Source of the DNA: a virus | IMG/VR virus record: IMGVR_UViG_3300009183_004297 | Span: 6,719-70,718 of that record | Strand: one strand, 5' to 3' | DNA length: 64,000 bases | Shown: positions 1 through 64,000 of the stretch, piece by piece | Layout of the letters: each line of letters begins with the position of its first letter | How positions within the stretch are numbered: the first letter of the stretch is position 1 | The notes under the pieces: model-generated | The model's input: the letters and a program-made list of their open reading frames with translations, nothing else | Databases searched by the model: none | What the model was told of the DNA's origin: nothing | Program-made: the position numbers and the translations under genes

Positions 1-494
1 GCAACTCCGTTGATGACTCCCGCGGCCCAGAACGGAATCCATATCATTTGAATGCCCCAGATCAATGGTCCCCACCAGCCAAATATCAAGGTGTTGAGCA
101 CAAGGAGAATGCCAATGCCAAGTCTGGAGTGAGCACTGTATACGTTGTGCTCCATCCAATCAGCAGGAGTACCACGACCGTATGAATCAACCATTGCTTT
201 ATCTTTTGATGCTTCATGATATAATACCGCTCCCCTTGTGAATACTTTCCCAATACCAAACACATGCGGTGAGTGTGGATCACCGTCTTTGTCTGAGTAC
301 TGATGGTGCTTGCGATGTATGGCCACCCATTGCTTGGTGACCATGCCTGTAGTGAGCCACAGCCAAAAGCGCATGAAGTGCGCTAGCACAGGATGGAATG
401 TCACTCCACGGTGCGCTTGGCTACGATGTAAGTATAGTGTGACACACACAATGGTAATGTGCGTGGTCACGAGTGTGTAGATAATTTCGTTCAT
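1..494 (-). CDS. desA: Delta-9 acyl-lipid/acyl-CoA fatty acid desaturase (partial, runs off the window edge)
   Basis: Not in the ORF track. Manual translation from ATG at 494: MNEIIYTLVTTHITIVCVTLYLHRSQAHRG...WVAIHRKHHQYSDKDGDPHSPH...WIPFWAAGVINGV. His boxes HRSQAH and HRKHH. ATGA overlap with the upstream gene. Confidence 0.9.
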   Translation of the reverse strand, partial: MNEIIYTLVTTHITIVCVTLYLHRSQAHRGVTFHPVLAHFMRFWLWLTTGMVTKQWVAIHRKHHQYSDKDGDPHSPHVFGIGKVFTRGAVLYHEASKDKAMVDSYGRGTPADWMEHNVYSAHSRLGIGILLVLNTLIFGWWGPLIWGIQMIWIPFWAAGVINGV

Positions 495-1153
495 TTTGTA
501 TTTTGATATTCCTCATGGTATTGTCTCCAAACATCAGAGTATTCGCAGTTTTTGTATTCTTCAAACCAAGGTCCGCCGTCGGTGTAATGTATGGCTTTGG
601 GAGAACCTCCAGTGTAATAACCAGCCAACCAATTGTACTCTCGTGACAGTCCGGCTATTTCGCCATCGACCAACCACTGGAACTGATGCAGATAACTTGG
701 GCTGGCTGTGTTCACAGCATGCGGTGTGATGGATCGATGACTTGGGTGAGCACAGTTCCACCACACAAGACTACTCCAGTTCTTTCTTGAATAAGCCACC
801 TGCAATTTGCCGTCCATCTTGATTGGCGCATGTGGTTGATATTCTGGATGCTTGACCACGGCCACAGCATTCAGTCGTGAGTCAAACTCTTTTAACATTT
901 CCGCTGGGTCAGATAGCCATAAAAAATCACAGTCGCAAAACAGTGCATGACCTTTGTAGTTGTTTAGATACGGAACAAGGAATCGTGTGTAGGTAAATTC
1001 TGTACTACCAGAGTCACTGCGATTGTAAATGCCATTCAGTGCTCGGCGGTTAATGGGCACAATTTCGTGTGTGGAATTATGCTTGAGTATGCTGTAACGA
1101 CATACTTCATATGCAATTGACTCACTGCTGTCGTACCCAATATAAATTTTCAT
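491..1153 (-). CDS. GT-A fold glycosyltransferase (GT8-like)
   Basis: IYIGYD, STEFTYTRFLVP, FCDCDFL (DxD), RKNWSS, IHYTDGGPWF motifs. Confidence 0.8.
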   Translation of the reverse strand: MKIYIGYDSSESIAYEVCRYSILKHNSTHEIVPINRRALNGIYNRSDSGSTEFTYTRFLVPYLNNYKGHALFCDCDFLWLSDPAEMLKEFDSRLNAVAVVKHPEYQPHAPIKMDGKLQVAYSRKNWSSLVWWNCAHPSHRSITPHAVNTASPSYLHQFQWLVDGEIAGLSREYNWLAGYYTGGSPKAIHYTDGGPWFEEYKNCEYSDVWRQYHEEYQNTK

Positions 1154-1169
1154 TTGTTTTCCTGTTTAG

Positions 1170-1196
1170 TATTTACCGTGGCAATACTGGTAAATA
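1170..1196. promoter_or_regulatory. Back-to-back TAAATA late-promoter-like motifs for divergent genes
   Basis: tattta at 1170-1175 and taaata at 1191-1196, forming the inverted repeat ATTTACC...GGTAAAT. Confidence 0.55.
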
Positions 1197-1201
1197 TTTT
1201 T

Positions 1202-1840
1202 GTGAAAGACCTAACCATTACACCAAATCAATTTGATACGTCAGGGCACTGGCACCGTGCTATTCTTAATCCTGCCATACCCTCTGCAGATGCTGTGGAT
1301 CTATTTGATCAAAACGGTTACGATCTAACTGTGTTGGAACGCTTGTATGCCAATGCCAACATGACACCCACTGCCAGCCATCGTAGTCATCGCACTGCAA
1401 TCAAACAGGCCTGGTTTGTGCAACAGCCCAAACTTGAAGGAGCGGTACTCAATCACAGTTTGTTGTTTGAACGCAAAGGTTATACCGGAGCCGCGCTGGT
1501 TCAGCTACAGAACTGGGCAGACAAGATACCACGGTTCAATCAATTGATTGCACTGAGACCCAAATGGGGACTAGACTTCTCTATGGACTATGTGGACCGT
1601 GCAGGCAATGTGTTTGAAGTCCTGCATTGGGAATATGACGGATTTGATTTAGCAGAGATACAGAGCGTCAAGCAACAGGTGGAACCGGTACTATTGGCAA
1701 TTGACTGGGATAAGGCAGCTCAACAAATCCTATCACGTAAATCAGCCTGGCACCATCTGGACTTCTTTGCTCAAAGCGCATGGAAGTGCGAATACTTTGG
1801 CATTGTCAAAGAACGTTTCAAAATGGTAGCATGGGAATAG
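1202..1840 (+). CDS. Hypothetical phage protein
   Basis: Long ORF. GTG at 1202, just after TAAATA, is a likelier start than TTG at 1154. Confidence 0.7.
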   Translation: MKDLTITPNQFDTSGHWHRAILNPAIPSADAVDLFDQNGYDLTVLERLYANANMTPTASHRSHRTAIKQAWFVQQPKLEGAVLNHSLLFERKGYTGAALVQLQNWADKIPRFNQLIALRPKWGLDFSMDYVDRAGNVFEVLHWEYDGFDLAEIQSVKQQVEPVLLAIDWDKAAQQILSRKSAWHHLDFFAQSAWKCEYFGIVKERFKMVAWE

Positions 1841-1921
1841 TGCTCACTTCAAGCATCACGGTAGCGAATCGTTTTGCCTGCCCAGCAGCCGGGCCACACG
1901 GTCCTAAGGTAGGTGTGTTCT

Positions 1922-2353
1922 TTACGCCAATGTCGATCGAAGTTGCCATGAATGCTTGCGGTGTGCATCCATGCGTTCAGCCAAGAAGTTAGCCAGTCCA
2001 TCTTCGCCTGCGGCAGTAGCCATATCAAAGCACAGCTTCAATATTTTAACCATCTTGTCGCTGTCTTGCAACAGTTCAGCAACCATGCCGCGATCATCAG
2101 GAATACTTGTTTCGTCTTCAATTTGGGTGAGCATGCTATAACGACTGTAGGCTGGCACAAAAGCACCTAGCTTACGAATGTTTTCTGCAAATGGATCAAT
2201 TGAATTATATACTTCGTCGTATATGGTTTGAAATAGGGCATGCAGTTGTGGAAACATGGGTCCGGTGACATTCCAGTGAAAACTATGTGATTTCATATAA
2301 AAACTGAATTCACTGGCAAATGCTATTTTGAGTGCTTTTTGTAACTTGTCCAT
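1922..2353 (-). CDS. dps: Dps / DNA-binding ferritin-like protein
   Basis: KSHSFHWNVTGPMFPQLHALF, D..AENIRKLG, HRKHSWQL signature. Confidence 0.9.
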   Translation of the reverse strand: MDKLQKALKIAFASEFSFYMKSHSFHWNVTGPMFPQLHALFQTIYDEVYNSIDPFAENIRKLGAFVPAYSRYSMLTQIEDETSIPDDRGMVAELLQDSDKMVKILKLCFDMATAAGEDGLANFLAERMDAHRKHSWQLRSTLA

Positions 2354-2360
2354 AGCGTAT

Positions 2361-3482
2361 TTATGTCTTTATAATCGAATCCAACTCAGACCAAAGTTCT
2401 CTAAATTTGCCAGTTGAGTATTTTGTTTCGTATTCTGCTGTCCATGCACGGAACTCTGAGTCACGTTCGCGTTCTGGAGCAATGGCCAGTTGTTTTTCTA
2501 GATGCTTCAAGAACTCATCACCGTGTATATAGCCCACCATTACAGGATTGTCTAGTACTTGTTGTATTTTTTCACGTGCCAGTTCACGTACTGGTTCACT
2601 GAAGTTGCTGACATTGAGTTGTGCAGGAAATTGTAGTTTTTGCCAGTGTATGTTTACTCTTGCGGCTCGTGCAAAGTTATAGTAGTCCACTAGGTTGGTC
2701 ACAGTGTAGATGTTGAACACAGGAAATATTGTTACCAAGTGTCCCGGAATACGGCGCAAAGTAACTATGTTGGCTTTGATTTGCTCCCAGTTGGCACCAT
2801 TGCGTACATATTCAAATTGCGGGCCTACATTGTCCATGCTCACATGCCAGCGCACATTGGTTCGTTGTTTTAGTACATCAAACACAGGAGACTGAGCCAG
2901 TGGCACACTGAGGTTGGTGATAAGATCAACAGTGACCGACTGATCCAGTTCTTCTAGCAGTCGTATGTTTTGTTTGTGCAACAGCGGTTCTCCCCCAGCT
3001 AGCATGGCACTTTTCATTGTGGCGGTGTTTTGTTGTATGTAATTCAACACCGTGGTGTAGTAGTCAAAGTACATGGGCTTGATAGGAATGTTCTTGGCCT
3101 GCTGCCAGGTTGTGCTCCAGCGTTCGTCACAGTACACGCATTTGAGATTGCACAAGGTATTCCAACGTATGTCCACTGTTTGTAATTCAAACGTGGTAGG
3201 ATCTGACAGCTGGTCTTGTTCTAAGGTGAATTGATCGTAGTACTGACGTTGACTTGATCCTGAGGTGTTTTCTGCGTCTCGGCAGTAGGTGCAGTATGCA
3301 GGTATTTGGCCTGCCAGCATCTCTTGCCGGATTTCAATCACTCGAGGATCTCGGAGTATTTGGTCCAGTGGAGTTGTGTTTAGGTCGCCCCATTCCCATG
3401 TGCCTGCACAGCAACTTTTGACTTTGCCGTCAGTGTGAATGAATAATCCGGTCCAGGGGCTGGTACAGTATACGCTAGGCAT
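2361..3482 (-). CDS. Radical SAM protein with N-terminal twitch/SPASM-like Cys cluster
   Basis: CNLKCVYC (CxxxCxxC), AGGEPLL; N-terminal CTSPW..SCC..CTYC. Confidence 0.85.
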   Translation of the reverse strand: MPSVYCTSPWTGLFIHTDGKVKSCCAGTWEWGDLNTTPLDQILRDPRVIEIRQEMLAGQIPAYCTYCRDAENTSGSSQRQYYDQFTLEQDQLSDPTTFELQTVDIRWNTLCNLKCVYCDERWSTTWQQAKNIPIKPMYFDYYTTVLNYIQQNTATMKSAMLAGGEPLLHKQNIRLLEELDQSVTVDLITNLSVPLAQSPVFDVLKQRTNVRWHVSMDNVGPQFEYVRNGANWEQIKANIVTLRRIPGHLVTIFPVFNIYTVTNLVDYYNFARAARVNIHWQKLQFPAQLNVSNFSEPVRELAREKIQQVLDNPVMVGYIHGDEFLKHLEKQLAIAPERERDSEFRAWTAEYETKYSTGKFRELWSELDSIIKT

Positions 3483-3807
3483 CGCTTGGTTGTGGCACTA
3501 CTTGATTTTTTATTTCTCGAAGGTCTTGCCGCGCATGTTTCAGCTCGTTTACTATTTCTTCTGTGTGTTGATGTAGCAACCAGTTGCTTTGTGCCAGTGA
3601 ACCAATGCTACGCACGGCCCAGAACCACCATACTGTCATGGTAATGGCAACAGCAGTGATTGCAGTGTACAAGATGCTTTGATAAAAACTACCATTTATT
3701 AGATATAAAATTAGTATCAGAATGATAGACGCAGTGGGCATGATACGTCCGTACATGTCCCACCATGTGCATTGTGTTTCTATCTGTTTGTATAGTTTAG
3801 AGCTCAT
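3475..3807 (-). CDS. Small two-TM membrane protein
   Basis: Two hydrophobic stretches followed by a coiled-coil tail; overlaps both neighbours. Confidence 0.65.
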   Translation of the reverse strand: MSSKLYKQIETQCTWWDMYGRIMPTASIILILILYLINGSFYQSILYTAITAVAITMTVWWFWAVRSIGSLAQSNWLLHQHTEEIVNELKHARQDLREIKNQVVPQPSDA

Positions 3808-5842
3808 ATCCGTTCATGCGTAATTCAATTAATCTAATTTCAATTTCTTCATTGAGATCTCGTTCTTTTTTGCGACGAGCAAAGTAATCATTCTGTGGAT
3901 TCTTTGGCGGCGGTTTAACAGGCTTGCCTGCATCCACATCACGTTCACGTTGACGGCGCTTTTGATAATCAGTCTCGCCTTCCGCCATGCCTTGCTCTTT
4001 ACCTAGGTCTTTCTGACGCAGACTTTTCTTCATAGTATCAATCTTTTTACCTGCACCCACTTGGTCCAAGTTGGCATCTTTAGCGGCCTGGTTGTACTTG
4101 CGTTTGGCTTGCTTTAGTTCCGAGCCTTCCGCCACACCTTCATCCACCAGCGTGGGTCCGGCTGGTCCTCGGTAAGGAGTGATACTGATAATATTTAGAT
4201 CATACTCATTGGCTGTTTCCCAGGCAGTTTCAGCGTTGGGTGCTTCGATAATGTCTTTGCCACCTTCGCCATGCGAGCCATCATGGACCACAAGCCACTT
4301 ACGCATGCTTAATGGTTTTGCTTTAGCGACAATAGGACGACCTTGACGATCCAGTGGCACACCACCTGGACCTTTGACCATACGACCTTCGTCCGTCTCT
4401 GACTTGTCCAAACGAGAACCAGTGTATCCCATTTTACGCACCCGGTCAAGCACATGTTTGGCATCAGTGTCTTTTAATCCATGTGCCTTTAACACAGCAC
4501 TGACATGATGCTTTTCTGCACCCGGTGGAATGGAATTGTGAAATAGGTTACCAAATATTTCTTTGGCTGCGGTATCATGTGCTTCATTAATGCCGTCTTT
4601 CATGGCATGAAGATATTTCAACACACTGCCCCATGCAGGATCAGTAGCGCCTGCAGCCATGAACCGGGCATGTTTGTATGCAGCGTCCCAGCCTTTTTCA
4701 GCCACAAGTTTTTCACAGTAGCGTGAAAGCTCATCGGCTTTCATGCCTTCTGCCACGCCTTGTTGCATATCACGCTTGACTGCACGAGCAACATCCTGTG
4801 CCAGGGCACTTGGGTTACTGTCTCCACCGTAGTTCAATACATCAATGATAGCGGCGTGAACTGTGCGTTCGTCTGCCCGGCGTGCCAGATTGGGATATAT
4901 TCTTTCAAACTCTGCATATACTTCATCAGCAAGTTCTTCGCTATCAGCACCTTCCGCCACACCTCGACCTCGACGCTTTAGATGCTTTACATAATTATGA
5001 CCTCGGCCATCCAATTTAATGATTTCTTGAATGTATTCCGCCGCATGTGTAATAAAGTCACTAGTATTGTATACATTATCCATACCAGTTTTGATATAGA
5101 TTGTGTCCTTGAGATGCCATTCTGCCGAGGTAACTTCTCCAGGATAAATTATCACAGTGCCAGTTTGTTTTTTACCGTTAATAACAGCAGTAAATGGCGC
5201 CTCAAACATCTCCGGGAAGTCATCCTCCTCGTCATCATAGTCGTCATCATCGTCATCATTTGTTGCAAATTCATTCAACGAGCCTTCTGCTACACCTTCA
5301 TCAATGACATTGTTCATTGCTTGATGAGTCAATCGGTCCTGCTGTTGATCTCTTTGTTTGATAGCTTTGAAACGATTTTCTTTATCTTGTGTGGCCAAGT
5401 TGGCTTCGTTGGTTGCTGGTGCACCTGTCACACCCCAACTCCATTTTTTACCAGTTTCAGCAGTCTTGCGTTTGCACATGGCATCAACCATTTGCTTTTG
5501 TTTGAAGAACTCTGGACTAGAATCTAATCCTTTGCCTGCAAACACTTTCCATGGACGACCGTTGATTGAAATTTCAATGTTGTTAACAGCATCTGGCTCG
5601 TCAAACTCTCTACGACCTTTGAGGCTAGGTGCAGTGGGACTGGCAAAGCCATGATTGTAGCCACGGTTGCCTTCTGCTAGATCAGCGGCCAAATCTTTTT
5701 TGTGCTTGGCATCGCCTTGCTTGTCAGCTTTCTTTTTATCTTTGTGCGCACCGGCACCACCCATCTTGGCATTCTTGGCCACAAAGTTGCGTGGCTTCTC
5801 TGGCTCGGGCTTTTTCTTTTCAAACAGATCGTTAACAAACAT
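3797..5842 (-). CDS. Modular putative internal head protein (polyprotein-like) with repeated G[VM]AEG motifs
   Basis: 681 aa; N-terminus MFVNDLFE; five G[VM]AEG motifs separate unrelated modules. Confidence 0.75.
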   Translation of the reverse strand: MFVNDLFEKKKPEPEKPRNFVAKNAKMGGAGAHKDKKKADKQGDAKHKKDLAADLAEGNRGYNHGFASPTAPSLKGRREFDEPDAVNNIEISINGRPWKVFAGKGLDSSPEFFKQKQMVDAMCKRKTAETGKKWSWGVTGAPATNEANLATQDKENRFKAIKQRDQQQDRLTHQAMNNVIDEGVAEGSLNEFATNDDDDDDYDDEEDDFPEMFEAPFTAVINGKKQTGTVIIYPGEVTSAEWHLKDTIYIKTGMDNVYNTSDFITHAAEYIQEIIKLDGRGHNYVKHLKRRGRGVAEGADSEELADEVYAEFERIYPNLARRADERTVHAAIIDVLNYGGDSNPSALAQDVARAVKRDMQQGVAEGMKADELSRYCEKLVAEKGWDAAYKHARFMAAGATDPAWGSVLKYLHAMKDGINEAHDTAAKEIFGNLFHNSIPPGAEKHHVSAVLKAHGLKDTDAKHVLDRVRKMGYTGSRLDKSETDEGRMVKGPGGVPLDRQGRPIVAKAKPLSMRKWLVVHDGSHGEGGKDIIEAPNAETAWETANEYDLNIISITPYRGPAGPTLVDEGVAEGSELKQAKRKYNQAAKDANLDQVGAGKKIDTMKKSLRQKDLGKEQGMAEGETDYQKRRQRERDVDAGKPVKPPPKNPQNDYFARRKKERDLNEEIEIRLIELRMNGYEL
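3977..5299 (-). repeat. Dispersed 18-nt repeat encoding [QER]G[VM]AEG
   Basis: Copies at 3977-3994, 4124-4141, 4745-4762, 4949-4966 and 5282-5299; minus-strand core GGY RTR GCR GAA GGY. Confidence 0.8.
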
Positions 5843-5851
5843 TTCTAATCC

Positions 5852-6466
5852 TTACTTGGGTATGCTACCAGCTTTTTTAATCAATGCTTGTAGCTGTGCA
5901 TTCATTGGATGAGCAGGGTTATTGAGTAATGCCGTTAGTGCTTCAGTGTCTTTCTTGACCTGCATGGGATTCACAGGAGGTGTTGCTGTTCCGGCAGCGC
6001 CTGTTGGCGCAGTACCTGCAGGTGCTGGTTGTCCCGGCTTGGGTGGCTGACCTGGAACCGCAGGAGCGGCTGGTTGTCCTGGTTTGGGTGGTGGTACAGG
6101 TTGTCCTGGCACAGCAGGAGCAGTACCTGCAGGAGCGGCTGTTCCGCCTGGTCCTGGTGCGCCACCTGGAGGAGTTTGTGCAGGAGTTGGGCTGGTGGCA
6201 ACAACATTAGCCGCCACAGCAGGAGCTTCTTTTACAAAGTACTGATACTCTTGCATGAGTGATTCTCTGAGTTCATCATCGCACACGCATTTTTTTACAG
6301 GGCGATCGCAAGCATCGCAATACTCTTCGGTTTCACCCACCAAGCGATGTTTGAATGGATTTTCGTGTGTGGCTTGATCAGTGCCGCGAACTTGGTCGCC
6401 GGGCTTTTGTGTGGGTTCGCCTGAGAACTTGGTCATGCTCTCAAGTAGTTTTTTCATGTCGCTCAT
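5852..6466 (-). CDS. Pro/Ala-rich putative head protein
   Basis: MSDMKKLLES N-terminus, QKPGDQVRG, CDAC..CVC, PGQP repeats. Confidence 0.7.
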   Translation of the reverse strand: MSDMKKLLESMTKFSGEPTQKPGDQVRGTDQATHENPFKHRLVGETEEYCDACDRPVKKCVCDDELRESLMQEYQYFVKEAPAVAANVVATSPTPAQTPPGGAPGPGGTAAPAGTAPAVPGQPVPPPKPGQPAAPAVPGQPPKPGQPAPAGTAPTGAAGTATPPVNPMQVKKDTEALTALLNNPAHPMNAQLQALIKKAGSIPK

Positions 6467-6642
6467 TTTTTCTTACCTTTTTTACGGAATGGGTTATCTC
6501 GTTGTTGGTATGTGCCACCAAACAAACTGCCTGCTTCGCTGGATTTAGCACCTGGCATTGTGGCTACGGCAGCAGATCCTGTTGCACCACCAGTGGCATT
6601 TTCAGCCAACTTGGCGTCTTTTACAAATTCACTGCTTCGCAT
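6463..6642 (-). CDS. Small putative head protein (59 aa, missed by the track)
   Basis: MRSSEFVKDAKLAENATGGATGSAAVATMPG...PFRKKGKKK; ATGA overlap with the next gene; TAAATA upstream. Confidence 0.65.
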   Translation of the reverse strand: MRSSEFVKDAKLAENATGGATGSAAVATMPGAKSSEAGSLFGGTYQQRDNPFRKKGKKK

Positions 6643-6668
6643 ATAATTCCTTAATATGTTGTTATTTA

Positions 6669-6938
6669 TTACACTTCAATTATCAGTCCGGACAACATAC
6701 GGTCATTGACTGTGACATTGTCCACAGTAAACGAACCTGACAACGACTGTAGATCCACAACATAGGTGCCGGGATTGAGATTCAAGATCATTTGTTCTTG
6801 GATGTATTTTTCTTCGTGTTCCCAAATGAAATCTCTTTCGGCTACCAATTCATTTGCTACCATCAAACGATATGCGGCTTTGTTACCCAGCTTTTTTGTG
6901 CAATGCACATCCAGTGTAACTCGAAATTTTTGTGTCAT
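6669..6938 (-). CDS. Hypothetical small beta-rich protein
   Basis: 89 aa ORF with ATGA coupling. Confidence 0.65.
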   Translation of the reverse strand: MTQKFRVTLDVHCTKKLGNKAAYRLMVANELVAERDFIWEHEEKYIQEQMILNLNPGTYVVDLQSLSGSFTVDNVTVNDRMLSGLIIEV

Positions 6939-8677
6939 TTTCTGTCCTTGGCAAGTCGTTGTAGCATGACAATCTGTTCACCCAGCTGTTTGAATGCACG
7001 ACTACGTGTGCCTCCTTGCCGGCGAATCTTTTCTAGTTCGTTGTGCGCAAGTTCAATTTCCTGTGCAATTGGATCTAGATTCAATGCTTTCATTTTTTTA
7101 TAAATGTTGTCCCACATGGCAGCTGAGTCCATGTGTTGACCTGCTTGGTCTAATTCTGTACTGAGTTGCCGAACCCTGCGTATGAGCGACTGTTTCCATG
7201 CACGTAGAGTCATGCGGCCCATGCCCACGTCTGGAGCAAATTCACTGTTGAATGGATCTGCTTGATCGTATTGATACATGCTTTCGTCTACCTCCCAATC
7301 ACGAGCATCAGGATTGCGGTCGTAGTGATATGACTGTTCTTCATCGCTATCCGCATAGTCATTGTGTTCAACGTCACTACTGTGGAAACTATGCTTGCCG
7401 TGGTTGTATAAATTAACAATAACAAAACGTTTGTCACGACCAAAGTCATCAATCACTCCGGTGGTTCCTTTGAATTCCACATCACCGGTGATGATCACAT
7501 TGTCGCCTACGTTTAGTTGTTCTGCATTTTCTGCAAGTTTGAAAGCTCTAAGACTTTTGTTAACTTGACCTGGGCGCACATCCCGAGTAAGACTCATTGA
7601 ATAGCGTGGATCTTTGGCTTGTTTTTTACTGGCAACAACGCCAACACCTGCGGCCTCTTCGGTGATAGCAACAACTCGAAACACTCCAGGTTTGACTTCA
7701 TCTACATCATAGCGCACACGGTTAGGATCCACTTGCTGTCCTGATCTGCGTTGTAATTGTTTTAGTGCGGCATCTTTGGTACTGGACAAGTCCTTGCCCA
7801 TTTCCATTGCTCTCAGCGGCTGCGGTGCTGTTTTGCCCATGCCCAGCACATGACTGTGGTTGCGATCACCACGTGCAATGTTGGTAATCTCATTGCCAAT
7901 TTCGTTACGCACATCATGTGCAGTAATCTGTCTGGCATTGTTGATGGCTCGTCCTGCTGTGAACACAGTGCCTAGGTTTACGTCAGCTTGTGCAGGTGCG
8001 CCACCCATTGCGGCAGCGCCTGCCAGCGCGGCTCCTGCCAAGCGACTTTTCCATCCTTCGGTAATCTTGTTGGCCATGATGTCGTACACTTGATCATCAT
8101 ATGCACCAAACAGTTCCTTGACCAGGGCTTTCTTTTGTGCTTCGTCTGACTGTGCAAACAGCGCACGAATAGCAGTGGCACTTTCCACATCCTGTCCTTG
8201 TATCTTAAACGGAAAGGTAGGCACAACATAGATATAGGCATGTTGTGCCAGTGGAGCCGCTTGACTCAAGTCCTTTGGAGCAGGTTGAAAGTAACTGGGG
8301 CTACCGTCTTTCTTGGTCCACTTGGCAAAGCGTGGATCCTCTGCCATGTCCTTTTGACTCACTGCAAATACCAACACAGTGTTTTCTTTGTCCAGGCTGT
8401 CTACAATTTCGTTGGCACGGTAAGGTTCTGCTGTTTGTACTACTCTGCTGGTATCAATACCTGTCAGGGCCATCATACGCTGTTTTTCAGAGAAGTTAAA
8501 TGGGCTTTTAGGAGGATTTACTTTGTCGCTGGTAGCGATATATGTGTTTTCTGCACCAAATGCTTTGCTCAAGTATTCAAACACCGCACGATGTCCGCGG
8601 TGGAAAGGTTGAAAACGTCCCGGGTAGATTGCTACTACTCTGCGTTGTGTTGCTTCAAATATGTCTATAACGTGCAT
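6935..8677 (-). CDS. HxGH nucleotidyl(cytidylyl)transferase domain fused to several C-terminal modules
   Basis: YPGRFQPFHRGH motif and SATAIR; later modules begin after ITE, AITEE, LAE and VDE. Confidence 0.8.
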   Translation of the reverse strand: MHVIDIFEATQRRVVAIYPGRFQPFHRGHRAVFEYLSKAFGAENTYIATSDKVNPPKSPFNFSEKQRMMALTGIDTSRVVQTAEPYRANEIVDSLDKENTVLVFAVSQKDMAEDPRFAKWTKKDGSPSYFQPAPKDLSQAAPLAQHAYIYVVPTFPFKIQGQDVESATAIRALFAQSDEAQKKALVKELFGAYDDQVYDIMANKITEGWKSRLAGAALAGAAAMGGAPAQADVNLGTVFTAGRAINNARQITAHDVRNEIGNEITNIARGDRNHSHVLGMGKTAPQPLRAMEMGKDLSSTKDAALKQLQRRSGQQVDPNRVRYDVDEVKPGVFRVVAITEEAAGVGVVASKKQAKDPRYSMSLTRDVRPGQVNKSLRAFKLAENAEQLNVGDNVIITGDVEFKGTTGVIDDFGRDKRFVIVNLYNHGKHSFHSSDVEHNDYADSDEEQSYHYDRNPDARDWEVDESMYQYDQADPFNSEFAPDVGMGRMTLRAWKQSLIRRVRQLSTELDQAGQHMDSAAMWDNIYKKMKALNLDPIAQEIELAHNELEKIRRQGGTRSRAFKQLGEQIVMLQRLAKDRK

Positions 8678-8721
8678 GATAAGCCCTGTATATGATATTT
8701 ACCATATCGCAGGGCTTTGGG

Positions 8722-9186
8722 TTACATGTTCTCAAGCAGCCAAACGTAGTAAGGTGTAGAGAATTTGAATTGATATTCGCCGTTAAAGCCTAGATTAACG
8801 CAACGAGCTAGCTCTGTTACTGTTTGCCCGTTGTAGTCAGCAGGAGCATCAAGTACAAAAACAGAATTATCCCACTTGCATTTACCAAGCTCAACTTCGT
8901 CGATTTCAATGCTGACAATGTTCAGAACCAGGTCTTTGACTATGGCACTCTTGTCTTGGTTTTGCACAGTGTCGGACATCTCTTTGTTGAGCAAACGCAC
9001 ACCCAACACATGTTCATGTTCTTCAAGTTCGCATGTGAACACGTGATATTCTACTGTATCACTGGCGGCACTGATAGTGCCCTTCTTTAGTTCTTGTCCG
9101 TCAAGCGAAATAGAAAAATCAGGGCACTTACTCCAGTAGGTGCCACTGATTCCAAGTTTAATTTCTAACTTTTCTGTCTCAGTCAT
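8722..9186 (-). CDS. Hypothetical phage protein
   Basis: 154 aa ORF in the operon. Confidence 0.7.
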   Translation of the reverse strand: MTETEKLEIKLGISGTYWSKCPDFSISLDGQELKKGTISAASDTVEYHVFTCELEEHEHVLGVRLLNKEMSDTVQNQDKSAIVKDLVLNIVSIEIDEVELGKCKWDNSVFVLDAPADYNGQTVTELARCVNLGFNGEYQFKFSTPYYVWLLENM

Positions 9187-9188
9187 TG

Positions 9189-10145
9189 TTAGACCGGCAT
9201 GATCTCTTTGGGCTTTTGTGAAGAAGCCAGTTCAGTTTGTCGCACACGATCAGCTTCCACTTGTTCGGCTGTGGCAGGAGTCATGTTCTGCGCAAAGTTT
9301 GCAATGCCCAGTTTCTCCAAGTCACCTGTAAACTCATAGTGGCCGCAATGGTTCAACAACACCTTGCTGTGTGCCCAGATGTCGCCACCAATTGCTTGCC
9401 AGCGACGGCAAAATGTCCAGTCTTCACTCAAGTAGTGACCACGTTGATCAATCACACAATCAAAGATTGCATACATCATTGGCTCGTATTGCTTGCCCAG
9501 TCCAATGTCATCCACGTACTTGGTCTCTGGGTGTGCTTTGATCAGTCGTTCGTAAACGTTGCGCTTGAACAACAAGAAGCCTGTGCCCATGGTATCTACA
9601 GTATAGATGTCGCCTTGCACAGTTGTAGTTGGCTTTAGGTTAATCACATAGTTGATTGGCAAGGATTTCTTAGGATACAAGCCGCCAATAACATCCTTGT
9701 CACAGCTGATCATCTGGAAGATGCTTTCGGCTTGGAAACGAATGTCAGCGTCAATGAACATAAAGTGTGTGGCTTTGTCATTGGTCATCATCTTGGCCAT
9801 CAAGTTGTTGCGAGCACGTGTTACCAAGCTCTCGTTGACCATTGTGTCCAGGCTCCAGTTCAAGCCAACTTGACTAGCCAGCAGAGTGAAACGCAAGAAG
9901 CTGGTAAATGTTGGCTCAGAAATCATACCACCGTATGCTGGGATACCCAGGTGCAAATGCACATTCTTGAAATCATAGTTTACAGGAGCCATTTGCCCTT
10001 GTTGTGATTGTTGAACTTTGGCAATTTCTGCCAACAGTTCTTCTTGTGACCTTGCACCACCTGGTGCGGCAGGAGCGCCACCCACAGGAGCAGTGCTACC
10101 CGGGATGGTAATTTTTTTAGCTTTGCGGGATTGATTTGTTGACAT
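9189..10145 (-). CDS. GT-A fold glycosyltransferase-like protein
   Basis: LGIPAYGG, ESLVTRARN, FMFIDADI (DxD), GTGFLL, YLSEDWTFCRRW. Confidence 0.75.
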   Translation of the reverse strand: MSTNQSRKAKKITIPGSTAPVGGAPAAPGGARSQEELLAEIAKVQQSQQGQMAPVNYDFKNVHLHLGIPAYGGMISEPTFTSFLRFTLLASQVGLNWSLDTMVNESLVTRARNNLMAKMMTNDKATHFMFIDADIRFQAESIFQMISCDKDVIGGLYPKKSLPINYVINLKPTTTVQGDIYTVDTMGTGFLLFKRNVYERLIKAHPETKYVDDIGLGKQYEPMMYAIFDCVIDQRGHYLSEDWTFCRRWQAIGGDIWAHSKVLLNHCGHYEFTGDLEKLGIANFAQNMTPATAEQVEADRVRQTELASSQKPKEIMPV

Positions 10146-10208
10146 ATAGTTCTTCCATGGTTGAAAATCAGTAAAGTATTTAACAGCGGCCTCATTACCG
10201 CTGTAAAT

Positions 10209-10373
10209 TTACGCTCGTTCTATTTCTACAATAACACCCGTGCCCACAAGTTCTTGTGCTACCTGTTCCAGGGCAACAATAACATCTTCGTTGGCAATTG
10301 GTGCAACATCAGCATTGTCTTTGATAAGTTTGCTGACTTTGATTACTATCACTTCTTCGTATACTTTGGCCAT
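10209..10373 (-). CDS. Small hypothetical protein (54 aa, missed by the track)
   Basis: MAKVYEEVIVIKVSKLIKD...GTGVIVEIERA; GAGGAG RBS upstream. Confidence 0.65.
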   Translation of the reverse strand: MAKVYEEVIVIKVSKLIKDNADVAPIANEDVIVALEQVAQELVGTGVIVEIERA

Positions 10374-10399
10374 TTTGGGCTCCTCATTATCTATGTATA

Positions 10400-11122
10400 T
10401 TATTTATCTTCAGCTAAACAACGGAATTCATCAATTGATCTAATAAAATGTGGATTGATCATCTTTATCATTGTGGCAATTCCTGCATCATGAGCATAGA
10501 TATAACTACCCCAGATATACCGACTTTTAGCTTCGCCTAGTGACTCTCTGAGACTCTGTGGTAAATGTACTTCATCTCCAAGCGCCGCAAGATAGGCCAA
10601 CAACTGTTCTTTACTTTCTGTGGAGTATTTTGCTTCTCTAGTGTTGAATCTGTATTGCCATTTGCTGGGCTTGGCTGTTAGTACATAGCCTTTGGCCAGC
10701 ATGTTTGCGCCATCTTGATTTTCGGGCACACAGACTGAACGCAAGTATGAAGCATCAAGTTTGGACGCAATAGACTTCATGACATTGAGATCATTGGTAT
10801 ACAGTTGCATCATTGGATCTTCAATGCGTTTTTTAACATCTGTATCGTAGTCGGGCAGGATGTTTTCTAAAGATTCAACAAACGCACGTTCTTGAAAGGT
10901 TGGTACAGGTGAACGGTCGCCGCGCCAGCTACCGCCGTAGTTTATTTGTCTGCGTTTTTCACGGTCTTGGCAATAGGCCATCATGGATGAAAATCCACCT
11001 CGCAAGTATGCCACACCTGTGCAATGCAGTTCTAATCGATAGGCATACTTACCAAAGAATAACTTGGTAGTATGCTGTATCTTAAGATTAGGATTTAACG
11101 ACGTCCAGAACAATGTATCCAT
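10400..11122 (-). CDS. Hypothetical phage protein
   Basis: Long ORF; probable start MDTLFW overlaps the end of clpA. Confidence 0.65.
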   Translation of the reverse strand: MDTLFWTSLNPNLKIQHTTKLFFGKYAYRLELHCTGVAYLRGGFSSMMAYCQDREKRRQINYGGSWRGDRSPVPTFQERAFVESLENILPDYDTDVKKRIEDPMMQLYTNDLNVMKSIASKLDASYLRSVCVPENQDGANMLAKGYVLTAKPSKWQYRFNTREAKYSTESKEQLLAYLAALGDEVHLPQSLRESLGEAKSRYIWGSYIYAHDAGIATMIKMINPHFIRSIDEFRCLAEDK

Positions 11123-13385
11123 TTTCGTCCACAATAGGAGGTGAATCAAAGTTTGTACTTTGAATGTCAAATTCAAACTTTCCGGCAGCGTAATTGACTG
11201 TGATCAAGCTATTGGGTTCAACAGCTTCAAACAAAATCTTCTTACTCAATGGCACCTTGACTAGATCATTGATCTTGCGGCCCAGTGGCCTAGCACCCAT
11301 CTTGGGATCAAATCCTTGCCGGATCAATTCAGTTGTTGCATCTTCGCTCAGTCTCACTCGCAATGCTTTGTCACTCAGTAGGTCATTCATTTCATTCACA
11401 AACTTGGTAACAATCTTGCGCATGGAGAACTCATCCAGCTTGCTGAACTTGCAGATGCCGTCTAGCCTGTTACGAAACTCTGGCTTGAAGAATTCCTTGA
11501 CTGCTTTGTCATCTTCGTCTGACTTTTGCAGTTCACGACCAAAGCCAATGTTGTTACGCTCATTATCAGCCGCACCTAAATTACTTGTTAGAATAATAAT
11601 AGCATTACGACAGTCAGCTTTCTTGCCATTGCTACTTGTGACTGTGCCTTCGTCCATCATGCTCAACAAGATGTTGCTCACATCAGGATGTGCTTTTTCA
11701 ACTTCGTCAAACAAGATCACACAGTTGGGATTCTTTTCAATCTCACTGATTAGCAAGCCGCCACCTAGGTTGCGATCGTCGTAGCCAACATACCCGGGGG
11801 GAGCACCTACAAGTTTGGCAATTGAATGCTTTTCTTGGTACTCGCTCATATCATATCGTAGTAGTTTCATCCCGAGATATTCAGCTAGTAGTTTGCTAAG
11901 TTCAGTTTTACCTGTGCCAGTTGGACCCAAGAACAAAAAGTTACCAATTGGTTTGTTGATTGGTTTCAGACCTGCACGGCTGACATAAATGCGTTCCAGC
12001 ACCGAGTCAACCACAGGGTCCTGTCCATACAAGCGACTCTTGATTTGCACATCTAGGTTTGACAAGTTCTTGGTAGTGTTGCTGTCATTGCCCAGTTGTT
12101 CAATTGGGATCTTAGTAAACTTGCTGACAATCTCAATGATGTGACTGCGTGTGACTGTGAAGTCATCCTGTGCAATTTTTAACTTGGCACTCGCAGTGTC
12201 TATTAGATCAATGGCCTTGTCTGGCAGTTTCTTGTCTGTTTGATATCGCACACTCAGATCCACAGCGGCATCAATTGCTTCGTCTGTGATGTGTCCTTTG
12301 TGGAACTCTTCAAAGTGCGGACGCAGGCCACGCAAGATTTCTTTTGCCACAACCGGAGTGGGTTCATCAATAGTCATACGATAGAATCTGCGCATGAGCG
12401 CACGATCCTTTTCAAAACTACCTGTGTACTCTTCCCACGTGGTTGACGCAATGACTTTGAGTTGACCCTTGCCCAGTGCAGGCTTGATCATGTTGGCAAA
12501 GTCCACACTACTACCTGATCCAGATCCAGCGCCACGCATTTGGTGTGCTTCGTCGATGAACAAAATAGTCTTGCCCATGACCTGCAGAGATTTGATAACC
12601 TCTTTGAGCTTTTCTTCAAACTCTCCGCGATACTTTGAACCTGCCAGTAGATTACCAATGTCCAGATTGTACACTGTGTAGTCTTTGAGATATGCAGGAA
12701 CTTCGCCGTTGATGATCTTACGTGCTAGTCCTTCTGCAATAGCAGTCTTGCCCACACCAGGGTCGCCTACCATTAACACATTTGATTTGTTGCGTTTGGC
12801 CAGCACTTGTGCAATTTCTTCCAGCTCGTGTTCACGACCAATCACAGGATCAATCTTGCCATCCTTGGCCTGCTTGTTGAGATCATCACAGAACTCAGCC
12901 AGCACTTCAGCGGCCCGACTCTTCACAGCGGTCTTGCGACTGCGAGCTTCTTTGTAGTGCTTGTTGTAAAACTCTGTGATACGAGCACGATCCAAATCAT
13001 ACTTGAGCAAGAAGTAGTTGGCATAGCTGTTGCTTTCGCCACCAATGCTCAAGAAGATGTCAATCACCTGCACATGATTGCGTCCTGAAAACAACACCTG
13101 GGTCAAGGCACGGTTGAACACACGCTCTAGGGCATGTGTTTTTCTTGGAGTATAATCATCGCTTCCTTCCACAAGACAATCCGCACGTGATGCATTGTAA
13201 GCATCAAGGTCATTGGTCATGCCGTCTGTGTCGGTACCAAATTTTTCCAGTAACTGATTAAAGGGTTTGTAGCTGACCAATGCGTATAGCAAATGCTCAA
13301 GGGTCACATATTCATGACGGTGCTTTTTGGCACTGTCAGCGGCCATTGAGATAATGGTTTCAATTTCTGGATTGTTTTGAATCAT
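11088..13385 (-). CDS. clpA: ATP-dependent Clp protease ATPase subunit ClpA
   Basis: Clp-N domain, two Walker A motifs (GDPGVGKT, GPTGTGKT), IGF loop (NNIGF), no ClpB-type M domain. Confidence 0.92.
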   Translation of the reverse strand: MIQNNPEIETIISMAADSAKKHRHEYVTLEHLLYALVSYKPFNQLLEKFGTDTDGMTNDLDAYNASRADCLVEGSDDYTPRKTHALERVFNRALTQVLFSGRNHVQVIDIFLSIGGESNSYANYFLLKYDLDRARITEFYNKHYKEARSRKTAVKSRAAEVLAEFCDDLNKQAKDGKIDPVIGREHELEEIAQVLAKRNKSNVLMVGDPGVGKTAIAEGLARKIINGEVPAYLKDYTVYNLDIGNLLAGSKYRGEFEEKLKEVIKSLQVMGKTILFIDEAHQMRGAGSGSGSSVDFANMIKPALGKGQLKVIASTTWEEYTGSFEKDRALMRRFYRMTIDEPTPVVAKEILRGLRPHFEEFHKGHITDEAIDAAVDLSVRYQTDKKLPDKAIDLIDTASAKLKIAQDDFTVTRSHIIEIVSKFTKIPIEQLGNDSNTTKNLSNLDVQIKSRLYGQDPVVDSVLERIYVSRAGLKPINKPIGNFLFLGPTGTGKTELSKLLAEYLGMKLLRYDMSEYQEKHSIAKLVGAPPGYVGYDDRNLGGGLLISEIEKNPNCVILFDEVEKAHPDVSNILLSMMDEGTVTSSNGKKADCRNAIIILTSNLGAADNERNNIGFGRELQKSDEDDKAVKEFFKPEFRNRLDGICKFSKLDEFSMRKIVTKFVNEMNDLLSDKALRVRLSEDATTELIRQGFDPKMGARPLGRKINDLVKVPLSKKILFEAVEPNSLITVNYAAGKFEFDIQSTNFDSPPIVDENGYIVLDVVKS

Positions 13386-13406
13386 AGTTCCTCTTGTGTA
13401 AATTAT

Positions 13407-14240
13407 TTATAGACTGGATCTTACTTTTTCAAGTAATTCTCGTTGTTCATGACTGAGGTTACGCGGCACACCAATTGACACTCGGACCACTAGATGCCCG
13501 CGATTGGGCTGTCCAGTTTCCCAAAGTCCTTGATTGGAGATTCTAAATTTAGAATCATGTTGCGATCCTGGGGGAATAGTTACACTAAAGATTCGTCCTT
13601 CCAAGTTAGGAACATCAATTGAAGTTCCCAGCATGGCATCCAGTGCTGTGATCTTTATTGGATACACAAGATCCAGTCCTTCATTGGTGAACCGAGCGTC
13701 GGGTATGATACGGAACTGTACATACAAGTCACCACGTGCAATACCAGCATGTGTATTGTCACCCAGTCCAGAGTAACGTATGTTGGTGCCTTCTGTGACA
13801 CCACGTGGAATGTTGACTTGAACATTTTCTCTGTGCCCGTTTCCAGTTTGTACAGCAATGTTCTTGACTTGATCCTGCATGGTGTCTGCCAGCTCAAGTT
13901 GAATTTCCACTCGAATGTCTCTGTTGCGCTGTGGTCTGCGGAACTGTGCAAACGGGTCATGCCCAAATGGACTGCCGCCTTGCCCAAACATTTGACTCAG
14001 GATGTCATCCATGTTGCCAGTGTTGAAATTGAACTGGAAACCACCTTGAGGTTGTGGATTGTTGTATTGGGCACGTTTGTCGGAATCACCCAGCGTGTCG
14101 TAGGCTTCTTGTATCTTCTGGAATTGGGCTTGATCACCACCGCGGTCCGGATGGTGTTTCATCGCTAGTTTGCGATAAGCCTTTTTAATGTCATCTTCGC
14201 TGGCGTCTCGAGCAACGCCTAATATAGAGTAGTAGTCCAT
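13407..14240 (-). CDS. dnaJ: DnaJ/CbpA-type co-chaperone (J domain plus C domain, no Zn finger)
   Basis: DYYSILGV, HHPD motif, G/F-rich region, GDLYV. Confidence 0.9.
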   Translation of the reverse strand: MDYYSILGVARDASEDDIKKAYRKLAMKHHPDRGGDQAQFQKIQEAYDTLGDSDKRAQYNNPQPQGGFQFNFNTGNMDDILSQMFGQGGSPFGHDPFAQFRRPQRNRDIRVEIQLELADTMQDQVKNIAVQTGNGHRENVQVNIPRGVTEGTNIRYSGLGDNTHAGIARGDLYVQFRIIPDARFTNEGLDLVYPIKITALDAMLGTSIDVPNLEGRIFSVTIPPGSQHDSKFRISNQGLWETGQPNRGHLVVRVSIGVPRNLSHEQRELLEKVRSSL

Positions 14241-14246
14241 TCGCAT

Positions 14247-14275
14247 AGTTTACACGTTAATTAACCATGTGTCAA
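14247..14275 (-). promoter_or_regulatory. Sigma70-like promoter; predicted start coincides with the dnaJ ATG
   Basis: TTGACA-17nt-TAAACT; ATG at 14240 lies 7 nt after the -10. Confidence 0.6.
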
Positions 14276-14325
14276 GCAAAGATCCCTTGAAAGGCAATCT
14301 TTGCTGACCGTTATGCAAATATTTA

Positions 14326-14802
14326 TTACTGCTTGGATTCTAGTTTTTCTTTTGTACGTCCGTAAGCGGCAACACCTAGCACAGCACCCATGGCCAAGTG
14401 GAACAGGCCCGCGCCTTGCAAAGTCAATGGTTGCCATTGGCTACTGACTTGACCTTTGCTCACAGCTTGTAACACACTCCACAGCACAGGGAACAGCACA
14501 AAGTCACATGTGCATACCAGCATGTACATCCAACCCATTACAGGTCGCCACTTGTTGTTGATCCAGTCTGTGTTGGTATTCTCAACCAAGACTTCTGCAC
14601 CTTGTGCGGCATTGCTACCGGCTTGTGTTAAGTTCATTTGTTGACCAGCAGGTGCTGGTGTTGACGATGCAAAACTTGGTGTCACTGCAAGTGATGAGCT
14701 AGCAGGTGCTGGGTTTGCGCCAAACCCAGTGCTGAAACTTCCTAGTCCTTTGTCTGCATCTCCGGTATCACCGAAGTCTGCTATTGGTTTTCCGATTGGC
14801 AT
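14326..14802 (-). CDS. 3TM holin (gene-transfer-agent type)
   Basis: WRPVMGWMY...WQPLTLQGAGLFHLAMGAVLG...GRTKEK; in the lysis cluster. Confidence 0.75.
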   Translation of the reverse strand: MPIGKPIADFGDTGDADKGLGSFSTGFGANPAPASSSLAVTPSFASSTPAPAGQQMNLTQAGSNAAQGAEVLVENTNTDWINNKWRPVMGWMYMLVCTCDFVLFPVLWSVLQAVSKGQVSSQWQPLTLQGAGLFHLAMGAVLGVAAYGRTKEKLESKQ

Positions 14803-14826
14803 TGATTAGCTCCTTTTTATATTTGA

Positions 14827-15390
14827 TTAAAACCAGAGAAATAAGCCATTGAGGCTTAGTAGTAATCCAAATCCTGCTACTACAAAACTACCCCAGAACA
14901 TGGGCATGCTCACTGCAAGAATACTTGCTGATAACACAACAATGGCCAATTGGTATGCAGTTGACGCATAACCAATCCATGGGCTGGACTTCTTGGCTTC
15001 TTCGCGAACCGCTTCCAGTGCCCTGGCTTCTTCTGCAATGGCCTTTTTGTCTTCGTCCATGCGAGCTTTTTCAGCCGCAAACTTTTCTTTTAATTTCGGA
15101 TCACTAGTGGTCAGGGCCGCGAGCTCATAGCTGACGCCACGACCTGCTTTGGCTTGATACTGTGCCCACTTGTTGTTGGCCCCCAGTGTATTGCTCAACA
15201 CTGTGCTACCTAACTTGCCGCCGTACCAGGCGTTGACTGCTAATAACAAAGCAAACACAGAGATAACCATGCCCGCTTTGTCTTTGATTTTGGCTTCACG
15301 CTCTGAACGTGAGCCTACTGGATGCTTGACTGCATCTGCATCTTTTGGTTGTTTGGTTACTAAATTTAGTACTGAATCTATTAGTGCCAT
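14827..15390 (-). CDS. DUF4337-like membrane protein
   Basis: N-terminal TM, NNKWAQYQAK, coiled coil, QLAIVVLSASIL and C-terminal TMs. Confidence 0.65.
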   Translation of the reverse strand: MALIDSVLNLVTKQPKDADAVKHPVGSRSEREAKIKDKAGMVISVFALLLAVNAWYGGKLGSTVLSNTLGANNKWAQYQAKAGRGVSYELAALTTSDPKLKEKFAAEKARMDEDKKAIAEEARALEAVREEAKKSSPWIGYASTAYQLAIVVLSASILAVSMPMFWGSFVVAGFGLLLSLNGLFLWF

Positions 15391-15393
15391 TTC

Positions 15394-15734
15394 TTACTCC
15401 TTCATTGCGCCAATTTTCTTTGGACCAAATCCCTGTCTATCTTCCAAGACAGCAATGTGCTGACGGTTCTCCATGATAGCATCACGGTTCTTTTGGATTT
15501 CTTTTTCAAGATCTTGACGCAGTTTCTCACGTGCTAGTTCAGCACCACTGTTGCTGGCCTGCTGTCCGTGGTCACCACTAGACTTACTTTCTGGTTTAGA
15601 ATAGTTACATCATGTTGGATAGCACCTAATGCTTGAATTAGATATCCTGTTGAACCAATCAGTAGTGGTAATAGAGCAAACAGTAGTTTCTCTATAAATG
15701 CGCCTTTGGCGCTTTCTTTGTTTTCATCAGCCAT
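15394..15734 (-). pseudogene. Frameshifted TM plus coiled-coil gene
   Basis: Frame breaks at ...ACG GAC AG CAG GCC... (~15562). The shifted frame continues QASNSGAELAREKLRQDLEKEIQKNR...KKIGAMKE to TAA at 15394. Confidence 0.7.
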
Positions 15735-15754
15735 TTTCAGCTCCTTTTTTATTA

Positions 15755-16042
15755 TTATTTTACATTCTCAAATATTTGTTTTTGAGTTTTATGCCATTCA
15801 GTCCACGCATCTACCTTGGCACGGCATTCATGATACTTGCTGTAGTTTTTGACCACCACATCTAGTGTTTCACTTAGCTTGGTGGTACCAGCTGGTGTTT
15901 GGTCCAGGTCCGGACATGCGGCTGTTAGCTCAACAGGCACATCAGGAAACTTCATTGCCACTGGCACAACTGTTGAACATCCTGTGGCCAAAAATGCTAT
16001 TACAATAAAGATCATTAGTATAAAAAATTTAAGTAAATTCAT
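15755..16042 (-). CDS. Outer-membrane spanin (Rz1-like lipoprotein)
   Basis: Signal peptide with lipobox LATG-C, Pro-rich segment and Cys pair; follows the i-spanin. Confidence 0.75.
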   Translation of the reverse strand: MNLLKFFILMIFIVIAFLATGCSTVVPVAMKFPDVPVELTAACPDLDQTPAGTTKLSETLDVVVKNYSKYHECRAKVDAWTEWHKTQKQIFENVK

Positions 16043-16497
16043 TTGGCTCCTTTGGTAGGATCAGTTGCTGCCTTGTTGAGTATGTCAATCGCAGATGGAT
16101 CTACATCGCACTTGGCATCGATTTGCACAGCTACTTCTTTGATACGATCACGGTATACTGTTTCTTGTTGCTTGATCACCTTGGTCTTGTACACAATCTT
16201 TTCTTTTACCACTGTGTTGACCTGCTGGCTTTTCTCTTCAGCCACTTTGACTTTGGCCTCTAGTTCTTTCACACGCTCACGCCACACTTGCTCAATACCA
16301 AAGCCACCCAGCAAGTATGACCCACCAGCAAACACCAGGATACCTATCACCTGTGTTGGGAAACGATACTTACTAATTAGTGGAATAAATGTTATCCACC
16401 AGCTGGCAACAATCAGTGCCGCTCCTGCAAAGAACAATGTATAGAAAACAAACAGTAAGAAACTGTCTGGTAACACGGCCATGAACCATGATAACAT
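16039..16497 (-). CDS. Inner-membrane spanin (Rz-like)
   Basis: N-terminal TMs, coiled coil, C-terminal Cys; follows the endolysin. Confidence 0.7.
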   Translation of the reverse strand: MLSWFMAVLPDSFLLFVFYTLFFAGAALIVASWWITFIPLISKYRFPTQVIGILVFAGGSYLLGGFGIEQVWRERVKELEAKVKVAEEKSQQVNTVVKEKIVYKTKVIKQQETVYRDRIKEVAVQIDAKCDVDPSAIDILNKAATDPTKGAK

Positions 16498-16499
16498 GA

Positions 16500-17129
16500 T
16501 CAGTGTCCAATCAACACATGGCAAGCATGGTCAATATGCTTGATGCGATCTTCAAGCCCAATGTATCCACCATTGATTTTCTTGGTCAACAATTTAATGT
16601 CCATGGCGTCTGCTTGAACATTAAGGTTGTTGCTTTCCCAGAACCAACAGGCACTTTGCACAGCGCCTTCGTAGGTTTCCAAGAACTCAATTGTTTCTTC
16701 AACGGAACACTCAATTGAGTCAGCAAATGATTGGTAGTTGCTTTTGCCAGTCAATTGGATTAGGCCACGTCCACGGTGCTTGAAACCATCGCCACTTGTC
16801 TCGGGTCCATTGCCCATACGGTTCGCATATATCTTGTTGGCAATTTTTTCAGGCTGACGAACATATCCCGCTGTGCTTTCCTGTGTAGGAAAATACTTCT
16901 TGAATGTGCCCATCAGGCCTTTATCTGAATAATTTAAGTTCTCACGTAGCGCACGATATCCGCCTGACTCATGTGCCGTTTGACCAAGAAAGCAGGCCAC
17001 ACGCTCTGCTGTGTCAATCTCGTAGTCGGGTAAGATTTCTGCCAGTGCCAGGAACCACTGATCCACGTGTGGTGCTCCTACTAGGATTTGTTTTAGTTTT
17101 GCTTCTGTAAAATCAAATTTGAAACTCAT
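16500..17129 (-). CDS. Glycoside hydrolase family 19 endolysin
   Basis: FLGQTAHESGG, ENLNYS, RGRGLIQLTGKSNY, INGGYIGLEDR. Confidence 0.92.
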   Translation of the reverse strand: MSFKFDFTEAKLKQILVGAPHVDQWFLALAEILPDYEIDTAERVACFLGQTAHESGGYRALRENLNYSDKGLMGTFKKYFPTQESTAGYVRQPEKIANKIYANRMGNGPETSGDGFKHRGRGLIQLTGKSNYQSFADSIECSVEETIEFLETYEGAVQSACWFWESNNLNVQADAMDIKLLTKKINGGYIGLEDRIKHIDHACHVLIGH

Positions 17130-17139
17130 GTTGCGCTCC

Positions 17140-17727
17140 TTATAATATTCCGGCTGCTATTCGCAGGCTCTCTGTATATTCGTTTTTGGGTGCCTTGGTA
17201 TCTACCTTGATACCAGACACTGCTTTTAGTTTGTCAATTTCTCGTTGCCCATAACGACGATCGTATTCTTCAGGTGTGTTGGGAATCACACGGTCTAGTA
17301 TATCTTGGTCCAAACGGTACTCCTTGTGGTCTTGGTAGTAGCGCACACGCCAGTCGTCGATGGTCACATCAACAACGTTTTGCATGTCGTCTAGCATGCG
17401 CATGATACGTGAGCCCAGTTCAGGGGTGCGTTCTATTTCAATGAACACAATGTAGTCACCGTCGGCCATTTCGCCTGAACTGACATCTGCGTCAATGACC
17501 CAGTCGTAGCCTTTTTCCAAGAAGTTAACAACATCATTGGCAGGGTTTTTACCACGTACTTTGAAACTGATAACAGCAACATCCTTGTCTTCGCCAAGTT
17601 TGCTTTTGTACTCGTCGATGTGTAACTCGTCGTGTACTAGTCTAGACAAGTCACCGGCTTCCAGTCCTTCAAACAGGTGCTGGTGCTGGTACGGGCGCAG
17701 GCGGCGCTCCTGGTTGTGGTTCAGCAT
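17140..17727 (-). CDS. Hypothetical phage protein
   Basis: Long ORF with IDEYKSKLG and IDADVSSGE; start uncertain. Confidence 0.7.
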   Translation of the reverse strand: MLNHNQERRLRPYQHQHLFEGLEAGDLSRLVHDELHIDEYKSKLGEDKDVAVISFKVRGKNPANDVVNFLEKGYDWVIDADVSSGEMADGDYIVFIEIERTPELGSRIMRMLDDMQNVVDVTIDDWRVRYYQDHKEYRLDQDILDRVIPNTPEEYDRRYGQREIDKLKAVSGIKVDTKAPKNEYTESLRIAAGIL

Positions 17728-18238
17728 TTTGACTTTCCTCGTTTTTGTATACATCATCATCGGCACCGGTTTCGTAGGCTGTTTCAATATCCTCGGCGCT
17801 GAGTTTTTCGTTTTCTAATTCAACACTGCCGCGATGAATTTCTTGCATGAGTTCTTTGGGCATGACTATTTCTACCAGCCATATGGGACTTTTGCCTAGC
17901 TTGGGCATTTTGCTACCAGGTTCATAGTCTTCAGGGCCTTTGACTTTGATTGGGAAATGCAGGTAATCTTTTTTGTAACGCACAGCACAGTCGTAGTCTA
18001 GTAACCGCTCGCCGCCACGTGGATCTGGCATTTTTTTGTGTGGCCACATAAAAGTACAAGTGACAAAGTACTTTTCGTACACTGGGCCTTCCACTAGCTC
18101 GCCATCTTTCCAGTGTGCAAAAGCATAAAGGTCCAATTCGTCTAGGACCCGTTCAAAATCCAGCAGGGTGTCCAAAGCACTATCTGTCATATAGATATCT
18201 TTGGTGTTTGTAATTATGTCGTGTAAACTAGCAGGCAT
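17669..18238 (-). CDS. Hypothetical phage protein
   Basis: LLDFERVLDELDLY..W..GE..GP, MPDPRGG; TAAATA upstream. Confidence 0.7.
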   Translation of the reverse strand: MPASLHDIITNTKDIYMTDSALDTLLDFERVLDELDLYAFAHWKDGELVEGPVYEKYFVTCTFMWPHKKMPDPRGGERLLDYDCAVRYKKDYLHFPIKVKGPEDYEPGSKMPKLGKSPIWLVEIVMPKELMQEIHRGSVELENEKLSAEDIETAYETGADDDVYKNEESQNAEPQPGAPPAPVPAPAPV

Positions 18239-18430
18239 GATCCGTTCCGTTTAAGTTATTTATCACCCAACCGGATCATAAGGATAAGAGCAAGAGTGCC
18301 CAGGACAGCTTAATACTTATGATAGATTTTGGGCAAATTTAATGGGTGTTTGTACCTGGTTCAGCATCGCCTAAATATTTGCGTGGACCATCACAAACAA
18401 CCACTTAACATTACCCAAGGAGAATGCAAT

Positions 18431-19165
18431 TTGTCCAAACGCAAACAGAGAACTGCGCATCAATTAGCTGATAAAACTGATAACACCATTAGGTTCAACA
18501 ATTTTGTAGCGCAAAAGCGAACTGTTAATTTAATTCCCAAAAGTCTAAACCAAGAAACATACATAGGACTTCTCAATGATACTCAACGCAAGATAGTATT
18601 TGCAACAGGACCAGCAGGTACAGGTAAAACAATGCTAGCAGTGCTAGCCGCAATCAAGGCCTACAAAGAAGGCGAAATACAAAAGATCGTTATAACCAGG
18701 CCCGCAGTGGGCGTGGATGATGAAAAACATGGTTTCCTTCCCGGAACAATAAACGAGAAAATGGAACCATGGACCCGTCCCATCATGGATGTGATACTAG
18801 AGTATTACACGCCAAAGGACATAGCCAGGATGCTAGAAGAACAGACAATTGAGGTATCTCCACTAGCATTCATGCGAGGGCGAACATTCAAAAACTCGTG
18901 GATCATTGCTGACGAAATGCAGAATGCCACACCATCACAAATGAAAATGTTGCTCACCCGCTTAGGCGATGGTTCGAAGATGGTAGTCACAGGCGACACC
19001 AAGCAGGCCGACCGTAAAGATCCTGATAACGGTTTGCTAGACTTCAAAGGTCTAGTTGAACGCTACCAACATAGCAAGTACGTGGCAGGTGTTGAATTAA
19101 CTGGAAAAGACATTCATCGTCATCCAGCTGTGTTGGAGGTGCTAAAGATTTATAAAGAACTATAA
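18431..19165 (+). CDS. phoH: PhoH-family ATPase
   Basis: GPAGTGKT, ITRPAV, GFLPG, FMRGRTF, DEMQN, GDTKQ; TTG start after AAGGAG. Confidence 0.93.
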   Translation: MSKRKQRTAHQLADKTDNTIRFNNFVAQKRTVNLIPKSLNQETYIGLLNDTQRKIVFATGPAGTGKTMLAVLAAIKAYKEGEIQKIVITRPAVGVDDEKHGFLPGTINEKMEPWTRPIMDVILEYYTPKDIARMLEEQTIEVSPLAFMRGRTFKNSWIIADEMQNATPSQMKMLLTRLGDGSKMVVTGDTKQADRKDPDNGLLDFKGLVERYQHSKYVAGVELTGKDIHRHPAVLEVLKIYKEL

Positions 19166-19183
19166 CCCCATTAAATACTGGAT

Positions 19184-20224
19184 ATGATCCAGTATGAACA
19201 AATCAAAGAGGTACATCTTGAGTTAAGTACCAACTGTAACGCCAGCTGTCCTCTTTGTCCTCGCAACTTCTATGGGTATCCGCACAACGGAGGATATCCC
19301 ATCACAGAACTATCTCTTGAAGATGTTCAGTCTATACTCAGCCCAGAATTTTTGCAACAATTAAAAATTGTGCAGATCAATGGCAACCTAGGTGATTTTA
19401 TGCTGGCACGTGATGCACTTGCTATTGTAAAATACTTTCGAGAATCAAACCCACTCCTACGAATAGATATCAGTACCAATGCTGGCGCCAGGACAGATGC
19501 ATTCTGGCAAGAGCTGGCACAGTACAAACCAGTGGTACGTTTTTGCATCGACGGACTAGAAGACACTCATTCTTTGTATCGCAGAGATACACAATTCCAA
19601 ACAGTCATACAACATGCACGTGTGTTCATTGAAGCAGGCGGCCATGCCATTTGGAAAATGATTAAATTTGATCACAATCAACATCAAATTGACGAGTGCC
19701 GCACACTGTCCTGGCAACTGGGGTTTGCAAGTTTCAACAGTGTCGACCACGGCCGCAACAACGGTCCTGTGTTTGATCGTGAAGGCAAGCATGTATATTC
19801 AATTGGCGAAACTGTGCAGTACCATGATCCTGCCACACTAATAGACTGGCGCCGACAAAGCATCAACAAACAAGAACACTATATTCATCAGGTGCATGAA
19901 AAAATCACATGTGACACTGTTACTAAAAAAACAATTTATATCAGTGCGGCAGGCGATGTTTACCCTTGTTGCTATCTTGGCTTCTTTCCTAGAACATACG
20001 GATCAGACCTGTACCACGGCAATGATCAAATAAAACAGTTACTAAACGGAGTAGAAAACAATGCCAAACAAAAACCACTCCGCGAATGCATAGAGTGGTT
20101 TAATGCTGTGGAAGAATCATGGCGTCAGGATTCTTTTGAGTCTGGTAGACTATGGCGATGCAATCACCATTGTGGATCTAGTTCACGACCCGCACCAGCT
20201 CAAATATCTCAGACCAGTTCTTGA
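19184..20224 (+). CDS. Radical SAM protein with C-terminal SPASM/twitch domain
   Basis: CNASCPLC, GNLGD, GDVYPCC, CNHHC. Confidence 0.85.
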   Translation: MIQYEQIKEVHLELSTNCNASCPLCPRNFYGYPHNGGYPITELSLEDVQSILSPEFLQQLKIVQINGNLGDFMLARDALAIVKYFRESNPLLRIDISTNAGARTDAFWQELAQYKPVVRFCIDGLEDTHSLYRRDTQFQTVIQHARVFIEAGGHAIWKMIKFDHNQHQIDECRTLSWQLGFASFNSVDHGRNNGPVFDREGKHVYSIGETVQYHDPATLIDWRRQSINKQEHYIHQVHEKITCDTVTKKTIYISAAGDVYPCCYLGFFPRTYGSDLYHGNDQIKQLLNGVENNAKQKPLRECIEWFNAVEESWRQDSFESGRLWRCNHHCGSSSRPAPAQISQTSS

Positions 20225-20765
20225 CGATAGGGTAAGGGCACTCATGCTTCATGTTGTGTCCGTGCTCTATCAGAACGCTGTTGAGTCCGTAATTGTATCC
20301 GAGGTCAGCATTCTCGGGCTTGTCTTCAATCCACCACAGTCTGCTACCACGATACGGCTCTAGTGCCGCGTGTTTGTCACTGCCTGTTTCCAGGCAAACC
20401 ACGTCATCAAACACATCACCGTAGTACTTTTCCAGGTTCATACGGCGCAGTTTCTGTGCATTTTTGTCTGTTGAGAGGCTGGTTATGCACACAAACCGGT
20501 AGCCAAGTTCCTCATTCAATCTCTTCACCCAGTACACACTGTCTCTTAGTGGTGGCAGGAATCCAATGGCAGCTGATTCATTAAACAGCCGGGTAAACTT
20601 CTTGGCTTCTGTCCATGTCAGGTCATCAAACTGCTCGTGGATCTTGTAATAGTCCTTGGCATTAGGCCGTTGCACATAGCCACGTTCTTGCATCCAGATA
20701 GCAAATGCCCATTCCCAATCCAGTAGAACACCATCGCAGTCGGTTAGTATCGTTCGATCATTCAT
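20178..20765 (-). CDS. HAD-superfamily hydrolase (5'-nucleotidase/T4 30.2-like)
   Basis: ILTDCDGVLLDW (DxD) and WIEDK motifs. Confidence 0.8.
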   Translation of the reverse strand: MNDRTILTDCDGVLLDWEWAFAIWMQERGYVQRPNAKDYYKIHEQFDDLTWTEAKKFTRLFNESAAIGFLPPLRDSVYWVKRLNEELGYRFVCITSLSTDKNAQKLRRMNLEKYYGDVFDDVVCLETGSDKHAALEPYRGSRLWWIEDKPENADLGYNYGLNSVLIEHGHNMKHECPYPIVKNWSEIFELVRVVN

Positions 20766-20787
20766 ATATCACCTTGAAAACAAATTA

Positions 20788-20805
20788 GGGGGCCTAAGCC
20801 CCCTG
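20788..20805 (-). terminator. Hairpin after dnaK (probable terminator)
   Basis: AGGGGGC-ctaa-GCCCCT-type stem directly after the stop, followed by a T-rich stretch on the minus strand. Confidence 0.5.
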
Positions 20806-20808
20806 TTA

Positions 20809-22728
20809 TTATTTGCTGTCTTTTACTTCCGTAAAGTCAGCATCCACCACTGTTTCATCTCGGGGCTTTTCGGCCTTGGCCTGATCAGTGTCTTTTTGCT
20901 GTTGGTCCGCAGTGGCCTGTCCCACTACATCATACAACGGCATGAACTTGGGAGCAGTTGCTACCAGCGTTTCTTGAATCTTTTCAGCATCCTCACCTGC
21001 AATGGCACCACGTACTTCTGCAATGGCCTTGCTGATTTCTTCAACTTGTTCTTCGCTTAGTTTATCACCATGCTCTTTCATGTTCTTTTCAACACCCCAT
21101 AGCTGATGCTCTGCGGCATTACGGGCTTCAACCAGCTCACGTTGCTTTTTGTCTGCGTCAGCATTGGCTTCAGCATCAGCAACCATTTGCGCAATCTCAG
21201 CTTCACTCAGTCCAGAGTTGGCCTTGATGGTGATGTTGTTGCTCTTGCCTGTGACTTTGTCTTTGGCACTTACTTTCAAGATGCCATTCACGTCCACATC
21301 AAATGTAACTTCAATCTGTGGTGTACCACGTGCGGCAGGAGGAATGCCATCCAGGCTGAACTCACCCAACAGTTTGTTGTGCTGAGCCATTTCACGTTCG
21401 CCTTGGAATACTCTGATTGTGACAGCAGGCTGGTTGTCTTCCGCAGTGGAGAACACTTGGCTACTCTTGGTAGGAATAGTTGTGTTCTTTGTGATCACCT
21501 TGCTCATGATGCCGCCCATGGTTTCGATACCCAGGCTCAGTGGAGTAACGTCCAGCAACAGAACGTCTTTGCGTCCGCCACCCAGTACATCACCTTGGAT
21601 GGCAGCACCAGCGGCAACTGCTTCGTCGGGGTTCACGTCTTTGCGTGGCGCTTTGCCAAAGAAACTTTCCACGTAACCTTGTACCATTGGCATACGTGTT
21701 TGTCCACCAACCAGCACCACATCATCAATGTCACTGGCACTTAGTCCAGCATCAATCAAGGCCTGGCGGCATGGCTCGATACTACGTTCCACTAGATCCG
21801 TTACCAAGGCTTCTAGCTTGCTACGGCTTAGTTTGATAGCCATGTGTTTGGGGCCACCTGCATCTGCTGTGATGTACGGCAGATTTACTTCAGTTTGCGC
21901 ACTTGAGCTAAGTTCAATCTTTGCTTTCTCTGCCGCGTCCTTTAGACGTTGCAGTGCCAGAGTGTCTTTGCTTAGATCAATGCCCTGTTCCTTTTGGAAC
22001 TCTTCAACCAGGAAGTTGATAATGCGTTGGTCAAAGTCTTCACCGCCCAGGAATGTGTCTCCATTGGTAGCAAGAACTTCAAACTGCATATCGCCATCAA
22101 CGTTTACAATCTCAATAACTGATACGTCAAACGTACCGCCACCTAGATCATACACCGCAATCTTGGCATCCTTCTTGGCGCCTTTGTCCAGGCCGTATGC
22201 CAGTGCGGCTGCTGTGGGCTCGTTGATGATACGCAGTACTTCAAGTCCAGCAATCAGACCTGCGTCTTTGGTTGCTTGGCGTTGACTATCATTGAAGTAT
22301 GCAGGCACTGTGATCACCGCTTGGGTCACTGCTTCGCCCAGGTAGTCCTCTGCGGTCTGCTTCATCTTGCGAAGCACTTCTGCAGAGATTTGTGGAGGTG
22401 CTAGTTCACGATCTCCTGCTTTGATCCAAGCATCTCCATTGGCCGCTTCCATCAAAGTAAACGGCATCTGCTTGATATCTTTTTGCACTTCTTTGTCTTT
22501 GAACTTGCGCCCAATAAGACGTTTGGCGGCAAAAATTGTATTTTTGGAATTTGTGACTGCCTGGCGCTTGGCGCTTGCACCTACTAGAACTTCATCATTA
22601 GCGTATGCAACAATAGATGGTGTTGTACGTGCGCCTTCTGAATTTTCGATTACTTTTGGTTTGCCGTTTTCAATAACAGCCACGCATGAGTTTGTGGTAC
22701 CCAGATCGATACCTATGATTTTAGCCAT
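20809..22728 (-). CDS. dnaK: Chaperone DnaK (Hsp70)
   Basis: [45 protein letters not shown]. Confidence 0.97.
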
Positions 22729-22820
22729 TCTTATTCTCCTTTAACAAATGGTGTTGTACGCAGACCCAATCGGCATCTGCGTACAAATATTTATACCTGA
22801 TTGTACAGGAGATCTGTGAT

Positions 22821-23222
22821 TTATGCAATAGTTTTGGAATTAATATCTTGCTTGAGCACAGCCCAGCGGTACATGGGTTCAACTTCACGCATGAACTCCT
22901 CACCCACATCCATGCTCACAAAGTTGTACTCTTGCATGCCTTGTTCACTGTAGGTAATGTCCTCGCAGGCTTTGCTAGTGAAACCCAGGCTACGCATCAG
23001 CGCACGGAATTCACCAATCCAGCGCGGGTCAGTATAGATGAGTCCTGTTTCGTTGCAGTTCCAAGTCTTGGTATCAAAGTAAGCACGGAGCTCACCATAA
23101 TCACCGTTTTCGTAGGTGTCTGCAAGTTCCACACGAACCACAGTAACAGCCTGCTCAAATTGTGTCCAAAGACCCTGACCGTTGGTGTGAGTTTGCCAGT
23201 TGACTTTTTTACTAAATTCCAT
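22821..23222 (-). CDS. Hypothetical early phage protein
   Basis: GLIYTD and YSEQGMQ motifs; in a sigma70-driven trio. Confidence 0.65.
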   Translation of the reverse strand: MEFSKKVNWQTHTNGQGLWTQFEQAVTVVRVELADTYENGDYGELRAYFDTKTWNCNETGLIYTDPRWIGEFRALMRSLGFTSKACEDITYSEQGMQEYNFVSMDVGEEFMREVEPMYRWAVLKQDINSKTIA

Positions 23223-23224
23223 TG

Positions 23225-23506
23225 TTACATACTCCAGTAGGTTTCGCTTGCAGGGTTGCAACACCAAGGGGTGTCACGATCAATTTGAATGTCTTTGCCA
23301 GTCATCAAATTCTTCACAGTTTGCATTGTAGCATGAAACTCAATGCGGAACTGGCTGGTAGGGTACAGTTGGTATTGCAGTTCACGCACTTCTCGGCGCA
23401 TTTCTGCCGCATCACGATGTTGCCAAACTGTGGTACTAAACAAACGCTCGCCAGTTTTGGTACGACGGTCTGTTTTGTAGATGTACATGGTATGTGACTG
23501 TTTCAT
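23225..23506 (-). CDS. Hypothetical early phage protein
   Basis: VKNLMTG..TPWCCNPASETYWSM; GGAGG RBS. Confidence 0.7.
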   Translation of the reverse strand: MKQSHTMYIYKTDRRTKTGERLFSTTVWQHRDAAEMRREVRELQYQLYPTSQFRIEFHATMQTVKNLMTGKDIQIDRDTPWCCNPASETYWSM

Positions 23507-23507
23507 A

Positions 23508-23744
23508 TCAAACCTCCTGAGCAGTAAGACGAGCGTCCATCATTTCGCTAAGAATGAACTTGGCAATGTTCATGTGCTTGCGAGCGGCTTCGTTACGGCC
23601 CATCGCCAGCAGTTCTTGTGCATCGCTCAGCACACCCATTGCAACCATTTCCAGTCCTGTGAAGCGAGCAGTGATGCTCTGCATGTATTGTTCACGGATA
23701 TCTTCTTGCGACATACCGTAGCAGTTGGTTTCAAATTCTGTCAT
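23508..23744 (-). CDS. Hypothetical early phage protein
   Basis: AAGGAG RBS; downstream of a promoter. Confidence 0.65.
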   Translation of the reverse strand: MTEFETNCYGMSQEDIREQYMQSITARFTGLEMVAMGVLSDAQELLAMGRNEAARKHMNIAKFILSEMMDARLTAQEV

Positions 23745-23774
23745 TTCTAGCTCCTTTTTGCTTACTATGACTAT

Positions 23775-23804
23775 AGTATAGCATTAAACGGATTTATTGG
23801 TCAA
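23775..23804 (-). promoter_or_regulatory. Sigma70-like early promoter
   Basis: TTGACC-18nt-TATACT with an extended TG. Confidence 0.55.
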
Positions 23805-23869
23805 CCGTTTTTAGGTGCTGTAAGTCGTTGATTTTGAACAGATTTTTGCACTGCAAGTGCAAGATTTGC

Positions 23870-24109
23870 TTATTTTTTAAGCAGTTTTTGGTGCAGGGCG
23901 TTCAAATAGTCCGTTTGGGCACGGAGTCTGCGTTCCAGCTGATCCATTTTTTGTTGCATGAATGCCAGCAGTTGTTCGTGGTGTTGCAGTGCTTCGCGGG
24001 TGTCTTTGAGCTCTTTGACTTGGCCCAGCAAGGTAGGACGTGGAGGAGCATTTGGGTCAACTGCACGTTTTTTCTTTTGCCTGTACTGGCGAAGCATTGC
24101 TGGGTTCAT
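23870..24109 (-). CDS. Small coiled-coil hypothetical protein
   Basis: 79 aa; coupled to the upstream gene. Confidence 0.6.
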   Translation of the reverse strand: MNPAMLRQYRQKKKRAVDPNAPPRPTLLGQVKELKDTREALQHHEQLLAFMQQKMDQLERRLRAQTDYLNALHQKLLKK

Positions 24110-24429
24110 AGTATATATTTATCGTCCAACACACCAGGTACCTTGACAACCACTGTGTAGGTATCTTCTAGATAATGGCATTCGCATACATCGCCCGGTT
24201 CCATAACAATGATATCACCAGCGGTGTATTCTTGTCCGCTCATGACCACACGGCCAGCAGTGATAAGGTTTATCTCTGTTGCAATTTTATGGGTGTGGGC
24301 CGCACATGACTCGCCTTTGAGATTGGACTGATAGGCCACTTCGCAGGCACTGGTTTTGAACACAGCTTTTTCAAACTGGCCAATGAACCAACCTCGTTCA
24401 CCACTGTCACTGTGTCGTAACTTCTTCAT
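24106..24429 (-). CDS. Cupin-fold protein
   Basis: RGWFIGQF, HTHK..TEINLIT.G, GDIIVMEPG. Confidence 0.75.
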   Translation of the reverse strand: MKKLRHSDSGERGWFIGQFEKAVFKTSACEVAYQSNLKGESCAAHTHKIATEINLITAGRVVMSGQEYTAGDIIVMEPGDVCECHYLEDTYTVVVKVPGVLDDKYIL

Positions 24430-24787
24430 GGGGTCCCTCCTGATCTATTTCTTTTTGCAGTCGTTCCACAACGCCAGTTAGATAGGTTGGATCTAGTTGT
24501 GCCATTATGCGAGTGATATAGTCGCTGTAGTTGGTAAAGAAGTATTCAAAGATCTCGTCAAAGGCACCTTCACTTTTGAAAGTGTTGCGTATGACTGTAT
24601 GGTTGTTGAGATCTAAGATAACATGAGCAGTTTGGTCTTTGGTGCCAAGTCTGCGCACAATTTCTACCTTCTCATCCCACTGCACATTGTCAGGATTATC
24701 CATCCAGCCCTTTTGACTTGTTTTTACTCCTGGGCGTGGTTTACGAAAGTACCAGGCTACCAAATGTATGTTGTGTTTTCTAGACAT
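24407..24787 (-). CDS. Hypothetical phage protein
   Basis: 126 aa ORF in the operon. Confidence 0.65.
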   Translation of the reverse strand: MSRKHNIHLVAWYFRKPRPGVKTSQKGWMDNPDNVQWDEKVEIVRRLGTKDQTAHVILDLNNHTVIRNTFKSEGAFDEIFEYFFTNYSDYITRIMAQLDPTYLTGVVERLQKEIDQEGPHEEVTTQ

Positions 24788-25877
24788 TGAAATTTACTCC
24801 TAGATAGTCTTGATGATTGATTTTTCTTCGTTGGTCGATACTGTTTATATATCCACGTAGCAGGTCAGAGTTGCCTGTTTTTTCTACCTGTATATGAGCA
24901 TGATCAACGACTCGTTTGAATGCCATGTCGGTGCTGTAAAAACGACAATCTTGTAATTTTGTTAACTGTTGCTTTGCCAAGAACTTGAACTGCGTTGGTA
25001 GGTTTTCTATCAGCAAGGTATCGGGCATGACAAGGTTTTCTATGTTCCAGTGGTCTGCATATTCTTCTATTTCAATCAGTTGTCCAACACCAAGCACACT
25101 CACAGCATCTATCACAGTGTTGAACATGATATTGTTTTTGCCCACAAAGTCTTTTGCTTGGTTAAGATTACGCATGAACTTGGCCCAAACAAGAGGCCAG
25201 CGATGATATGCATTCACCTGACCAAAAGCATCTACGCTCACTACCAATGTAAGATTCTTAATAAGAGATAACTGTGCAAAAGTTTCATCGCTTACGCTGG
25301 TTAAGTTGGTGTTGATTACTAGTTCGGGTTGTTGTTCCTGTTGAGAAATAGCGGCTATCAACTTCAAGCATTCGTCAATCAGCAATGGCTCGCCGCCAGC
25401 TAGATACACATACTTGGCTTCCAACATCTTGTGGTGATTGAACGGAACTGGAGTACTGGGCGGCATGCCTAGCTCGCGGGCCCACAAACTGCTGGCGCCA
25501 TACCAACACATCACACAACCTAGATTGCAGGTATTGTCAGCACGTAGGTCATAGGAAACAATGTCAGGAAGTTGTCCTGTTTGCCAAGAAGAAAGATATT
25601 GCTTTACCTCAGGGTCTTTTAACCAACGTACGGTGTGTTTTTGTCTTGGACTAATTTGCCCGGATGCTTCCAAGTTGTAACAGTTGTTGCAGTGAGCAAT
25701 AGGCTGACCATTCCATATTTGCTGACGTAAACTATCGCTGTGATCATCAAACACATCACCAATTGGCAAGTTTGAATCACAACAGAGATAGTTCTTTTTA
25801 AGTACGCCCTGGTGCTGGTGTATAAACGGCAGTGCGCAAAAGGTCTTGTTACCAAGACGCTTTAGGATATCTGACAT
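24780..25877 (-). CDS. Radical SAM protein with N-terminal twitch-like Cys cluster
   Basis: CNLGCVMC, AGGEPLL, INTN; N-terminal CALPF..CC..CNNC. Confidence 0.85.
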   Translation of the reverse strand: MSDILKRLGNKTFCALPFIHQHQGVLKKNYLCCDSNLPIGDVFDDHSDSLRQQIWNGQPIAHCNNCYNLEASGQISPRQKHTVRWLKDPEVKQYLSSWQTGQLPDIVSYDLRADNTCNLGCVMCWYGASSLWARELGMPPSTPVPFNHHKMLEAKYVYLAGGEPLLIDECLKLIAAISQQEQQPELVINTNLTSVSDETFAQLSLIKNLTLVVSVDAFGQVNAYHRWPLVWAKFMRNLNQAKDFVGKNNIMFNTVIDAVSVLGVGQLIEIEEYADHWNIENLVMPDTLLIENLPTQFKFLAKQQLTKLQDCRFYSTDMAFKRVVDHAHIQVEKTGNSDLLRGYINSIDQRRKINHQDYLGVNFNV

Positions 25878-26782
25878 AGTTCGGTTATGGTAGCACTCAA
25901 GTTGATCTCGTGATCAGCTACCAATGGAATCTTGGCAATACCATTTCGAATAATAATAATTGCTTCATCTTGTTTTTCAGGAGTGTTACCCCACAAGTCA
26001 AGATTGTCGTACATCCAACGGAACATGTCGTCCATTTCGTCCACACGCACACTGGCACACAGTAGCTTACGAGCATCATAAATTTTGCCAGCTTTGAATA
26101 AGTCCACAGCGGCCAGCTTGTAATCAGCAGTACCACCTTCATCCTTGCCAGCCTTGGCCAAGGTACCAGACGTTGAGTTTGCTTGACTTAGATTCAAACA
26201 TTTGCGCAGGTCTGGATATGTTGCTTTGACATAGCTGTCCAGCGTATCCAATTCAAAATCTACACCTTCTGTGACCAACACAGTGGCCACACGTGCAGTG
26301 AATTCTGTATGGTCTGTGCTGTCAATATGGAATCCTTGGCAACGACTTTGCAGTGCAGGAATCACATAATGACGTTTGTTGCAAGTAAGAATAAACCTTG
26401 CTGTGTTAGAATAAGTTTCCATCAAGCCACGCAACACAGCCTGTGCGTTATGACTCAAGTAGTCGGCTTCGTCCAGCAACACAATCTTGAATTCACCAAA
26501 CGGCATGGTCTGCACAAAGCCTTCGATCTTGTCTCGAATAAATTCAACGCCGTTGTCTCGACTGGCATTGATCTGCAAGAAGTCGTATTCGTCAATGTCT
26601 AGACTATTAACTAATACTTTGGCAAGAGTTGTTTTGCCTGTGCCCGGACTACCAGAGAACAGCAAGTGAGGAATAGTTTTTTCTTGGATCCATGAACTCA
26701 CTTGTTCACGCTGATTTGCACTTTGAAAAACATAATCTTCAATTTTGCTTGGACGGTATTTTTCTACCCAGAGTTCTTTCAT
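25862..26782 (-). CDS. Sliding-clamp loader small subunit (RFC/T4 gp44-like AAA+)
   Basis: LWVEKYRP, GSPGTGKTT, INAS, LDEAD, SRC motif. Confidence 0.92.
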   Translation of the reverse strand: MKELWVEKYRPSKIEDYVFQSANQREQVSSWIQEKTIPHLLFSGSPGTGKTTLAKVLVNSLDIDEYDFLQINASRDNGVEFIRDKIEGFVQTMPFGEFKIVLLDEADYLSHNAQAVLRGLMETYSNTARFILTCNKRHYVIPALQSRCQGFHIDSTDHTEFTARVATVLVTEGVDFELDTLDSYVKATYPDLRKCLNLSQANSTSGTLAKAGKDEGGTADYKLAAVDLFKAGKIYDARKLLCASVRVDEMDDMFRWMYDNLDLWGNTPEKQDEAIIIIRNGIAKIPLVADHEINLSATITELCQIS

Positions 26783-27297
26783 TTCTTTACCTTTGTTTCT
26801 TCGTATACCACACGGCGCACAACCTTGCCATCATCCTCAATCTTGGGATCCTTACGCTCGGGTTCAGTAATGGGCTCTTTCTTAACAAAAAGACCTACAG
26901 CATCGTTGAACGTTTGTTGTTGTGCATGATACATGCGAAGCTCGTCTTCTGTCAATGGACGAGCCTGCCGGAAGAATGTGTTGCCTAATAGATACGCCAC
27001 AAATCTCACATGGTAAGTGATCAACGATAACAGCATCACCAGGGTAATGCCCACTGCCAATACAGTCTGGGTATAGCAGTTAAACACCAGTTCCAACATG
27101 AGACTCCAGAATCCAGTAACACCCAGATCCAGTTCGTCTTCTTTTGTTTTTTGATCAAAACTGCGAATGTGCGTGTTTAGTGTTTGATGTAGGTCTGATC
27201 TGCTTTGATGCAGTATGTCAAGTAGGCCTCGAAACACCTGTGTCAGTGTTGTGGTTACGGTCTTTTTAGTATTTCCACGATCCGTTGTTGTTCCCAT
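26779..27297 (-). CDS. Hypothetical membrane protein
   Basis: Hydrophobic central segment; start uncertain. Confidence 0.5.
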   Translation of the reverse strand: MGTTTDRGNTKKTVTTTLTQVFRGLLDILHQSRSDLHQTLNTHIRSFDQKTKEDELDLGVTGFWSLMLELVFNCYTQTVLAVGITLVMLLSLITYHVRFVAYLLGNTFFRQARPLTEDELRMYHAQQQTFNDAVGLFVKKEPITEPERKDPKIEDDGKVVRRVVYEETKVKK

Positions 27298-27479
27298 TCT
27301 TCTTCTCCGGTAAATGTTGGTAGTGAATTATATTCGTCTTCTAACCAGCATTTTAGCAGATAAAGTTCGTGTTTGCAATAGCTTCCGGTAAAACCCTCGT
27401 TGTATGGAGAATTTATTTCTCGAAGAGCTGTTCGAACAGCATCGTAAGCGTCTTCGAGACTTGGTTTACGGAACCCCAT
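27255..27479 (-). CDS. Hypothetical protein
   Basis: 74 aa ORF. Confidence 0.6.
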   Translation of the reverse strand: MGFRKPSLEDAYDAVRTALREINSPYNEGFTGSYCKHELYLLKCWLEDEYNSLPTFTGEEEWEQQRIVEILKRP

Positions 27480-27480
27480 G

Positions 27481-27900
27481 TCAGTCCCGAGATTTGCGTT
27501 CCGCCATCACAGCAGTGGAAGTGGTTTCGTCATCTAACGGACGTGTGTCGCTGACAAAAATAACTGCGGCAGGATCCACTCGTTGGATTAAAAATTCCTC
27601 GTCGTCCACTTCTACTTGCAGTGCTCGACTCCAGCGACCGTGTTCAATCATGATCCACTGCCCGGGTACAACATCAACTTGATCTGGACCCACTGCATAT
27701 ACTTCTGCCCAGCGAGGACGAATACCTTCAGTCTTGCCGTTGTCGCCAAGAAGCACAATACCACTGTTTAGTTTGCGTTCAGAGAATGTCATGTCTTTGA
27801 CAATGATATTGTCCTTGAGTGGCACAAGTCGTTTGATCTTGTGTGTAAATCTTACGCCGCCGTGATCCTTGAACAGATCTCGCATGTCTGGTTGTTGCAT
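27481..27900 (-). CDS. groES: GroES/Cpn10-like co-chaperonin
   Basis: LVPLKDNIIV, SGIVL mobile loop, VYAVGP, VVPGQ. Confidence 0.75.
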   Translation of the reverse strand: MQQPDMRDLFKDHGGVRFTHKIKRLVPLKDNIIVKDMTFSERKLNSGIVLLGDNGKTEGIRPRWAEVYAVGPDQVDVVPGQWIMIEHGRWSRALQVEVDDEEFLIQRVDPAAVIFVSDTRPLDDETTSTAVMAERKSRD

Positions 27901-27909
27901 GATTTCCTC

Positions 27910-28398
27910 TTAGATTCTTGATGGACCGGATGGTTTGTTACCCTTGGGCTTGAGCAACTCTTGATTGACCACAGCAGTTTTTGCCACAGCGTCAGCAAGG
28001 CTACCGCGAAGGTTCTTTGAAGGTGGTGCATCTTCTGCACGTGCATCTTCTTGTGCTAGTTCTGCTAACAATGGATCCACAGTGCTGTTCTGTGCATTGT
28101 GTGGAACAGGATTTTGAAACACGTCAGGATCTGGACCTTCTGCTGTCAACCGTGCGCCAGCTCGTGCATTGGTATTTCGAATTTGATCAACACGTTCTTC
28201 TGTGTAGATTGCATTGTTCTTGTAGTACTCGCCCATGACTTCTTTCTTTTCTCGAGCAATTTCGCCGCCTGACCCTAGCTCATCACCACGAGCATTGACC
28301 TTCATGTTTCCCACTGCAACTGCTTCTTCATTAGAAAGGCGCAATCCATCCATATCCACAGCTTTGCCCATGGCTGATCTGTATAAGTTTTTTGACAT
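27910..28398 (-). CDS. Hypothetical phage protein
   Basis: AVGNMKVNARGDELG motif. Confidence 0.7.
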   Translation of the reverse strand: MSKNLYRSAMGKAVDMDGLRLSNEEAVAVGNMKVNARGDELGSGGEIAREKKEVMGEYYKNNAIYTEERVDQIRNTNARAGARLTAEGPDPDVFQNPVPHNAQNSTVDPLLAELAQEDARAEDAPPSKNLRGSLADAVAKTAVVNQELLKPKGNKPSGPSRI

Positions 28399-28409
28399 TT
28401 ATTTCTCCG

Positions 28410-28925
28410 TTATTTTAAGAACTCAGCTGGATCAAGATCATAGTACAAACTGTCAATTTTGTGTACACCAATTTTGTACAGTACATAACTACTCACGCTA
28501 GATCCACGCCCTACACCCCAAACAATTTTGTTTGTTCTTAGGGTGTCTACTAGATATTTAAGGTATTGCAGTAGTGTCAACAGATTTCTAGCCTGGAACA
28601 ACAACAACTCATGCCCGCATCGTTGTAGTTCAGCATCTGTGGCACATTGTTCAAGCACCCATTTTGCAATATCTAATTGTTTGTATTGTTCTGGCATGTG
28701 CCAGTTGCTTTGTTGACGTTGATCAAATTCTTCTACTGTGAGAGTATGAATGGGATCAAACTGTGTCAATACCGGCAGGTCAGCATACAGCTGACGTACC
28801 GCTTGATTGTAGGAGGCAGAATCTTCTACATTAAATCTGGAGAGGTCAAGTGTTGGATTTTTGTAAAGCAGTTCACACAATTCGTCTTGTGTGGTATATG
28901 CTTGTCCATAGCTGTTGTATTTCAT
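28410..28925 (-). CDS. dnaE: DNA polymerase III alpha (DnaE) fragment, palm N-portion only
   Basis: YLKYLVD..R..IVWGVGRGSSVSSYVLYKIGVHKID; ends before the PDIDxD catalytic motif. Confidence 0.8.
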   Translation of the reverse strand: MKYNSYGQAYTTQDELCELLYKNPTLDLSRFNVEDSASYNQAVRQLYADLPVLTQFDPIHTLTVEEFDQRQQSNWHMPEQYKQLDIAKWVLEQCATDAELQRCGHELLLFQARNLLTLLQYLKYLVDTLRTNKIVWGVGRGSSVSSYVLYKIGVHKIDSLYYDLDPAEFLK

Positions 28926-29161
28926 TTGATATCAATGATACCTTTGAAATTTTTACTATTTTTTTCCATTTCTTCCAGTTGCCTGGCTTGTCTGTTGCCA
29001 ATCTCAACTTGGTAGTCATTGATCAACATTTGCAGTTGACCCATAACACTCACTGGCCCAAATCGATAAGCCTGGGTGTACCGAGCCTGGAGGTCATTGA
29101 ACTTTTTGTACAATTCTTCTGTACTGAGTTCTTTGAGATTCGGAGCCAGTGGATGAAACAC
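28922..29161 (-). CDS. Hypothetical protein
   Basis: 79 aa helical ORF. Confidence 0.6.
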   Translation of the reverse strand: MFHPLAPNLKELSTEELYKKFNDLQARYTQAYRFGPVSVMGQLQMLINDYQVEIGNRQARQLEEMEKNSKNFKGIIDIK

Positions 29162-29163
29162 TG

Positions 29164-29352
29164 TTAGGCCTTGGCTTCTTTACGTGCGTTCTTTTCAGCA
29201 GTGATTTCATTGCGGCGAGCTTTGATTAGCTTGCCAACTTCTGCTAGTGCTTTGCGAGCACGTGTTCCTGCGGCTGAGTTACCAGCTGTGAACTTTTCGT
29301 CCTCTTTAGACCATGCTTCGATTGCTTCTTTGATTGATTGTGCTGATGACAT
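29164..29352 (-). CDS. Histone H1-like protein (Hc1 family)
   Basis: EKFTAGNSAAGTRARKALAE...RRNEI. Confidence 0.8.
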   Translation of the reverse strand: MSSAQSIKEAIEAWSKEDEKFTAGNSAAGTRARKALAEVGKLIKARRNEITAEKNARKEAKA

Positions 29353-29798
29353 TAGATATCTCCTTGTTGTCGATTTTCACTATAGTGTGCGTCAAACTCA
29401 CCACCTGGGTAGCGAGCCTTCAGTTTATTTACGTTCTCTGCAATGACCTCGTTTGGATCTAGGTTCAAAGCAGTACACGCATTGGTCCAGTACCACATGA
29501 CGTCGCCTAGTTCGCGCTTCATATGGAACAGATTTTCGTCTGTCAAGGGTTTGCCTTGAAAGAATATCTTTTTGGGGATTTCAATGAACTCGCCCGATTC
29601 TGCAGCCAGTCCTAGACATGCCGTGAGTAGCAGTGGAATATTGATGCTTGGGCCATGCCTTGATTCCGTCTCGCCTTCAAACAGTTCATAGTTTGCGTCC
29701 AGACGATCGCATTGGTCCATGAATGTAGTAAGGTCTTTGCTGGGCTCGCTTGTTACCGCAGTAACAAACTCTTGATAACGAGTTAAGTCAATTGACAT
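29352..29798 (-). CDS. MazG-like NTP pyrophosphohydrolase
   Basis: GLAAESGEF, ELGDVMWY, NVNKLKARYP. Confidence 0.85.
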   Translation of the reverse strand: MSIDLTRYQEFVTAVTSEPSKDLTTFMDQCDRLDANYELFEGETESRHGPSINIPLLLTACLGLAAESGEFIEIPKKIFFQGKPLTDENLFHMKRELGDVMWYWTNACTALNLDPNEVIAENVNKLKARYPGGEFDAHYSENRQQGDI

Positions 29799-29849
29799 TT
29801 GATTCTCCTTAACAGCAAGTTTACACTGTGCTGTCAAGAAGGTCAACCA

Positions 29850-32396
29850 TTAGCCTACTCGATACCAAGTTAATGTGCTACTCACATATAAAAATTGGGC
29901 AAATGAGCCTGCGGTTGCAGTGGTCAATGCACCAATAATGGTATCACCTGCTTTGGGTGTATGAGTGATTGCGGTAACTGCTTGAGTAAACGAAATTCGA
30001 ATATCAGTTCCATCAAACGCATCAGGCATGGTGACGGTCAAGGCAGCAATGGTACCTGCAGGAGCAACCACCGTGGTGTGCTTGCTAAGGTCAAGCACAA
30101 TGTTAGCACTTGTTACCGGAGTAGTTATAGCAGCCGAACGATCATATCGCCCGCCTTGTGTGATCACGTTGCCCTGCACCACAGCATTACCGCTCACACC
30201 CATACCACCGTTGACAACCAGTGCGCCGCGGTTGAACTGGTTGGTAACTGCACCAGAGTCTGCATATACGTTACCTACACCACTACCGCCAACATAGATG
30301 TTGCCTTGCACACCTATGCCGCCAAATACTTGCACAGCACCAGAAGTTGAGTTAATACTTGTGGTTGTGGCACGTGCGTAGATGTTACCCAGTGAGCCAT
30401 CGCCAACTACCAGGTTACCAGCACTACTAATACCGCCGTATAATGTACTGCCAGGAATACCAACTTGTAGGGCACCTGTTGTGCCGCCTGCGGCATTACC
30501 AAATGCAGTTGTACCTGCGCCAATCTTTACAAAGTCATTGTTGTTTGGGCTCAAGATCCAGGTGTTACCTTGAATAGCAGCGCCGCCATTTGACTTGAAT
30601 GCCGCATGTGTATGTGATGTTGCATTAGCAGTATTACTAATAGTATAGTGACCGCCAACATAAACTTTTTGTGCTACGGCCACGCCACCAAGTACTTTCA
30701 ATGAAGCATCAGCAGTGGTGCTAATAGCATCTCGAGTGCTTAAACTGAATATACCACCTTGGTTGGTACTTGTACCGTCACCGCCGATTACCAAGTTACC
30801 ACCAATGTATGCACCACCAGTAGTGATGCTCAGTGTACCGCGAGCATTTGCTCCCAGTGCCTGTTGAGCACGTGTGCTGGCATTGGCATAAATGTTACCA
30901 GCGGTAATAATGTTTTTAACAACATACACACCACCACCAAGTTGGAATGAGCCGGTGCCCACGCCAACAGATTCTTCAATACTGGTCAGGCCAAATGCGC
31001 CACCAACGTTTAGTGCGCCACCAATACCAAGTCCACCAGCAATTACCAATGCACCAGTGCTGGCATTAGTTGATGTATTTGAATTGGAGATGTGAACGTT
31101 CTTGTTGAACACCCAGCCATCGTGGGTGTTGCTGTATGTGATTTGTGCATTGGCAACTGTGGCGTTACCAACAGTGATGCCGCCGCCATCTAGTAGTGCA
31201 GTTGTTCCGGCTCCAGTACCGAGCACAATGTTCTTGTCTTCTACTGTGACTGTTTCTGTATTAAAGAATGTTGAGTTGCCTAGTACAGTAAGGTTACCAT
31301 ACACAGTCATGCTTTGACTGTTGTCAATTACCACAGCTGGCAACAACAATCCGTCTATTGTGCCGCCTGGTGGCCGTGTGCTGATAACAATGTTACCACC
31401 AATACTGCTATTACCAGCAGTACCACCTGTTCCACTTGTGACAGAGAAGAATCCAATCTGTCCAAGTTCGTTGTAGTCATATGTGATCTGATCTCTGTTG
31501 GTTGTGTACCCATATGCATTGACATATCCCACGTAGTCACCATCGTTTAGGATAATTTCAGCAACAGCCGCACCTGCGCCAGGATCAGTTGCACGACTCT
31601 TGGCAACTGAATAACCAGCCACTTGGTTGTTTGCAAAGTTACCTGCACTCTGGTGAGTGTTGTAACTGGTCATTGGACCTTTGATACTCAAAGTATCAGC
31701 GCCACCTTTGTAACTGTCCAATGCAACAGACGTTGCATACAAGTTACCAAAACCTATACGAAGTGTAGGATTAGTAGTAACAGCAGAAAGATAAAAGTTA
31801 GGGTCACGGAAGTTGGGATTGCCACGAGTGAGTTCTCGCACAAAAACTGTAACACCAGAGTCTGCACTAGAGAATTCCAGTATGTAAGAACTCGGAGCAT
31901 CAGCAAACGTGATAACGTTGTTGCGGAAGCCTGGTAAACTGGTCAAGTCGGTTGTGATACCGCTGGGTAATTCAAATGTGTGGCTAGGACTATTTACTGT
32001 CAAATATACCAACATTCTTGAAAATTGCAAATTGCCAGGCCAATTCAATACCTGTCCAATTGTGATACTACCAAAGGTGTCGATCTTTTGCAGGTTGCCG
32101 TCGCTGATGTCTAGATCAAATTCGCCGGCAGTGGTGCCCCAATCAAAGATAGTCTCCGTGATATTTTTAAGTTGTATATTAATCAACTGTTGACCCAGCA
32201 TGTCGTTGTTGATTGTTGTACCAATCAATGCTGACTTCAGCAAGGCTTTGTTTTGAATATCTTCTACTTCTGACTTAATAAAAGCAAAGTTGTTTTTGAT
32301 ATTCGTGAAGTTATCACGGAATCCTTGCGAGTCGTTGTCCTGACCTGCAATAGGGTAATTACCGTTGATATTAAATGGATTGACGTTACTTGGCAT
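29850..32396 (-). CDS. Virion structural protein (tail/baseplate fibre-like)
   Basis: N-terminal YPIAGQDNDSQGFRDNF; VEDKNIVLG and repeated GALV.xGGxG motifs. Confidence 0.75.
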   Translation of the reverse strand: MPSNVNPFNINGNYPIAGQDNDSQGFRDNFTNIKNNFAFIKSEVEDIQNKALLKSALIGTTINNDMLGQQLINIQLKNITETIFDWGTTAGEFDLDISDGNLQKIDTFGSITIGQVLNWPGNLQFSRMLVYLTVNSPSHTFELPSGITTDLTSLPGFRNNVITFADAPSSYILEFSSADSGVTVFVRELTRGNPNFRDPNFYLSAVTTNPTLRIGFGNLYATSVALDSYKGGADTLSIKGPMTSYNTHQSAGNFANNQVAGYSVAKSRATDPGAGAAVAEIILNDGDYVGYVNAYGYTTNRDQITYDYNELGQIGFFSVTSGTGGTAGNSSIGGNIVISTRPPGGTIDGLLLPAVVIDNSQSMTVYGNLTVLGNSTFFNTETVTVEDKNIVLGTGAGTTALLDGGGITVGNATVANAQITYSNTHDGWVFNKNVHISNSNTSTNASTGALVIAGGLGIGGALNVGGAFGLTSIEESVGVGTGSFQLGGGVYVVKNIITAGNIYANASTRAQQALGANARGTLSITTGGAYIGGNLVIGGDGTSTNQGGIFSLSTRDAISTTADASLKVLGGVAVAQKVYVGGHYTISNTANATSHTHAAFKSNGGAAIQGNTWILSPNNNDFVKIGAGTTAFGNAAGGTTGALQVGIPGSTLYGGISSAGNLVVGDGSLGNIYARATTTSINSTSGAVQVFGGIGVQGNIYVGGSGVGNVYADSGAVTNQFNRGALVVNGGMGVSGNAVVQGNVITQGGRYDRSAAITTPVTSANIVLDLSKHTTVVAPAGTIAALTVTMPDAFDGTDIRISFTQAVTAITHTPKAGDTIIGALTTATAGSFAQFLYVSSTLTWYRVG

Positions 32397-32413
32397 TCTT
32401 TATTTTACTCCGC

Positions 32414-35400
32414 TCAATTTGGGAACTTTATATATTTATCCTCCGTTTGTGGTGCTGAATAAACATCCACATTCAGAGGCGCTGTTACTACTTCACGCAC
32501 AGGATCCAGTTGCTGGAATGTGCTCAAAGTGTACTCGGGCAAGGTTTTGCCCAGTTTAATACTTGGATCATAGAAGTACTTATTGTTATCTTGCTGTATG
32601 TACACAGTTTGATTGAACTCAATTTGACGCAGGAACGTCATGCTAACCACGTTGTCTGTTATGCTTACTTGCCAAATACCAGCTTGTTTGTTTGGCACAG
32701 CAGGATCAGATGCATGTGCTTGGTAGCCAGGAATAGGCACCCACTGATTGAAATTAAACTCGTCAAAGTCTTCTCCGGCAGTGGTATCTCCAAAGCGATT
32801 GATCAAATTCCAACCATCATTTTCATATGGTTCTGTGGGGTCACGTACTGCATCCAAGTACCCTTCTTGTTGCACCCAGACACAAGTATCGCCATCTTTG
32901 ACAGAATAACCCAGTGTGCGCAAACGATCCACAGTGGTGTGATTAAAGTCCTGGAAGCTGATGTTCCTCACACCAAAGTTAACAATAAAGAATTCGCTTT
33001 CTGCAATGATTGTGCCTTTATTACCACCCACAGTAACCAAGCCACGAGTGGTTGTGACAGCATTGAGTGTTTCGGTACTGCCGCTGTTGACAGGAATCCA
33101 ATCAATTGCATCAGCACTGGTTAGCACAGTTCCTTTGTTGCCAACTGCGGTAAACACAATAGAGTAGTCAACTGCGTTAAGGCTGCTCTTGTTGGTTGTT
33201 GTGATAGTATTCCAATTGACACCGTTTTCACTACGGATAATAATACCACGCTGACCAACTGCTACCCATACACCACCACCAAATGTAACTGCATTCAAAT
33301 CAGCAGTTGTGACACTATTGTTAATAACCCAGCTTAGTCCGTCTGTGCTAGTTAGTATGGTGCCTGCTTCTCCAACAATGATCCAGAGGCCGTCGCCATA
33401 TGCAACTTGATTTAAGTTAACATCCAGCCCTAATGATATTGGAGACCACACCTCGGCATCGGTGCTGGTCAATACAATTCCTTCGACACCTACTACAATC
33501 CAACGGCCATTGCCGTATTCTCCATGTAGTAAGTTGAGCACCTGATTGGTTGTTTGAATATCCCAAGTACGTGCATCAGGGCTAGTAACAATCAATCCTC
33601 GGTCACCAGCAATCAACCATTTTCCATTTGCATAGTATACTGAGTTAAAGTTGTAGTTGCCTAGAGAAAATACCAAATCATTGGCTCCGTATTTCTCAGC
33701 GGTCACTGTTGACTTGAGTGGCACAGACAACTGAATTGTAGTAGGAGTTTTGCTTAATACATAGGTACCGTCATAGAAGTTGGTACCAGACATAAAACTA
33801 CCTGTACCAATTTTTTCTGTACTAGAGAATGTTAGTGTACTAGATCCTGTTGCGGCATTTGCTGTAATAACATCCTTAAAATTCAAAATAGTGCCGATGT
33901 TTAGATTGGCATCAAGCACAGATCCGTTTACCACAGTGCCTGCAACTTTACCAGTGCCTGCCAGGCTAATGTTAGCATACTTGGCGCGAATAAATGTTCC
34001 TGACGCGGCAGCAGGGTTATTAAATCCGTAGCCAACATCAAGTTGATCACTGTCACTAACAAGTATCAAATTGCTACCAATACTGGCTGATGCAGACAGT
34101 GTCACTGTTACATTTGCCCCAGCAAAGGATGTAAACACAATTGGTGCGCCTGAGCTTAGAGTTGATGTCAATGGACTTGACAGTCGTATTTGTTTTTGTA
34201 CACTGCTAATCACTGTGGCTCTGCTCACAGAGTTTGCTACAGTTTTGGTTATATAATAGCTGGTGCTTGCTACATTACTATTAAGCAAGAACGATCCTGC
34301 ACTGAGTCTTGGCTCGTCGCTTAACAGTAGGTAAGTAGAATTTCCTGTTGCAGTAAATGGCAATCCTGTTTCGTAAGAAAGATCAATGGTACTGTCTACC
34401 AGTGACCAATTGGTTCCATCTTGACTGGTGATAATTTTTCCAGCTGTACCAACTGACACTGTCACGCCTGAATAGTTGTATATGTCTGTTAAGTTAATGT
34501 TTGCATTTAGATTGGTATCCTGGACAATCCATGCGCCGCGATTGTATAAACCAATGGAGTTGATTTGGTTAAAACTAGGGTTGGTTGCTGGAATAAATCT
34601 TCTGTTTTCAATGTCATAGAACTTGCTAAGATAGTTGTCAAGTTGATATCTGTCAATGGTAAACTTGTATTGGTTAATCAAGTTTACTACACTGTATCCT
34701 TTGGTCGACAAACTTTGTTTTACCCGGAAGAACATTTCTGCGCCTGCGCCGGGTTTGGCATAAGCCAGCACACAAGCACGAACAAAGCCCAGTGCTTGCC
34801 CGGTACTGGGCTGGATGCTAGTCATCCATTCTGGCAATGCTCCTTGGAATTCGTATCCAATATTCTGCTCTACTTCTGCAGTCATGTTTGCAAAACTGTT
34901 AGGGTAAATGGTTATGACAGAATCACTGCTCTTCAGGCTAGAGGATACTAGGCCATAGTCAACAAAATTTGAAACACCGGCACCAACTGATTCAAAATCG
35001 TCTTGGCTATCAGCAGTGACATAAATGAATTCTAAATCTTCTGTTGGAGGAAACACATTTTTGTTGACTCGAGTCACTGCGCCGCCTGCAACAGATGGAT
35101 TTTGGTAATCCAATACTTCAACATACAATACTTCGTATTTGACATTGAAGTTGTCATCTAATGCAACTGCGTATTTCAAATCACTGAGTTTGCTTTCACG
35201 TGACTTGTGGAAGTTTCTAATAGATACTGCATACTCTTCAAGTTTGCTTGCACGTACACCCGGTACTGCCAAGAATCTCAAATCACTTGATCTGCCAAAC
35301 CAAGGGTCTTCAAATCGGTATAACAAATCATCACTGATAATACGTGGATCGTTTAATGTAGCATAAAACAATTTTCGCAAGTATTCAGGCAAGAAAGCAC

Positions 35401-37843
35401 GAACATATAGATTTTCAAACGGCTCTTGATTAATGTTTCTTAAGCGTATGGTGAACTCTCTGTCGGCAGTGGCAGAATTGTCTGTGGTGGTTGCAGACAC
35501 AACAAATGTATAGGTATCATCAAATGTGGTGCGGTCAACGTCGATTTGTGTTCCTATATCGAAGTTAAAGAACTGGAAGCTGGCGCGACCAGCTATCAAT
35601 CCAGTTGGTAATAATATAAGTCCATTTGGTAACCTACCACTCTTGAGAGAGTATGTTAGTTCCTTGTTGTTCAAGGATGCTGCCTTGACTCCAATGGTAC
35701 TTACTCGACCGTTATCAACAGCGCCGAGGTTAGCGCCAGTGACCCAGGCAATCTCGTTGTCAATGTCGTTGAGGATTGTTAACGTATAGGTAATAGGTGT
35801 GCTGGTTCTGTCAGGAAACAAACTAGGATATGCCACAACTTGAAATTTATATTCTGAGTCGATTGTGGATACAGTTGGTAACTGTCCTGTTAACCATCCA
35901 GTGTTGGCATCAAACGTCAGTCCAGGCGGCAGAGAAAGATTGTCTTGATCAAAGCCTTTTTTATCAAATTGCACAACAATCGGAGAGTCCATGTCAAACT
36001 TTGCCGGCCCGCTTGCGACCACTGCATACTTTACTGTCTCGGCAGGGTTAAAATAGTAGGCTTTGAATTGAAAACTAAAGTATCTATCCTGGCGCACAGG
36101 CAACAACTCGTCTGGTTGAGTTAGCATGCTTGGGTAGTAGTTGCCATCTATGTCAACTGTAAAGATAGTGTTGTCGGCATAGATAAATGTGTTGTCAACT
36201 GTGAAGAATCGTTTGCTGATGACAGTAAATGAATACAGCTTGTTGGCGTATGCACGACCATCGTAGTATCTAACAGTGAATTGATATGTGACAGTGGGAC
36301 TTCGCCCGGCAAAGTCCCAGGTGTATTCGTCATATAGTGTGGCATTGAATCCGCCAGTACCTGCAGGCCCTGGTTCAGGAGGTGCAAGTGCAAATCCTGA
36401 CAGCTTACCGGACTTGGTAAGAGTCAGACCCATTGGCAATCGACCCGACGCAACTGACCATTCAGCCACAGAAGACGGGCTGATATCTAGTGCAGTAAAT
36501 TGAATATTTACAAATCCGCTATCAAACACAGATCCAAGATTTTCCGCAGTTGGGGTGTATATCTGTGGAGGTAATAAATTATTAACTGAAATACTAAATG
36601 TACGGTCAGCCAATTGACCTAGACTGTTACTTGCACGAACAGTAAATTTATACAACCTTGCCAGTGTGCTGTCCCCATTTGAGTCATTGATAAGTGGATA
36701 GCCATATAGTCTTCCTTCGGCACTCAACGAAATACCTGTGGGCGGCGTGCCTGACAGGAATGTGTATCGTGTGGGTAACCCAGACGGATCATTGACTTCT
36801 AGAGTTTTATCAAATTCAGTCTGTTCAGAGAAGGTACCGAGGTCACCTCCGGTTGTGATCCATTCAATTCTTGGCGGCTGTGTTGTTTGTGTTAGTTGAT
36901 CTGGCGGAGCAGTCACCCAGGCAGCTGGTTGTCCATAGTAGGTATTACCAAGCACGTATGGGTAAATCGGACCGCCTTGAGCGTCAATGGTCACAAAGTA
37001 AGCATAAGTTCCTGTAGGGAAATCTGGAGTCACGCAGAATCGTCCGTTGTGTGTGTCTAGAGTGCCTGCATTGGTAAATTCGTAATCTTGTACAAAAATA
37101 CCCATTGGATAGTCTATTAGATTTGCACCCGTGGTGCCAGAACGATATGCGGCAGACTTCAATGTGTATCCACTCTGCATTCTATTCACTGCACTCAAGT
37201 TATTGCCAATGCTGGTATAACCGTATGGGCCGTACACTGGATATCCGTCGGCAGCAAAGCCTAGTATTTTACTATGACCATCTGGGTGGCGTAGGCCGCC
37301 ACGCAGGTAAGGTATAACCCTGCACTCAGCAAACCCTGTGCTAGACAATGAACCTGCAGAATGGCCCACACCAGAAATCCAAGCACGGTCAAAAGAGAAA
37401 TCATGATAGTGGTACTGGTCCGGAGGTGCGGCATGACCGCCTGCACGATCCTCGCCAAAATCATAGCCTAGATCACGACCAGCTTCTGCGGCTGCATTGT
37501 AGTTGTATCCATATGGAACTGGGGGTGCATTGGCCGGCGCACCACGTGCAGCCGACGGACTAAACATGCTGACACCATTGAGCCATACACCTACCAGTCC
37601 TTCGCCCACTCGTTGATGTGTAGACGCAGGTGCATTGGTGCCCATGCGATTGGGGAAAATTATGTCAAAGTTTTGTGGTGCAGGCGTGTTGACTGCAACA
37701 GGATTACCAAAGCTATGGTAAGGCAGTCCTGTTCCAAAGAAACGAATTGTAGTGGGTTTTATTACCCAAGTTGATTCATTTGGACCAAGACGCTTTAGGT
37801 CCTTGGCACTAGCAGTTCCGCTAATATCTTTCGACTGTATCAT
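32414..37843 (-). CDS. Baseplate wedge-like protein with YHYH domain, Ig-like repeats and BNR/beta-propeller repeats
   Basis: QYHYH, GFAADGYPVYGPYG; LPxGLxL Ig repeats; SxDGxxW repeats; EDKYIKFP C-terminus. Confidence 0.75.
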   Translation of the reverse strand: MIQSKDISGTASAKDLKRLGPNESTWVIKPTTIRFFGTGLPYHSFGNPVAVNTPAPQNFDIIFPNRMGTNAPASTHQRVGEGLVGVWLNGVSMFSPSAARGAPANAPPVPYGYNYNAAAEAGRDLGYDFGEDRAGGHAAPPDQYHYHDFSFDRAWISGVGHSAGSLSSTGFAECRVIPYLRGGLRHPDGHSKILGFAADGYPVYGPYGYTSIGNNLSAVNRMQSGYTLKSAAYRSGTTGANLIDYPMGIFVQDYEFTNAGTLDTHNGRFCVTPDFPTGTYAYFVTIDAQGGPIYPYVLGNTYYGQPAAWVTAPPDQLTQTTQPPRIEWITTGGDLGTFSEQTEFDKTLEVNDPSGLPTRYTFLSGTPPTGISLSAEGRLYGYPLINDSNGDSTLARLYKFTVRASNSLGQLADRTFSISVNNLLPPQIYTPTAENLGSVFDSGFVNIQFTALDISPSSVAEWSVASGRLPMGLTLTKSGKLSGFALAPPEPGPAGTGGFNATLYDEYTWDFAGRSPTVTYQFTVRYYDGRAYANKLYSFTVISKRFFTVDNTFIYADNTIFTVDIDGNYYPSMLTQPDELLPVRQDRYFSFQFKAYYFNPAETVKYAVVASGPAKFDMDSPIVVQFDKKGFDQDNLSLPPGLTFDANTGWLTGQLPTVSTIDSEYKFQVVAYPSLFPDRTSTPITYTLTILNDIDNEIAWVTGANLGAVDNGRVSTIGVKAASLNNKELTYSLKSGRLPNGLILLPTGLIAGRASFQFFNFDIGTQIDVDRTTFDDTYTFVVSATTTDNSATADREFTIRLRNINQEPFENLYVRAFLPEYLRKLFYATLNDPRIISDDLLYRFEDPWFGRSSDLRFLAVPGVRASKLEEYAVSIRNFHKSRESKLSDLKYAVALDDNFNVKYEVLYVEVLDYQNPSVAGGAVTRVNKNVFPPTEDLEFIYVTADSQDDFESVGAGVSNFVDYGLVSSSLKSSDSVITIYPNSFANMTAEVEQNIGYEFQGALPEWMTSIQPSTGQALGFVRACVLAYAKPGAGAEMFFRVKQSLSTKGYSVVNLINQYKFTIDRYQLDNYLSKFYDIENRRFIPATNPSFNQINSIGLYNRGAWIVQDTNLNANINLTDIYNYSGVTVSVGTAGKIITSQDGTNWSLVDSTIDLSYETGLPFTATGNSTYLLLSDEPRLSAGSFLLNSNVASTSYYITKTVANSVSRATVISSVQKQIRLSSPLTSTLSSGAPIVFTSFAGANVTVTLSASASIGSNLILVSDSDQLDVGYGFNNPAAASGTFIRAKYANISLAGTGKVAGTVVNGSVLDANLNIGTILNFKDVITANAATGSSTLTFSSTEKIGTGSFMSGTNFYDGTYVLSKTPTTIQLSVPLKSTVTAEKYGANDLVFSLGNYNFNSVYYANGKWLIAGDRGLIVTSPDARTWDIQTTNQVLNLLHGEYGNGRWIVVGVEGIVLTSTDAEVWSPISLGLDVNLNQVAYGDGLWIIVGEAGTILTSTDGLSWVINNSVTTADLNAVTFGGGVWVAVGQRGIIIRSENGVNWNTITTTNKSSLNAVDYSIVFTAVGNKGTVLTSADAIDWIPVNSGSTETLNAVTTTRGLVTVGGNKGTIIAESEFFIVNFGVRNISFQDFNHTTVDRLRTLGYSVKDGDTCVWVQQEGYLDAVRDPTEPYENDGWNLINRFGDTTAGEDFDEFNFNQWVPIPGYQAHASDPAVPNKQAGIWQVSITDNVVSMTFLRQIEFNQTVYIQQDNNKYFYDPSIKLGKTLPEYTLSTFQQLDPVREVVTAPLNVDVYSAPQTEDKYIKFPN

Positions 37844-37885
37844 AGTTATCCACTTTAATGTAGTATTTAGTGGAAACGGATACAG

Positions 37886-40801
37886 TTAAGCCTGCGCTTC
37901 ACCCCAACGTAAAACTATGTTTGTTTTGGTAATGTTGCCTGACACAGATCTAACGTTGATACACAGCACGTCCGCGCCATTGGGATAAACACCACGTCCG
38001 CCCAGCGCACTTTGTGTCAATTCCTTGAATGGCGTTAGACTCAGCGTATTCAACTGTCCAGGACTTGCCACATACGAAAACACCTGCTCTCCTGGTATTG
38101 CGAATGCATTTGCGCCAGTAAATGATGGAGTCACGCACACCTGAGAGAAGCTGGGTTGGCTACCATATACAGGGTCATTTATACTGAGAAATACAGAGTT
38201 GGTATCAAAATTACTTGGGTTCAGTACCGCACGTACAATAATATTACTGGCTGATGCAATGTCACCTGATGTGACTTCTAAACTTTCCAGTAGAATCTGC
38301 GCACGGTTTAACAATTCTCTGTCACCTAGATCGCCCACAATAGAGTTGGAAACTGATGGTGCCAGTCGAATTGCAAACAGTGTTTGTTCAGATGTAGTTA
38401 CGGTAAAGTTGTTTTCTTGGTAGGAGAAGATGTAACCACGGTCTGTGTCAAATCCGCCGTCCATGACATAAGCACTACCCCAGTGGGTGATTGTTGGGCT
38501 GGCCAAACAACTCACAAGTTCAACACCGGCCAGCACATTGTGCGATCCGGGCACGCCTGCATAGAATGTACGCAAAGCGCCACCAATGAACACTTTCAGG
38601 GTTGAACCACGAGTGATGTTTAGTAAAGTATTTCCAATCTTGCCGTTGTAGCTGATTAACTCATTGTCAATGTACACTATGCCTGCATTAGGAAAAAAGG
38701 TACCATCTTGCACTGAGAAGTTGGAACCATTGGCAGGGGAACCTGCAGTCATTGCACCAGACAGTTTGCTGACCACGCCGCCACCTTCGTTGATAACTTC
38801 ATAACGAACTGGTAAGTTACCAGTGCGCATGTAAGCTTCGTTGTTTACGTTGTTGTTTTTGATCTTGTGTGCAAACACCCAACCGCCGTCAATACCACGA
38901 ATCATGTAGTCAATTGATCCGGCACCGTACCAGGTAAACTGAATTGCAATCATTTGCATTTTGTTTGGCAGGAACAAATAACCACTTGGTCCTGTGCCGT
39001 CCAGTCGGTCTAGGTTAAAGTCAGTCTGCGGAACACGCAGTTCCTGTATCAGATACATTTTAACGCCTGCCGCTGAACCCACACCACGATAGTCAGGTGT
39101 GACTGTTATTGAAGTGTCTGCGGTCAAGCCTGTGATTCTATGTGTCATACCACGGATAACCACCTGCTTACCAACTTCAAGCTGTTGTGTGAATTTAGTT
39201 CCAGACCCAACCACACTGTTCGAGTCTGGCGAGACTGATACTGTGCCGGCTGTTTGGAATGTGCTTGAACGACGAACCACATTTAATGTTTGTCCATCAT
39301 ACTCCCAGAACACACCGTTTTGGTCATCGCTTGGTCCTAGTCTCACAGCGGCACCGTGCCAGCCACTCAAATAAACTTTTGGTTGTGTGCCAACTTCTGC
39401 GGCAGTTGATCCTAGTACTGATGTTGCCTTAACAGAGAATGTGATTTCATCCAGCACCTGATCTATTAGATAAGTCCCGTTGTAGCCTGACGTTGAAATA
39501 TCTTCAAGAACAATCACAGCATTGGCCTGCATCAAGTGTTCAACTTCGTCTGTGGCAACAGTGATATTTGATCCAATGCTCACGTTGTTGGCAGTGATTG
39601 ATTTGATATCAAAGTTTGGTGCAAACAGCGCACCTGTACTAAAGAATAGGCCTTTGGCAGGCTGGTATCGGAAATACTTTTTACTCTGGCGTGCGATTCG
39701 AGAACCGTGTGTGGGAACACCTGTGCCCAGTAGCACACCGCCGTCACCTGGACGATGGCTTACATAACCGTCGGGTCTTGCATACAAACTAACTGTCAGC
39801 GAGCTGGCCAAATTGGTGCCAGCTACTACATTTCCTCGTGCAGTAAAACTGATTTGTGTGCTGTTGAGCACAGCGTTGGTATAAAACGGACCTGTGACGT
39901 TGGCCACGGTGGATGCAGTGGCTCCTGCCACGTTGACCAAGAATGGCATGCTGGGAGCAAATCCGTGTGGTGTGCTAAAGGTCACGTGCATCAAAGAGCC
40001 AGCCGCAGTGTTACCCACGTTGTAGATGTTGGACACAGGAATTGTTGCACCTGTGTAAAATCCTGCACGGCGCATTTGAACCTGTCCGGTGTATAGACTT
40101 GTGTCCTTGACAAGACCAACGTTGCCCTTGGACACATAGGTAAATGTGTTGACACCAGTGTTGGCCAAGACCAGGAATGTTCCTTCGGCACGTGCATATC
40201 CACTCACAGCAGAATTCAGTGCGCTGAGTGTGAATGGATCACCTGCGTTGAAACCATGACTGGTCACACTCACGTTGATAATACTGGCAAATGCATTGGC
40301 ATAGGTGGTAATGGTGTTCACTGTCAAGTCAGTACCAACTTGTTCGTACACGCTGGGATAATTACGCACAGTTTGATATGACTGCCACTTGGTGGGCTGT
40401 AGTCCGTACTCAAAGTCAGCGTCAATCAAAGATGTTGGGTTGGCCACTCTCATGCGGTACATGGCATCCATACCAAAGTCATATGGACGAGTAACAACTT
40501 CGTCGCCTTCAACAAAGATAGTTAAACTGTCACCGCTTACTTGGCCCACGGTGCTGGTGTTGAATGTCAGTGTTGTTTCGCCGGCAAACTGTGTGTTGCT
40601 GATAGTGCTAGCACTGGCATTGAAACTCACAGAGCTTGCTCCACGATTGTTGGTGTCGGCAAAGTTGTATAAGATGTTGCCTTTTGATGCGTTGGTAATC
40701 AACAGGAACTGGTTGGCATCAACCTTTCCAGGTAGTACCAGATTACCCACTCCAGCTATTCCTGGATTAAACACATATCTTGTTAGACGCTTTTTTGCCA
40801 T
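37886..40801 (-). CDS. Large virion structural protein
   Basis: SLIDADFEYGLQPTKW, RQSKKYFRYQ, YMRTGNLPVRYE; in the structural cluster. Confidence 0.75.
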   Translation of the reverse strand: MAKKRLTRYVFNPGIAGVGNLVLPGKVDANQFLLITNASKGNILYNFADTNNRGASSVSFNASASTISNTQFAGETTLTFNTSTVGQVSGDSLTIFVEGDEVVTRPYDFGMDAMYRMRVANPTSLIDADFEYGLQPTKWQSYQTVRNYPSVYEQVGTDLTVNTITTYANAFASIINVSVTSHGFNAGDPFTLSALNSAVSGYARAEGTFLVLANTGVNTFTYVSKGNVGLVKDTSLYTGQVQMRRAGFYTGATIPVSNIYNVGNTAAGSLMHVTFSTPHGFAPSMPFLVNVAGATASTVANVTGPFYTNAVLNSTQISFTARGNVVAGTNLASSLTVSLYARPDGYVSHRPGDGGVLLGTGVPTHGSRIARQSKKYFRYQPAKGLFFSTGALFAPNFDIKSITANNVSIGSNITVATDEVEHLMQANAVIVLEDISTSGYNGTYLIDQVLDEITFSVKATSVLGSTAAEVGTQPKVYLSGWHGAAVRLGPSDDQNGVFWEYDGQTLNVVRRSSTFQTAGTVSVSPDSNSVVGSGTKFTQQLEVGKQVVIRGMTHRITGLTADTSITVTPDYRGVGSAAGVKMYLIQELRVPQTDFNLDRLDGTGPSGYLFLPNKMQMIAIQFTWYGAGSIDYMIRGIDGGWVFAHKIKNNNVNNEAYMRTGNLPVRYEVINEGGGVVSKLSGAMTAGSPANGSNFSVQDGTFFPNAGIVYIDNELISYNGKIGNTLLNITRGSTLKVFIGGALRTFYAGVPGSHNVLAGVELVSCLASPTITHWGSAYVMDGGFDTDRGYIFSYQENNFTVTTSEQTLFAIRLAPSVSNSIVGDLGDRELLNRAQILLESLEVTSGDIASASNIIVRAVLNPSNFDTNSVFLSINDPVYGSQPSFSQVCVTPSFTGANAFAIPGEQVFSYVASPGQLNTLSLTPFKELTQSALGGRGVYPNGADVLCINVRSVSGNITKTNIVLRWGEAQA

Positions 40802-40817
40802 TTATATCTCCAAATCC

Positions 40818-41726
40818 TTAACTAAGCGCGATGCCAAACGCAACCGCTTGAATGTCTACATAATCTTTACTGGCCGCATCACGTGGTGACGCTGGCAGTA
40901 AATTCAAAGTTATTCTATCAAACACGCCAATGTTACCAAACAGGTAAGTTGTGCTTGATGCGTTGTTTACAGTAAGGTTACCAGCAACAATCAAATTGCT
41001 CAGTGTACCCACTGTGGTAATATTAGTTTGCAGTGCAGTTGTCAGTGTACCACTAATGTAGTTACCTGAAATGTTGGCCGGTGTTGTTATATTACCACCC
41101 ACACGCAGGTTACTGCCCACGGTCATGAAGTTGGTGGCGTTTACGTTACCTGCCCATAGGTTACCCGAAAACAACAACAAGTTGGCACTGCCGGTGATGT
41201 TGCCAGAGATAAACAACTGTCCTGAGGTACTTCTGATGTTGCCTATGCTGATCAATTGACCTGTGGCATTCACGCTGGCTACGTTGGCATTGCCCAGTGT
41301 GTAGAAACTGCCGCCTTGAATTAGGTTAGCAACTGTGGCTGAGTTGGCAATGAACACATTGGCACGTGTGCTTTTCTTTACAATCAGTCCACCGTCAACA
41401 ATAACACCGCCTAGTACCAGGTTAGCAGTGGTATCTTGTGTGCTTTGGAATTGGGTTGGGTTGGCAACAAAACCACCTGAGAATGTTGTACCCACTGTGG
41501 CAATTTCAATGCCATTGTAGGTGTAGTATCCGCTTATTACGCCGGTTCCAGCCGCAGTCAAATTGGTACTTACTGTGAGGTTACCAGTGCTGATATTGCT
41601 GGCAAATTCTACTCGGGCCGCTTCAAGAAAATCTGTGTTAGAGTTGACCTTGACAAAAGCGTCTCGTATGGAATCTCCCAAACCATCGTTTGGGTTAATG
41701 CCTGTGTTGATATTTAATATGGCCAT
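40818..41726 (-). CDS. Short fibre/baseplate protein
   Basis: N-terminal NDGLGDSIRDAF.KVN (T4 gp9/gp10-like start) and DAASKDYVD motif. Confidence 0.7.
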   Translation of the reverse strand: MAILNINTGINPNDGLGDSIRDAFVKVNSNTDFLEAARVEFASNISTGNLTVSTNLTAAGTGVISGYYTYNGIEIATVGTTFSGGFVANPTQFQSTQDTTANLVLGGVIVDGGLIVKKSTRANVFIANSATVANLIQGGSFYTLGNANVASVNATGQLISIGNIRSTSGQLFISGNITGSANLLLFSGNLWAGNVNATNFMTVGSNLRVGGNITTPANISGNYISGTLTTALQTNITTVGTLSNLIVAGNLTVNNASSTTYLFGNIGVFDRITLNLLPASPRDAASKDYVDIQAVAFGIALS

Positions 41727-41771
41727 TGTTTGCTCGTTATTGACATATTTATGGGTCGTGTGCTCACTGGA

Positions 41772-42878
41772 TTAAGTTCCAAACGTGATCATCAAGGTAT
41801 CCACATATGACTTGGTGGTCACTGCGTTGTATTCATAATTTTGGATACTGGTGTCTGTTATAAAAATATTTCCAGCTGTGACGTTGCCGGCAGCAAGATT
41901 AATGGTGCCCCCAGTAATCTGAGCATTGGCAGTTGAGAAGTTAGAATAGTTGCCTAAGCTACTGTACACGTTTGCAATACGACTTACTGCACCTGCGGCT
42001 GTGGTACCAATTGTTGACGCTGAACTTGTTATGTGTGCGTTAGCTGAATTTAGCGCACTAAAGTCACCCAGGGTGGCATACACGTTTGCCACACGACTCA
42101 CTGCACCTGCGGCATCAGTTCCAATTGATCCACCACTGGCCACTATGTTTGCTGTTTCAATTGCTACACCACGCATCCATGAACTAACAGTTCCTGTTAG
42201 TTGTACGTTTGCTGCCGATAGTCCAGTAGTCACTGACCAGGTTGATGCAGCACCGGTTATTCCAGTTATGCTACCGCCAGTGATCAATGCATTAGCAGTT
42301 GAGAAGTTTGTGGAGTTACTTAAAACAGAGTACACGTTTGCCACACGACTCACTGCACCTGTGGCATCAGTACCTATTGATCCACCACTGGCCACTATGT
42401 TTGCTGTTTCAATTGCTACACCACGCATCCATGAACTAGCAGTTCCTGTTAGTTGTACGTTGGCCGCTGACAAATTGGAGTGATTTGATGTGGAAGCGTA
42501 AACGTTTGCCACACGACTCACTGCACCTGCGGCTGTGGTACCAATTGATCCGCCACTCATTACCAAGTTAGCAGTTTCAATTGCTACACCACGCATCCAC
42601 GAACTAGCTGTACCGGTTAGTTGTACGTTGGCAGCTGACAACCCGGTAGAAACCAGCCAAAATGTTGCAGACCCAGTTATACCAGTTACACTACCGCCAG
42701 TGATCAATGCATTGGCTGTGCTAACACGTGCTATACGTGCTTCTGTTGTTATGTCCGCAGTAGCTACAATCAAGTTTCCAACGTTTACATAGTCTTGATC
42801 TTGGAACGCCAGTGTGCCAAGATCAGCATTGGTTGGTATCTGATCTGGCTCTGTTCCTATTAGGTTGATATTTGGCAT
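41772..42878 (-). CDS. Fibre-like structural protein with internal repeats
   Basis: QIPTNADLGTLAFQD start; three SSWMRGVAIETAN repeats; TTKSYVD end. Confidence 0.7.
   Translation of the reverse strand: MPNINLIGTEPDQIPTNADLGTLAFQDQDYVNVGNLIVATADITTEARIARVSTANALITGGSVTGITGSATFWLVSTGLSAANVQLTGTASSWMRGVAIETANLVMSGGSIGTTAAGAVSRVANVYASTSNHSNLSAANVQLTGTASSWMRGVAIETANIVASGGSIGTDATGAVSRVANVYSVLSNSTNFSTANALITGGSITGITGAASTWSVTTGLSAANVQLTGTVSSWMRGVAIETANIVASGGSIGTDAAGAVSRVANVYATLGDFSALNSANAHITSSASTIGTTAAGAVSRIANVYSSLGNYSNFSTANAQITGGTINLAAGNVTAGNIFITDTSIQNYEYNAVTTKSYVDTLMITFGT
41960..42700 (-). repeat. Imperfect internal repeats (168 and 252 bp spacing)
   Basis: acgcatcc anchors at 42171, 42423 and 42591. 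Confidence 0.75.
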
Positions 42879-42891
42879 TCGTTACGTCCTA

Positions 42892-45800
42892 TTATACTCG
42901 TTTGGTGCTGGCTTGTAGCGCACCGTCTTCAATTTGTCTTGGATAGATAGCAATTCTATTTACTGTTCCATTCCATGTACTTAATCCTCCAACTGTGCTT
43001 GACCCAACATACAGTGTTGTCCATGCTGGTAATGTAGCAACCAAGTCATTTGTTACTGGTCCCCCGTCTGCCACTGCGCTGATGTCATTGAATCTAAGGC
43101 TGGTGCCAATGCGTTGACCTGTCAACCAACCAGCTGTGGTCACTGCCAAGTTGGCTTGTAGTGTGCCACCTTGGTAAATTGCCACGTTGGCAGCACGTGG
43201 CATTGCGGATCCAGGTGCGTCTTGCACATAGATTTGCATGCGGTTGTTTGCATCGCCTTCAAAGCTGGCCAGTGCAAATCGTCCTGTGGTCAAGCTGTTG
43301 GTAGTTACACCGTTGTTCAAACTTGCTTGCACAACCAATGCAGTGCCAACAGTGTTGCCTGTCCAGGCTGTGTTTGCCTGGGTAACACTCACTGTGGCTG
43401 CTCCACGACTAGCAGTTGCAAATCCGGTTTCAACAAACCCAGATCCATAACGTGCGGCTTCCAGTTGCATGCCAGCTACAAATGCACCACCCAGTCCAAG
43501 TTGTCCGGTGTAGCTCACTGTGCCAGTTCTTGCCAGTGCAACATAGCAGTTGGCATTGACAGTGGTTTTGTTTAGTGTTACAAAAATTCTATACCAGTGC
43601 TGTCCTGCAAAGTCTGTGTTGATTCTACGAATCTCCCCACTGTACACGGCTGCACCATTGGCCACAATATTTCCGTAGCTTAGGTCAAATATAGGACCAT
43701 CGCCTTCACCTTGGAAGCCCATGCTGATCTGGCTGCGTGTGTTGGCCTTGACAAATATTGATGCAGTATAGAAAGTGGCAGGTGTCAGTGCATCGTATGT
43801 GTTTGAAAATCCATGCAAGGTAGCTGTGGCATCTTCAACCAACGACGCAACTCCTGTACTGGTACCAAACGGTGATAGCACCGCAGTGGCGTTGGCAAAG
43901 CCAGCTGTGCCTGGCCCACTCACTCCAGCCACAGTGCTCAGTCCATAACTGCTATACACCAAGGTGTTGGCAAAGAATGTACTTTGTTTGAACAAGTTAG
44001 TGGTTGCACCTTCGATCAACAGGCCTTGGCAAACACCATTTGCATCAAAGTGGATCGGCGGCACATTGGCTGCAACATAAACCACGTTGCCTGATTGATC
44101 TGTCACAGCCGCATTACCTGTTCTGGTATAGCTCATGCGCGGATCAAGTCTGCGTCCGTTAGTGAAATCAAAGCTCAATGCACGAACGTTGGCACGTGTG
44201 TTCACAATGTTTATGTCAGTGAATGTTGCTGACTTGGGATCAACGTTACCAATCACAGTGCCGTTAATAGCTGGCAGTACAATACCCGGTACGCTGAATG
44301 CACCAGTTACCTGCAGGTTACCAACTATGATGTTGGCCTGGAATGTTGAGTTCTGTGCTACATTGATGTTGCCGCCAACAAATATGTTCTTGGCCACACC
44401 CATACCGCCTGCCACCAACACTGCACCTTGATTGGTAGCAAAGCTGTCTCCGGCAAAGGTTAATTTAACAGGAGGGTCAACTTGGACCAAACTTGTACCA
44501 CCAGCAGGGTCTGGCATGACCAAACTTGAGGTTGGTACGTTGTTGGCAATGTAGAACACATTTGATGTGAACACAAACGCATTACTGATAGTTCCTGCAA
44601 TGTTGTTGGTGTTGCTTCGGAACACAGTGGTTGCATATGAGCCAGTTGCAGTTGCATTTGCAACCACTGCGGTATCAATTGAACTGATACCTGCACCATT
44701 GCTCCAGAACATCAAGCTGGCGTTGGCAGCTAGTTCTTCAATTACCACTCCACCATATGTTCTTTGAACGATTGGGAATGCGTTGGCTGTGCCGCCAGAC
44801 TGGATGATGTTTCCGAATGTTCTTACTGTTGTTACCTGTGTGTTACCAAGCACACCACCACGTAGGGTTAGTGTATTTGCTGTCCACACTGTGCCTATCA
44901 AGAGCTGAGCATTGACTTGGTATCCTGGATTGTATGTGATTGATCCCAGGTACATGTTTTCTGCCGCGGTACCCAAATACAAACCAGTAATGTTTTGTTC
45001 ATCAAACAAGTTAACAATGTTACCAGTGGTGTTAAAGTTAACGTTGCTAAAGAAATTTACATTTCCACTGTAGACATCAATGTTGGTATTGAATCTTGGA
45101 ACAGAGTTAAATGTTGCACCACCATTGGCCGTGAACACACCAGTCACTGTGGCTGGACCAAACACGTTCAAACTGGCCACGTTGCCCAGCAACACGTTAC
45201 CTTGGCTGGCATCAAATGAGCCTGTCAATGTGATGTTGCCATTCACTTGCAGGTTGGTTAGGTTACCAACAGTAGTAATGTATGGTTGTGCATTGGTCAC
45301 AATGCGTCCACTGAAATTGTTAAAGTCAGCAGTGGTACCACTTACGTTACCGCTGGTGATGTTGCCTGTAACATCCAGCGAAGTCAGTGACCCAACTGAG
45401 GTGATATTAGGTTGTGCGCTGGTTTGTAGTGTACCTGTTAGATTTGTAAACGATCCATTGGTGCCAGTTGCATTGCCGTTGAATTGACTGTAGGTAGCAG
45501 TAGCGCCATCAGCGTCTCCATACAAGTGACCAACAACATTGTTGAACACGCCAGTGGCACCAGTTACGTTACCTGTGGATACGTTACCTGTTGCGGCAAT
45601 ACCATACACTGATAAATTGCCAGCGGTGACGGTTTGTGTAACAAATGCATTGTTGGTGTACAGTTTGTCTGACACAAAATCGTTTTGAGTAACGACGTTC
45701 TTACCAAAGGCTGCACCACCAAACGGTATGGTAATTGCACCTTGTAATCCACTACCAGTATCAAGTCCAGTGGTACCATTATAAGATATTAAGTTACCAG

Positions 45801-48800
45801 TAATAGTGGCGTCACCAGTCATGCTCACTAGCGGACTTTCTAGGTATTGTAATGCAATTACAGCATTGGCAACCAAGGCGTTAGCATAGCCCACCCCACT
45901 AACAGTAATACTTTCTACGTTTGCAGTAACACCAGTGACGTTGGCATTGATGTTCAAGATGCCTAACGTACCAGCAATGTTTATGTTGCCGGTTGTGATA
46001 GTGTCGGTAACAGTTATATTTCCAGCACCAATGTTGCCAGTAACTCCCAATGATACCAAGGTACCAACTGCGGTAATATTTGGTTGAGTTTGTGTTTCAA
46101 TGTAACCCGAAAACAGATTTGCAGTTACACGAGTATTTGCAATCAGTTCAACCAATTGAATAGAGTTGGCAGTGACATTGCCTAGATACGACAAGCCAGT
46201 GGCTTGTAGTGTTGTGAACTTACCAGTTGATGGATTCGCAACACCAATTGGTGTTGCAGTTATGTTACCACCACTGATAACAGCATTTGCAGTACTGAAG
46301 TTGGCAGCAGTTGCAGTTGTGACGCTTACATTGCCGCCAGTGATCTGAGCATTGCTGGTATTGATAGAACCAGTTGCAATAGCATTTGTTACGTTGAGTC
46401 CAATTAATGTGCCAACGGATGTAATGTTGGTTTGACTTGCATCAAGCACAGCACCACGTATGCTGGTGAATGTACCAGTTGTGCCTGACACATTGCCAGT
46501 TGATGCATTGCCAGTTACCCCTAGCGAAACTAAAGTACCAACTTGTGTGATATTGGTTTGACTTGCATCAAGCACAGCACCACGTATGCTGGTGAATGTA
46601 CCAGTTGTACCACTTACGTTGCCGGTGCTGGTATTACCAGTTACTGCCAGAGATACTAAGGTACCAACTTGTGTGATATTGGTTTGACTTGCATCAAGTA
46701 CAGCACCACGTATGCTAGTGAATGTACCAGTTGTGCCTGACACATTGCCAGTTGATGCATTGCCAGTTACTGCTAAAGAATCTAGTGTACCAACAGCAGT
46801 AATGTTGGGTTGACTTGCATCCAACAAGGTACCACGTATGCTAGTGAATGTACCAGTTGTGCCTGACACATTGCCAGTTGATGCATTGCCAGTTACCCCC
46901 AACGAATTCAGTGTACCAACAGCAGTAATGTTGGGTTGACTTGCATCAAGTACAGCACCACGAATGCTGGTGAAAGTACCAGTGGTACCACTCACATTGC
47001 CAGTGCTGGCATTGCCAGTGACAGCCAGTGTACCCAGTGTACCTACAGCAGTAATGTTGGTTTGACTTGCATCAAGTACAGCACCACGAATGCCAGTGAA
47101 TGTACCAGTGGTACCACTCACATTGCCAGTGCTGGCATTACCAGTAACTGACAAGGTACCTAGTGTGCCCACAGCAGTGATATTGGTTTGTGACGCATCC
47201 AGTAGTGTACCACGAATGCTGGTGAATGTACCTGTAGTACCTGACACGTTACCTGTAGTTGCGTTACCAGTCACAGCCAGAGTATCTAGTGTACCAACAG
47301 CAGTGATATTGGTCTGGCTTGCATCAAGCACAGCACCACGTATGTTTGTGAATGTACCTGTAGTACCTGACACGTTACCTGTAGTTGCGTTACCAGTTAC
47401 TGATAAAGAACCCAGTATACCCACTGCGGTAATATTGGTTTGACTAGCAGTAGTTAATGTGCCACCAACTGATGTAGCTGATACATTTGTAAATGTTGCA
47501 TTCGTGCCTGACACGTTACCGTTCACTGTGCTAAATGTAGCAATATTACCTGTGATGTTTGACAGTGTGAGATTGCTTAATCCTGCTTGCCCATTTGCAC
47601 CAATGAAGTTGCCATTGGTCATTATTAAGTTTGCTGTAGATACATAATTGTCAACTACTATATTCGGGGTGCTGATTGATTTATTAAACACCCATCCATC
47701 ATATGGATAAAAATACGTGATTGACGCATTGGCACCACCCAGTGTGATACCACCTAGATTGGCAGACGCGGCATTTGGTGTGCCATTGCCCAGAATAATA
47801 TTTTTATCAGTTACGTTCAACTCTTGCGTATTGACTGAAGTGGTGTTGCCGGAAATATATAAATTACCTGCAATAGTTAAATCGCGACCAATGGTCACAT
47901 CGTTGCCAACGTCTAGATCACTTAAGGTACCAATTTCGGTTATATTAGGTTGGCTTGCAGTAGCAATGGAACCAAAAATTGATCCAACAACAACATTAGC
48001 GGCTGTGACATTGCCAGTGACAGCCAGTGTACCCAGGGTACCTACAGTAGTGATATAAGGTTGAGCAGATGTTTGTACAGTGCCAACAATGTCGGTAAAC
48101 CCCCCAGTGATGCCGGATATTAAATTACTAGAAATATTGTTTGATATTATGTTTCCGGTGACCCAAATATTGGCGCCAAAATATGAATCGTTTGATACCG
48201 CCAATGTGGTCAAGTTTCCAACAGTTGTAATGTTGTTTTGATTTGGATCAAGCAACTTACCACGTATGTTGCTGAATGTACCAGTAGAGCCACTTACATT
48301 ACCAGTGGCCGCATTACCAGTAACAGCTAGAGTACCCAAAGTACCCACTGCGGTAATATTGGTTTGGCTGGCAGTTTGTAGTGTGCCTGTTACATTTGTG
48401 AATGTGCCGGTGGTTGCAGATACACTAACACCTGTTACATTGCCAAACAATGATCCGATGACATTTGCGAATACGCCTGTGGTTCCGCTTACATTGCCAG
48501 TTGTTGCATTGCCAGTTACAGCCAGTGCACCTAATGTACCAACTGCGGTAATATTGGTTTGACTAGCAGTAGTTAGTGTACCGCTGACTGAGGTAAATGT
48601 GCCAGTTGTGGCGTTGACGTTAGTTGCCTGTACTTGACTGGCATAAACATTTCCGCCTACCACTGCGTGGGTAGTGACATTTAGGTTTGGAACAGTAACG
48701 TTACCGGTAAATGTTTGTCCGGAGATGCTGGCTCTTAGTTGTATTTCGGCATTGGCCGCTGTGACATTTGCACGAATTGCAGACATCTGCACAGCTTGAC

Positions 48801-50625
48801 TGGCCGCATTAGATGTCATGGTGTTGATGTTAGCAGTCAGCTGAGATACGGTAGCATACGGAGCCAAATCAACAATGGTCAACGATGAAGATCCTAGGCT
48901 TGCAATGGCCGCATTGGCTGCTTCAATGTTGGCTCTCACTCCGGCAATCTCGACACTTTGAGCTGATGAGTTGCTGATGAGTGTAGTTAGTTGTCCTGTT
49001 TGGATTGCGGCATTGGTATACAATGCAGTGATCAATGATCCCTGTGTGCCTGCGTTGGCTTCCAGCGCACCTATTAGGCCAGCTTGTGTTACCGCGTTGG
49101 CTTCAAATCCAGCTAGAGTTTGTGCCTGACTTGCCGCATTGGCAGTCAGCGTATTTAGAGCAATGTTCTGACTGGCCGCATTGGCAGTTAGACTATTGAG
49201 TTCATTTTGTTGTAAAATTGCATTGGCACTCAATGCAGTTAGTGTGGCACCTTGCCCTGCCGCATTAGATACCAATGATGCAATAGACGCATTGGCCGCA
49301 GTGACATTTGCTCTTAGGTCAGTGATTTCAGTTGACTGAGTACCAGCATTGGCAGTGAGTGAATTTAGTGTGGCACCTTGCGTGGCTGAGTTGGCTTGCA
49401 GGGCTGTGATATTGTTTTCTGTGCTGGCGATACGTACATTGGATGCAGTGACGTTGGCACGTAGACCAGCAATGGCCACATTGGCAGCAATAACGCTGGC
49501 GTTGGTTGCAAAGTCTACGGATTGTAGTGCCGCAATAGTTGCATTGGCCGCAATGACATTGGCACGTAAGCCAGCAATCTCAACACTCTGAGCAGCCGCA
49601 TTTGCAGTCAGTGTGTTGACAGCACTAGTGGTAGCATACCCGCTTAATGACGATTGAACCGCCGCAATAGACGCATTTGCCGCAGTTAAACTGGCATTTG
49701 TAGCAAAGTCCGACCCCTCCAGGACCGCAATGGCAGCATTGGCTGCTGTGACATTTGCTCGCAGTGCATTGATAGCCGCACCTTGTGAAGCGGCATTTGA
49801 AGTCAGAGTGTTGACATTGGTTGCAAGTTGAGTGGTGGTTGCATATCCACTTAGGTCTGGGCTTGCTGCCGCTGTGAGCTGAACAGTGTTGTCGCCAAAT
49901 CTGATTCCTTTGCCGGCAGTAAAGTTTAGGTTACCACCTACAGTTGCAGTGGAGTTGACCAACAGCGTGTTGGTCTGCGTTAACCCTGTTACTGTTACAG
50001 TGCTGAAAGTTCCACCAGTGTTGACCAGGGTAGAGTTGCTGATGACCACACCATCAATGTTACCGCCTGTGATATCAGCTGTGTTTTGTGATGCCGCAAT
50101 GTTGGCTGCAATCCAATTGGAAACAACAACTTTGGCAGATGCAATATTGCTCTGCAAATCTGCAGGTGTTACTGCACCCAGTACATCATTAACAGTAAGT
50201 ACCACATTACCCACACGCCCAGCCACAGTCAGCACTGGTTGTACAGGTGTGCCAGATGTGGTGAATGTGGCAATGTTACCCACTGTGGCATTACCCAATG
50301 TGCCAACTGCTAACGTTACATCATTTAGTCCAGTTGTGCCACCTAGTGCATTGCCCCAAATTACTACAGTATTACCTACAGCATATCCAGAACCTCGATG
50401 TACGATTGTGGCAGAATACTCGTTTACGAAACGTGTGACTGTGAATCGTGCGCCGGTGCCTGCACTGGATGTTGTGCTGGCTACATTGACATAGGTCAGG
50501 CCCTGGGTCTCTACTGTGGAATAGAGCTCAGCGAAATTATTGTTTGTTTTGGTAAAGGCTGCGTACAGCGTATCACCGGTGCCATCACCGGCTACGTTAC
50601 CGACGTCGATCAGTTGTTGAGACAT
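42892..50625 (-). CDS. Giant tail fibre/spike protein (2577 aa)
   Basis: GDGTGDTLYAAF.K.N.NF N-terminus, Ala/Asn coiled coil, 42-aa repeats, C-terminal GLLIEG..TN...QLE lectin-like domain. Confidence 0.8.
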   Translation of the reverse strand: MSQQLIDVGNVAGDGTGDTLYAAFTKTNNNFAELYSTVETQGLTYVNVASTTSSAGTGARFTVTRFVNEYSATIVHRGSGYAVGNTVVIWGNALGGTTGLNDVTLAVGTLGNATVGNIATFTTSGTPVQPVLTVAGRVGNVVLTVNDVLGAVTPADLQSNIASAKVVVSNWIAANIAASQNTADITGGNIDGVVISNSTLVNTGGTFSTVTVTGLTQTNTLLVNSTATVGGNLNFTAGKGIRFGDNTVQLTAAASPDLSGYATTTQLATNVNTLTSNAASQGAAINALRANVTAANAAIAVLEGSDFATNASLTAANASIAAVQSSLSGYATTSAVNTLTANAAAQSVEIAGLRANVIAANATIAALQSVDFATNASVIAANVAIAGLRANVTASNVRIASTENNITALQANSATQGATLNSLTANAGTQSTEITDLRANVTAANASIASLVSNAAGQGATLTALSANAILQQNELNSLTANAASQNIALNTLTANAASQAQTLAGFEANAVTQAGLIGALEANAGTQGSLITALYTNAAIQTGQLTTLISNSSAQSVEIAGVRANIEAANAAIASLGSSSLTIVDLAPYATVSQLTANINTMTSNAASQAVQMSAIRANVTAANAEIQLRASISGQTFTGNVTVPNLNVTTHAVVGGNVYASQVQATNVNATTGTFTSVSGTLTTASQTNITAVGTLGALAVTGNATTGNVSGTTGVFANVIGSLFGNVTGVSVSATTGTFTNVTGTLQTASQTNITAVGTLGTLAVTGNAATGNVSGSTGTFSNIRGKLLDPNQNNITTVGNLTTLAVSNDSYFGANIWVTGNIISNNISSNLISGITGGFTDIVGTVQTSAQPYITTVGTLGTLAVTGNVTAANVVVGSIFGSIATASQPNITEIGTLSDLDVGNDVTIGRDLTIAGNLYISGNTTSVNTQELNVTDKNIILGNGTPNAASANLGGITLGGANASITYFYPYDGWVFNKSISTPNIVVDNYVSTANLIMTNGNFIGANGQAGLSNLTLSNITGNIATFSTVNGNVSGTNATFTNVSATSVGGTLTTASQTNITAVGILGSLSVTGNATTGNVSGTTGTFTNIRGAVLDASQTNITAVGTLDTLAVTGNATTGNVSGTTGTFTSIRGTLLDASQTNITAVGTLGTLSVTGNASTGNVSGTTGTFTGIRGAVLDASQTNITAVGTLGTLAVTGNASTGNVSGTTGTFTSIRGAVLDASQPNITAVGTLNSLGVTGNASTGNVSGTTGTFTSIRGTLLDASQPNITAVGTLDSLAVTGNASTGNVSGTTGTFTSIRGAVLDASQTNITQVGTLVSLAVTGNTSTGNVSGTTGTFTSIRGAVLDASQTNITQVGTLVSLGVTGNASTGNVSGTTGTFTSIRGAVLDASQTNITSVGTLIGLNVTNAIATGSINTSNAQITGGNVSVTTATAANFSTANAVISGGNITATPIGVANPSTGKFTTLQATGLSYLGNVTANSIQLVELIANTRVTANLFSGYIETQTQPNITAVGTLVSLGVTGNIGAGNITVTDTITTGNINIAGTLGILNINANVTGVTANVESITVSGVGYANALVANAVIALQYLESPLVSMTGDATITGNLISYNGTTGLDTGSGLQGAITIPFGGAAFGKNVVTQNDFVSDKLYTNNAFVTQTVTAGNLSVYGIAATGNVSTGNVTGATGVFNNVVGHLYGDADGATATYSQFNGNATGTNGSFTNLTGTLQTSAQPNITSVGSLTSLDVTGNITSGNVSGTTADFNNFSGRIVTNAQPYITTVGNLTNLQVNGNITLTGSFDASQGNVLLGNVASLNVFGPATVTGVFTANGGATFNSVPRFNTNIDVYSGNVNFFSNVNFNTTGNIVNLFDEQNITGLYLGTAAENMYLGSITYNPGYQVNAQLLIGTVWTANTLTLRGGVLGNTQVTTVRTFGNIIQSGGTANAFPIVQRTYGGVVIEELAANASLMFWSNGAGISSIDTAVVANATATGSYATTVFRSNTNNIAGTISNAFVFTSNVFYIANNVPTSSLVMPDPAGGTSLVQVDPPVKLTFAGDSFATNQGAVLVAGGMGVAKNIFVGGNINVAQNSTFQANIIVGNLQVTGAFSVPGIVLPAINGTVIGNVDPKSATFTDINIVNTRANVRALSFDFTNGRRLDPRMSYTRTGNAAVTDQSGNVVYVAANVPPIHFDANGVCQGLLIEGATTNLFKQSTFFANTLVYSSYGLSTVAGVSGPGTAGFANATAVLSPFGTSTGVASLVEDATATLHGFSNTYDALTPATFYTASIFVKANTRSQISMGFQGEGDGPIFDLSYGNIVANGAAVYSGEIRRINTDFAGQHWYRIFVTLNKTTVNANCYVALARTGTVSYTGQLGLGGAFVAGMQLEAARYGSGFVETGFATASRGAATVSVTQANTAWTGNTVGTALVVQASLNNGVTTNSLTTGRFALASFEGDANNRMQIYVQDAPGSAMPRAANVAIYQGGTLQANLAVTTAGWLTGQRIGTSLRFNDISAVADGGPVTNDLVATLPAWTTLYVGSSTVGGLSTWNGTVNRIAIYPRQIEDGALQASTKRV
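46400..47450 (-). repeat. Tandem 126-bp (42-aa) repeat, about 8 copies
   Basis: Unit DASQTNITAVGTLxxLxVTGNAxTGNVSGTTGTFTxIRGxxL; anchors at 46441, 46567, 46693 ... 47323. Confidence 0.9.
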
Positions 50626-50680
50626 TATCTACCCTCATATTTGATATTTATGCAGGCAGATAGATAATGGAATTTGGCGG

Positions 50681-51004
50681 TCAGACGCTGAAGCTACTGC
50701 CGCATCCGCAACTGGTTTGGGCGTTGGGATTCTTGATTTTGAACTCAGACCCCATGACACTTTCGGTGTAGTCTATCTCTGCGCCCTGCAAATACTGACT
50801 ACTCATGGAATCTACCAGGAAATGCACACCGTCAACTTCAATATCAAAGTCATCTTCGTTCTGTTCTTGGTCAAATGTAAAGCCGTACTGCATGCCTGAG
50901 CATCCGCCACCCTGTACAAATATGCGCAGTTTAAGATCTGGATCCTTTTCGTCAATCAGTAAATCTCGAACTCGGGTGGCTGCACTTGTGGTAATGGTTA
51001 TCAT
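50681..51004 (-). CDS. erpA: Fe-S cluster insertion protein ErpA (HesB/IscA family)
   Basis: [24 protein letters not shown]. Confidence 0.92.
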
Positions 51005-51333
51005 ATTAGATCCTTTTTATCGCCTATAGTTGTATTTAACTTAGGGTTCCAATGATCAGCATCTTCTGGTGCTGATTCTTTACGATTTATTGGCTTGTAA
51101 ACTGCTGTGAGTTCTTTGTTTTTATCACGCCACCATTCTAACTCTGGCGTTATATTGCTGTCAGATCGTATGGCATCTGCAGGGCACTCAGGCTCGCATA
51201 CTCCACAATCAATACACTCGTCGGGGTTGATTACCAGCATGTTCGGTCCTGCAAGAAAGCAGTCTACGGGGCACACAACCACGCAGTCAGTGTATCTACA
51301 CTTGACACAATTTCCATTCACAATATAAGTCAT
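51001..51333 (-). CDS. fdxA: Ferredoxin (FdxA-like, 7Fe type)
   Basis: [18 protein letters not shown] and [12 protein letters not shown]. Confidence 0.92.
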
Positions 51334-52304
51334 TCGTCTCTTTTCTCTAAAAAGCCCGGCGGCATGTTGATTATTAAATCTGAATCGTTATTGTACACTA
51401 TAGCATAATCTTCTGCAACAACTGCGCCAACAATATTACGGTCAGCATCAGTAGAAAACCACACTAGTGCATTGGTCAATTGCCGTCCTATAACAGTGCT
51501 GGGAGCAAACACAGTGGCGCACACGCTATCGTCCATGCATGCACGTGCGGCAGCAACATCAATTGTTTTTTGATCAGTCCAACGGTAATTGAAATATTCA
51601 TTGTACTTGGTATGTTTTTCGGCGCCCGGAAGCGTTGTAACCAGTACAAGACGAGGTTGATGTTTCCACAGTTTGCAATCAAACTCAAGCCAGTCATTCC
51701 ATTGAGGTCGTTGTCCGGCATTGTCATTTATATCCAGCCAGTGTATGACTGGAACCATTGGGTGCAATCCGCTACCAAAGTTTCTAAATTCCATTGATAT
51801 TGTTGGGGAACTGAGAATATTTGAAGTATTGCTTTGCATCCAGTTGCGTAGTTCTTCATCTTTTTCAATTAATGTCATGCCCGGCAAAGGACATTTGTTT
51901 TTCATTGATGTCAATATCACTGGATGCAATGTTCGATTGCTCAGCTGGCATGCTGTTAGTTTTTTGTACCCTTTGGTCACGTGAAACTGATTGGTGTGCA
52001 TGTTGTGATACACAGCAACAGGAGTGTGATAATTTTCGCCTAGTGGATCTTCTTTGTAGATTACTTTGGGATAGTAGATGGTACTTAATGGATTGCCTTC
52101 TCCTCCTAGTACCCGATTGGTTGCCATGACCGCGGAGAACTCGGCTAGATGCATAGAATGGATCAATTTTAAGTCAACTGTACCTACCCAAATTTTTAAT
52201 CCCCAGCGCGAGAAAAAATCCGTTAGATCAGGCCAGGTAAAACTGTAACTACTAGAGGATGGAAATCGAAATTCAAATACAGTAGATTCAGACTCAACAC
52301 GCAT
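51330..52304 (-). CDS. Hypothetical protein
   Basis: Long ORF; probable start MRVESE after AAGGAG. Confidence 0.65.
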
Positions 52305-52377
52305 TTCTCCTTTGTGTTGGGAGGTGAGAATCTTTTCTCTCTGAGGTCTTCCACTGGAAGGTGAGTCATCCATGGGG

Positions 52378-52941
52378 TTATCGTCCCCCGCTGTAGATCC
52401 TGCGGTTCACGGTTTCCCAATTGATTATGCGCCAGATGTTTTTGAGGTATTGGGCCTTGTCTGCTTGGTAGTCCAGTGCCCAGGCATGTTCCCACCAGTC
52501 AATCAGCAGTGCAATATCTTTCTTGACAGCATGATTTTTGATAGTTTTGATGTCACCATTGCGAGCCATGTACACCCAGCCAGACCCTTGAATGGTCATA
52601 GCTTCTTCTTCTATTTTCTTTTGAAAGTTTACAAACGAAGTGTAACGTCGATTTATCAGCGCAAGGCTAGCACCGTCGGGCTTGTTGCCAGACTTGGGTT
52701 CTTGCAGTTGTGGAAAGTATATGTTGTGCAAGTACGCACCTGCTTCATTGAAGTCAGCATCACCTTCACCTGCATTGTAACGGTCAACATAACCACGGGC
52801 TAGGGTGCCATAATGGTAATCCAATGTTTCTTTGCTTTTGACAGGTGCCAAATCTGTACGTTTGTACGGCAAGGGCAGTAGTTCTAGTTCTGCTTTTTCC
52901 TTGGATTCTACTAGAGTGATTATTTCGCGCATGTGGTTCAT
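52378..52941 (-). CDS. sod: Fe/Mn superoxide dismutase
   Basis: LPY..L.P, DYHYG, YLHN, GSGWV, DWWEHAW; all four metal ligands retained. Confidence 0.92.
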   Translation of the reverse strand: MNHMREIITLVESKEKAELELLPLPYKRTDLAPVKSKETLDYHYGTLARGYVDRYNAGEGDADFNEAGAYLHNIYFPQLQEPKSGNKPDGASLALINRRYTSFVNFQKKIEEEAMTIQGSGWVYMARNGDIKTIKNHAVKKDIALLIDWWEHAWALDYQADKAQYLKNIWRIINWETVNRRIYSGGR

Positions 52942-52945
52942 GCAC

Positions 52946-53167
52946 TTATTTATTACGATAGATCACTCGTCCTTTGGTCAAATCGTATGGACTCATTTCT
53001 ACATCCACTCGATCTCCTAACAGGATTTTAATTGCATTCTGTCTAAGTTTGCCCCCTGTATAGGCAATGATTTTATGCTTGGACTCATCTAATTCAACAC
53101 GGAATGTAGCATTGGGCAACACTTCGTAAACGACCCCTGAACTGCGTAGGGATTCTTCTTTGGCCAC
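52946..53167 (-). CDS. infA: Translation initiation factor IF-1
   Basis: [19 protein letters not shown]...[21 protein letters not shown]. Confidence 0.95.
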
Positions 53168-53193
53168 GATATTACTCTTTCTTGGGTTAAGCG

Positions 53194-53574
53194 TCAGCCT
53201 CGACGCATTTTACTAATGTCCTCAGCTTCTTGGTTGCTGAACACAGGCACCATGTTTGACTTGTGCATGGTGGCAATACCAACGATTTTATCCCCGGTAT
53301 AGACTTTGGGTGCAGGCTTGGTAGCATTGCCCAACCCGCTGTCGCGACTGGGAATCAAACGACTGTTGCGTTCTGCAGGAATCTCTAGTTTGTATTCAAG
53401 AGTCTGTTTACGAGGAGTAGACACAACTTTAGAGGGAGCCCATTTGGCTTGCAGTGCCGCCCAGCTTTCGGCCTGTTCACGAGCCTTGGCCGCATGAGCC
53501 GCTGATGCAAATTTTATTTTGCCGCGCTTTTTGCCTGTGAGACTAAGACTAGGGTGTACAAGGTGCATGGTCAT
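53194..53574 (-). CDS. Hypothetical phage protein
   Basis: [20 protein letters not shown] motif recalled from large myoviruses. Confidence 0.7.
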
Positions 53575-53703
53575 TTGGGGTTTCTCCACTCAGTTTTAGC
53601 TATTTTAGCTTCTTCGACAATTCTTGTCAACAGGTGCCAAATCGGGTGTGCAAAATATCCCACAACAGCGCCGTACACAAACCATTCAACGGCGTGCCAA
53701 AAT

Positions 53704-53982
53704 TCAATCATGAGTTGCCCAGGTGTTGGTATCGTGATTCCAGTGCCGAACATCGTAGAAATGTAGTTCAACTTCATGGCCAAACAACCCTAACATGATT
53801 CTAGCGCCTGCATGATCACCTCTGAGTCTCAAATCAAATTCTATATCAACCACCCGACTCGTCCGGTAACCATTGAATTCCCAAGCCTTGTGCTTGGTAA
53901 ACAAACCACTTTTGTTCCAAAGTATAGCCCATCTGCATGTGTCGCTCCATGGATTGCCTATATCAAATTTTAGATTGATCAT
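53704..53982 (-). CDS. Hypothetical protein
   Basis: 92 aa, DHAG..FYDVRHW. Confidence 0.6.
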   Translation of the reverse strand: MINLKFDIGNPWSDTCRWAILWNKSGLFTKHKAWEFNGYRTSRVVDIEFDLRLRGDHAGARIMLGLFGHEVELHFYDVRHWNHDTNTWATHD

Positions 53983-54323
53983 TTTTTAACTTGCTGTTGT
54001 TTACGGAATGTTTCTACGTCCTGGCTGGCACTTTGTAGCACACCTGCATAATTAACAGCCTGTTGGCGGGTCATGATGATAGAGGCTTCGTATTCCGCAT
54101 AACCTCTTGTAAGCAGTCGCCAAATGATTTGCCATCTGTTGAGTTGCCACCATTTGGTTTTTTGTTGGGTGTATGTTGTGACTGTGACTCCGGTGTCTTC
54201 TGCTTCAACGCAGACGGTGTGGGCACAATCGGTTGAACAGCAGTCACACGGTACGGTGTAATACTTGGCATCTCCAAAGTCCTTGTGTAGTAGAATTCCT
54301 TCGGCAGGAGTCTGAGGTGTCAT
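53979..54323 (-). CDS. Hypothetical protein
   Basis: 114 aa with CDCC..CAH. Confidence 0.6.
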   Translation of the reverse strand: MTPQTPAEGILLHKDFGDAKYYTVPCDCCSTDCAHTVCVEAEDTGVTVTTYTQQKTKWWQLNRWQIIWRLLTRGYAEYEASIIMTRQQAVNYAGVLQSASQDVETFRKQQQVKK

Positions 54324-54637
54324 TGTTTGATGCCTTTTAGCTCAAGTGCTGAGAATACTTTGTCGTTGAGCAAAAAGATCTTTTCAGGAAAGCGTTCAAT
54401 GATGCGTTGCTTGACTTCCTCGTTGCTGGTGCCTTGGCCCAGGAAGTCATGGTTCTCATCATCAAAGGCCAGGATCAATCCCTTGTCCGGCACAGGCTCC
54501 AACTTGACCACACGAATACGTCGATCAGCTTCAGCACGTACTAGATCCACTGTGGCACGTGTTTCTGCACGTGCGGCCATGAATTTAAGAATCATCATAA
54601 TTGCCCATGCGATACCAATGTATGTAAAAATTTCCAT
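54320..54637 (-). CDS. Hypothetical protein with N-terminal TM
   Basis: 105 aa; AGGAG RBS. Confidence 0.6.
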   Translation of the reverse strand: MEIFTYIGIAWAIMMILKFMAARAETRATVDLVRAEADRRIRVVKLEPVPDKGLILAFDDENHDFLGQGTSNEEVKQRIIERFPEKIFLLNDKVFSALELKGIKQ

Positions 54638-54661
54638 GTAAACTCCTGAAGGATATATTTA

Positions 54662-54691
54662 ATTATACATTATTCTGGGTTTTGTTGTCAA
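54662..54691 (-). promoter_or_regulatory. Consensus sigma70 promoter
   Basis: TTGACA-18nt-TATAAT. Confidence 0.55.
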
Positions 54692-54836
54692 CCATGGGTT
54701 TTTCTGGGCGTGTGGCACAAAACTCACAGTCCGGATCAGTGCATGGTTCTTCCATCCATGCATTGCAAGGCTCACAGTAGTAGGCATCGTGGTGTTCGTT
54801 GTAGCCCTGCCCTGAGCCACAGTGTATGCACTTCAA
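54663..54836 (-). CDS. Small Cys-rich putative metal-binding protein (57 aa, missed by the track)
   Basis: TTG start: MKCIHCGSGQGYNEHHDAYYCEPCNAWMEEPCTDPDCEFCATRP. Confidence 0.6.
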   Translation of the reverse strand: MKCIHCGSGQGYNEHHDAYYCEPCNAWMEEPCTDPDCEFCATRPEKPMVDNKTQNNV

Positions 54837-55681
54837 GTCCATAAACTGTCTCGAGCCTTGATCAAACGGATCATCATGGCTTCATCTTCTGCTTCGTAGG
54901 CTGCTTCAATTTCTCGAAGTTTCTCATGAGCGGCATCGCTCATGGCTTTGAGTTCAGGAGTTTTATCACTGCTCATCCAACTTAGCTTGCCACCATTGGC
55001 CGCACGGCAGGCTTCGCAGTACTCAGTCCATCCACTGGCATCGTATGGATCAGGACGAGCACGATAGGTCACAGTCCACCATGTGTAAAGCTCTTTGATT
55101 TCTTGGGCACGAACAGCTTGACCAGTGGGTTGGCCATAGTGTTCGCTGCCTTCTTCCACGCCCATATCGTTGCCAAATTTAAGTGTCATGGCCCAGTCAA
55201 GATGGTCTATACCTGCTTGTGGGCAACGCCAAGTTCTCCAACGCCACCAACCTGAAGCATAGAATGGAGGATTGTATTTGGCACGGTCTTCCTTACTGCC
55301 CCAGGCAATATGGCTCCATGCTGACTCTATTTCAACAAAGTCCACAAGCTCATTGAATAAGCATGGTAGAAACCTGTTGCCAACATCACACCAGTTGCCG
55401 GGCTTGATATCCCGGGCGTGAGCAGTAAGAGCATGAGTGCGTGTGACCCAGCGGTTGTTGATGTAGTATTTGATACTGTGAAGAGTCCTTGTGGGCCAGG
55501 TCACAAAATCTTGAATATGCCCAAGTGCTTCTTCTGCTAACCAGTAGCGGAAGTTGTGTTTGATTTGGGCCCGAGTGGTCCAGTCGTCCCATTCTTCTGC
55601 GGTGCCCGCACTGAGCTTTTTGGTGCCGCGAAGCCAGTCTGCGAAGGGAGTGCAACTCCAGTAGTGTGTATGCTGTGCCAT
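54833..55681 (-). CDS. Trp-rich hypothetical phage protein
   Basis: 282 aa; QA..A.EI.ELY.WW and MMIRLIK.R..LWT. Confidence 0.7.
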   Translation of the reverse strand: MAQHTHYWSCTPFADWLRGTKKLSAGTAEEWDDWTTRAQIKHNFRYWLAEEALGHIQDFVTWPTRTLHSIKYYINNRWVTRTHALTAHARDIKPGNWCDVGNRFLPCLFNELVDFVEIESAWSHIAWGSKEDRAKYNPPFYASGWWRWRTWRCPQAGIDHLDWAMTLKFGNDMGVEEGSEHYGQPTGQAVRAQEIKELYTWWTVTYRARPDPYDASGWTEYCEACRAANGGKLSWMSSDKTPELKAMSDAAHEKLREIEAAYEAEDEAMMIRLIKARDSLWT

Positions 55682-55688
55682 GATAATC

Positions 55689-56081
55689 CTAAAATTTAAT
55701 TTTGTCTGAAGTCAAGTTCAAGTCAAGTGTTGATACGTCAATCAAAGAGCCGGTGCTAGAACTTATAGTAATGACATCTGCTGATCCACCTATTTGGTTG
55801 ATTTGGTTGGCCCAATCTATCTGCATGTTGTCGTCACTTATTTTGAAATCGTATTCGCTGGCTTGTTGTATCTGCACATCCTTGCGCAACTCTCTCATTT
55901 GATACTCTAAATTTTCTAATCGTTCAAATAACTTTTCAAAAGGCCCTGTTTCTGCATGCTCGGATTTTCCCAGTGTGGCCAACACCGTGAGACTGCGAAA
56001 TGCGTCCTGTACAGCCTGGCTAGGACTAGAAATTATAGTGTCAAACATTTCAGCAATTTGCTGGAGCTCTTTGTCGTCCAT
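55689..56081 (-). CDS. Hypothetical protein
   Basis: 130 aa; TATAAT 5 nt upstream of the ATG. Confidence 0.6.
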   Translation of the reverse strand: MDDKELQQIAEMFDTIISSPSQAVQDAFRSLTVLATLGKSEHAETGPFEKLFERLENLEYQMRELRKDVQIQQASEYDFKISDDNMQIDWANQINQIGGSADVITISSSTGSLIDVSTLDLNLTSDKIKF

Positions 56082-56125
56082 AGTGTATTATACCTTATAC
56101 AGCTATTTAATGCAAGAGATTTGGA

Positions 56126-56365
56126 CTAGATAAATTTTAGCAAAAACCAAGTTCGGGCAGACTCTGTGTAGAAGTCAATGTGGATCTCTGTGTCGCCCCA
56201 GTGGCCGCCATCCATTTTTGGCACCCAGTCACGATGCTCACGTGGAAGAAACCCCAGCTCTTCTCGCATTCTACTGCGTAGCATGACCATGCTTGGTCCA
56301 AATTCTGTACGAATTTGTTCGCGTATTCGGTTCCATTCATCACGGGTCAGCACATGAGATTTCAC
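56126..56365 (-). CDS. Small paralogue of the F-x-L-[KR]-W-tail family
   Basis: Ends IHIDFYTESARTWFLLKFI. Confidence 0.6.
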   Translation of the reverse strand: MKSHVLTRDEWNRIREQIRTEFGPSMVMLRSRMREELGFLPREHRDWVPKMDGGHWGDTEIHIDFYTESARTWFLLKFI

Positions 56366-56366
56366 G

Positions 56367-56672
56367 TTAGATCCATCGCAGTGTCATGAGCATGGCATGC
56401 TCTCGGTGCTTGAACAAGAACAGCATGTTATCCACTTCAGGATGAGTAACATAGTTGTCACCCGGAAGACCAAAGTTTTCCACAGCCCATGCACAGGCTT
56501 CATTCCAGAAGTAACTGGTATCTTTGCCCTTTTCCCATTTCAATTCAACAGGGGTCCAGCCCACACATTTGTCCAAGGTTATCTCCCAAAGCATTTGATT
56601 CAAAACATTACGATCTATTTGCTCGGCCACTTCTTTGGCAGCTCTTTGCAGGAATTCTTGTTCTAGCTCCAT
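56367..56672 (-). CDS. Small paralogue of the F-x-L-[KR]-W-tail family
   Basis: Ends LFLFKHREHAMLMTLRWI. Confidence 0.65.
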   Translation of the reverse strand: MELEQEFLQRAAKEVAEQIDRNVLNQMLWEITLDKCVGWTPVELKWEKGKDTSYFWNEACAWAVENFGLPGDNYVTHPEVDNMLFLFKHREHAMLMTLRWI

Positions 56673-56881
56673 TTTAGTGCAAATAGTGTGGCATCTTCTT
56701 CTTCACCAAACATCAAGCCTGACGCATCCTTCTCGCCCACCTGCGTGGGGTTACTGACCAGATGCACTTGGTATACTCCGTACTCAGCTTTGAGCCAGTC
56801 CCAGAAGTCCACATCGATTTTGTTGTCACGATGGTGTGTTTGCAAATTGTCGTAAAATGGTTCAATAGGAAGTATCTTCAT
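56663..56881 (-). CDS. Small paralogue of the F-x-L-[KR]-W-tail family
   Basis: Ends LMFGEEEDATLFALKWS. Confidence 0.65.
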   Translation of the reverse strand: MKILPIEPFYDNLQTHHRDNKIDVDFWDWLKAEYGVYQVHLVSNPTQVGEKDASGLMFGEEEDATLFALKWS

Positions 56882-57087
56882 AGTTCTTTCATGGTCAGCA
56901 TGGTGGCCCAGGCTTCTGCTTCGCCGTTGAACATGAACTCAATTTCATGCTTGCTTTGATCCAGTCGCCAGGTGTAGTCTCGGCCCATTTGTAAGCCTTG
57001 TTCTTTCAACCAACGAGAAATCATCACACCACGGTGCGATTCTTGTTCTGAACTTCCTTCACGGAATGGCAAAGTTACAATCTTCAT
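56878..57087 (-). CDS. Small divergent paralogue of the same family
   Basis: Ends IEFMFNGEAEAWATMLTMKEL. Confidence 0.55.
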   Translation of the reverse strand: MKIVTLPFREGSSEQESHRGVMISRWLKEQGLQMGRDYTWRLDQSKHEIEFMFNGEAEAWATMLTMKEL

Positions 57088-57123
57088 GTGTACAGTTTAA
57101 CACAAAAGTGAATTGTTGGAATT

Positions 57124-57390
57124 CTAAACGGGCAAATTCTTTGCACTCAGTTTGATCCACATGAACTCTTTTAGGTCCACTTCGGGTTGATGGATGAATG
57201 GCCGAGCAGGATCATTTCGGATAAAACGAACATGACCATCTTCTTCTACCCAGACTCTGCTACTGTTGTCAAACAAGCCGGTGTGCATGGCTTCGCCGCG
57301 TCGAGAGTTTATGGTGTGCGTGTAGTACCGAGTTTCGATGGGTTCGCCAAACATGGTACCTGGCGACACAATTTCGTAATATATGTTCAT
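57124..57390 (-). CDS. Hypothetical protein
   Basis: Ends VDLKEFMWIKLSAK. Confidence 0.55.
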   Translation of the reverse strand: MNIYYEIVSPGTMFGEPIETRYYTHTINSRRGEAMHTGLFDNSSRVWVEEDGHVRFIRNDPARPFIHQPEVDLKEFMWIKLSAKNLPV

Positions 57391-57581
57391 AACCACCTCA
57401 GTGAAAAAATTACCACATCTTTGGGATCCGCAAAATGATAGTCAACTTTGGATGGAGGTAAGTCGCGACCTAACCGTAAATGTGCTGTGGCAGAAAGATA
57501 GCTGGGGCAGTGCTCCTTGGCCCATTCCGTTGCATTCCATTCGTACTCGTGTGGTAGTGTTACTGTGTATCTCATAGCCAT
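57387..57581 (-). CDS. Small paralogue of the F-x-L-[KR]-W-tail family
   Basis: Ends YHFADPKDVVIFSLRWL. Confidence 0.65.
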   Translation of the reverse strand: MAMRYTVTLPHEYEWNATEWAKEHCPSYLSATAHLRLGRDLPPSKVDYHFADPKDVVIFSLRWL

Positions 57582-57829
57582 TTCAATGAAAACAACATTG
57601 CATCCTTATCTTCTGCAAAATGAAATATGTACCTGTCGTGATCTTCTCTGCCGGCCCAAAACATTGCCCAGAAACCATCAGGGTGGTCTATAGCTTCCCA
57701 TCTTTTTCCAAACTGCGCCAAACACCAAGCGCCAGCGGCCCTGTGTTTCTCAGCATCGATTAGAACATAGTGTTCCAGTGTACGAAACGCCCTGCGGTAT
57801 CTACGTGTTTGTGCTGAGTTCATAACCAC
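57572..57829 (-). CDS. Small paralogue of the F-x-L-[KR]-W-tail family
   Basis: Ends FHFAEDKDAMLFSLKWL. Confidence 0.65.
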   Translation of the reverse strand: MVMNSAQTRRYRRAFRTLEHYVLIDAEKHRAAGAWCLAQFGKRWEAIDHPDGFWAMFWAGREDHDRYIFHFAEDKDAMLFSLKWL

Positions 57830-58065
57830 TTGAGAATAAAAACATTTGCGTCTCGTTCATCTTCAAAGTAAAACAAAAAGCCTGCTGTGGGATCATCTGG
57901 AGTTTCATATCCTCTCAGCTGATACCTGGCAAGTCCTGCGTAGTCATTTTCAATCCAGTCCAGCATTTGTTGAACATCGGGTTGATGCTCCAGCATGCGT
58001 CGCCAAGACACAAACACTCGGGTCCAGTGCTCAGGGAATGGTAACGACTCGTCCTTGATCATCAT
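57820..58065 (-). CDS. Small paralogue of the F-x-L-[KR]-W-tail family
   Basis: Ends FYFEDERDANVFILKWL. Confidence 0.65.
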   Translation of the reverse strand: MMIKDESLPFPEHWTRVFVSWRRMLEHQPDVQQMLDWIENDYAGLARYQLRGYETPDDPTAGFLFYFEDERDANVFILKWL

Positions 58066-58804
58066 CCAGTACCTTTCGCTTACGCAGTACCCTGCCGTCT
58101 GCGGTGTACATGTGTCCGTCTGGCACATCTTTGATTATTTCTGCGTTTGTGAATATTGTAACATCGTTGCCAATCACAATAGGCGACTTTTTATGCCAGA
58201 TGTTTATACGAGAGTACGCACCCATGTACACATTGTTTCCAACTGAACATTGATACAAATGCGTGTGACAAGACATGATAGTATTACGTCCTATAGTTAC
58301 ACCGTCACCAATACCAGCCTCTGCTTCGCCAACAAAATGATCACCAATTGTGATACCAGCACTTACCATTATAAATCCACGATTAAGAAATACTCCGCGG
58401 CCAATTTTAATATCTCCATATCGGCTGTACAACCCGTCTACCCTTGCACTAGGATGTATCAGGTTAATGATATTTGCACCACTTTGTTCTAGCATGTTAA
58501 TTTGTCTCAGTCGCACCTGCCCGGGGTCAAAGCTACCTGCAACATGCTGTCCTCCATCCCAGTAACTGGCCACAATGAAATCACAGGTGCGTAACCATTG
58601 CTGTGCTGTGGCATTGTCGGCGTCCAGCAACCAGTCCTCAGAACCAATTACAGGAATCTTGCCACTACCCACTGAGTCTTGATTGCCCCAAAATTGTTTG
58701 TCCAACACACCCACAATCTCACGTCCATCTGCTTCTGCGGCAATGGCCATGTCGTTGATCAGGTTGCGACTGCCAACAAAGATTAACGGGCGTTTTAGAT
58801 CCAT
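58031..58804 (-). CDS. NeuD/PglD-like hexapeptide-repeat acetyltransferase
   Basis: N-terminal Rossmann-like part, NLIHPSA, [IV]GxxV hexapeptide repeats, KDVP. Confidence 0.7.
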   Translation of the reverse strand: MDLKRPLIFVGSRNLINDMAIAAEADGREIVGVLDKQFWGNQDSVGSGKIPVIGSEDWLLDADNATAQQWLRTCDFIVASYWDGGQHVAGSFDPGQVRLRQINMLEQSGANIINLIHPSARVDGLYSRYGDIKIGRGVFLNRGFIMVSAGITIGDHFVGEAEAGIGDGVTIGRNTIMSCHTHLYQCSVGNNVYMGAYSRINIWHKKSPIVIGNDVTIFTNAEIIKDVPDGHMYTADGRVLRKRKVLDDDQGRVVTIP

Positions 58805-58974
58805 TTTAGTGCAAACAGTGTAGCGTCATCTTTGTTTTTGAACTTGAACTCATATCTGGTGTTGTGAAAAAGACTTTCTACACTCATGGTCCAATACTTG
58901 TAGCCGATATTTTTCACAGCCCAGGCGCCTGCTTCGGTTGCTCGAGTTGGATTAGTTAAGGTTATGGTTGTCAT
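58795..58974 (-). CDS. Small paralogue of the F-x-L-[KR]-W-tail family (59 aa, missed by the track)
   Basis: MTTITLTNPTRATEAGAWAVKNIG...YEFKFKNKDDATLFALKWI. Confidence 0.65.
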   Translation of the reverse strand: MTTITLTNPTRATEAGAWAVKNIGYKYWTMSVESLFHNTRYEFKFKNKDDATLFALKWI

Positions 58975-58979
58975 GGTTT

Positions 58980-59008
58980 ATTATAGCATATTATAATTAT
59001 AATGTCAA
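58980..59008 (-). promoter_or_regulatory. Consensus sigma70 promoter, leaderless geometry
   Basis: TTGACA-17nt-TATAAT (with TG); ATG 5 nt after the -10. Confidence 0.65.
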
Positions 59009-59202
59009 GCCCAGCGTAGCATGAACCATGTGGCATGGTCTGTGCGTTTGAAGATAAAAATGGTGTGATCCAAACGGGTGTCCACATCGCCCCAGTCTGT
59101 GCCCCATGCTTCCCAACACCAACGCTGGCATTCGGCTCGCCAGTCACGAGTCACACAACCACAATCAATGTACCATCTGTCATTTTGTCTTAATAGTTTC
59201 AT
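59005..59202 (-). CDS. Small paralogue of the F-x-L-[KR]-W-tail family
   Basis: Ends FIFKRTDHATWFMLRWA. Confidence 0.65.
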   Translation of the reverse strand: MKLLRQNDRWYIDCGCVTRDWRAECQRWCWEAWGTDWGDVDTRLDHTIFIFKRTDHATWFMLRWA

Positions 59203-59593
59203 CAACACACAAGGCCTCTAGCAATTTATAGTTATCATAGGCCTGTTTCAGGGCTTCGTATTTTTCCAGGCGCTTGGGGTCAGGCACCAGGATTGCCAGT
59301 CGTTCTTGTATTTTTTCCAGTATTTCGGATATGTTGGCGCCATTTACTGTGAGGTTTCCCCGGATATCTGCATCGCCCGAAACTTGAAGACTTGGACTTG
59401 ATCCTGCATTTAGGGTCATAACCGGACTTTGTGTAACACTCCAATTGTTGCTGCCAGCACCGTTCCAGGGCATGGTATAAGTGCCACCTGCACCCACTGC
59501 GCCGGTTAGGCGATAGCTACCACCACTTCCTGCAATAGTTACATTTCCATATGCTGACCCTGATGGGTTTAGTGTGAGAGTTGAATTTGGCAT
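59180..59593 (-). CDS. Hypothetical phage protein
   Basis: Gly/Ser-rich start; IQERLAIL.PD...EKY.ALK.AY..YK. Confidence 0.65.
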   Translation of the reverse strand: MPNSTLTLNPSGSAYGNVTIAGSGGSYRLTGAVGAGGTYTMPWNGAGSNNWSVTQSPVMTLNAGSSPSLQVSGDADIRGNLTVNGANISEILEKIQERLAILVPDPKRLEKYEALKQAYDNYKLLEALCVDETIKTK

Positions 59594-59649
59594 AGCGTAA
59601 ATTGTAGCAGGTCTGCGGCTAAATAACAATATTAAAGGATAAATTTGTT

Positions 59650-60078
59650 ATGCTAAAATCAGTACTGACATATACCAAAACTGGAAACACCACTTGGGAC
59701 TATTTCTTAGACCCTAGCACTTTGCCTGCTGATAATCCTATGTTTGAAACATGGAAACAAGTTTGGCTAATGATGTATGGCACTGAAACTAAAACACTTT
59801 TTCCCGGAGTAACTTGGGAGTTTGAAGTGATATCAGCACAAGAATTAAAATGCCATCAAACAATAATAGATGTTGAGACTCTTGATGCTTGGATAAGTTA
59901 CATTACATCTTGTGATCTTAGTCCTGCAACGGATATTCATACGGTATTCGAAATCATGTATCCAGGAGAGTCACTGTCACAAACATTGGAGATCATCCAA
60001 GCACCTGTTAATATACAGGATTCTACTGCATACCAATGGGTAAACGAAGATCCTAACGTTGCTGTAATACAAAACTAA
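59650..60078 (+). CDS. Hypothetical acidic protein
   Basis: 142 aa; TAAATA and AAGGA upstream; terminator downstream. Confidence 0.65.
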   Translation: MLKSVLTYTKTGNTTWDYFLDPSTLPADNPMFETWKQVWLMMYGTETKTLFPGVTWEFEVISAQELKCHQTIIDVETLDAWISYITSCDLSPATDIHTVFEIMYPGESLSQTLEIIQAPVNIQDSTAYQWVNEDPNVAVIQN

Positions 60079-60101
60079 AAACCGCCCGAAGGCGGTTTTT
60101 T
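60077..60101. terminator. Bidirectional rho-independent terminator
   Basis: AAAAACCGCC-cgaa-GGCGGTTTTTT between convergent genes. Confidence 0.85.
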
Positions 60102-60118
60102 ATTGAACTTGTAAATTA

Positions 60119-60685
60119 TTAAAATCTACGTGAGTATGCCAGCCACACAGTATTGGTGTCCATGTCACCTCGGATCCAGTCCTGGCGAATAGCAATCGAG
60201 TCCTTGGCTGTGACATCATAACCCAGTTGTACTCGTGTCATACGAATATCCAGCGCACTTGTATTGATACCAGTGGCTACGGTGTAGTCTGGTTTGACCC
60301 AAAAGTTCGTACCAGGCACACGAGCCACTGCACCAACTTCCACGCCACCATATGTCATGGTAGCTACCTTGCTGACTTCAATTGCGCCCATGCCCAATCG
60401 TACATAAGGCGTAACAGGTGAACTGTTTAGGAATCGATATCCTGCACCAACTTCATACTGATTGGTGATGCTGAGTGTTGAACTGTTGCGACTAGGTGAA
60501 ACCATGACATCAACAAATACATCTTTCTTGTCAGTAACATCAAACACACCTTTAACAATGTAAGTGGTCGAGTCAACGTCTGTGGTGTTATTTTTGTTGC
60601 TGTTTGGTGCAACCCCAATAATAACAGAATCAGCCTGGGCAATTCCTGCCACAAGAGCAAAGCATAGTGCTAGTAGTTTTTTCAT
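60119..60685 (-). CDS. Outer-membrane beta-barrel protein with signal peptide
   Basis: True start MKKLLALCFALVAGIAQA after AGGAGA; amphipathic strands (VGAGYRF, QLGYDV); C-terminal aromatic (AYSRRF). Confidence 0.75.
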   Translation of the reverse strand: MKKLLALCFALVAGIAQADSVIIGVAPNSNKNNTTDVDSTTYIVKGVFDVTDKKDVFVDVMVSPSRNSSTLSITNQYEVGAGYRFLNSSPVTPYVRLGMGAIEVSKVATMTYGGVEVGAVARVPGTNFWVKPDYTVATGINTSALDIRMTRVQLGYDVTAKDSIAIRQDWIRGDMDTNTVWLAYSRRF

Positions 60686-60716
60686 TTTATATCTCCTAAA
60701 GTTAATGAAATATTTA

Positions 60717-60934
60717 GGACTGGGTAGAGCAAGTTGCGGGCTGGACAATTGACAATGGTCAATATGCAACAGATAATCCACAGAGGACCTAGTATGACTG
60801 GTAGCAATGCACAAATCGCAATATGTTAGCCAGTAGCATTAGGTCACGAACCTTGTTCAGAGGTTGGAGTTAAGTTCCAGTATCATTGGTTAGAATGAAC
60901 TAGATGGTGCCTGCTCTCATCTCTCTACTCGTCC
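60717..60934 (-). ncRNA. Candidate ~220-nt multi-stem structured RNA
   Basis: 5' GGAC-GAGTAGAG pairs with 3' CTCTACCC-A-GTCC; inner GCAGGC/GCCCGC; hairpins CTAGTTCATT/AATGATACTGG, AACCT/AGGTT, GACCTA..ACTGG/CCAGT..TAGGTC and TGGAT/GTCCA. Confidence 0.7.
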
Positions 60935-60936
60935 AC

Positions 60937-60958
60937 GGACCTGGCCGAAGCCAGACCC
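60937..60958 (-). other. cUUCGg tetraloop hairpin between the stop codon and the RNA
   Basis: GGGTCTGGC-TTCG-GCCAGGTCC with no U tract. Confidence 0.7.
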
Positions 60959-61531
60959 TTAAACCAAATTTTCTCGTTGCAGAATTTCAATTACTTCTGC
61001 GCTCAGTTCAATTTCTGTACGCACGTTCAATTCCAAAATTTCGTCATTGATACGTTGCTTTTGTTTTTTCATGTCACGCAAGACCACTTTGATTTGGTCC
61101 AAGGCTTCACGTGGCAACACGCCAGTTGTGACATCATCGTGGTGACCGTAAAGGCTCGCACGACTGTCCGCTGGACGAGTTTTGATCTTTTCCAGCTTGC
61201 CCTTGATCACTTCAATGTCATCGCGATTTTCAGCTGATGCAAACACGCCCAGTTGCTCAATGCGCTTGTCGGTATAGGCCGCACGTGCCAAGCGATCTGC
61301 CACACCACTTTGTGCGTTGGCAATGTTTACCTGCGCACGAATGCTGTACAATGCAACCAACAGGTCATTGCGACGACTGTCTGCAATCATCACTTCCTCG
61401 GCCTTTTGATTCAACACTGTTTCTGGTGTTTGGAATTCGTTGATTTTCACTTCCAAGTTCACTGTGATACCGCGCATGGTTTCTTGGATGGAGTTTTGTA
61501 GAGCTGATGATTTACGTAGATTGATTTTCAT
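60959..61531 (-). CDS. All-helical coiled-coil protein, DIP1984/DUF6847-like by recall
   Basis: MKINLRKSSALQ..., LYSIRAQVNIAN, KQKQRINDEILELNVRTEIEL; family match unverified. Confidence 0.7.
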   Translation of the reverse strand: MKINLRKSSALQNSIQETMRGITVNLEVKINEFQTPETVLNQKAEEVMIADSRRNDLLVALYSIRAQVNIANAQSGVADRLARAAYTDKRIEQLGVFASAENRDDIEVIKGKLEKIKTRPADSRASLYGHHDDVTTGVLPREALDQIKVVLRDMKKQKQRINDEILELNVRTEIELSAEVIEILQRENLV

Positions 61532-61552
61532 TTGTATTTCCTTGACTATAGT

Positions 61553-61581
61553 ATTTTATACGATTGACCTCGCAAGGTCAA
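61553..61581 (-). promoter_or_regulatory. Sigma70-like promoter with a palindrome over the -35
   Basis: TTGACC-17nt-TAAAAT; inverted repeat TTGACCT-N4-AGGTCAA at 61564-61581. Confidence 0.55.
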
Positions 61582-61591
61582 CCTTTCTGGC

Positions 61592-62413
61592 TCAAATTTC
61601 AAACCCAACTGTGGGATCAAAAATGTTTGCTTGTGTTTCGTATCCCCTGTAGCCACGTGGGTTACAGATCACACGGCACTGCCCAATCATGTAGTCACTT
61701 GGGTCATGCATGTGCCCGTGTGTCCAAAACAGCACGTTTTCGTGATCCAAGATAAACTCACTTAGGTCACTGGCATATCCACCGTTCATGTCCACATCGT
61801 GCCGGTAGTGCTCATGCACACTTTGATAGCTGGGCGCATGATGCGTACACACCACAATCTTCCGGTCGCGATTCAATTCCAATATGGTCTTGAAGTACTC
61901 CTTGGTACGCATGTGAGTTTCCATGGTATCTTGCGGAGTCAGCTTGCGATAGATAGGTCCTGCCTTGTTGGTGATAGCACGGTAGTCATTCATACCATGC
62001 TTGAGCACCTGCACACACATGGGATTACCCTTGTTGCAGTCAGTCCACAGTGTAGCACCCAAGAATATCACACCGTCAATTTCAACGTGTTCGTTTTCCA
62101 ACACTGTCACATTGTCCGGCACAGTGGCCTTGAGCTCATGCACAGTCTTGTCGTAGCGTCCGTGATAGTGTTCGTGATTGCCCATAACATAGATAACTTC
62201 GCGGTACTTGGCACATTCTTCATGGAAGAAACGCTGAGCACGATCCATACGTTTGAGATCGCCTACATCAGTCATGATGTTCATTGGGTCATACTTGTAC
62301 TTGGTCAGGGTGCGGCTTTCGCACACATCACCTGACAAAATCAGCACGTCTCCGCCTGGCAACTCTAGGTCGCCAAACTCAAGATGCAGGTCTGATATAA
62401 CATTAATTTTCAT
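61592..62413 (-). CDS. Calcineurin-like metallophosphoesterase
   Basis: SDLH, SGD, GNHE, THHAP, HGHMH motifs. Confidence 0.9.
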   Translation of the reverse strand: MKINVISDLHLEFGDLELPGGDVLILSGDVCESRTLTKYKYDPMNIMTDVGDLKRMDRAQRFFHEECAKYREVIYVMGNHEHYHGRYDKTVHELKATVPDNVTVLENEHVEIDGVIFLGATLWTDCNKGNPMCVQVLKHGMNDYRAITNKAGPIYRKLTPQDTMETHMRTKEYFKTILELNRDRKIVVCTHHAPSYQSVHEHYRHDVDMNGGYASDLSEFILDHENVLFWTHGHMHDPSDYMIGQCRVICNPRGYRGYETQANIFDPTVGFEI

Positions 62414-62419
62414 AACGCA

Positions 62420-62448
62420 ATTATAGCATGAGACCATGGTCTGGTCAA
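62420..62448 (-). promoter_or_regulatory. Sigma70 promoter, leaderless geometry, palindromic spacer
   Basis: TTGACC-17nt-TATAAT; spacer contains AGACCATGGTCT; ATG at 62413. Confidence 0.65.
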
Positions 62449-62449
62449 G

Positions 62450-62474
62450 AAAAAAGGTGCCCTAAAGCACCTTT
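62450..62474 (-). terminator. Rho-independent terminator
   Basis: AAAGGTGC-loop-GCACCTTTTTT on the minus strand. Confidence 0.7.
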
Positions 62475-62491
62475 GATTAGTCCAAAATCAA

Positions 62492-62788
62492 TTAGACTGT
62501 GATGCCCAAAGACTGAGCGCGGTATGCGAGCGCAACCATTTTGCGGCTGGCTTCGCCATGACGGTATTCAGTTACCTGAACGCCATTGCCTGCTTTACGA
62601 GCCTTGGCATAAACTGCATAACCACGGTTACGAATAACGCTGATGGTAGCAGTTGGATTAGCGATGCTAAAACGCTTTTGGATTTGTGCTTCGCTCAGAA
62701 CCTCTCCATCCAAGACCAAGGCCTTGAATAGTTTACCTTGCTTGGTAGTAAGGTCAAAATTGCGGATTGCTTTAGTTTGATGTTTCAT
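62492..62788 (-). CDS. Winged helix-turn-helix-like DNA-binding protein
   Basis: LSEAQIQKRFSIANPTATISVIRNRGYAVY. Confidence 0.65.
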   Translation of the reverse strand: MKHQTKAIRNFDLTTKQGKLFKALVLDGEVLSEAQIQKRFSIANPTATISVIRNRGYAVYAKARKAGNGVQVTEYRHGEASRKMVALAYRAQSLGITV

Positions 62789-62846
62789 TTTTAAGTTTCC
62801 TTTATAAAGTAGCTGTATCACAGCATGATCTAAGTATAACAAAAAC

Positions 62847-62891
62847 AAGAAACCCTTGCAATACCTTTTGGTAATATTGCAAGGGTTTCTT
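62847..62891. repeat. 17-bp perfect inverted repeat (terminator/operator)
   Basis: AAGAAACCCTTGCAATA-11nt-TATTGCAAGGGTTTCTT; overlaps TTGCAA-17-TATACT. Confidence 0.75.
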
Positions 62892-62910
62892 TACCAAACC
62901 GTATTGACTT

Positions 62911-63102
62911 TTATTTCTTTTTCTTTGGTTCTGGATCAGTTGGGCTACCAGTGGTAACTTTTTCTGCTTTCTTGTGAACCTTGATGGTCTTGCACACTTC
63001 CTTCTTGGTCTTCTCGTCAGGGTGGCAAACCTTCTTGGTTTCTGCTTCTGCGTGTACGCTGAGTGCGAACATCAAAGCAATCGCTGATAATAGATATTTC
63101 AT
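62911..63102 (-). CDS. Small secreted Lys-rich protein with a Cys pair
   Basis: Signal peptide MKYLLSAIALMFALSVHA; KKVC...KEVCKTIKVHKK. Confidence 0.65.
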   Translation of the reverse strand: MKYLLSAIALMFALSVHAEAETKKVCHPDEKTKKEVCKTIKVHKKAEKVTTGSPTDPEPKKKK

Positions 63103-63433
63103 AACCGGCTCCTTAAAGTGCTTAGGTATTTATCCACGACGGTTTTATCTAACTTCATTCTATGTGCTATTTGGTCTGCATCTAAATGCCGCTCAAGATA
63201 GCTTCGTATTTCGCAAGCCCGATCTCGATCCTTGGATAGAAAAAATGAGGCATCATCCGCCCCATTTTTCTTGGTACTTTGCGAGTGCAAGTTGCCTTGC
63301 GAGCCACAGCCTAAACTTAATGTGTTCACTGAGATCACCGTCTAGTTGTTGTTTGTTGTGTACAAGTTCAGGACGACGATATGCTACAAAAAAATCTATT
63401 TCGTCGTAGCTATCGCCGTCACTGTCCTCTATA

Positions 63434-63643
63434 TCACTTGCTAGCTGGTGCAGTTGCTGGTGCAGCCTTTTTGTCGTCCTTTTTTGCGGGACTTTTTACA
63501 GGCGCCTTTTTGTCCTCCTTGACAACAGGAACAGGTGCGTCAGCTTTGGTCACTGCTGGAGTTGCTACAGGAGCCTTGGGTGCTTCTGCGGCAAATGCGG
63601 ATACTGCGAAAGCGGTTGCGATAAGAGCGATAAGTTGTTTCAT
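63434..63643 (-). CDS. Small secreted Ala/Pro/Lys-rich protein
   Basis: MKQLIALIATAFAVSAFA signal peptide; AAGGAG-like RBS. Confidence 0.65.
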   Translation of the reverse strand: MKQLIALIATAFAVSAFAAEAPKAPVATPAVTKADAPVPVVKEDKKAPVKSPAKKDDKKAAPATAPASK

Positions 63644-63712
63644 TTGATTCTCCATTAAGGTTAGTTTGAAACTTGTAGACTAGAACTTTCTACCCTACAT
63701 ATATACAACGCC

Positions 63713-63895
63713 TTACTCAGTTACTTCGTTGACAGCTTTTTTACTCAAACTCCAACTACCGTTGCCCTGATCTGTCCATGTGAGCACATCGCCTTCTTTC
63801 CAGCCCACTTGAGTCAGCATTTCAGGAGGAAACTCCAGAATACAATCGCCAGTAGCTGGATCCTCTTGTAGTTCCACGGTCCATGAAGTTTTCAT
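63713..63895 (-). CDS. AbrB/SpoVT-like small DNA-binding protein
   Basis: ILEFPPEML..VGWKEGDVLTW. Confidence 0.6.
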   Translation of the reverse strand: MKTSWTVELQEDPATGDCILEFPPEMLTQVGWKEGDVLTWTDQGNGSWSLSKKAVNEVTE

Positions 63896-64000
63896 TTGCA
63901 CACCTTTGCAATTTCATCTGCTGGCATACTGGCACGGATAGCTTCAATGCGGCACTGACCTTTTTGATATTGATCAAGAGCCAGGCCAGCAAAAGGAATA

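Follow-up and report, generated by a model that had tools for sequence, protein, structure and literature searches.

Evidence for a new structured RNA family coupled to a helical-protein gene in jumbo phages

What does the gap between two minus-strand genes of an environmental virus encode, and to which of its neighbours does it belong? The window analysed here is a 64,000-nt stretch of DNA from IMG/VR record IMGVR_UViG_3300009183_004297 (positions 6,719 to 70,718 of that record). An earlier note on this DNA had proposed that the gene for a 190-aa coiled-coil protein is followed by a structured RNA, the two forming a ribonucleoprotein or RNA-antitoxin-like module. In this study, a structured RNA coded at 60716-60951 was found between the 190-aa gene and the next gene, in a gap of 273 nt if the ATG at 60685 is taken as the start of the next gene. 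We are highly confident that it represents a real, expressed and new RNA family coupled to the 190-aa gene. The best explanation of the whole, which we hold with middling confidence, would be a new family of stable structured RNAs and a co-transcribed protein acting jointly as a ribonucleoprotein (RNP). The gap had been described as the longest non-coding one, which does not hold, as longer stretches free of ORFs of at least 45 aa span 541 nt (17788-18328) and 406 nt (10494-10899).

Layout and fold of the element

The features of the locus in window coordinates, in the direction of transcription, are as follows.

61553-61581, minus strand: sigma70-type promoter-like site, TTGACC-17-TAAAAT, 10/12 consensus positions
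60959-61531, minus strand: 190-aa gene (ORF 61531..60959), all-helical protein
60937-60958, minus strand: P0, the 5' hairpin, GGGUCUGGC-UUCG-GCCAGGUCC, directly 3' of the stop codon of the 190-aa gene
60720-60951, minus strand: RNA species of 231-232 nt suggested by metatranscriptome contigs
60716-60940, minus strand: RNA core, covariance model match of 117.8 bits, E 1.8e-33
60934-60931 (GGAC) with 60720-60717 (GUCC), minus strand: outer stem just beyond P1, seen in the sequence
60721-60931, minus strand: P1, the closing helix, 60930-60923 with 60722-60729
60916-60922, minus strand: junction motif AGAUGAG (AGA, then UGAG opening P2), invariant alignment columns
60730-60919, minus strand: P2, 60919-60909 with 60730-60741
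60877-60903, minus strand: P3, hairpin of variable sequence, from covariance model and covariation
60849-60865, minus strand: P4, hairpin with a 5-bp stem and the 7-nt loop CUGAACA
60785-60847, minus strand: P5, long bipartite hairpin with a conserved CGUG ahead of it
60742-60769, minus strand: heptad array UUGCAUA, UUGACCA, UUGUCAA, UUGUCCA, predicted single-stranded
60710-60715, minus strand: TAAATA ahead of the next gene
60119-60685, minus strand: next gene, 188 aa, signal peptide and weak outer-membrane beta-barrel match

The cUUCGg hairpin noted earlier behind the stop codon of the 190-aa gene is present at 60958-60937, with no U tract behind it. It aligns with a small covarying hairpin that lies 5' of the fold in relatives and carries GNRA loops there, and as the counterpart of that hairpin it belongs to the RNA unit and is not a terminator of the protein gene. 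The pairing ends (GGAC/GUCC) and the second stem of the note were likewise found in the sequence: GCAGGC (60914-60909) with GCCCGC (60741-60736) is part of P2, and in P1 the strand GAGUAGAG (60930-60923) pairs with CUCUAC (60729-60724). The loop of P4 reads CUUGAAA in most relatives. TRF run on the window reports a period of 7 with 3.1 copies at 60742-60763. Across the family, four to seven UUGNNNN units, conserved and predicted single-stranded, lie in the 3' part, and the UUG triplets of the heptads are among the invariant positions. In 86 copies 233 of 373 consecutive UUG pairs are spaced by exactly 7, with a median of 3 such pairs per element against 0.06 in shuffled sequences.

Taken alone, the window sequence folds no better than its shuffles. 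The gap of 273 nt gave a z-score of -1.5, with 14 of 200 shuffles as stable, and 60720-60951 gave -0.19 (83 of 200), and the opposite strand folds better (z -2.9), thus a single sequence does not place the fold beyond chance. Comparison with relatives does so: the RNA gene claimed in the note is borne out by covariation across 86 distinct homologues, in which P1, P2 and three hairpins are maintained through compensatory changes. In these 86 rows, 90.2% of paired cells are complementary against 69.6% after shuffling, although the alignments were fitted to the structure of the model, which favours pairing. Double changes occur in 49 of 59 pairs (42.1 shuffled) and in 921 cells (282 shuffled), counts that kinship among the sequences inflates relative to the shuffle control. 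None of the observed measures was reached by any of 500 shuffles, and only 35-46% of cells pair when partners are slid out of register.

Helix by helix, both-side changes were seen in 9/9 pairs of helix 1 (P1, 99.0% of cells paired), 6/11 pairs of helix 2 (P2, 96.8%), 9/9 pairs of helices 3 and 4 (P3, 78.0% and 84.8%), 5/5 pairs of helix 5 (P4, 92.3%) and 13/16 pairs of helices 6 and 7 (P5, 97.2% in the lower part and 89.8%). Helix 8 (UGUG/CACA; 75.6% of cells paired, double changes in 2/4 pairs) and helix 9 (a variable hairpin; 69.6% paired) are weaker. Internal hairpins, which the earlier note counted as at least four, are present, and covariation backs three of them. G-U pairs make up 15.3% of cells and reading the opposite strand lowers pairing from 90.2% to 77.9%; judged by this comparison, the RNA is read from the same strand as the 190-aa gene. 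Element lengths modulo 3 split 28/30/28 among the 86 copies, which we count as a sign of non-coding sequence. The family is thereby described as an RNA of about 230-270 nt with a 5' hairpin, P1, the AGAUGAG junction, P2, three hairpins and a multibranch core.

The element does not belong to a family already catalogued in Rfam 15, whose 4227 models include 6S, RNase P, SRP, Y-RNA-like, GOLLD, ROOL and riboswitches. No match reached the gathering score in the whole window, and none to any Rfam 15 family fell on the element: at E <=10 the interval 60500-61700 gave just a 22-nt snoRNA-like chance match off the element, and the elements of three related loci (L056, L289, L294) gave none at E <=1. 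ARAGORN found neither tRNA nor tmRNA in the window; the related loci have tRNAs and no tmRNA.

Linkage to the protein gene and setting in tRNA islands

A single-sequence nhmmer search with the window gap found the element in 49/80 loci of protein homologues (E <0.1), a profile search found a single copy in each of the 80 loci and the window, and covariance model R1 gave 81 matches, one in the window and one in each of the 80 loci. In a second set of loci the model matched at 79/80, the sole miss (L140) having just 39 nt ahead of its gene. The element adjoins the protein gene on the same strand in 81/81 and 79/80 loci, which confirms the suggested tie between RNA and gene. The linkage is also seen from the side of the RNA. 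When 80 loci were drawn by DNA pattern alone, 52 had a true element, and the protein gene was adjacent on the same strand in 48 of them; the other 4 elements lie at locus edges, and for one of these (L193) the gene proved to be upstream. Other neighbours are rarer, with an omega-like gene in 45, an IF-1 gene in 25 and an oxygenase gene in 56 of 81 loci.

The note had looked for the RNA downstream of the gene. A conserved covarying structure lies beside the homologues, upstream in most and downstream in some: in the first set it precedes the gene in 79/80 loci, 23-80 or 230-330 nt before the ATG. The reverse order is that of the window, and also of L004, the L180 group, L287, 8 distant loci and L299. 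In distant branches, where protein identity falls to only 23-35%, linkage is kept, with a model match 22-123 nt 3' of the gene in 8/10 loci (E 1.4e-7 to 0.05, several of them weak individually at E 0.0005-0.05). One search of the genomes of 185,579 species found the protein gene in a single one, a MAG contig, with a model match of 63.9 bits 37 nt 3' of the gene. The RNA occurs once per genome and beside the gene, in either order, wherever sequence sufficed to judge.

As to the carrier, the 70.7 kb source contig of the window is a fragment rated 20% complete by CheckV, and complete genomes of relatives with the pair measure 353-374 kb, in agreement with the jumbo phage proposed earlier. All five genomes rated 98-100% complete (353-374 kb) have one copy each. 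In cultured Brevundimonas jumbo phages, a gap of 313 nt without annotation comes after the protein gene. The covariance model found no match in these phages; the gap folds well (z -3.84) with the same layout as the family, making it a candidate member.

The pair usually sits within tRNA arrays of its relatives, whereas the window itself is without tRNA. L056 carries 14 tRNAs ahead of the pair and 3 behind it. In both L012 and L044 the 3' end of a tRNA leads directly into the GTTTTG leader ahead of the element, the end of tRNA-Asn being placed about 8-10 nt before that leader, and in L299 a tRNA-Val begins 7 nt past the element. Present in a single copy and conserved vertically, the pair belongs to the tRNA island of the phages and is not a mobile cassette. 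In 5/15 loci scanned (L294, L290, L291, L285 and L286; 182-203 bits) the GOLLD model (RF02032) matched within about 1 kb 5' of the RNA, each time upstream of the pair and parted from the element by tRNA, in 3/5 loci by the protein gene too. No match of the GOLLD model overlaps the element, and there is none in the window.

Directly upstream of the element in relatives stands either a consensus sigma70 promoter or a tRNA gene. The pattern TTGACN-N16-18-TANA[AC]T ends 24-30 nt before the model start in 45/81 distinct upstream contexts, 29 of the 45 having exactly TTGACA-N17-TATAAT. In the window, the sigma70-like promoter attributed to the protein gene was found as described, its -35 hexamer within the palindrome TTGACCTTGCGAGGTCAA. 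Such sites number 3 in the region against 2.4 expected, thus at 10/12 positions it is not significant alone; a transcript of both the protein gene and the RNA presumably begins there.

The separate TAAATA said to precede the next gene is present at 60715-60710. The element ends about 30 nt ahead of the ribosome-binding site of that gene, and no terminator-like site was found 3' of the element on the same strand in the window. The product of the next gene matches PF13505 with E 2.4e-4, under the family cut-off, and the gene is missing at the corresponding place in L004, the closest relative. It lies outside the RNA and protein unit.

The partner protein and the transcripts

Searches gave 406 and 773 relatives of the protein, nearly all of about 185-195 aa. 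An AF2 model of the protein has a pLDDT of 90.6, and a homodimer model scored 0.68 against 0.00 for the best control, a mark reached by 20/30 solved same-chain pairs and 1/23 solved single chains. The dimer runs share at least 97% of contacts with partner pLDDT of at least 88, and the protein is a predicted homodimer. It is not basic (pI 6.2; 29 K+R, 30 D+E). No RNA-binding family matched it in Pfam, PHROGs or NCBIfam, nor did any family of toxins, nucleases or defence proteins in these three or PADLOC.

The likeness to DIP1984/DUF6847 proteins that the earlier note had suggested is seen at the level of fold and not at that of Pfam, where no DUF6847 (PF20935) match appeared at E <=1, the best being DUF4600 (17.8 bits) and ARM_TT21_4th, both under their cut-offs. 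In structure comparisons, 3kdq was the top match both with Foldseek (E 0.018, probability 1.00, TM 0.41-0.51) and with VIA among 48,161 chains (Z 10.9, 141/152 residues, rmsd 6.5; next chain Z 9.7). Scores of this size can arise from the mere arrangement of helices in a bundle; with VIA, helical proteins commonly give Z values under about 13. A search of PDB sequences with the family profile did not match 3kdq. In the ESM Atlas the protein resembles a cluster named 'DIP1984 family protein' with TM 0.61-0.68, and 19-36% of the neighbours' members carry PF20935. The likeness is thus one of predicted fold only, and the fold match is not secure. A literature search for 'DUF6847' or 'DIP1984' returned no paper naming either.

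The element was found with 0 mismatches in metatranscriptomes from 4 lake runs of 4 studies, in the following contigs.

X4, 60720-60951, 0 mismatches
X12, 60720-60950, 0 mismatches
X11, 60696-60950, 0 mismatches
X5, 60720-61052, 0 mismatches, adapter-like loose end at 60720

A contig end at 60720 thus recurs in 3 runs and a start at 60950/60951, inside P0, in 3 runs, and in 2/4 runs only the RNA part is covered within the 2.9 kb compared. These are assembled contigs and not reads, so they do not give strand, level or true ends, and RNA libraries can contain DNA. With these contig ends, P0 would lose its 5' strand and the outer GGAC/GUCC stem its 3' strand. The contigs hint at the release of a discrete RNA of about 231 nt (60951/60950 to 60720) in the phage of the window.

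Readings of the pair and known systems

One alternative, which we regard as somewhat unlikely, is that the RNA acts alone: it might form an RNA-only assembly or scaffold similar to that of GOLLD, serve as sponge or decoy for a host protein that reads UUG repeats, or work with tRNAs. The protein would then have only the operon in common with it, being for instance a processing or regulatory factor or the product of an unrelated early gene. Its place in tRNA arrays, the nearby GOLLD copies in a third of the loci scanned, an acidic to neutral protein without RNA-binding family match and the two RNA libraries that cover the RNA part only all suit this reading, and GOLLD and ROOL have been reported as RNA-only complexes (10.1101/2024.12.08.627333). 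The linkage to the 190-aa gene (81/81 and 79/80 loci) is, however, far tighter than that to the omega-like, IF-1 and oxygenase genes, and it holds in both orders and down to the lowest protein identities. It has also to be considered whether the element is a cis-acting 5' leader of the gene behind it, either a riboswitch-like sensor or an operator through which the 190-aa protein would regulate itself, as T4 gp32 and RegA do. The upstream position in nearly all first-set loci, the ribosome-binding site close behind the element in the window and the X11 contig running on to 60696 speak for such a leader, and the lack of a terminator-like site, with a gene start 23-80 nt further on in most relatives, would allow read-through as a long 5' leader. 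Yet the following gene varies: it may be the helical protein gene, an omega-like gene, the outer-membrane-like gene of the window, c135 in L004, or tRNA genes (L290-L294, L299). The element has no fixed position before one coherent gene set, as followers differ between loci. The order is inverted in the window and the other loci named above, three contigs end at 60720, where the next ATG is still 35 nt away, and at least seven helices with an own consensus promoter are unlike known protein operators. The permuted order and the differing followers imply, in agreement with the earlier note, that the RNA is not simply the leader of the next gene, and we consider a leader of either kind improbable.

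A type III-like toxin-antitoxin pair, in which the RNA neutralises the protein, resembles this locus in general shape only, one promoter serving a small protein gene and a structured RNA that contains short repeats. The array found by TRF is only 7 nt x 3.1, with no repeats of antitoxin length (about 30-40 nt), the protein is an all-helical predicted dimer without toxin, nuclease or defence match in the four databases, each complete genome checked has the pair once, at a fixed place in the tRNA island, and one search of 185,579 species' genomes found the protein gene in 1. The RNA-antitoxin part of the earlier proposal is accordingly not supported, and we judge this reading very improbable. 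It is barely conceivable that the feature acts as DNA, its heptads being iterons or TTGNNN boxes and the RNA fold incidental. TTG-led heptads do look like -35 boxes, and the window has an antisense TTGACA-17-GATAAT at 60749-60777 (11/12 positions), which the alignment, inspected by eye, does not show as conserved in the main family. Against a role as DNA, five helices are kept by compensatory changes, the G-U pairs become mismatches on the other strand with the drop in pairing given above, and the metatranscriptome contigs agree with the extent of the element. The heptads alone could have a role as DNA.

We return to the reading of RNA and protein as one RNP. Judging from conserved sequence, one sigma70-type promoter used by the host RNA polymerase would drive both genes, standing ahead of the protein gene in the window and ahead of the RNA in most relatives, and in some relatives the RNA would be cut from a tRNA-array transcript. 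The folded core may then be the scaffold of the RNP and the symmetric predicted dimer may read the evenly spaced UUG triplets. Direct binding of the 190-aa protein to the RNA is plausible but rather doubtful to us. The location of the pair among tRNA, IF-1 and RNA polymerase omega-like genes suggests that it may help to take over host translation or transcription. In its fullest form, which we offer tentatively, the proposal is a new phage RNP in which a DIP1984/DUF6847-like symmetric oligomer would grip the UUG triplets of a scaffold RNA, made highly from a consensus early promoter in the tRNA island, and would act on the host machinery for translation or transcription, or else guard or manage the phage tRNAs jointly with GOLLD. 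Should this hold, the DUF6847/DIP1984 fold would have its first function, RNA binding, and there would be a testable handle on the purpose of ornate RNAs in phage tRNA islands. Orphan RNAs of this size are seldom known with covariation in helix after helix, copies by the hundred and transcripts from the environment, and the constant gene partner, the defined promoter, the unusual, predicted single-stranded heptad array and the place in the tRNA island are leads to follow. How jumbo phages use non-tRNA RNAs in their tRNA islands and what DIP1984/DUF6847-like proteins do are now approachable questions, with Brevundimonas jumbo phages as a possible laboratory system.

Several known systems resemble the pair in part. 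In ToxIN-like type III systems, too, one promoter serves a protein gene and an RNA with repeats, but these repeats are about 36 nt long and the toxin is an endoribonuclease, whereas the pair has 7-nt repeats inside a large fold, a helical predicted dimer and a fixed place in a phage core region. T4 species 1 and species 2 (rnaC, rnaD) are small stable RNAs of about 120-140 nt in a tRNA cluster, made with the tRNAs, and we know of no partner gene for them. The element likewise lies within tRNA arrays, with tRNA genes abutting it in L012, L044 and L299; the likeness is one of description, and the element is longer and has a partner gene. GOLLD and ROOL, large ornate RNAs of phages and bacteria, are also phage-borne, strongly covarying and multi-helix, and lie beside or within tRNA clusters. 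The element matches neither in sequence or structure, has about a third to half their size, and, unlike them, has a constant protein-gene partner and the heptad UUG array.

OLE RNA with oapA, tmRNA with SmpB and RNase P RNA with RnpA are RNAs bound by a protein whose gene is a neighbour or co-conserved. The element is unrelated to these RNAs, with no Rfam model match and no tmRNA by ARAGORN, and shares with them the logic of inference from an adjacent or co-conserved protein gene. HutP recognises UAG triplets with 4-nt spacers, and HutP and TRAP are attenuators acting in leaders. Both differ from the pair in protein fold and in triplet, and the likeness is one of possible mechanism and not of family. 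Like their targets, the element has invariant triplets at a fixed spacing, a UUG every 7 nt, and by this analogy the evenly spaced triplets suggest a symmetric oligomer that would read one triplet per subunit.

The locus and its relatives

The window comes from an IMG/VR virus contig of 70.7 kb that CheckV rates 20% complete, so that the whole genome would measure about 350 kb. The RNA studied here lies 3' of the gene for a 190-aa helical protein, in the following setting.

Features of the locus in the window
62437-61592, minus strand: metallophosphoesterase gene (PHROG 1649, E 1e-57)
61581-61553, minus strand: promoter-like site TTGACC-17-TAAAAT, read from the sequence
61531-60959, minus strand: 190-aa ORF of the helical protein (ORF call)
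60958-60686, minus strand: 273-nt gap between this ORF and the next gene, holding the RNA
60685-60119, minus strand: signal-peptide protein gene with a weak outer-membrane beta-barrel match (family search)

The cUUCGg hairpin, paired ends, second stem and further hairpins described in the earlier note were all found in the window sequence, but its claim that this gap is the longest non-coding stretch did not hold, as a mechanical ORF call (at least 45 aa) leaves two longer ORF-free stretches, 17788-18328 (541 nt) and 10494-10899 (406 nt), neither with an Rfam match at gathering score. Compared with L004, the closest syntenic relative, two additional genes separate the RNA in the window from the gene that both next share, 60119-60685 (-) and 59650-60078 (+), the second being a 142-aa ORF on the opposite strand without family match. 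A 62-aa ORF at 63713-63901 (-) gave a weak match to a MazE/AbrB-type antitoxin domain (PF04014, E 0.0012, under the family cut-off).

No relative was found in viral contigs with the single window protein as query, nor with two distant single proteins (P0268 and P0262), and an alignment of relatives was required; blastn in distant mode matched nothing in the phage collection to window 60000-62500. A word-indexed search gave 406 relatives of the protein and an exhaustive search 773 representative clusters, nearly always of about 185-195 aa. In a first set of 80 viral loci encoding relatives with 46-56% identity, the window's 273 nt as sole query found a homologous stretch in 49 loci (E <0.1), and a profile search found the element in all 80. 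The covariance model R1 (240 positions, 59 pairs) matched once in each of the 80 loci and in the window, five matches being cut by contig ends. For a second set of 80 loci, a more distant member of the family served for the ranking; R1 matched in 79, and just 39 nt precede the gene of the locus that it missed. Five genomes rated 98-100% complete (353-374 kb) hold precisely one copy each. Starting instead from the RNA, a DNA pattern search recovered a true element in 52 of the 80 listed loci, 48 of which have the protein gene next to it and in the same orientation; the remaining four lie at locus edges, and for one of them (L193) the gene was found upstream once more of the record was read.

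The order of the two genes is permuted. The RNA precedes the protein gene in 79/80 loci of the first set, either by 23-80 nt or by 230-330 nt with an intervening 75-aa ORF, and follows it in the window, L004, the L180 group and L287. In the cultured-phage collection, only five records carry the protein, all of them Brevundimonas jumbo phages (348-357 kb, 28% identity), and of ten distant-branch loci found with the Brevundimonas protein, eight have the RNA downstream of the gene (R1, E 1.4e-7 to 0.05). Genomes of 185,579 prokaryote species gave a single match to the protein, on an 11-kb MAG contig rich in tRNA genes, where the RNA is again downstream (R1 match of 63.9 bits).

In the Brevundimonas phages themselves, the place of the downstream RNA, after the protein gene, is taken by an unannotated gap of about 313 nt.

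Unannotated gaps 3' of the protein gene in two cultured Brevundimonas phages
L082:3098-3410, plus strand: Domovoi, after DOMOVOI_02640
L083:3098-3408, plus strand: Kabachok, after KABACHOK_02060

This gap folds far better than its shuffles (z -3.84, 0/200 as good), and has the layout of the family: a hairpin at the 5' side, then a long helix that closes the fold, a second helix with hairpins inside, and repeats in the 3' segment. Two tandem 14-nt units, UUUUUGCCCUGUGC, occur in the gap. An nhmmer profile did not find the element in these phages, R1 gave no match at E up to 1 and, with filters off, its best match (E 0.072) lay elsewhere, at an unrelated site, and the sole sequence links are 16-nt and 14-nt matches of the strands of the closing helix P1 to L289 and L295 (E 0.007 and 0.08). 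The Brevundimonas phages are thus regarded as probable carriers of the RNA and not counted as members.

Fold and strand of the RNA

On the RNA strand, the window sequence alone folds no better than shuffled sequence (z -1.5 and -0.19), and the opposite strand gave the better single-sequence score. Compensatory change among homologues was found on alignment of 86 distinct copies to R1: standard pairs fill 90.2% of pair cells compared with 69.6% in shuffled alignments, and both sides have changed in 49 of the 59 pairs (42.1 shuffled) and in 921 cells (282 shuffled). None of 500 shuffles reached any observed value, figures that are not probabilities, as the alignment was fitted to R1 and the sequences are related. 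With the partners shifted by 1-3 columns, pairing fell to 35-46%, and the first locus set gave the same covariation picture. The closing helix P1 has double changes in all nine pairs and is 99.0% paired; support is very good for P1, P2, P4 and the two parts of P5; the P3 stems have support too, though less cleanly aligned, and it is weak for helix 8 (UGUG/CACA), kept in the model, and for the variable hairpin. G-U pairs account for 15.3% of cells, and reading the other strand lowers pairing to 77.9%, thus the RNA is read from the strand of the protein gene; the opposite strand was rejected on the G-U count. Element lengths are evenly spread over the classes modulo 3 (28/30/28), consistent with a sequence that does not code for protein.

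Among single-stranded positions, conservation is highest at the junction AGAUGAG, at a CGUG before P5, and at UUG triplets placed exactly 7 nt apart in the 3' part. These triplets form heptads (UUGNNNN), of which the window has four at 60769-60742; TRF reports a period of 7, and 233 of 373 consecutive UUG pairs in the family have this spacing. Within the heptad region, antisense to the RNA, the window holds a near-consensus promoter-like site, TTGACA-17-GATAAT, at 60749-60777 (+), with 11/12 positions; this site probably just follows from the UUGUCAA units, and the main family does not conserve it (alignment judged by eye). Two further pairings were dropped. A pseudoknot of 5' ACCGG with 3' UCCGG, considered by eye, fails in the window, L044 and L006, where the 3' segment reads CCAG and the 5' segment has not changed to match, and the long-range pairing ACAA/UUGU proposed by RNAalifold has an invariant 3' side. 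Resemblances weighed by eye, of the P4 loop to an anticodon loop, of the heptads to -35 boxes or RNase E sites and of CCUCU to the anti-Shine-Dalgarno sequence, are not claimed.

Promoter, neighbours and expression

Relatives of the element have a sigma70 consensus promoter at a fixed distance 5' of it in 45 of 81 distinct upstream contexts, exactly TTGACA-N17-TATAAT in 29 of them, with the -10 box ending 24-30 nt ahead of the model start and followed by a GTTTTG leader and a small 5' hairpin. The order in the window is promoter-like site, protein gene, RNA; since the promoter stands before the protein gene here and before the RNA in relatives, a single promoter seems to drive both genes, whichever comes first. 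L012 and L044 have no such promoter, and there the 3' end of a tRNA runs directly into the GTTTTG leader; in L299, a tRNA begins 7 nt past the element. The pair is found inside tRNA arrays, as in L056 with 14 tRNAs before it and 3 after. The array of one related contig includes a tRNA with anticodon CTA (L292:3088-3162, plus strand; labelled Pyl by ARAGORN), a candidate amber suppressor.

The 75-aa gene matches the RNA polymerase subunit Rpb6/omega (PF01192, 37.9 bits against a cut-off of 26; for example L011:2277-2504, plus strand). It occurs in 45/81 loci, between RNA and protein gene in 30 and after the protein gene in 15, and none was found within the window. An IF-1 homologue (PF01176, 77.9 bits) is encoded in the window at 52955-53167 (-), and IF-1 occurs in 25/81 loci (in relatives, within 2.5 kb of the pair in 24/80). 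Genes for 2OG-Fe(II) oxygenases also neighbour the pair in relatives. In five of 15 loci scanned, a GOLLD RNA with embedded tRNA (RF02032, 182-203 bits) lies upstream of the pair within about 1 kb; two of the five loci belong to complete genomes of jumbo phages (354-374 kb), and Rfam 15 at gathering score gave no GOLLD in the window.

GOLLD RNAs (RF02032) upstream of the pair
L294:870-1329, plus strand
L290:832-1295, plus strand
L291:562-1022, plus strand
L285:2259-2720, minus strand
L286:1940-2405, minus strand

The element is present with zero mismatches in four metatranscriptome runs of lake or freshwater origin, drawn from four studies, in contigs spanning 60720-60951, 60720-60950, 60696-60950 and 60720-61052, the last with an adapter-like loose end at 60720. 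Out of 2.9 kb compared, runs X11 and X12 covered only 60696-60950, and in a third run the element's contig had the highest word depth; 59600-60084 was uncovered in all four, uncovered parts being no evidence of silence. These contigs are moderately suggestive of a discrete RNA some 231 nt long, assembled contigs giving neither strand, level nor exact ends and RNA libraries being liable to contain DNA. Such a species would start within the 5' hairpin and stop just short of the outermost stem's 3' strand.

The helical protein and its relation to the RNA

The 190-aa protein has no family match in Pfam, PHROG, NCBIfam or PADLOC. Its AlphaFold model is confident (pLDDT 90.6) and nearly all helical, and the top structural match both by Foldseek (E 0.018) and by VIA (Z 10.9, 141/152 residues aligned; next chain Z 9.7) is 3kdq, a Corynebacterium diphtheriae protein whose function is not known. 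DUF6847 is carried by a minority of members among its ESM Atlas neighbours, and the family profile found at best 1zhc in the PDB by sequence (E 0.062, over 42 residues). The likeness to DIP1984/DUF6847 proteins named in the earlier note therefore stands as a fold-level lead, not as family membership. Two copies were modelled as a symmetric dimer with a score of 0.68 against 0.00 for the best control, a mark met by 20/30 proteins solved as same-chain pairs and 1/23 solved as single chains; contacts agree by at least 97% between runs, with partner pLDDT of at least 88. The protein has a pI of 6.2. One related contig holds a second, diverged copy of the gene (L071:2-541, plus strand; 44% identity to residues 11-190 of the window's protein), about 1.7 kb upstream of the RNA on that contig.

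There is good support for the RNA gene, for its fold and strand, and for its coupling to the protein gene. A role of the RNA as cis-leader of the gene next to it is unlikely: it does precede the protein gene in most loci, but the order of the two is permuted and the downstream genes are varied. From their strict co-occurrence in both orders, with protein divergence down to 23-35% identity, from the shared promoter, and from the way a predicted symmetric dimer would suit invariant triplets at even spacing, we infer that RNA and protein may bind each other. The neutral charge of the protein and the absence of an RNA-binding signature count against binding, and the main rival is that the RNA acts alone, like its neighbour GOLLD. 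The antitoxin-like role suggested earlier for the RNA found no support.

Rfam 15 gave nothing at gathering score over the entire window, nothing relevant around the site at E up to 10, and nothing on the elements of three relatives at E up to 1; for want of an Rfam match, readings as RNase P, 6S, SRP or Y-RNA-like RNA were rejected, and ARAGORN found no tRNA or tmRNA in the window. A search of Rfam and the literature found no description of this RNA or of the RNA-protein pair. Fremin et al. 2023 (PMC10690425) report 8,495 IMG/VR candidates of 29-151 nt, and a sub-motif of this RNA, within that limit of 151 nt, may be among them.

Follow-up and report, generated by a model that had tools for sequence, protein, structure and literature searches.

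The periodic UUG tracts on the minus strand of this viral sequence are, as judged by comparison with related loci, parts of a conserved and uncatalogued structured RNA of about 240 nt that belongs to freshwater jumbo phages. The longer tract carries a register of six sites spaced 7 nt apart. The best explanation overall, which we regard as slightly better than evenly balanced, is that this six-site array of a new phage RNA binds an oligomeric protein, with the product of the neighboring gene as the candidate partner.

Genomic setting and anatomy of the RNA

The window (the whole stretch of 64,000 nt that was analysed) corresponds to bases 6719-70718 of a 70.7-kb viral metagenome record. Completeness of the record is estimated at only 20%, and the window is thus a piece of a jumbo-phage genome. 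Both the RNA and the UUG tracts lie in a spacer of 273 nt (60686-60958) that separates two genes of the minus strand. The features are given below in the order in which the minus strand is read.

61553-61581, minus strand: promoter-like TTGACC-17-TAAAAT upstream of the gene for the 190-aa protein (consensus scan only)
60959-61531, minus strand: gene for a 190-aa helical protein of unknown family, upstream of the RNA; conserved neighbor and candidate partner
60714-60957, minus strand: structured non-coding RNA of about 240 nt, beginning right after the stop codon at 60959 and ending near 60717
60941-60954, minus strand: 5' hairpin CUGGC-UUCG-GCCAG, directly after the stop of the upstream gene (read in the sequence)
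60934-60931, minus strand: 5' strand of P0, GGAC (by eye)
60930-60923, minus strand: 5' strand of P1 (helix 1), GAGUAGAG; the 5' strands of P0 and P1 are together listed as 60922-60934
60909-60917, minus strand: 5' strand of P2 (helix 2), AG-A-GCAGGC, preceded by a conserved GAGAU bulge region
60849-60903, minus strand: variable hairpins, including AACCU-CUGAACA-AGGUU at 60865-60849 (minimum-free-energy fold and alignment)
60840-60845, minus strand: 5' strand of P3 (helix 3), GACCUA, pairing with UAGGUC at 60791-60786
60830-60834, minus strand: 5' strand of P4 (helix 4), ACUGG, pairing with CCAGU at 60801-60797
60805-60821, minus strand: tract 1, UUG at 60821, 60814 and 60807, in the loop closed by P4
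60743-60783, minus strand: tract 2, six heptads (CUG 60783, UUA 60776, UUG 60769, 60762, 60755 and 60748) followed by UCC; unpaired in the consensus
60732-60741, minus strand: 3' strand of P2, GCCCGC-AA-CU (consensus and covariation)
60729-60722, minus strand: 3' strand of P1, CUCUACCC (consensus and covariation)
60720-60717, minus strand: 3' strand of P0, GUCC, partner of GGAC
60119-60685, minus strand: gene for a 188-aa protein that has a signal peptide and a region resembling outer-membrane beta-barrels, downstream of the RNA
60077-60100, minus strand: terminator-like hairpin and T-run after the gene for the 188-aa protein (consensus scan only)

Between the promoter-like and the terminator-like site the consensus scan found no further site of either kind on the minus strand, and no terminator-like site in 60686-60958. 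ARAGORN found no tRNA or tmRNA genes in the window. The 188-aa protein resembles PF13505 below the family cut-off (E 2.4e-4, 21.8 bits against 28.7 bits), and clustering of ORF families over the 151 loci that carry the RNA (see below) shows no conserved linkage between its gene and the RNA.

Conservation of the RNA

An alignment of 23 relatives of the 190-aa protein (A1) was used to fetch 80 viral and 80 metagenomic loci, in which the protein is at most 56% identical to that of the window. When nhmmer was seeded with the window spacer and run for three iterations on these 160 loci – all fetched by way of the neighboring protein – an RNA match of 200-260 nt was found in 151, always on the strand of the protein gene. 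Two of the nine loci lacking an nhmmer match (L059 and L089) match the covariance model described below, four (L050, L155, L157 and L158) are cut at the 5' end of the protein gene, and three (L053, L109 and L159) gave no RNA match by nhmmer.

Alignment of 78 distinct copies with MAFFT (A2) yielded an RNAalifold consensus of 28 pairs, 24 of which are maintained through changes on both sides. Across the four helices 94.6% of cells in A2 are paired, compared to 33.7-47.5% when the 3' partners are slid by one to three columns; the covariation score is 0.803, compared to a maximum of 0.148 with slid partners, and none of 500 shuffles reaches 0.803. Two-sided changes are found at all eight pairs of P1 (92.7% of cells paired), at six of the eight pairs of P2 (99.2%), at five of the six pairs of P3, and at all five pairs of P4 (96.1%). 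In the window copy a single A-C mismatch interrupts the closing helices P0 and P1. Where the window has the 5' hairpin, relatives have one of differing sequence, an observation made by eye and not counted. Within the region of variable hairpins a CUUGAAA loop recurs: it is present in 50 of 92 copies, at 0.60 per copy against 0.02 in shuffles.

A covariance model built from A2 (R1) matches the window at 60947-60714 with 116.5 bits (E 6e-23), the sole copy in the window. It gave 95 matches in 100 sources, and found one copy in each of four near-complete genomes of 320-374 kb. The folding energy of the window RNA is unremarkable (z -0.49): the support for the RNA is therefore evolutionary, rather than thermodynamic.

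A search of the window against Rfam 15 gave no match at the gathering threshold, the best sub-threshold match being freshwater-2 (15.8 bits against 49.9). The same search on ten related loci returned 26 matches: 23 tRNAs over threshold and three sub-threshold matches to Plastid-ycf2. Searches of deposited phages with blastn, using 60000-62500 and the RNA of a relative, found no match, and a full-text literature search found no earlier description of the RNA, which is no proof that none exists. Together these data describe a genuine, conserved phage RNA that is apparently undescribed.

Two UUG tracts in the window copy

The original prediction placed two tracts of TTG with a period of 7 nt on the minus strand, with three and four repeats, and both are present exactly as described. 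Tract 1 reads TTGCGAT-TTGTGCA-TTGCTAC (TTG at 60821-60819, 60814-60812 and 60807-60805). Tract 2 includes TTGCATA-TTGACCA-TTGTCAA-TTGTCCA, with TTG at 60769, 60762, 60755 and 60748 (the run of four spans 60769-60746); it begins two heptads before the start originally given, at CUG 60783, its second site being a degenerate UUA (60776) and its layout contiguous. Both tracts had been thought to be displayed in loops. For tract 1 this is borne out, the ACTGG/CCAGT stem (60834-60830 with 60801-60797) being helix 4 of the consensus. Tract 2 occupies the stretch from the 3' strand of P3 to that of P2, and the TGGAT/GTCCA stem proposed for it is missing from the consensus structure.

On both strands of the 64-kb window there are only three TTG runs of at least three repeats at period 7, and two of these are the tracts. 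When all 64 triplets and seven non-codon periods are considered, the window contains seven runs of at least four, so a single run of four is not rare. The combination of a run of four and a run of three, of the same triplet and period and within 100 nt, occurred in 4 of 300 windows simulated under a second-order Markov model, a figure corrected for look-elsewhere over the 64 triplets and seven non-codon periods. Since many windows are being scanned, these statistics are modest alone – suggestive, not decisive – and the question thus needed comparison with relatives: it is conservation that settles the reality of the tracts.

A register of six heptads

To count sites, positions were anchored on alignment columns and scored on the raw sequences of 93 distinct homologues, which are relatives and not independent trials. 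Exactly six in-phase NUG triplets at 7-nt spacing are found in tract 2 of 87 of the 93. The layout is 3+3 in 43 of these, 4+2 in 36, contiguous in seven and 2+4 in one; in the split forms a hairpin of variable length, which is not a multiple of 7, is inserted in one spacer. The distance from anchor to anchor is 35-74 nt and likewise not a multiple of 7. The window copy, with CUG, UUA and four UUG, is itself one of the six exceptions. At periods of 5, 6, 8 and 9 nt nothing beyond the two anchor sites turns up in 78-92 of the 93, and none of 1860 shuffles of the inter-anchor sequence reaches six sites.

Pooled triplet counts are 602 UUG, 127 CUG, 48 AUG and 17 GUG. When the heptads are pooled, the consensus is Y-U-G-Y-N-N-N, with about 0.9 bit of information at each of positions 1 and 4 and 0.08-0.24 bit at the spacer positions, of which there are three. 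The spacing of the triplets had been predicted to be conserved while the four nucleotides between them vary, and in the homologues spacing and triplets are indeed kept while the spacers vary; homologous RNAs devoid of periodic triplets, which would have spoken against the idea, are not what the alignment contains. The 7-nt pitch therefore stands. The repeating unit has to be redrawn, from UUG-N4 to YUGY-N3. Because the point of insertion varies and the spacers turn over, simple inheritance of the register is argued against. In tract 1, the run is of two triplets in 67 of the 93 relatives, three in 21, four in two and one in three. RNAalifold assigns no partner columns to the track of tract 2.

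Linkage to a 190-aa protein

All-against-all clustering of co-oriented ORFs shows that the 190-aa protein is the only ORF family present in 151 of 151 RNA loci: the next most common is present in 46. The RNA is situated upstream of the gene in 124 loci, where the gap to the start codon is most commonly 36-40 nt (mode 38 nt); in the remaining 27, among them the window, it is downstream. The linkage thus outlasts rearrangement. A 79-aa ORF resembling RNA polymerase omega/Rpb6 (PF01192, E 4e-9) stands between the RNA and the gene in 42 loci. In this phage the omega/Rpb6-like gene is some 66 kb away, outside the window. A pattern scan starting from the RNA returned mostly chance matches: of 119 matches 80 loci were searched and ten contained the RNA, nine of them previously known. 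L185, a locus reached solely from the RNA side, encodes the protein as well.

Same-strand tRNA genes occur in 118 of the 151 RNA loci. Among 94 distinct copies of the RNA, the 3' end of a tRNA is found 15-24 nt upstream in 24 and a sigma-70-like promoter upstream in another 24; neither is present in 42, and four are too near the end of a contig.

Contigs identical (100%) to 60720-60951, 60696-60950 and 60720-61052 are present in three metatranscriptome libraries from three studies. The second extends beyond the putative 3' end of the RNA and the third bridges into the protein gene. The end at 60720 is common to runs X4 and X7, and in X7 carries a 12-nt loose end that we take to be like a sequencing adapter. 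These data are assembled contigs in which DNA carry-over is possible, and their depths and the uncovered parts of the 1.5-kb stretch cannot rank expression: they attest only to presence in RNA libraries, and the fragment end at 60720 is at most a weak hint of an RNA end.

A word-indexed search gives the protein 406 relatives with a length of about 190 aa, and an exhaustive profile search gives 1475 clusters (at 50% identity). Single-protein pattern scans of viral contigs gave nothing; alignment-based scans succeeded. No Pfam family is above cut-off (best DUF4600, 17.8 bits against a 27-bit cut-off), NCBIfam has no match, and a profile search of the PDB found no relative (best E 0.075); across these three resources there is thus no match to a known RNA-binding family. 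In the ESM Atlas the protein has a confident helical model whose look-alikes are only unnamed viral clusters, and a sub-threshold structural likeness to DUF6847/DIP1984 proteins (TM 0.45-0.68), on which a literature search found nothing useful. Fused, longer forms were sought and none found, which is weak evidence. The protein is near-neutral, with a pI of about 6 (5.4-6.8 in 23 members). With its charge, and with neither a family nor a PDB relative, it does not have the look of an RNA binder; by synteny alone, it is the leading candidate for the partner of the RNA.

A candidate homologue in Brevundimonas phages

Among deposited phages, only five Brevundimonas jumbo phages of about 350 kb encode the protein (28% identity). 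In the four that were examined the protein gene is followed by an unannotated gap of 311-314 nt, 95% identical among them. Neither R1 nor nhmmer detected the RNA in the 313-nt gap, which in vB_BpoS-Domovoi, a phage of Brevundimonas pondensis, comes after DOMOVOI_02640. The gap folds (z -4.0) into a structure that has a long closing helix and, on its 3' side, an unpaired tract, and reading by eye finds AUG-UUG-GUG-UUG-GUG at 7-nt spacing together with motifs like those of the 5' part of the family. By synteny, architecture and this reading, the gap is a candidate for a distant homologue.

Comparison with known systems

To our knowledge, only TRAP and HutP have been well studied as oligomers that read regularly spaced RNA triplets. 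TRAP targets consist of some 9-11 (G/U)AG triplets with spacers of 2-3 nt. Like the phage RNA these are regularly spaced triplets on single-stranded RNA, which in the case of TRAP wraps an oligomeric ring, and a ring-perimeter mode of this kind would tolerate a hairpin in any spacer, as the phage RNA shows. The phage RNA differs in having six YUGY sites, 3-nt spacers and a 7-nt period; moreover TRAP acts by attenuation, for which the phage RNA has no counterpart.

TRAP, the precedent originally put forward, is not the nearest: HutP is closer, with its 7-nt period, blocks of three and hexamer (PMC2425495). According to that paper, the HutP hexamer binds two sites, each comprising three NAG motifs at 7-nt spacing, with a linker of 12-17 nt between them; in-line cleavages of hut RNA fall 7 nt apart (U498, U505 and U512), the spacers are sequence-independent, and the RNA forms a triangle on each face of the hexamer. 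The same paper states that TRAP, too, reads repeating triplets. The hut terminator RNA of Bacillus subtilis shares with the phage RNA the 7-nt triplet period, the sequence-independent spacers, six sites that are commonly in two blocks of three with a linker, a protein gene – in hut that of the regulator – adjoining the RNA and, on the reading favored here for the phage RNA, recognition by a multi-site oligomer. The 3+3 layout with its inserted hairpin (43 of 93) mirrors HutP, whereas the 4+2 (36 of 93) and contiguous (7 of 93) layouts do not fit a strict two-face geometry and are better suited to a single perimeter, as in TRAP. The differences from hut are several. The phage core is YUGY, whereas in the NAG triplet of HutP it is the A and the G that are read by the protein; hut sites flank an intrinsic terminator stem, whereas the phage track is flanked by P3 and P2 and has no U-run; and the phage track, unlike hut, is inside a larger closed RNA with four covarying helices, in phages. 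The HutP gene (PF09021) was found in none of five records, four of them at least 92% complete, with B. subtilis as a positive control. Membership in the HutP system is ruled out by the triplet, by the failure to find the HutP gene in the five genomes, and by the lack of a terminator.

Two further classes of RNA invite comparison. Species 1 and 2 RNAs of phage T4 are small stable RNAs within the phage tRNA gene cluster. As with these, the present RNA is a non-tRNA RNA gene, of the stable kind if our reading holds, in a same-strand phage tRNA array (tRNAs in 118 of 151 loci); it differs in its dedicated protein neighbor and heptad array, and in having no Rfam match. Type III toxin-antitoxin RNAs are built of repeats of about 34-45 nt in tandem, and they precede the gene for a toxin that is an endoribonuclease. 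This class was rejected: the phage unit is of 7 nt inside a non-repetitive structured RNA, and the neighboring protein has no family match.

What reads the register?

Given that the register is conserved and that the protein is linked to the RNA in all 151 loci, an oligomer-binding array with the neighbor as partner, as originally proposed, is a reasonable reading. Its parts differ in strength. The RNA family, its helices and the preservation of the six-site register are established by the comparison of relatives. That some protein reads the six-site register we consider rather probable; that this protein is the 190-aa neighbor, to which synteny points, is possible, if short of probable.

Under the array model, the RNA would be closed by its paired 5' and 3' ends (P1 and P2), with the loop of an internal P3/P4 arm displaying two or three UUG. 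The single-stranded track of six YUGY-N3 heptads, just before the 3' strand of P2, would act as a register of equivalent sites, bound by a protein that offers six RNA pockets, be it as a hexamer or as two trimers, much as NAG-N4 does on the HutP hexamer or (G/U)AG on the TRAP ring; the loop tract would add two or three further sites. The 190-aa helical protein and the RNA would together form a ribonucleoprotein, the RNA being made as part of an operon or tRNA-array transcript and probably excised from it as a stable species. In its fullest and most tentative form the model would describe a new jumbo-phage ribonucleoprotein, in which the six-heptad YUGY track and loop tract are arranged around a hexamer of a new helical family: a third independent invention of recognition in the style of TRAP and HutP, and a trans-acting particle, issued from tRNA arrays, that acts on host translation, RNA processing or transcription and not by attenuation. 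We regard this fuller picture as doubtful, although worth stating.

A host protein might read the array instead, be it a six-domain or hexameric binder of single-stranded RNA or an RNA-cutting defence enzyme, the RNA then being a decoy or recruiter. The conserved register implies only something with a fixed spacing of sites, the neighboring protein has no RNA-binding signature, and 118 of 151 loci place the RNA amid phage tRNA genes, arrays of which can have a role in counter-defence. A host reader nevertheless leaves unexplained why the 190-aa gene stays beside the RNA in each of the 151 loci even where their order changes, and no host factor preferring YUGY-N3 was identified. We judge this reading unlikely.

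It is more unlikely that the RNA is a cis-acting 5' leader or operator, such that the protein binds its own mRNA and controls translation or stability, with no free stable RNA. The downstream position of the RNA in 27 of 151 loci, this window included, is difficult to accommodate, as are the omega-like ORF that intervenes in 42 loci and, in 24 of 94 copies, a tRNA abutting the 5' end; 5' and 3' ends that pair with each other would, in addition, be typical of excised stable RNAs. These considerations are set against the upstream position in 124 loci (mostly 36-40 nt from the start codon), the lack of a terminator-like site between the RNA and the next gene in the window, and the one metatranscriptome contig that joins the RNA and the protein gene.

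The triplets could also make RNA-RNA contacts, either tertiary or by pairing with CAA/CAR of a second RNA (a tRNA, for example), with no protein reader. The motif is short and U/G-rich, the RNA sits in tRNA arrays, and the recurrent UUG-containing loop CUUGAAA (50 of 92 copies) hints at a shared recognition element. Yet the RNAalifold consensus leaves the track without partner columns, inspection of the alignment by eye showed no repeated complementary CAR array, and six equivalent sites at 7-nt pitch, tolerating a hairpin in either of two spacers, bespeak repeated identical pockets and not a fold, which makes this explanation improbable. Finally, an origin in chance, in slippage during replication or in a signal at the DNA level (such as operators, iterons or the -35 boxes of promoters) is so improbable as to be negligible: single runs of four are common (seven in the window), the cluster arises in 4 of 300 simulations and a plus-strand promoter-like TTGACA-17-GATAAT overlaps tract 2, but the register is conserved where the neighboring protein is at most 56% identical to that of the window, it is always on the gene strand and inside covarying RNA helices, the RNA contains no minus-strand promoter-like site, and the one on the plus strand was observed in this window alone.

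Implications

The RNA is well conserved, single-copy in phage genomes of 320-374 kb and absent from Rfam 15, and is a ready candidate for a new RNA family. It offers a first point of entry to the function of a large, uncharacterized family of viral proteins, and the prediction is unusually testable, specifying six sites, a 7-nt pitch and a YUGY core; the cultured Brevundimonas jumbo phages may offer an experimental system. Should this prove to be a third triplet-reading system, with a different triplet, pitch and protein, it would show how general the solution is.

The 5' end of the RNA and its loops

In many relatives (among the related loci, for example, L049, L104 and L110) the region of the RNA covered by its covariance model is preceded by a conserved GUUUUG, followed by a 5' hairpin that by eye appears to covary. 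tRNAs were found 15-24 nt upstream of the RNA in some copies, with tRNA-Cys accounting for 11 of the 24 at this distance. Given GUUUUG and a hairpin before the modelled region, together with a tRNA at this distance, the true 5' end of the RNA may precede the start of the model by approximately 25 nt.

A hairpin loop of sequence CUUGAAA is present in 50 of the 92 distinct copies in the alignment of RNA homologues, and the motif occurs at a frequency of 0.60 per copy vs. 0.02 in shuffles. The loops are found on variable hairpins and on a hairpin inserted into tract 2, the stretch of heptads in which NUG triplets recur every 7 nt; in the window copy, the hairpin at 60865-60849 carries CUGAACA in place of CUUGAAA. 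In the CUUGAAA loop, the UUG element may be displayed once more.

A consensus scan of the window returned a promoter-like match on the strand opposite tract 2, which arises because the complement of the heptads is CAATTG-rich:

60749-60777, plus strand, antisense to tract 2: TTGACA-17-GATAAT, matching at 11 of 12 positions

A gap in Brevundimonas phages

Four phages share an unannotated gap after the homologous gene:

L167:3598-3910 (Brevundimonas phage vB_BpoS-Domovoi), with counterparts in L168-L170: gap of 311-314 nt

The gap is 95% identical across the four phages, has a folding z of -4.0 and, read by eye, contains NUGC five times at 7-nt spacing; neither the covariance model nor nhmmer matched it to the RNA family.

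Genes in the neighborhood of the RNA

Several genes lie near the RNA in the window:

56878-59208, minus strand: six small ORFs in tandem (59-102 aa)
58031-58804, minus strand: hexapeptide-repeat transferase-like gene
60119-60685, minus strand: signal-peptide protein, outer-membrane beta-barrel-like (weak match to PF13505, 21.8 bits vs. a 28.7-bit cut-off)
61592-62437, minus strand: metallophosphoesterase gene

Five of the six tandem ORFs have in common a C-terminal F-x-L-[KR]-W-[LIA], while the sixth (56878-57087) ends differently, and none has a match in Pfam; they look like a paralogous family. The beta-barrel-like gene adjoins the RNA directly downstream and is not kept as its neighbor in other RNA loci. 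The match of the transferase-like protein is weak, falling below the Pfam cut-off; the metallophosphoesterase matches phrog_1649 (E 1e-57), and its relatives occur near the RNA in 15-22 loci.

In 42 loci a further ORF is located between the RNA and the gene for the helical protein, the candidate RNA partner:

L090:2735-2974 and 41 other loci: RNA polymerase omega/Rpb6-like ORF, 79 aa (PF01192, E 4e-9)

The corresponding ORF of the window phage lies outside the window, some 66 kb distant (G000:C1:653-799). Of 23 proteins from the helical family, 3 also match yteA/DksA-like NCBIfam models weakly (E 0.0064). Taken together, the omega/Rpb6-like ORF and the yteA/DksA-like matches offer a faint lead towards RNA polymerase.
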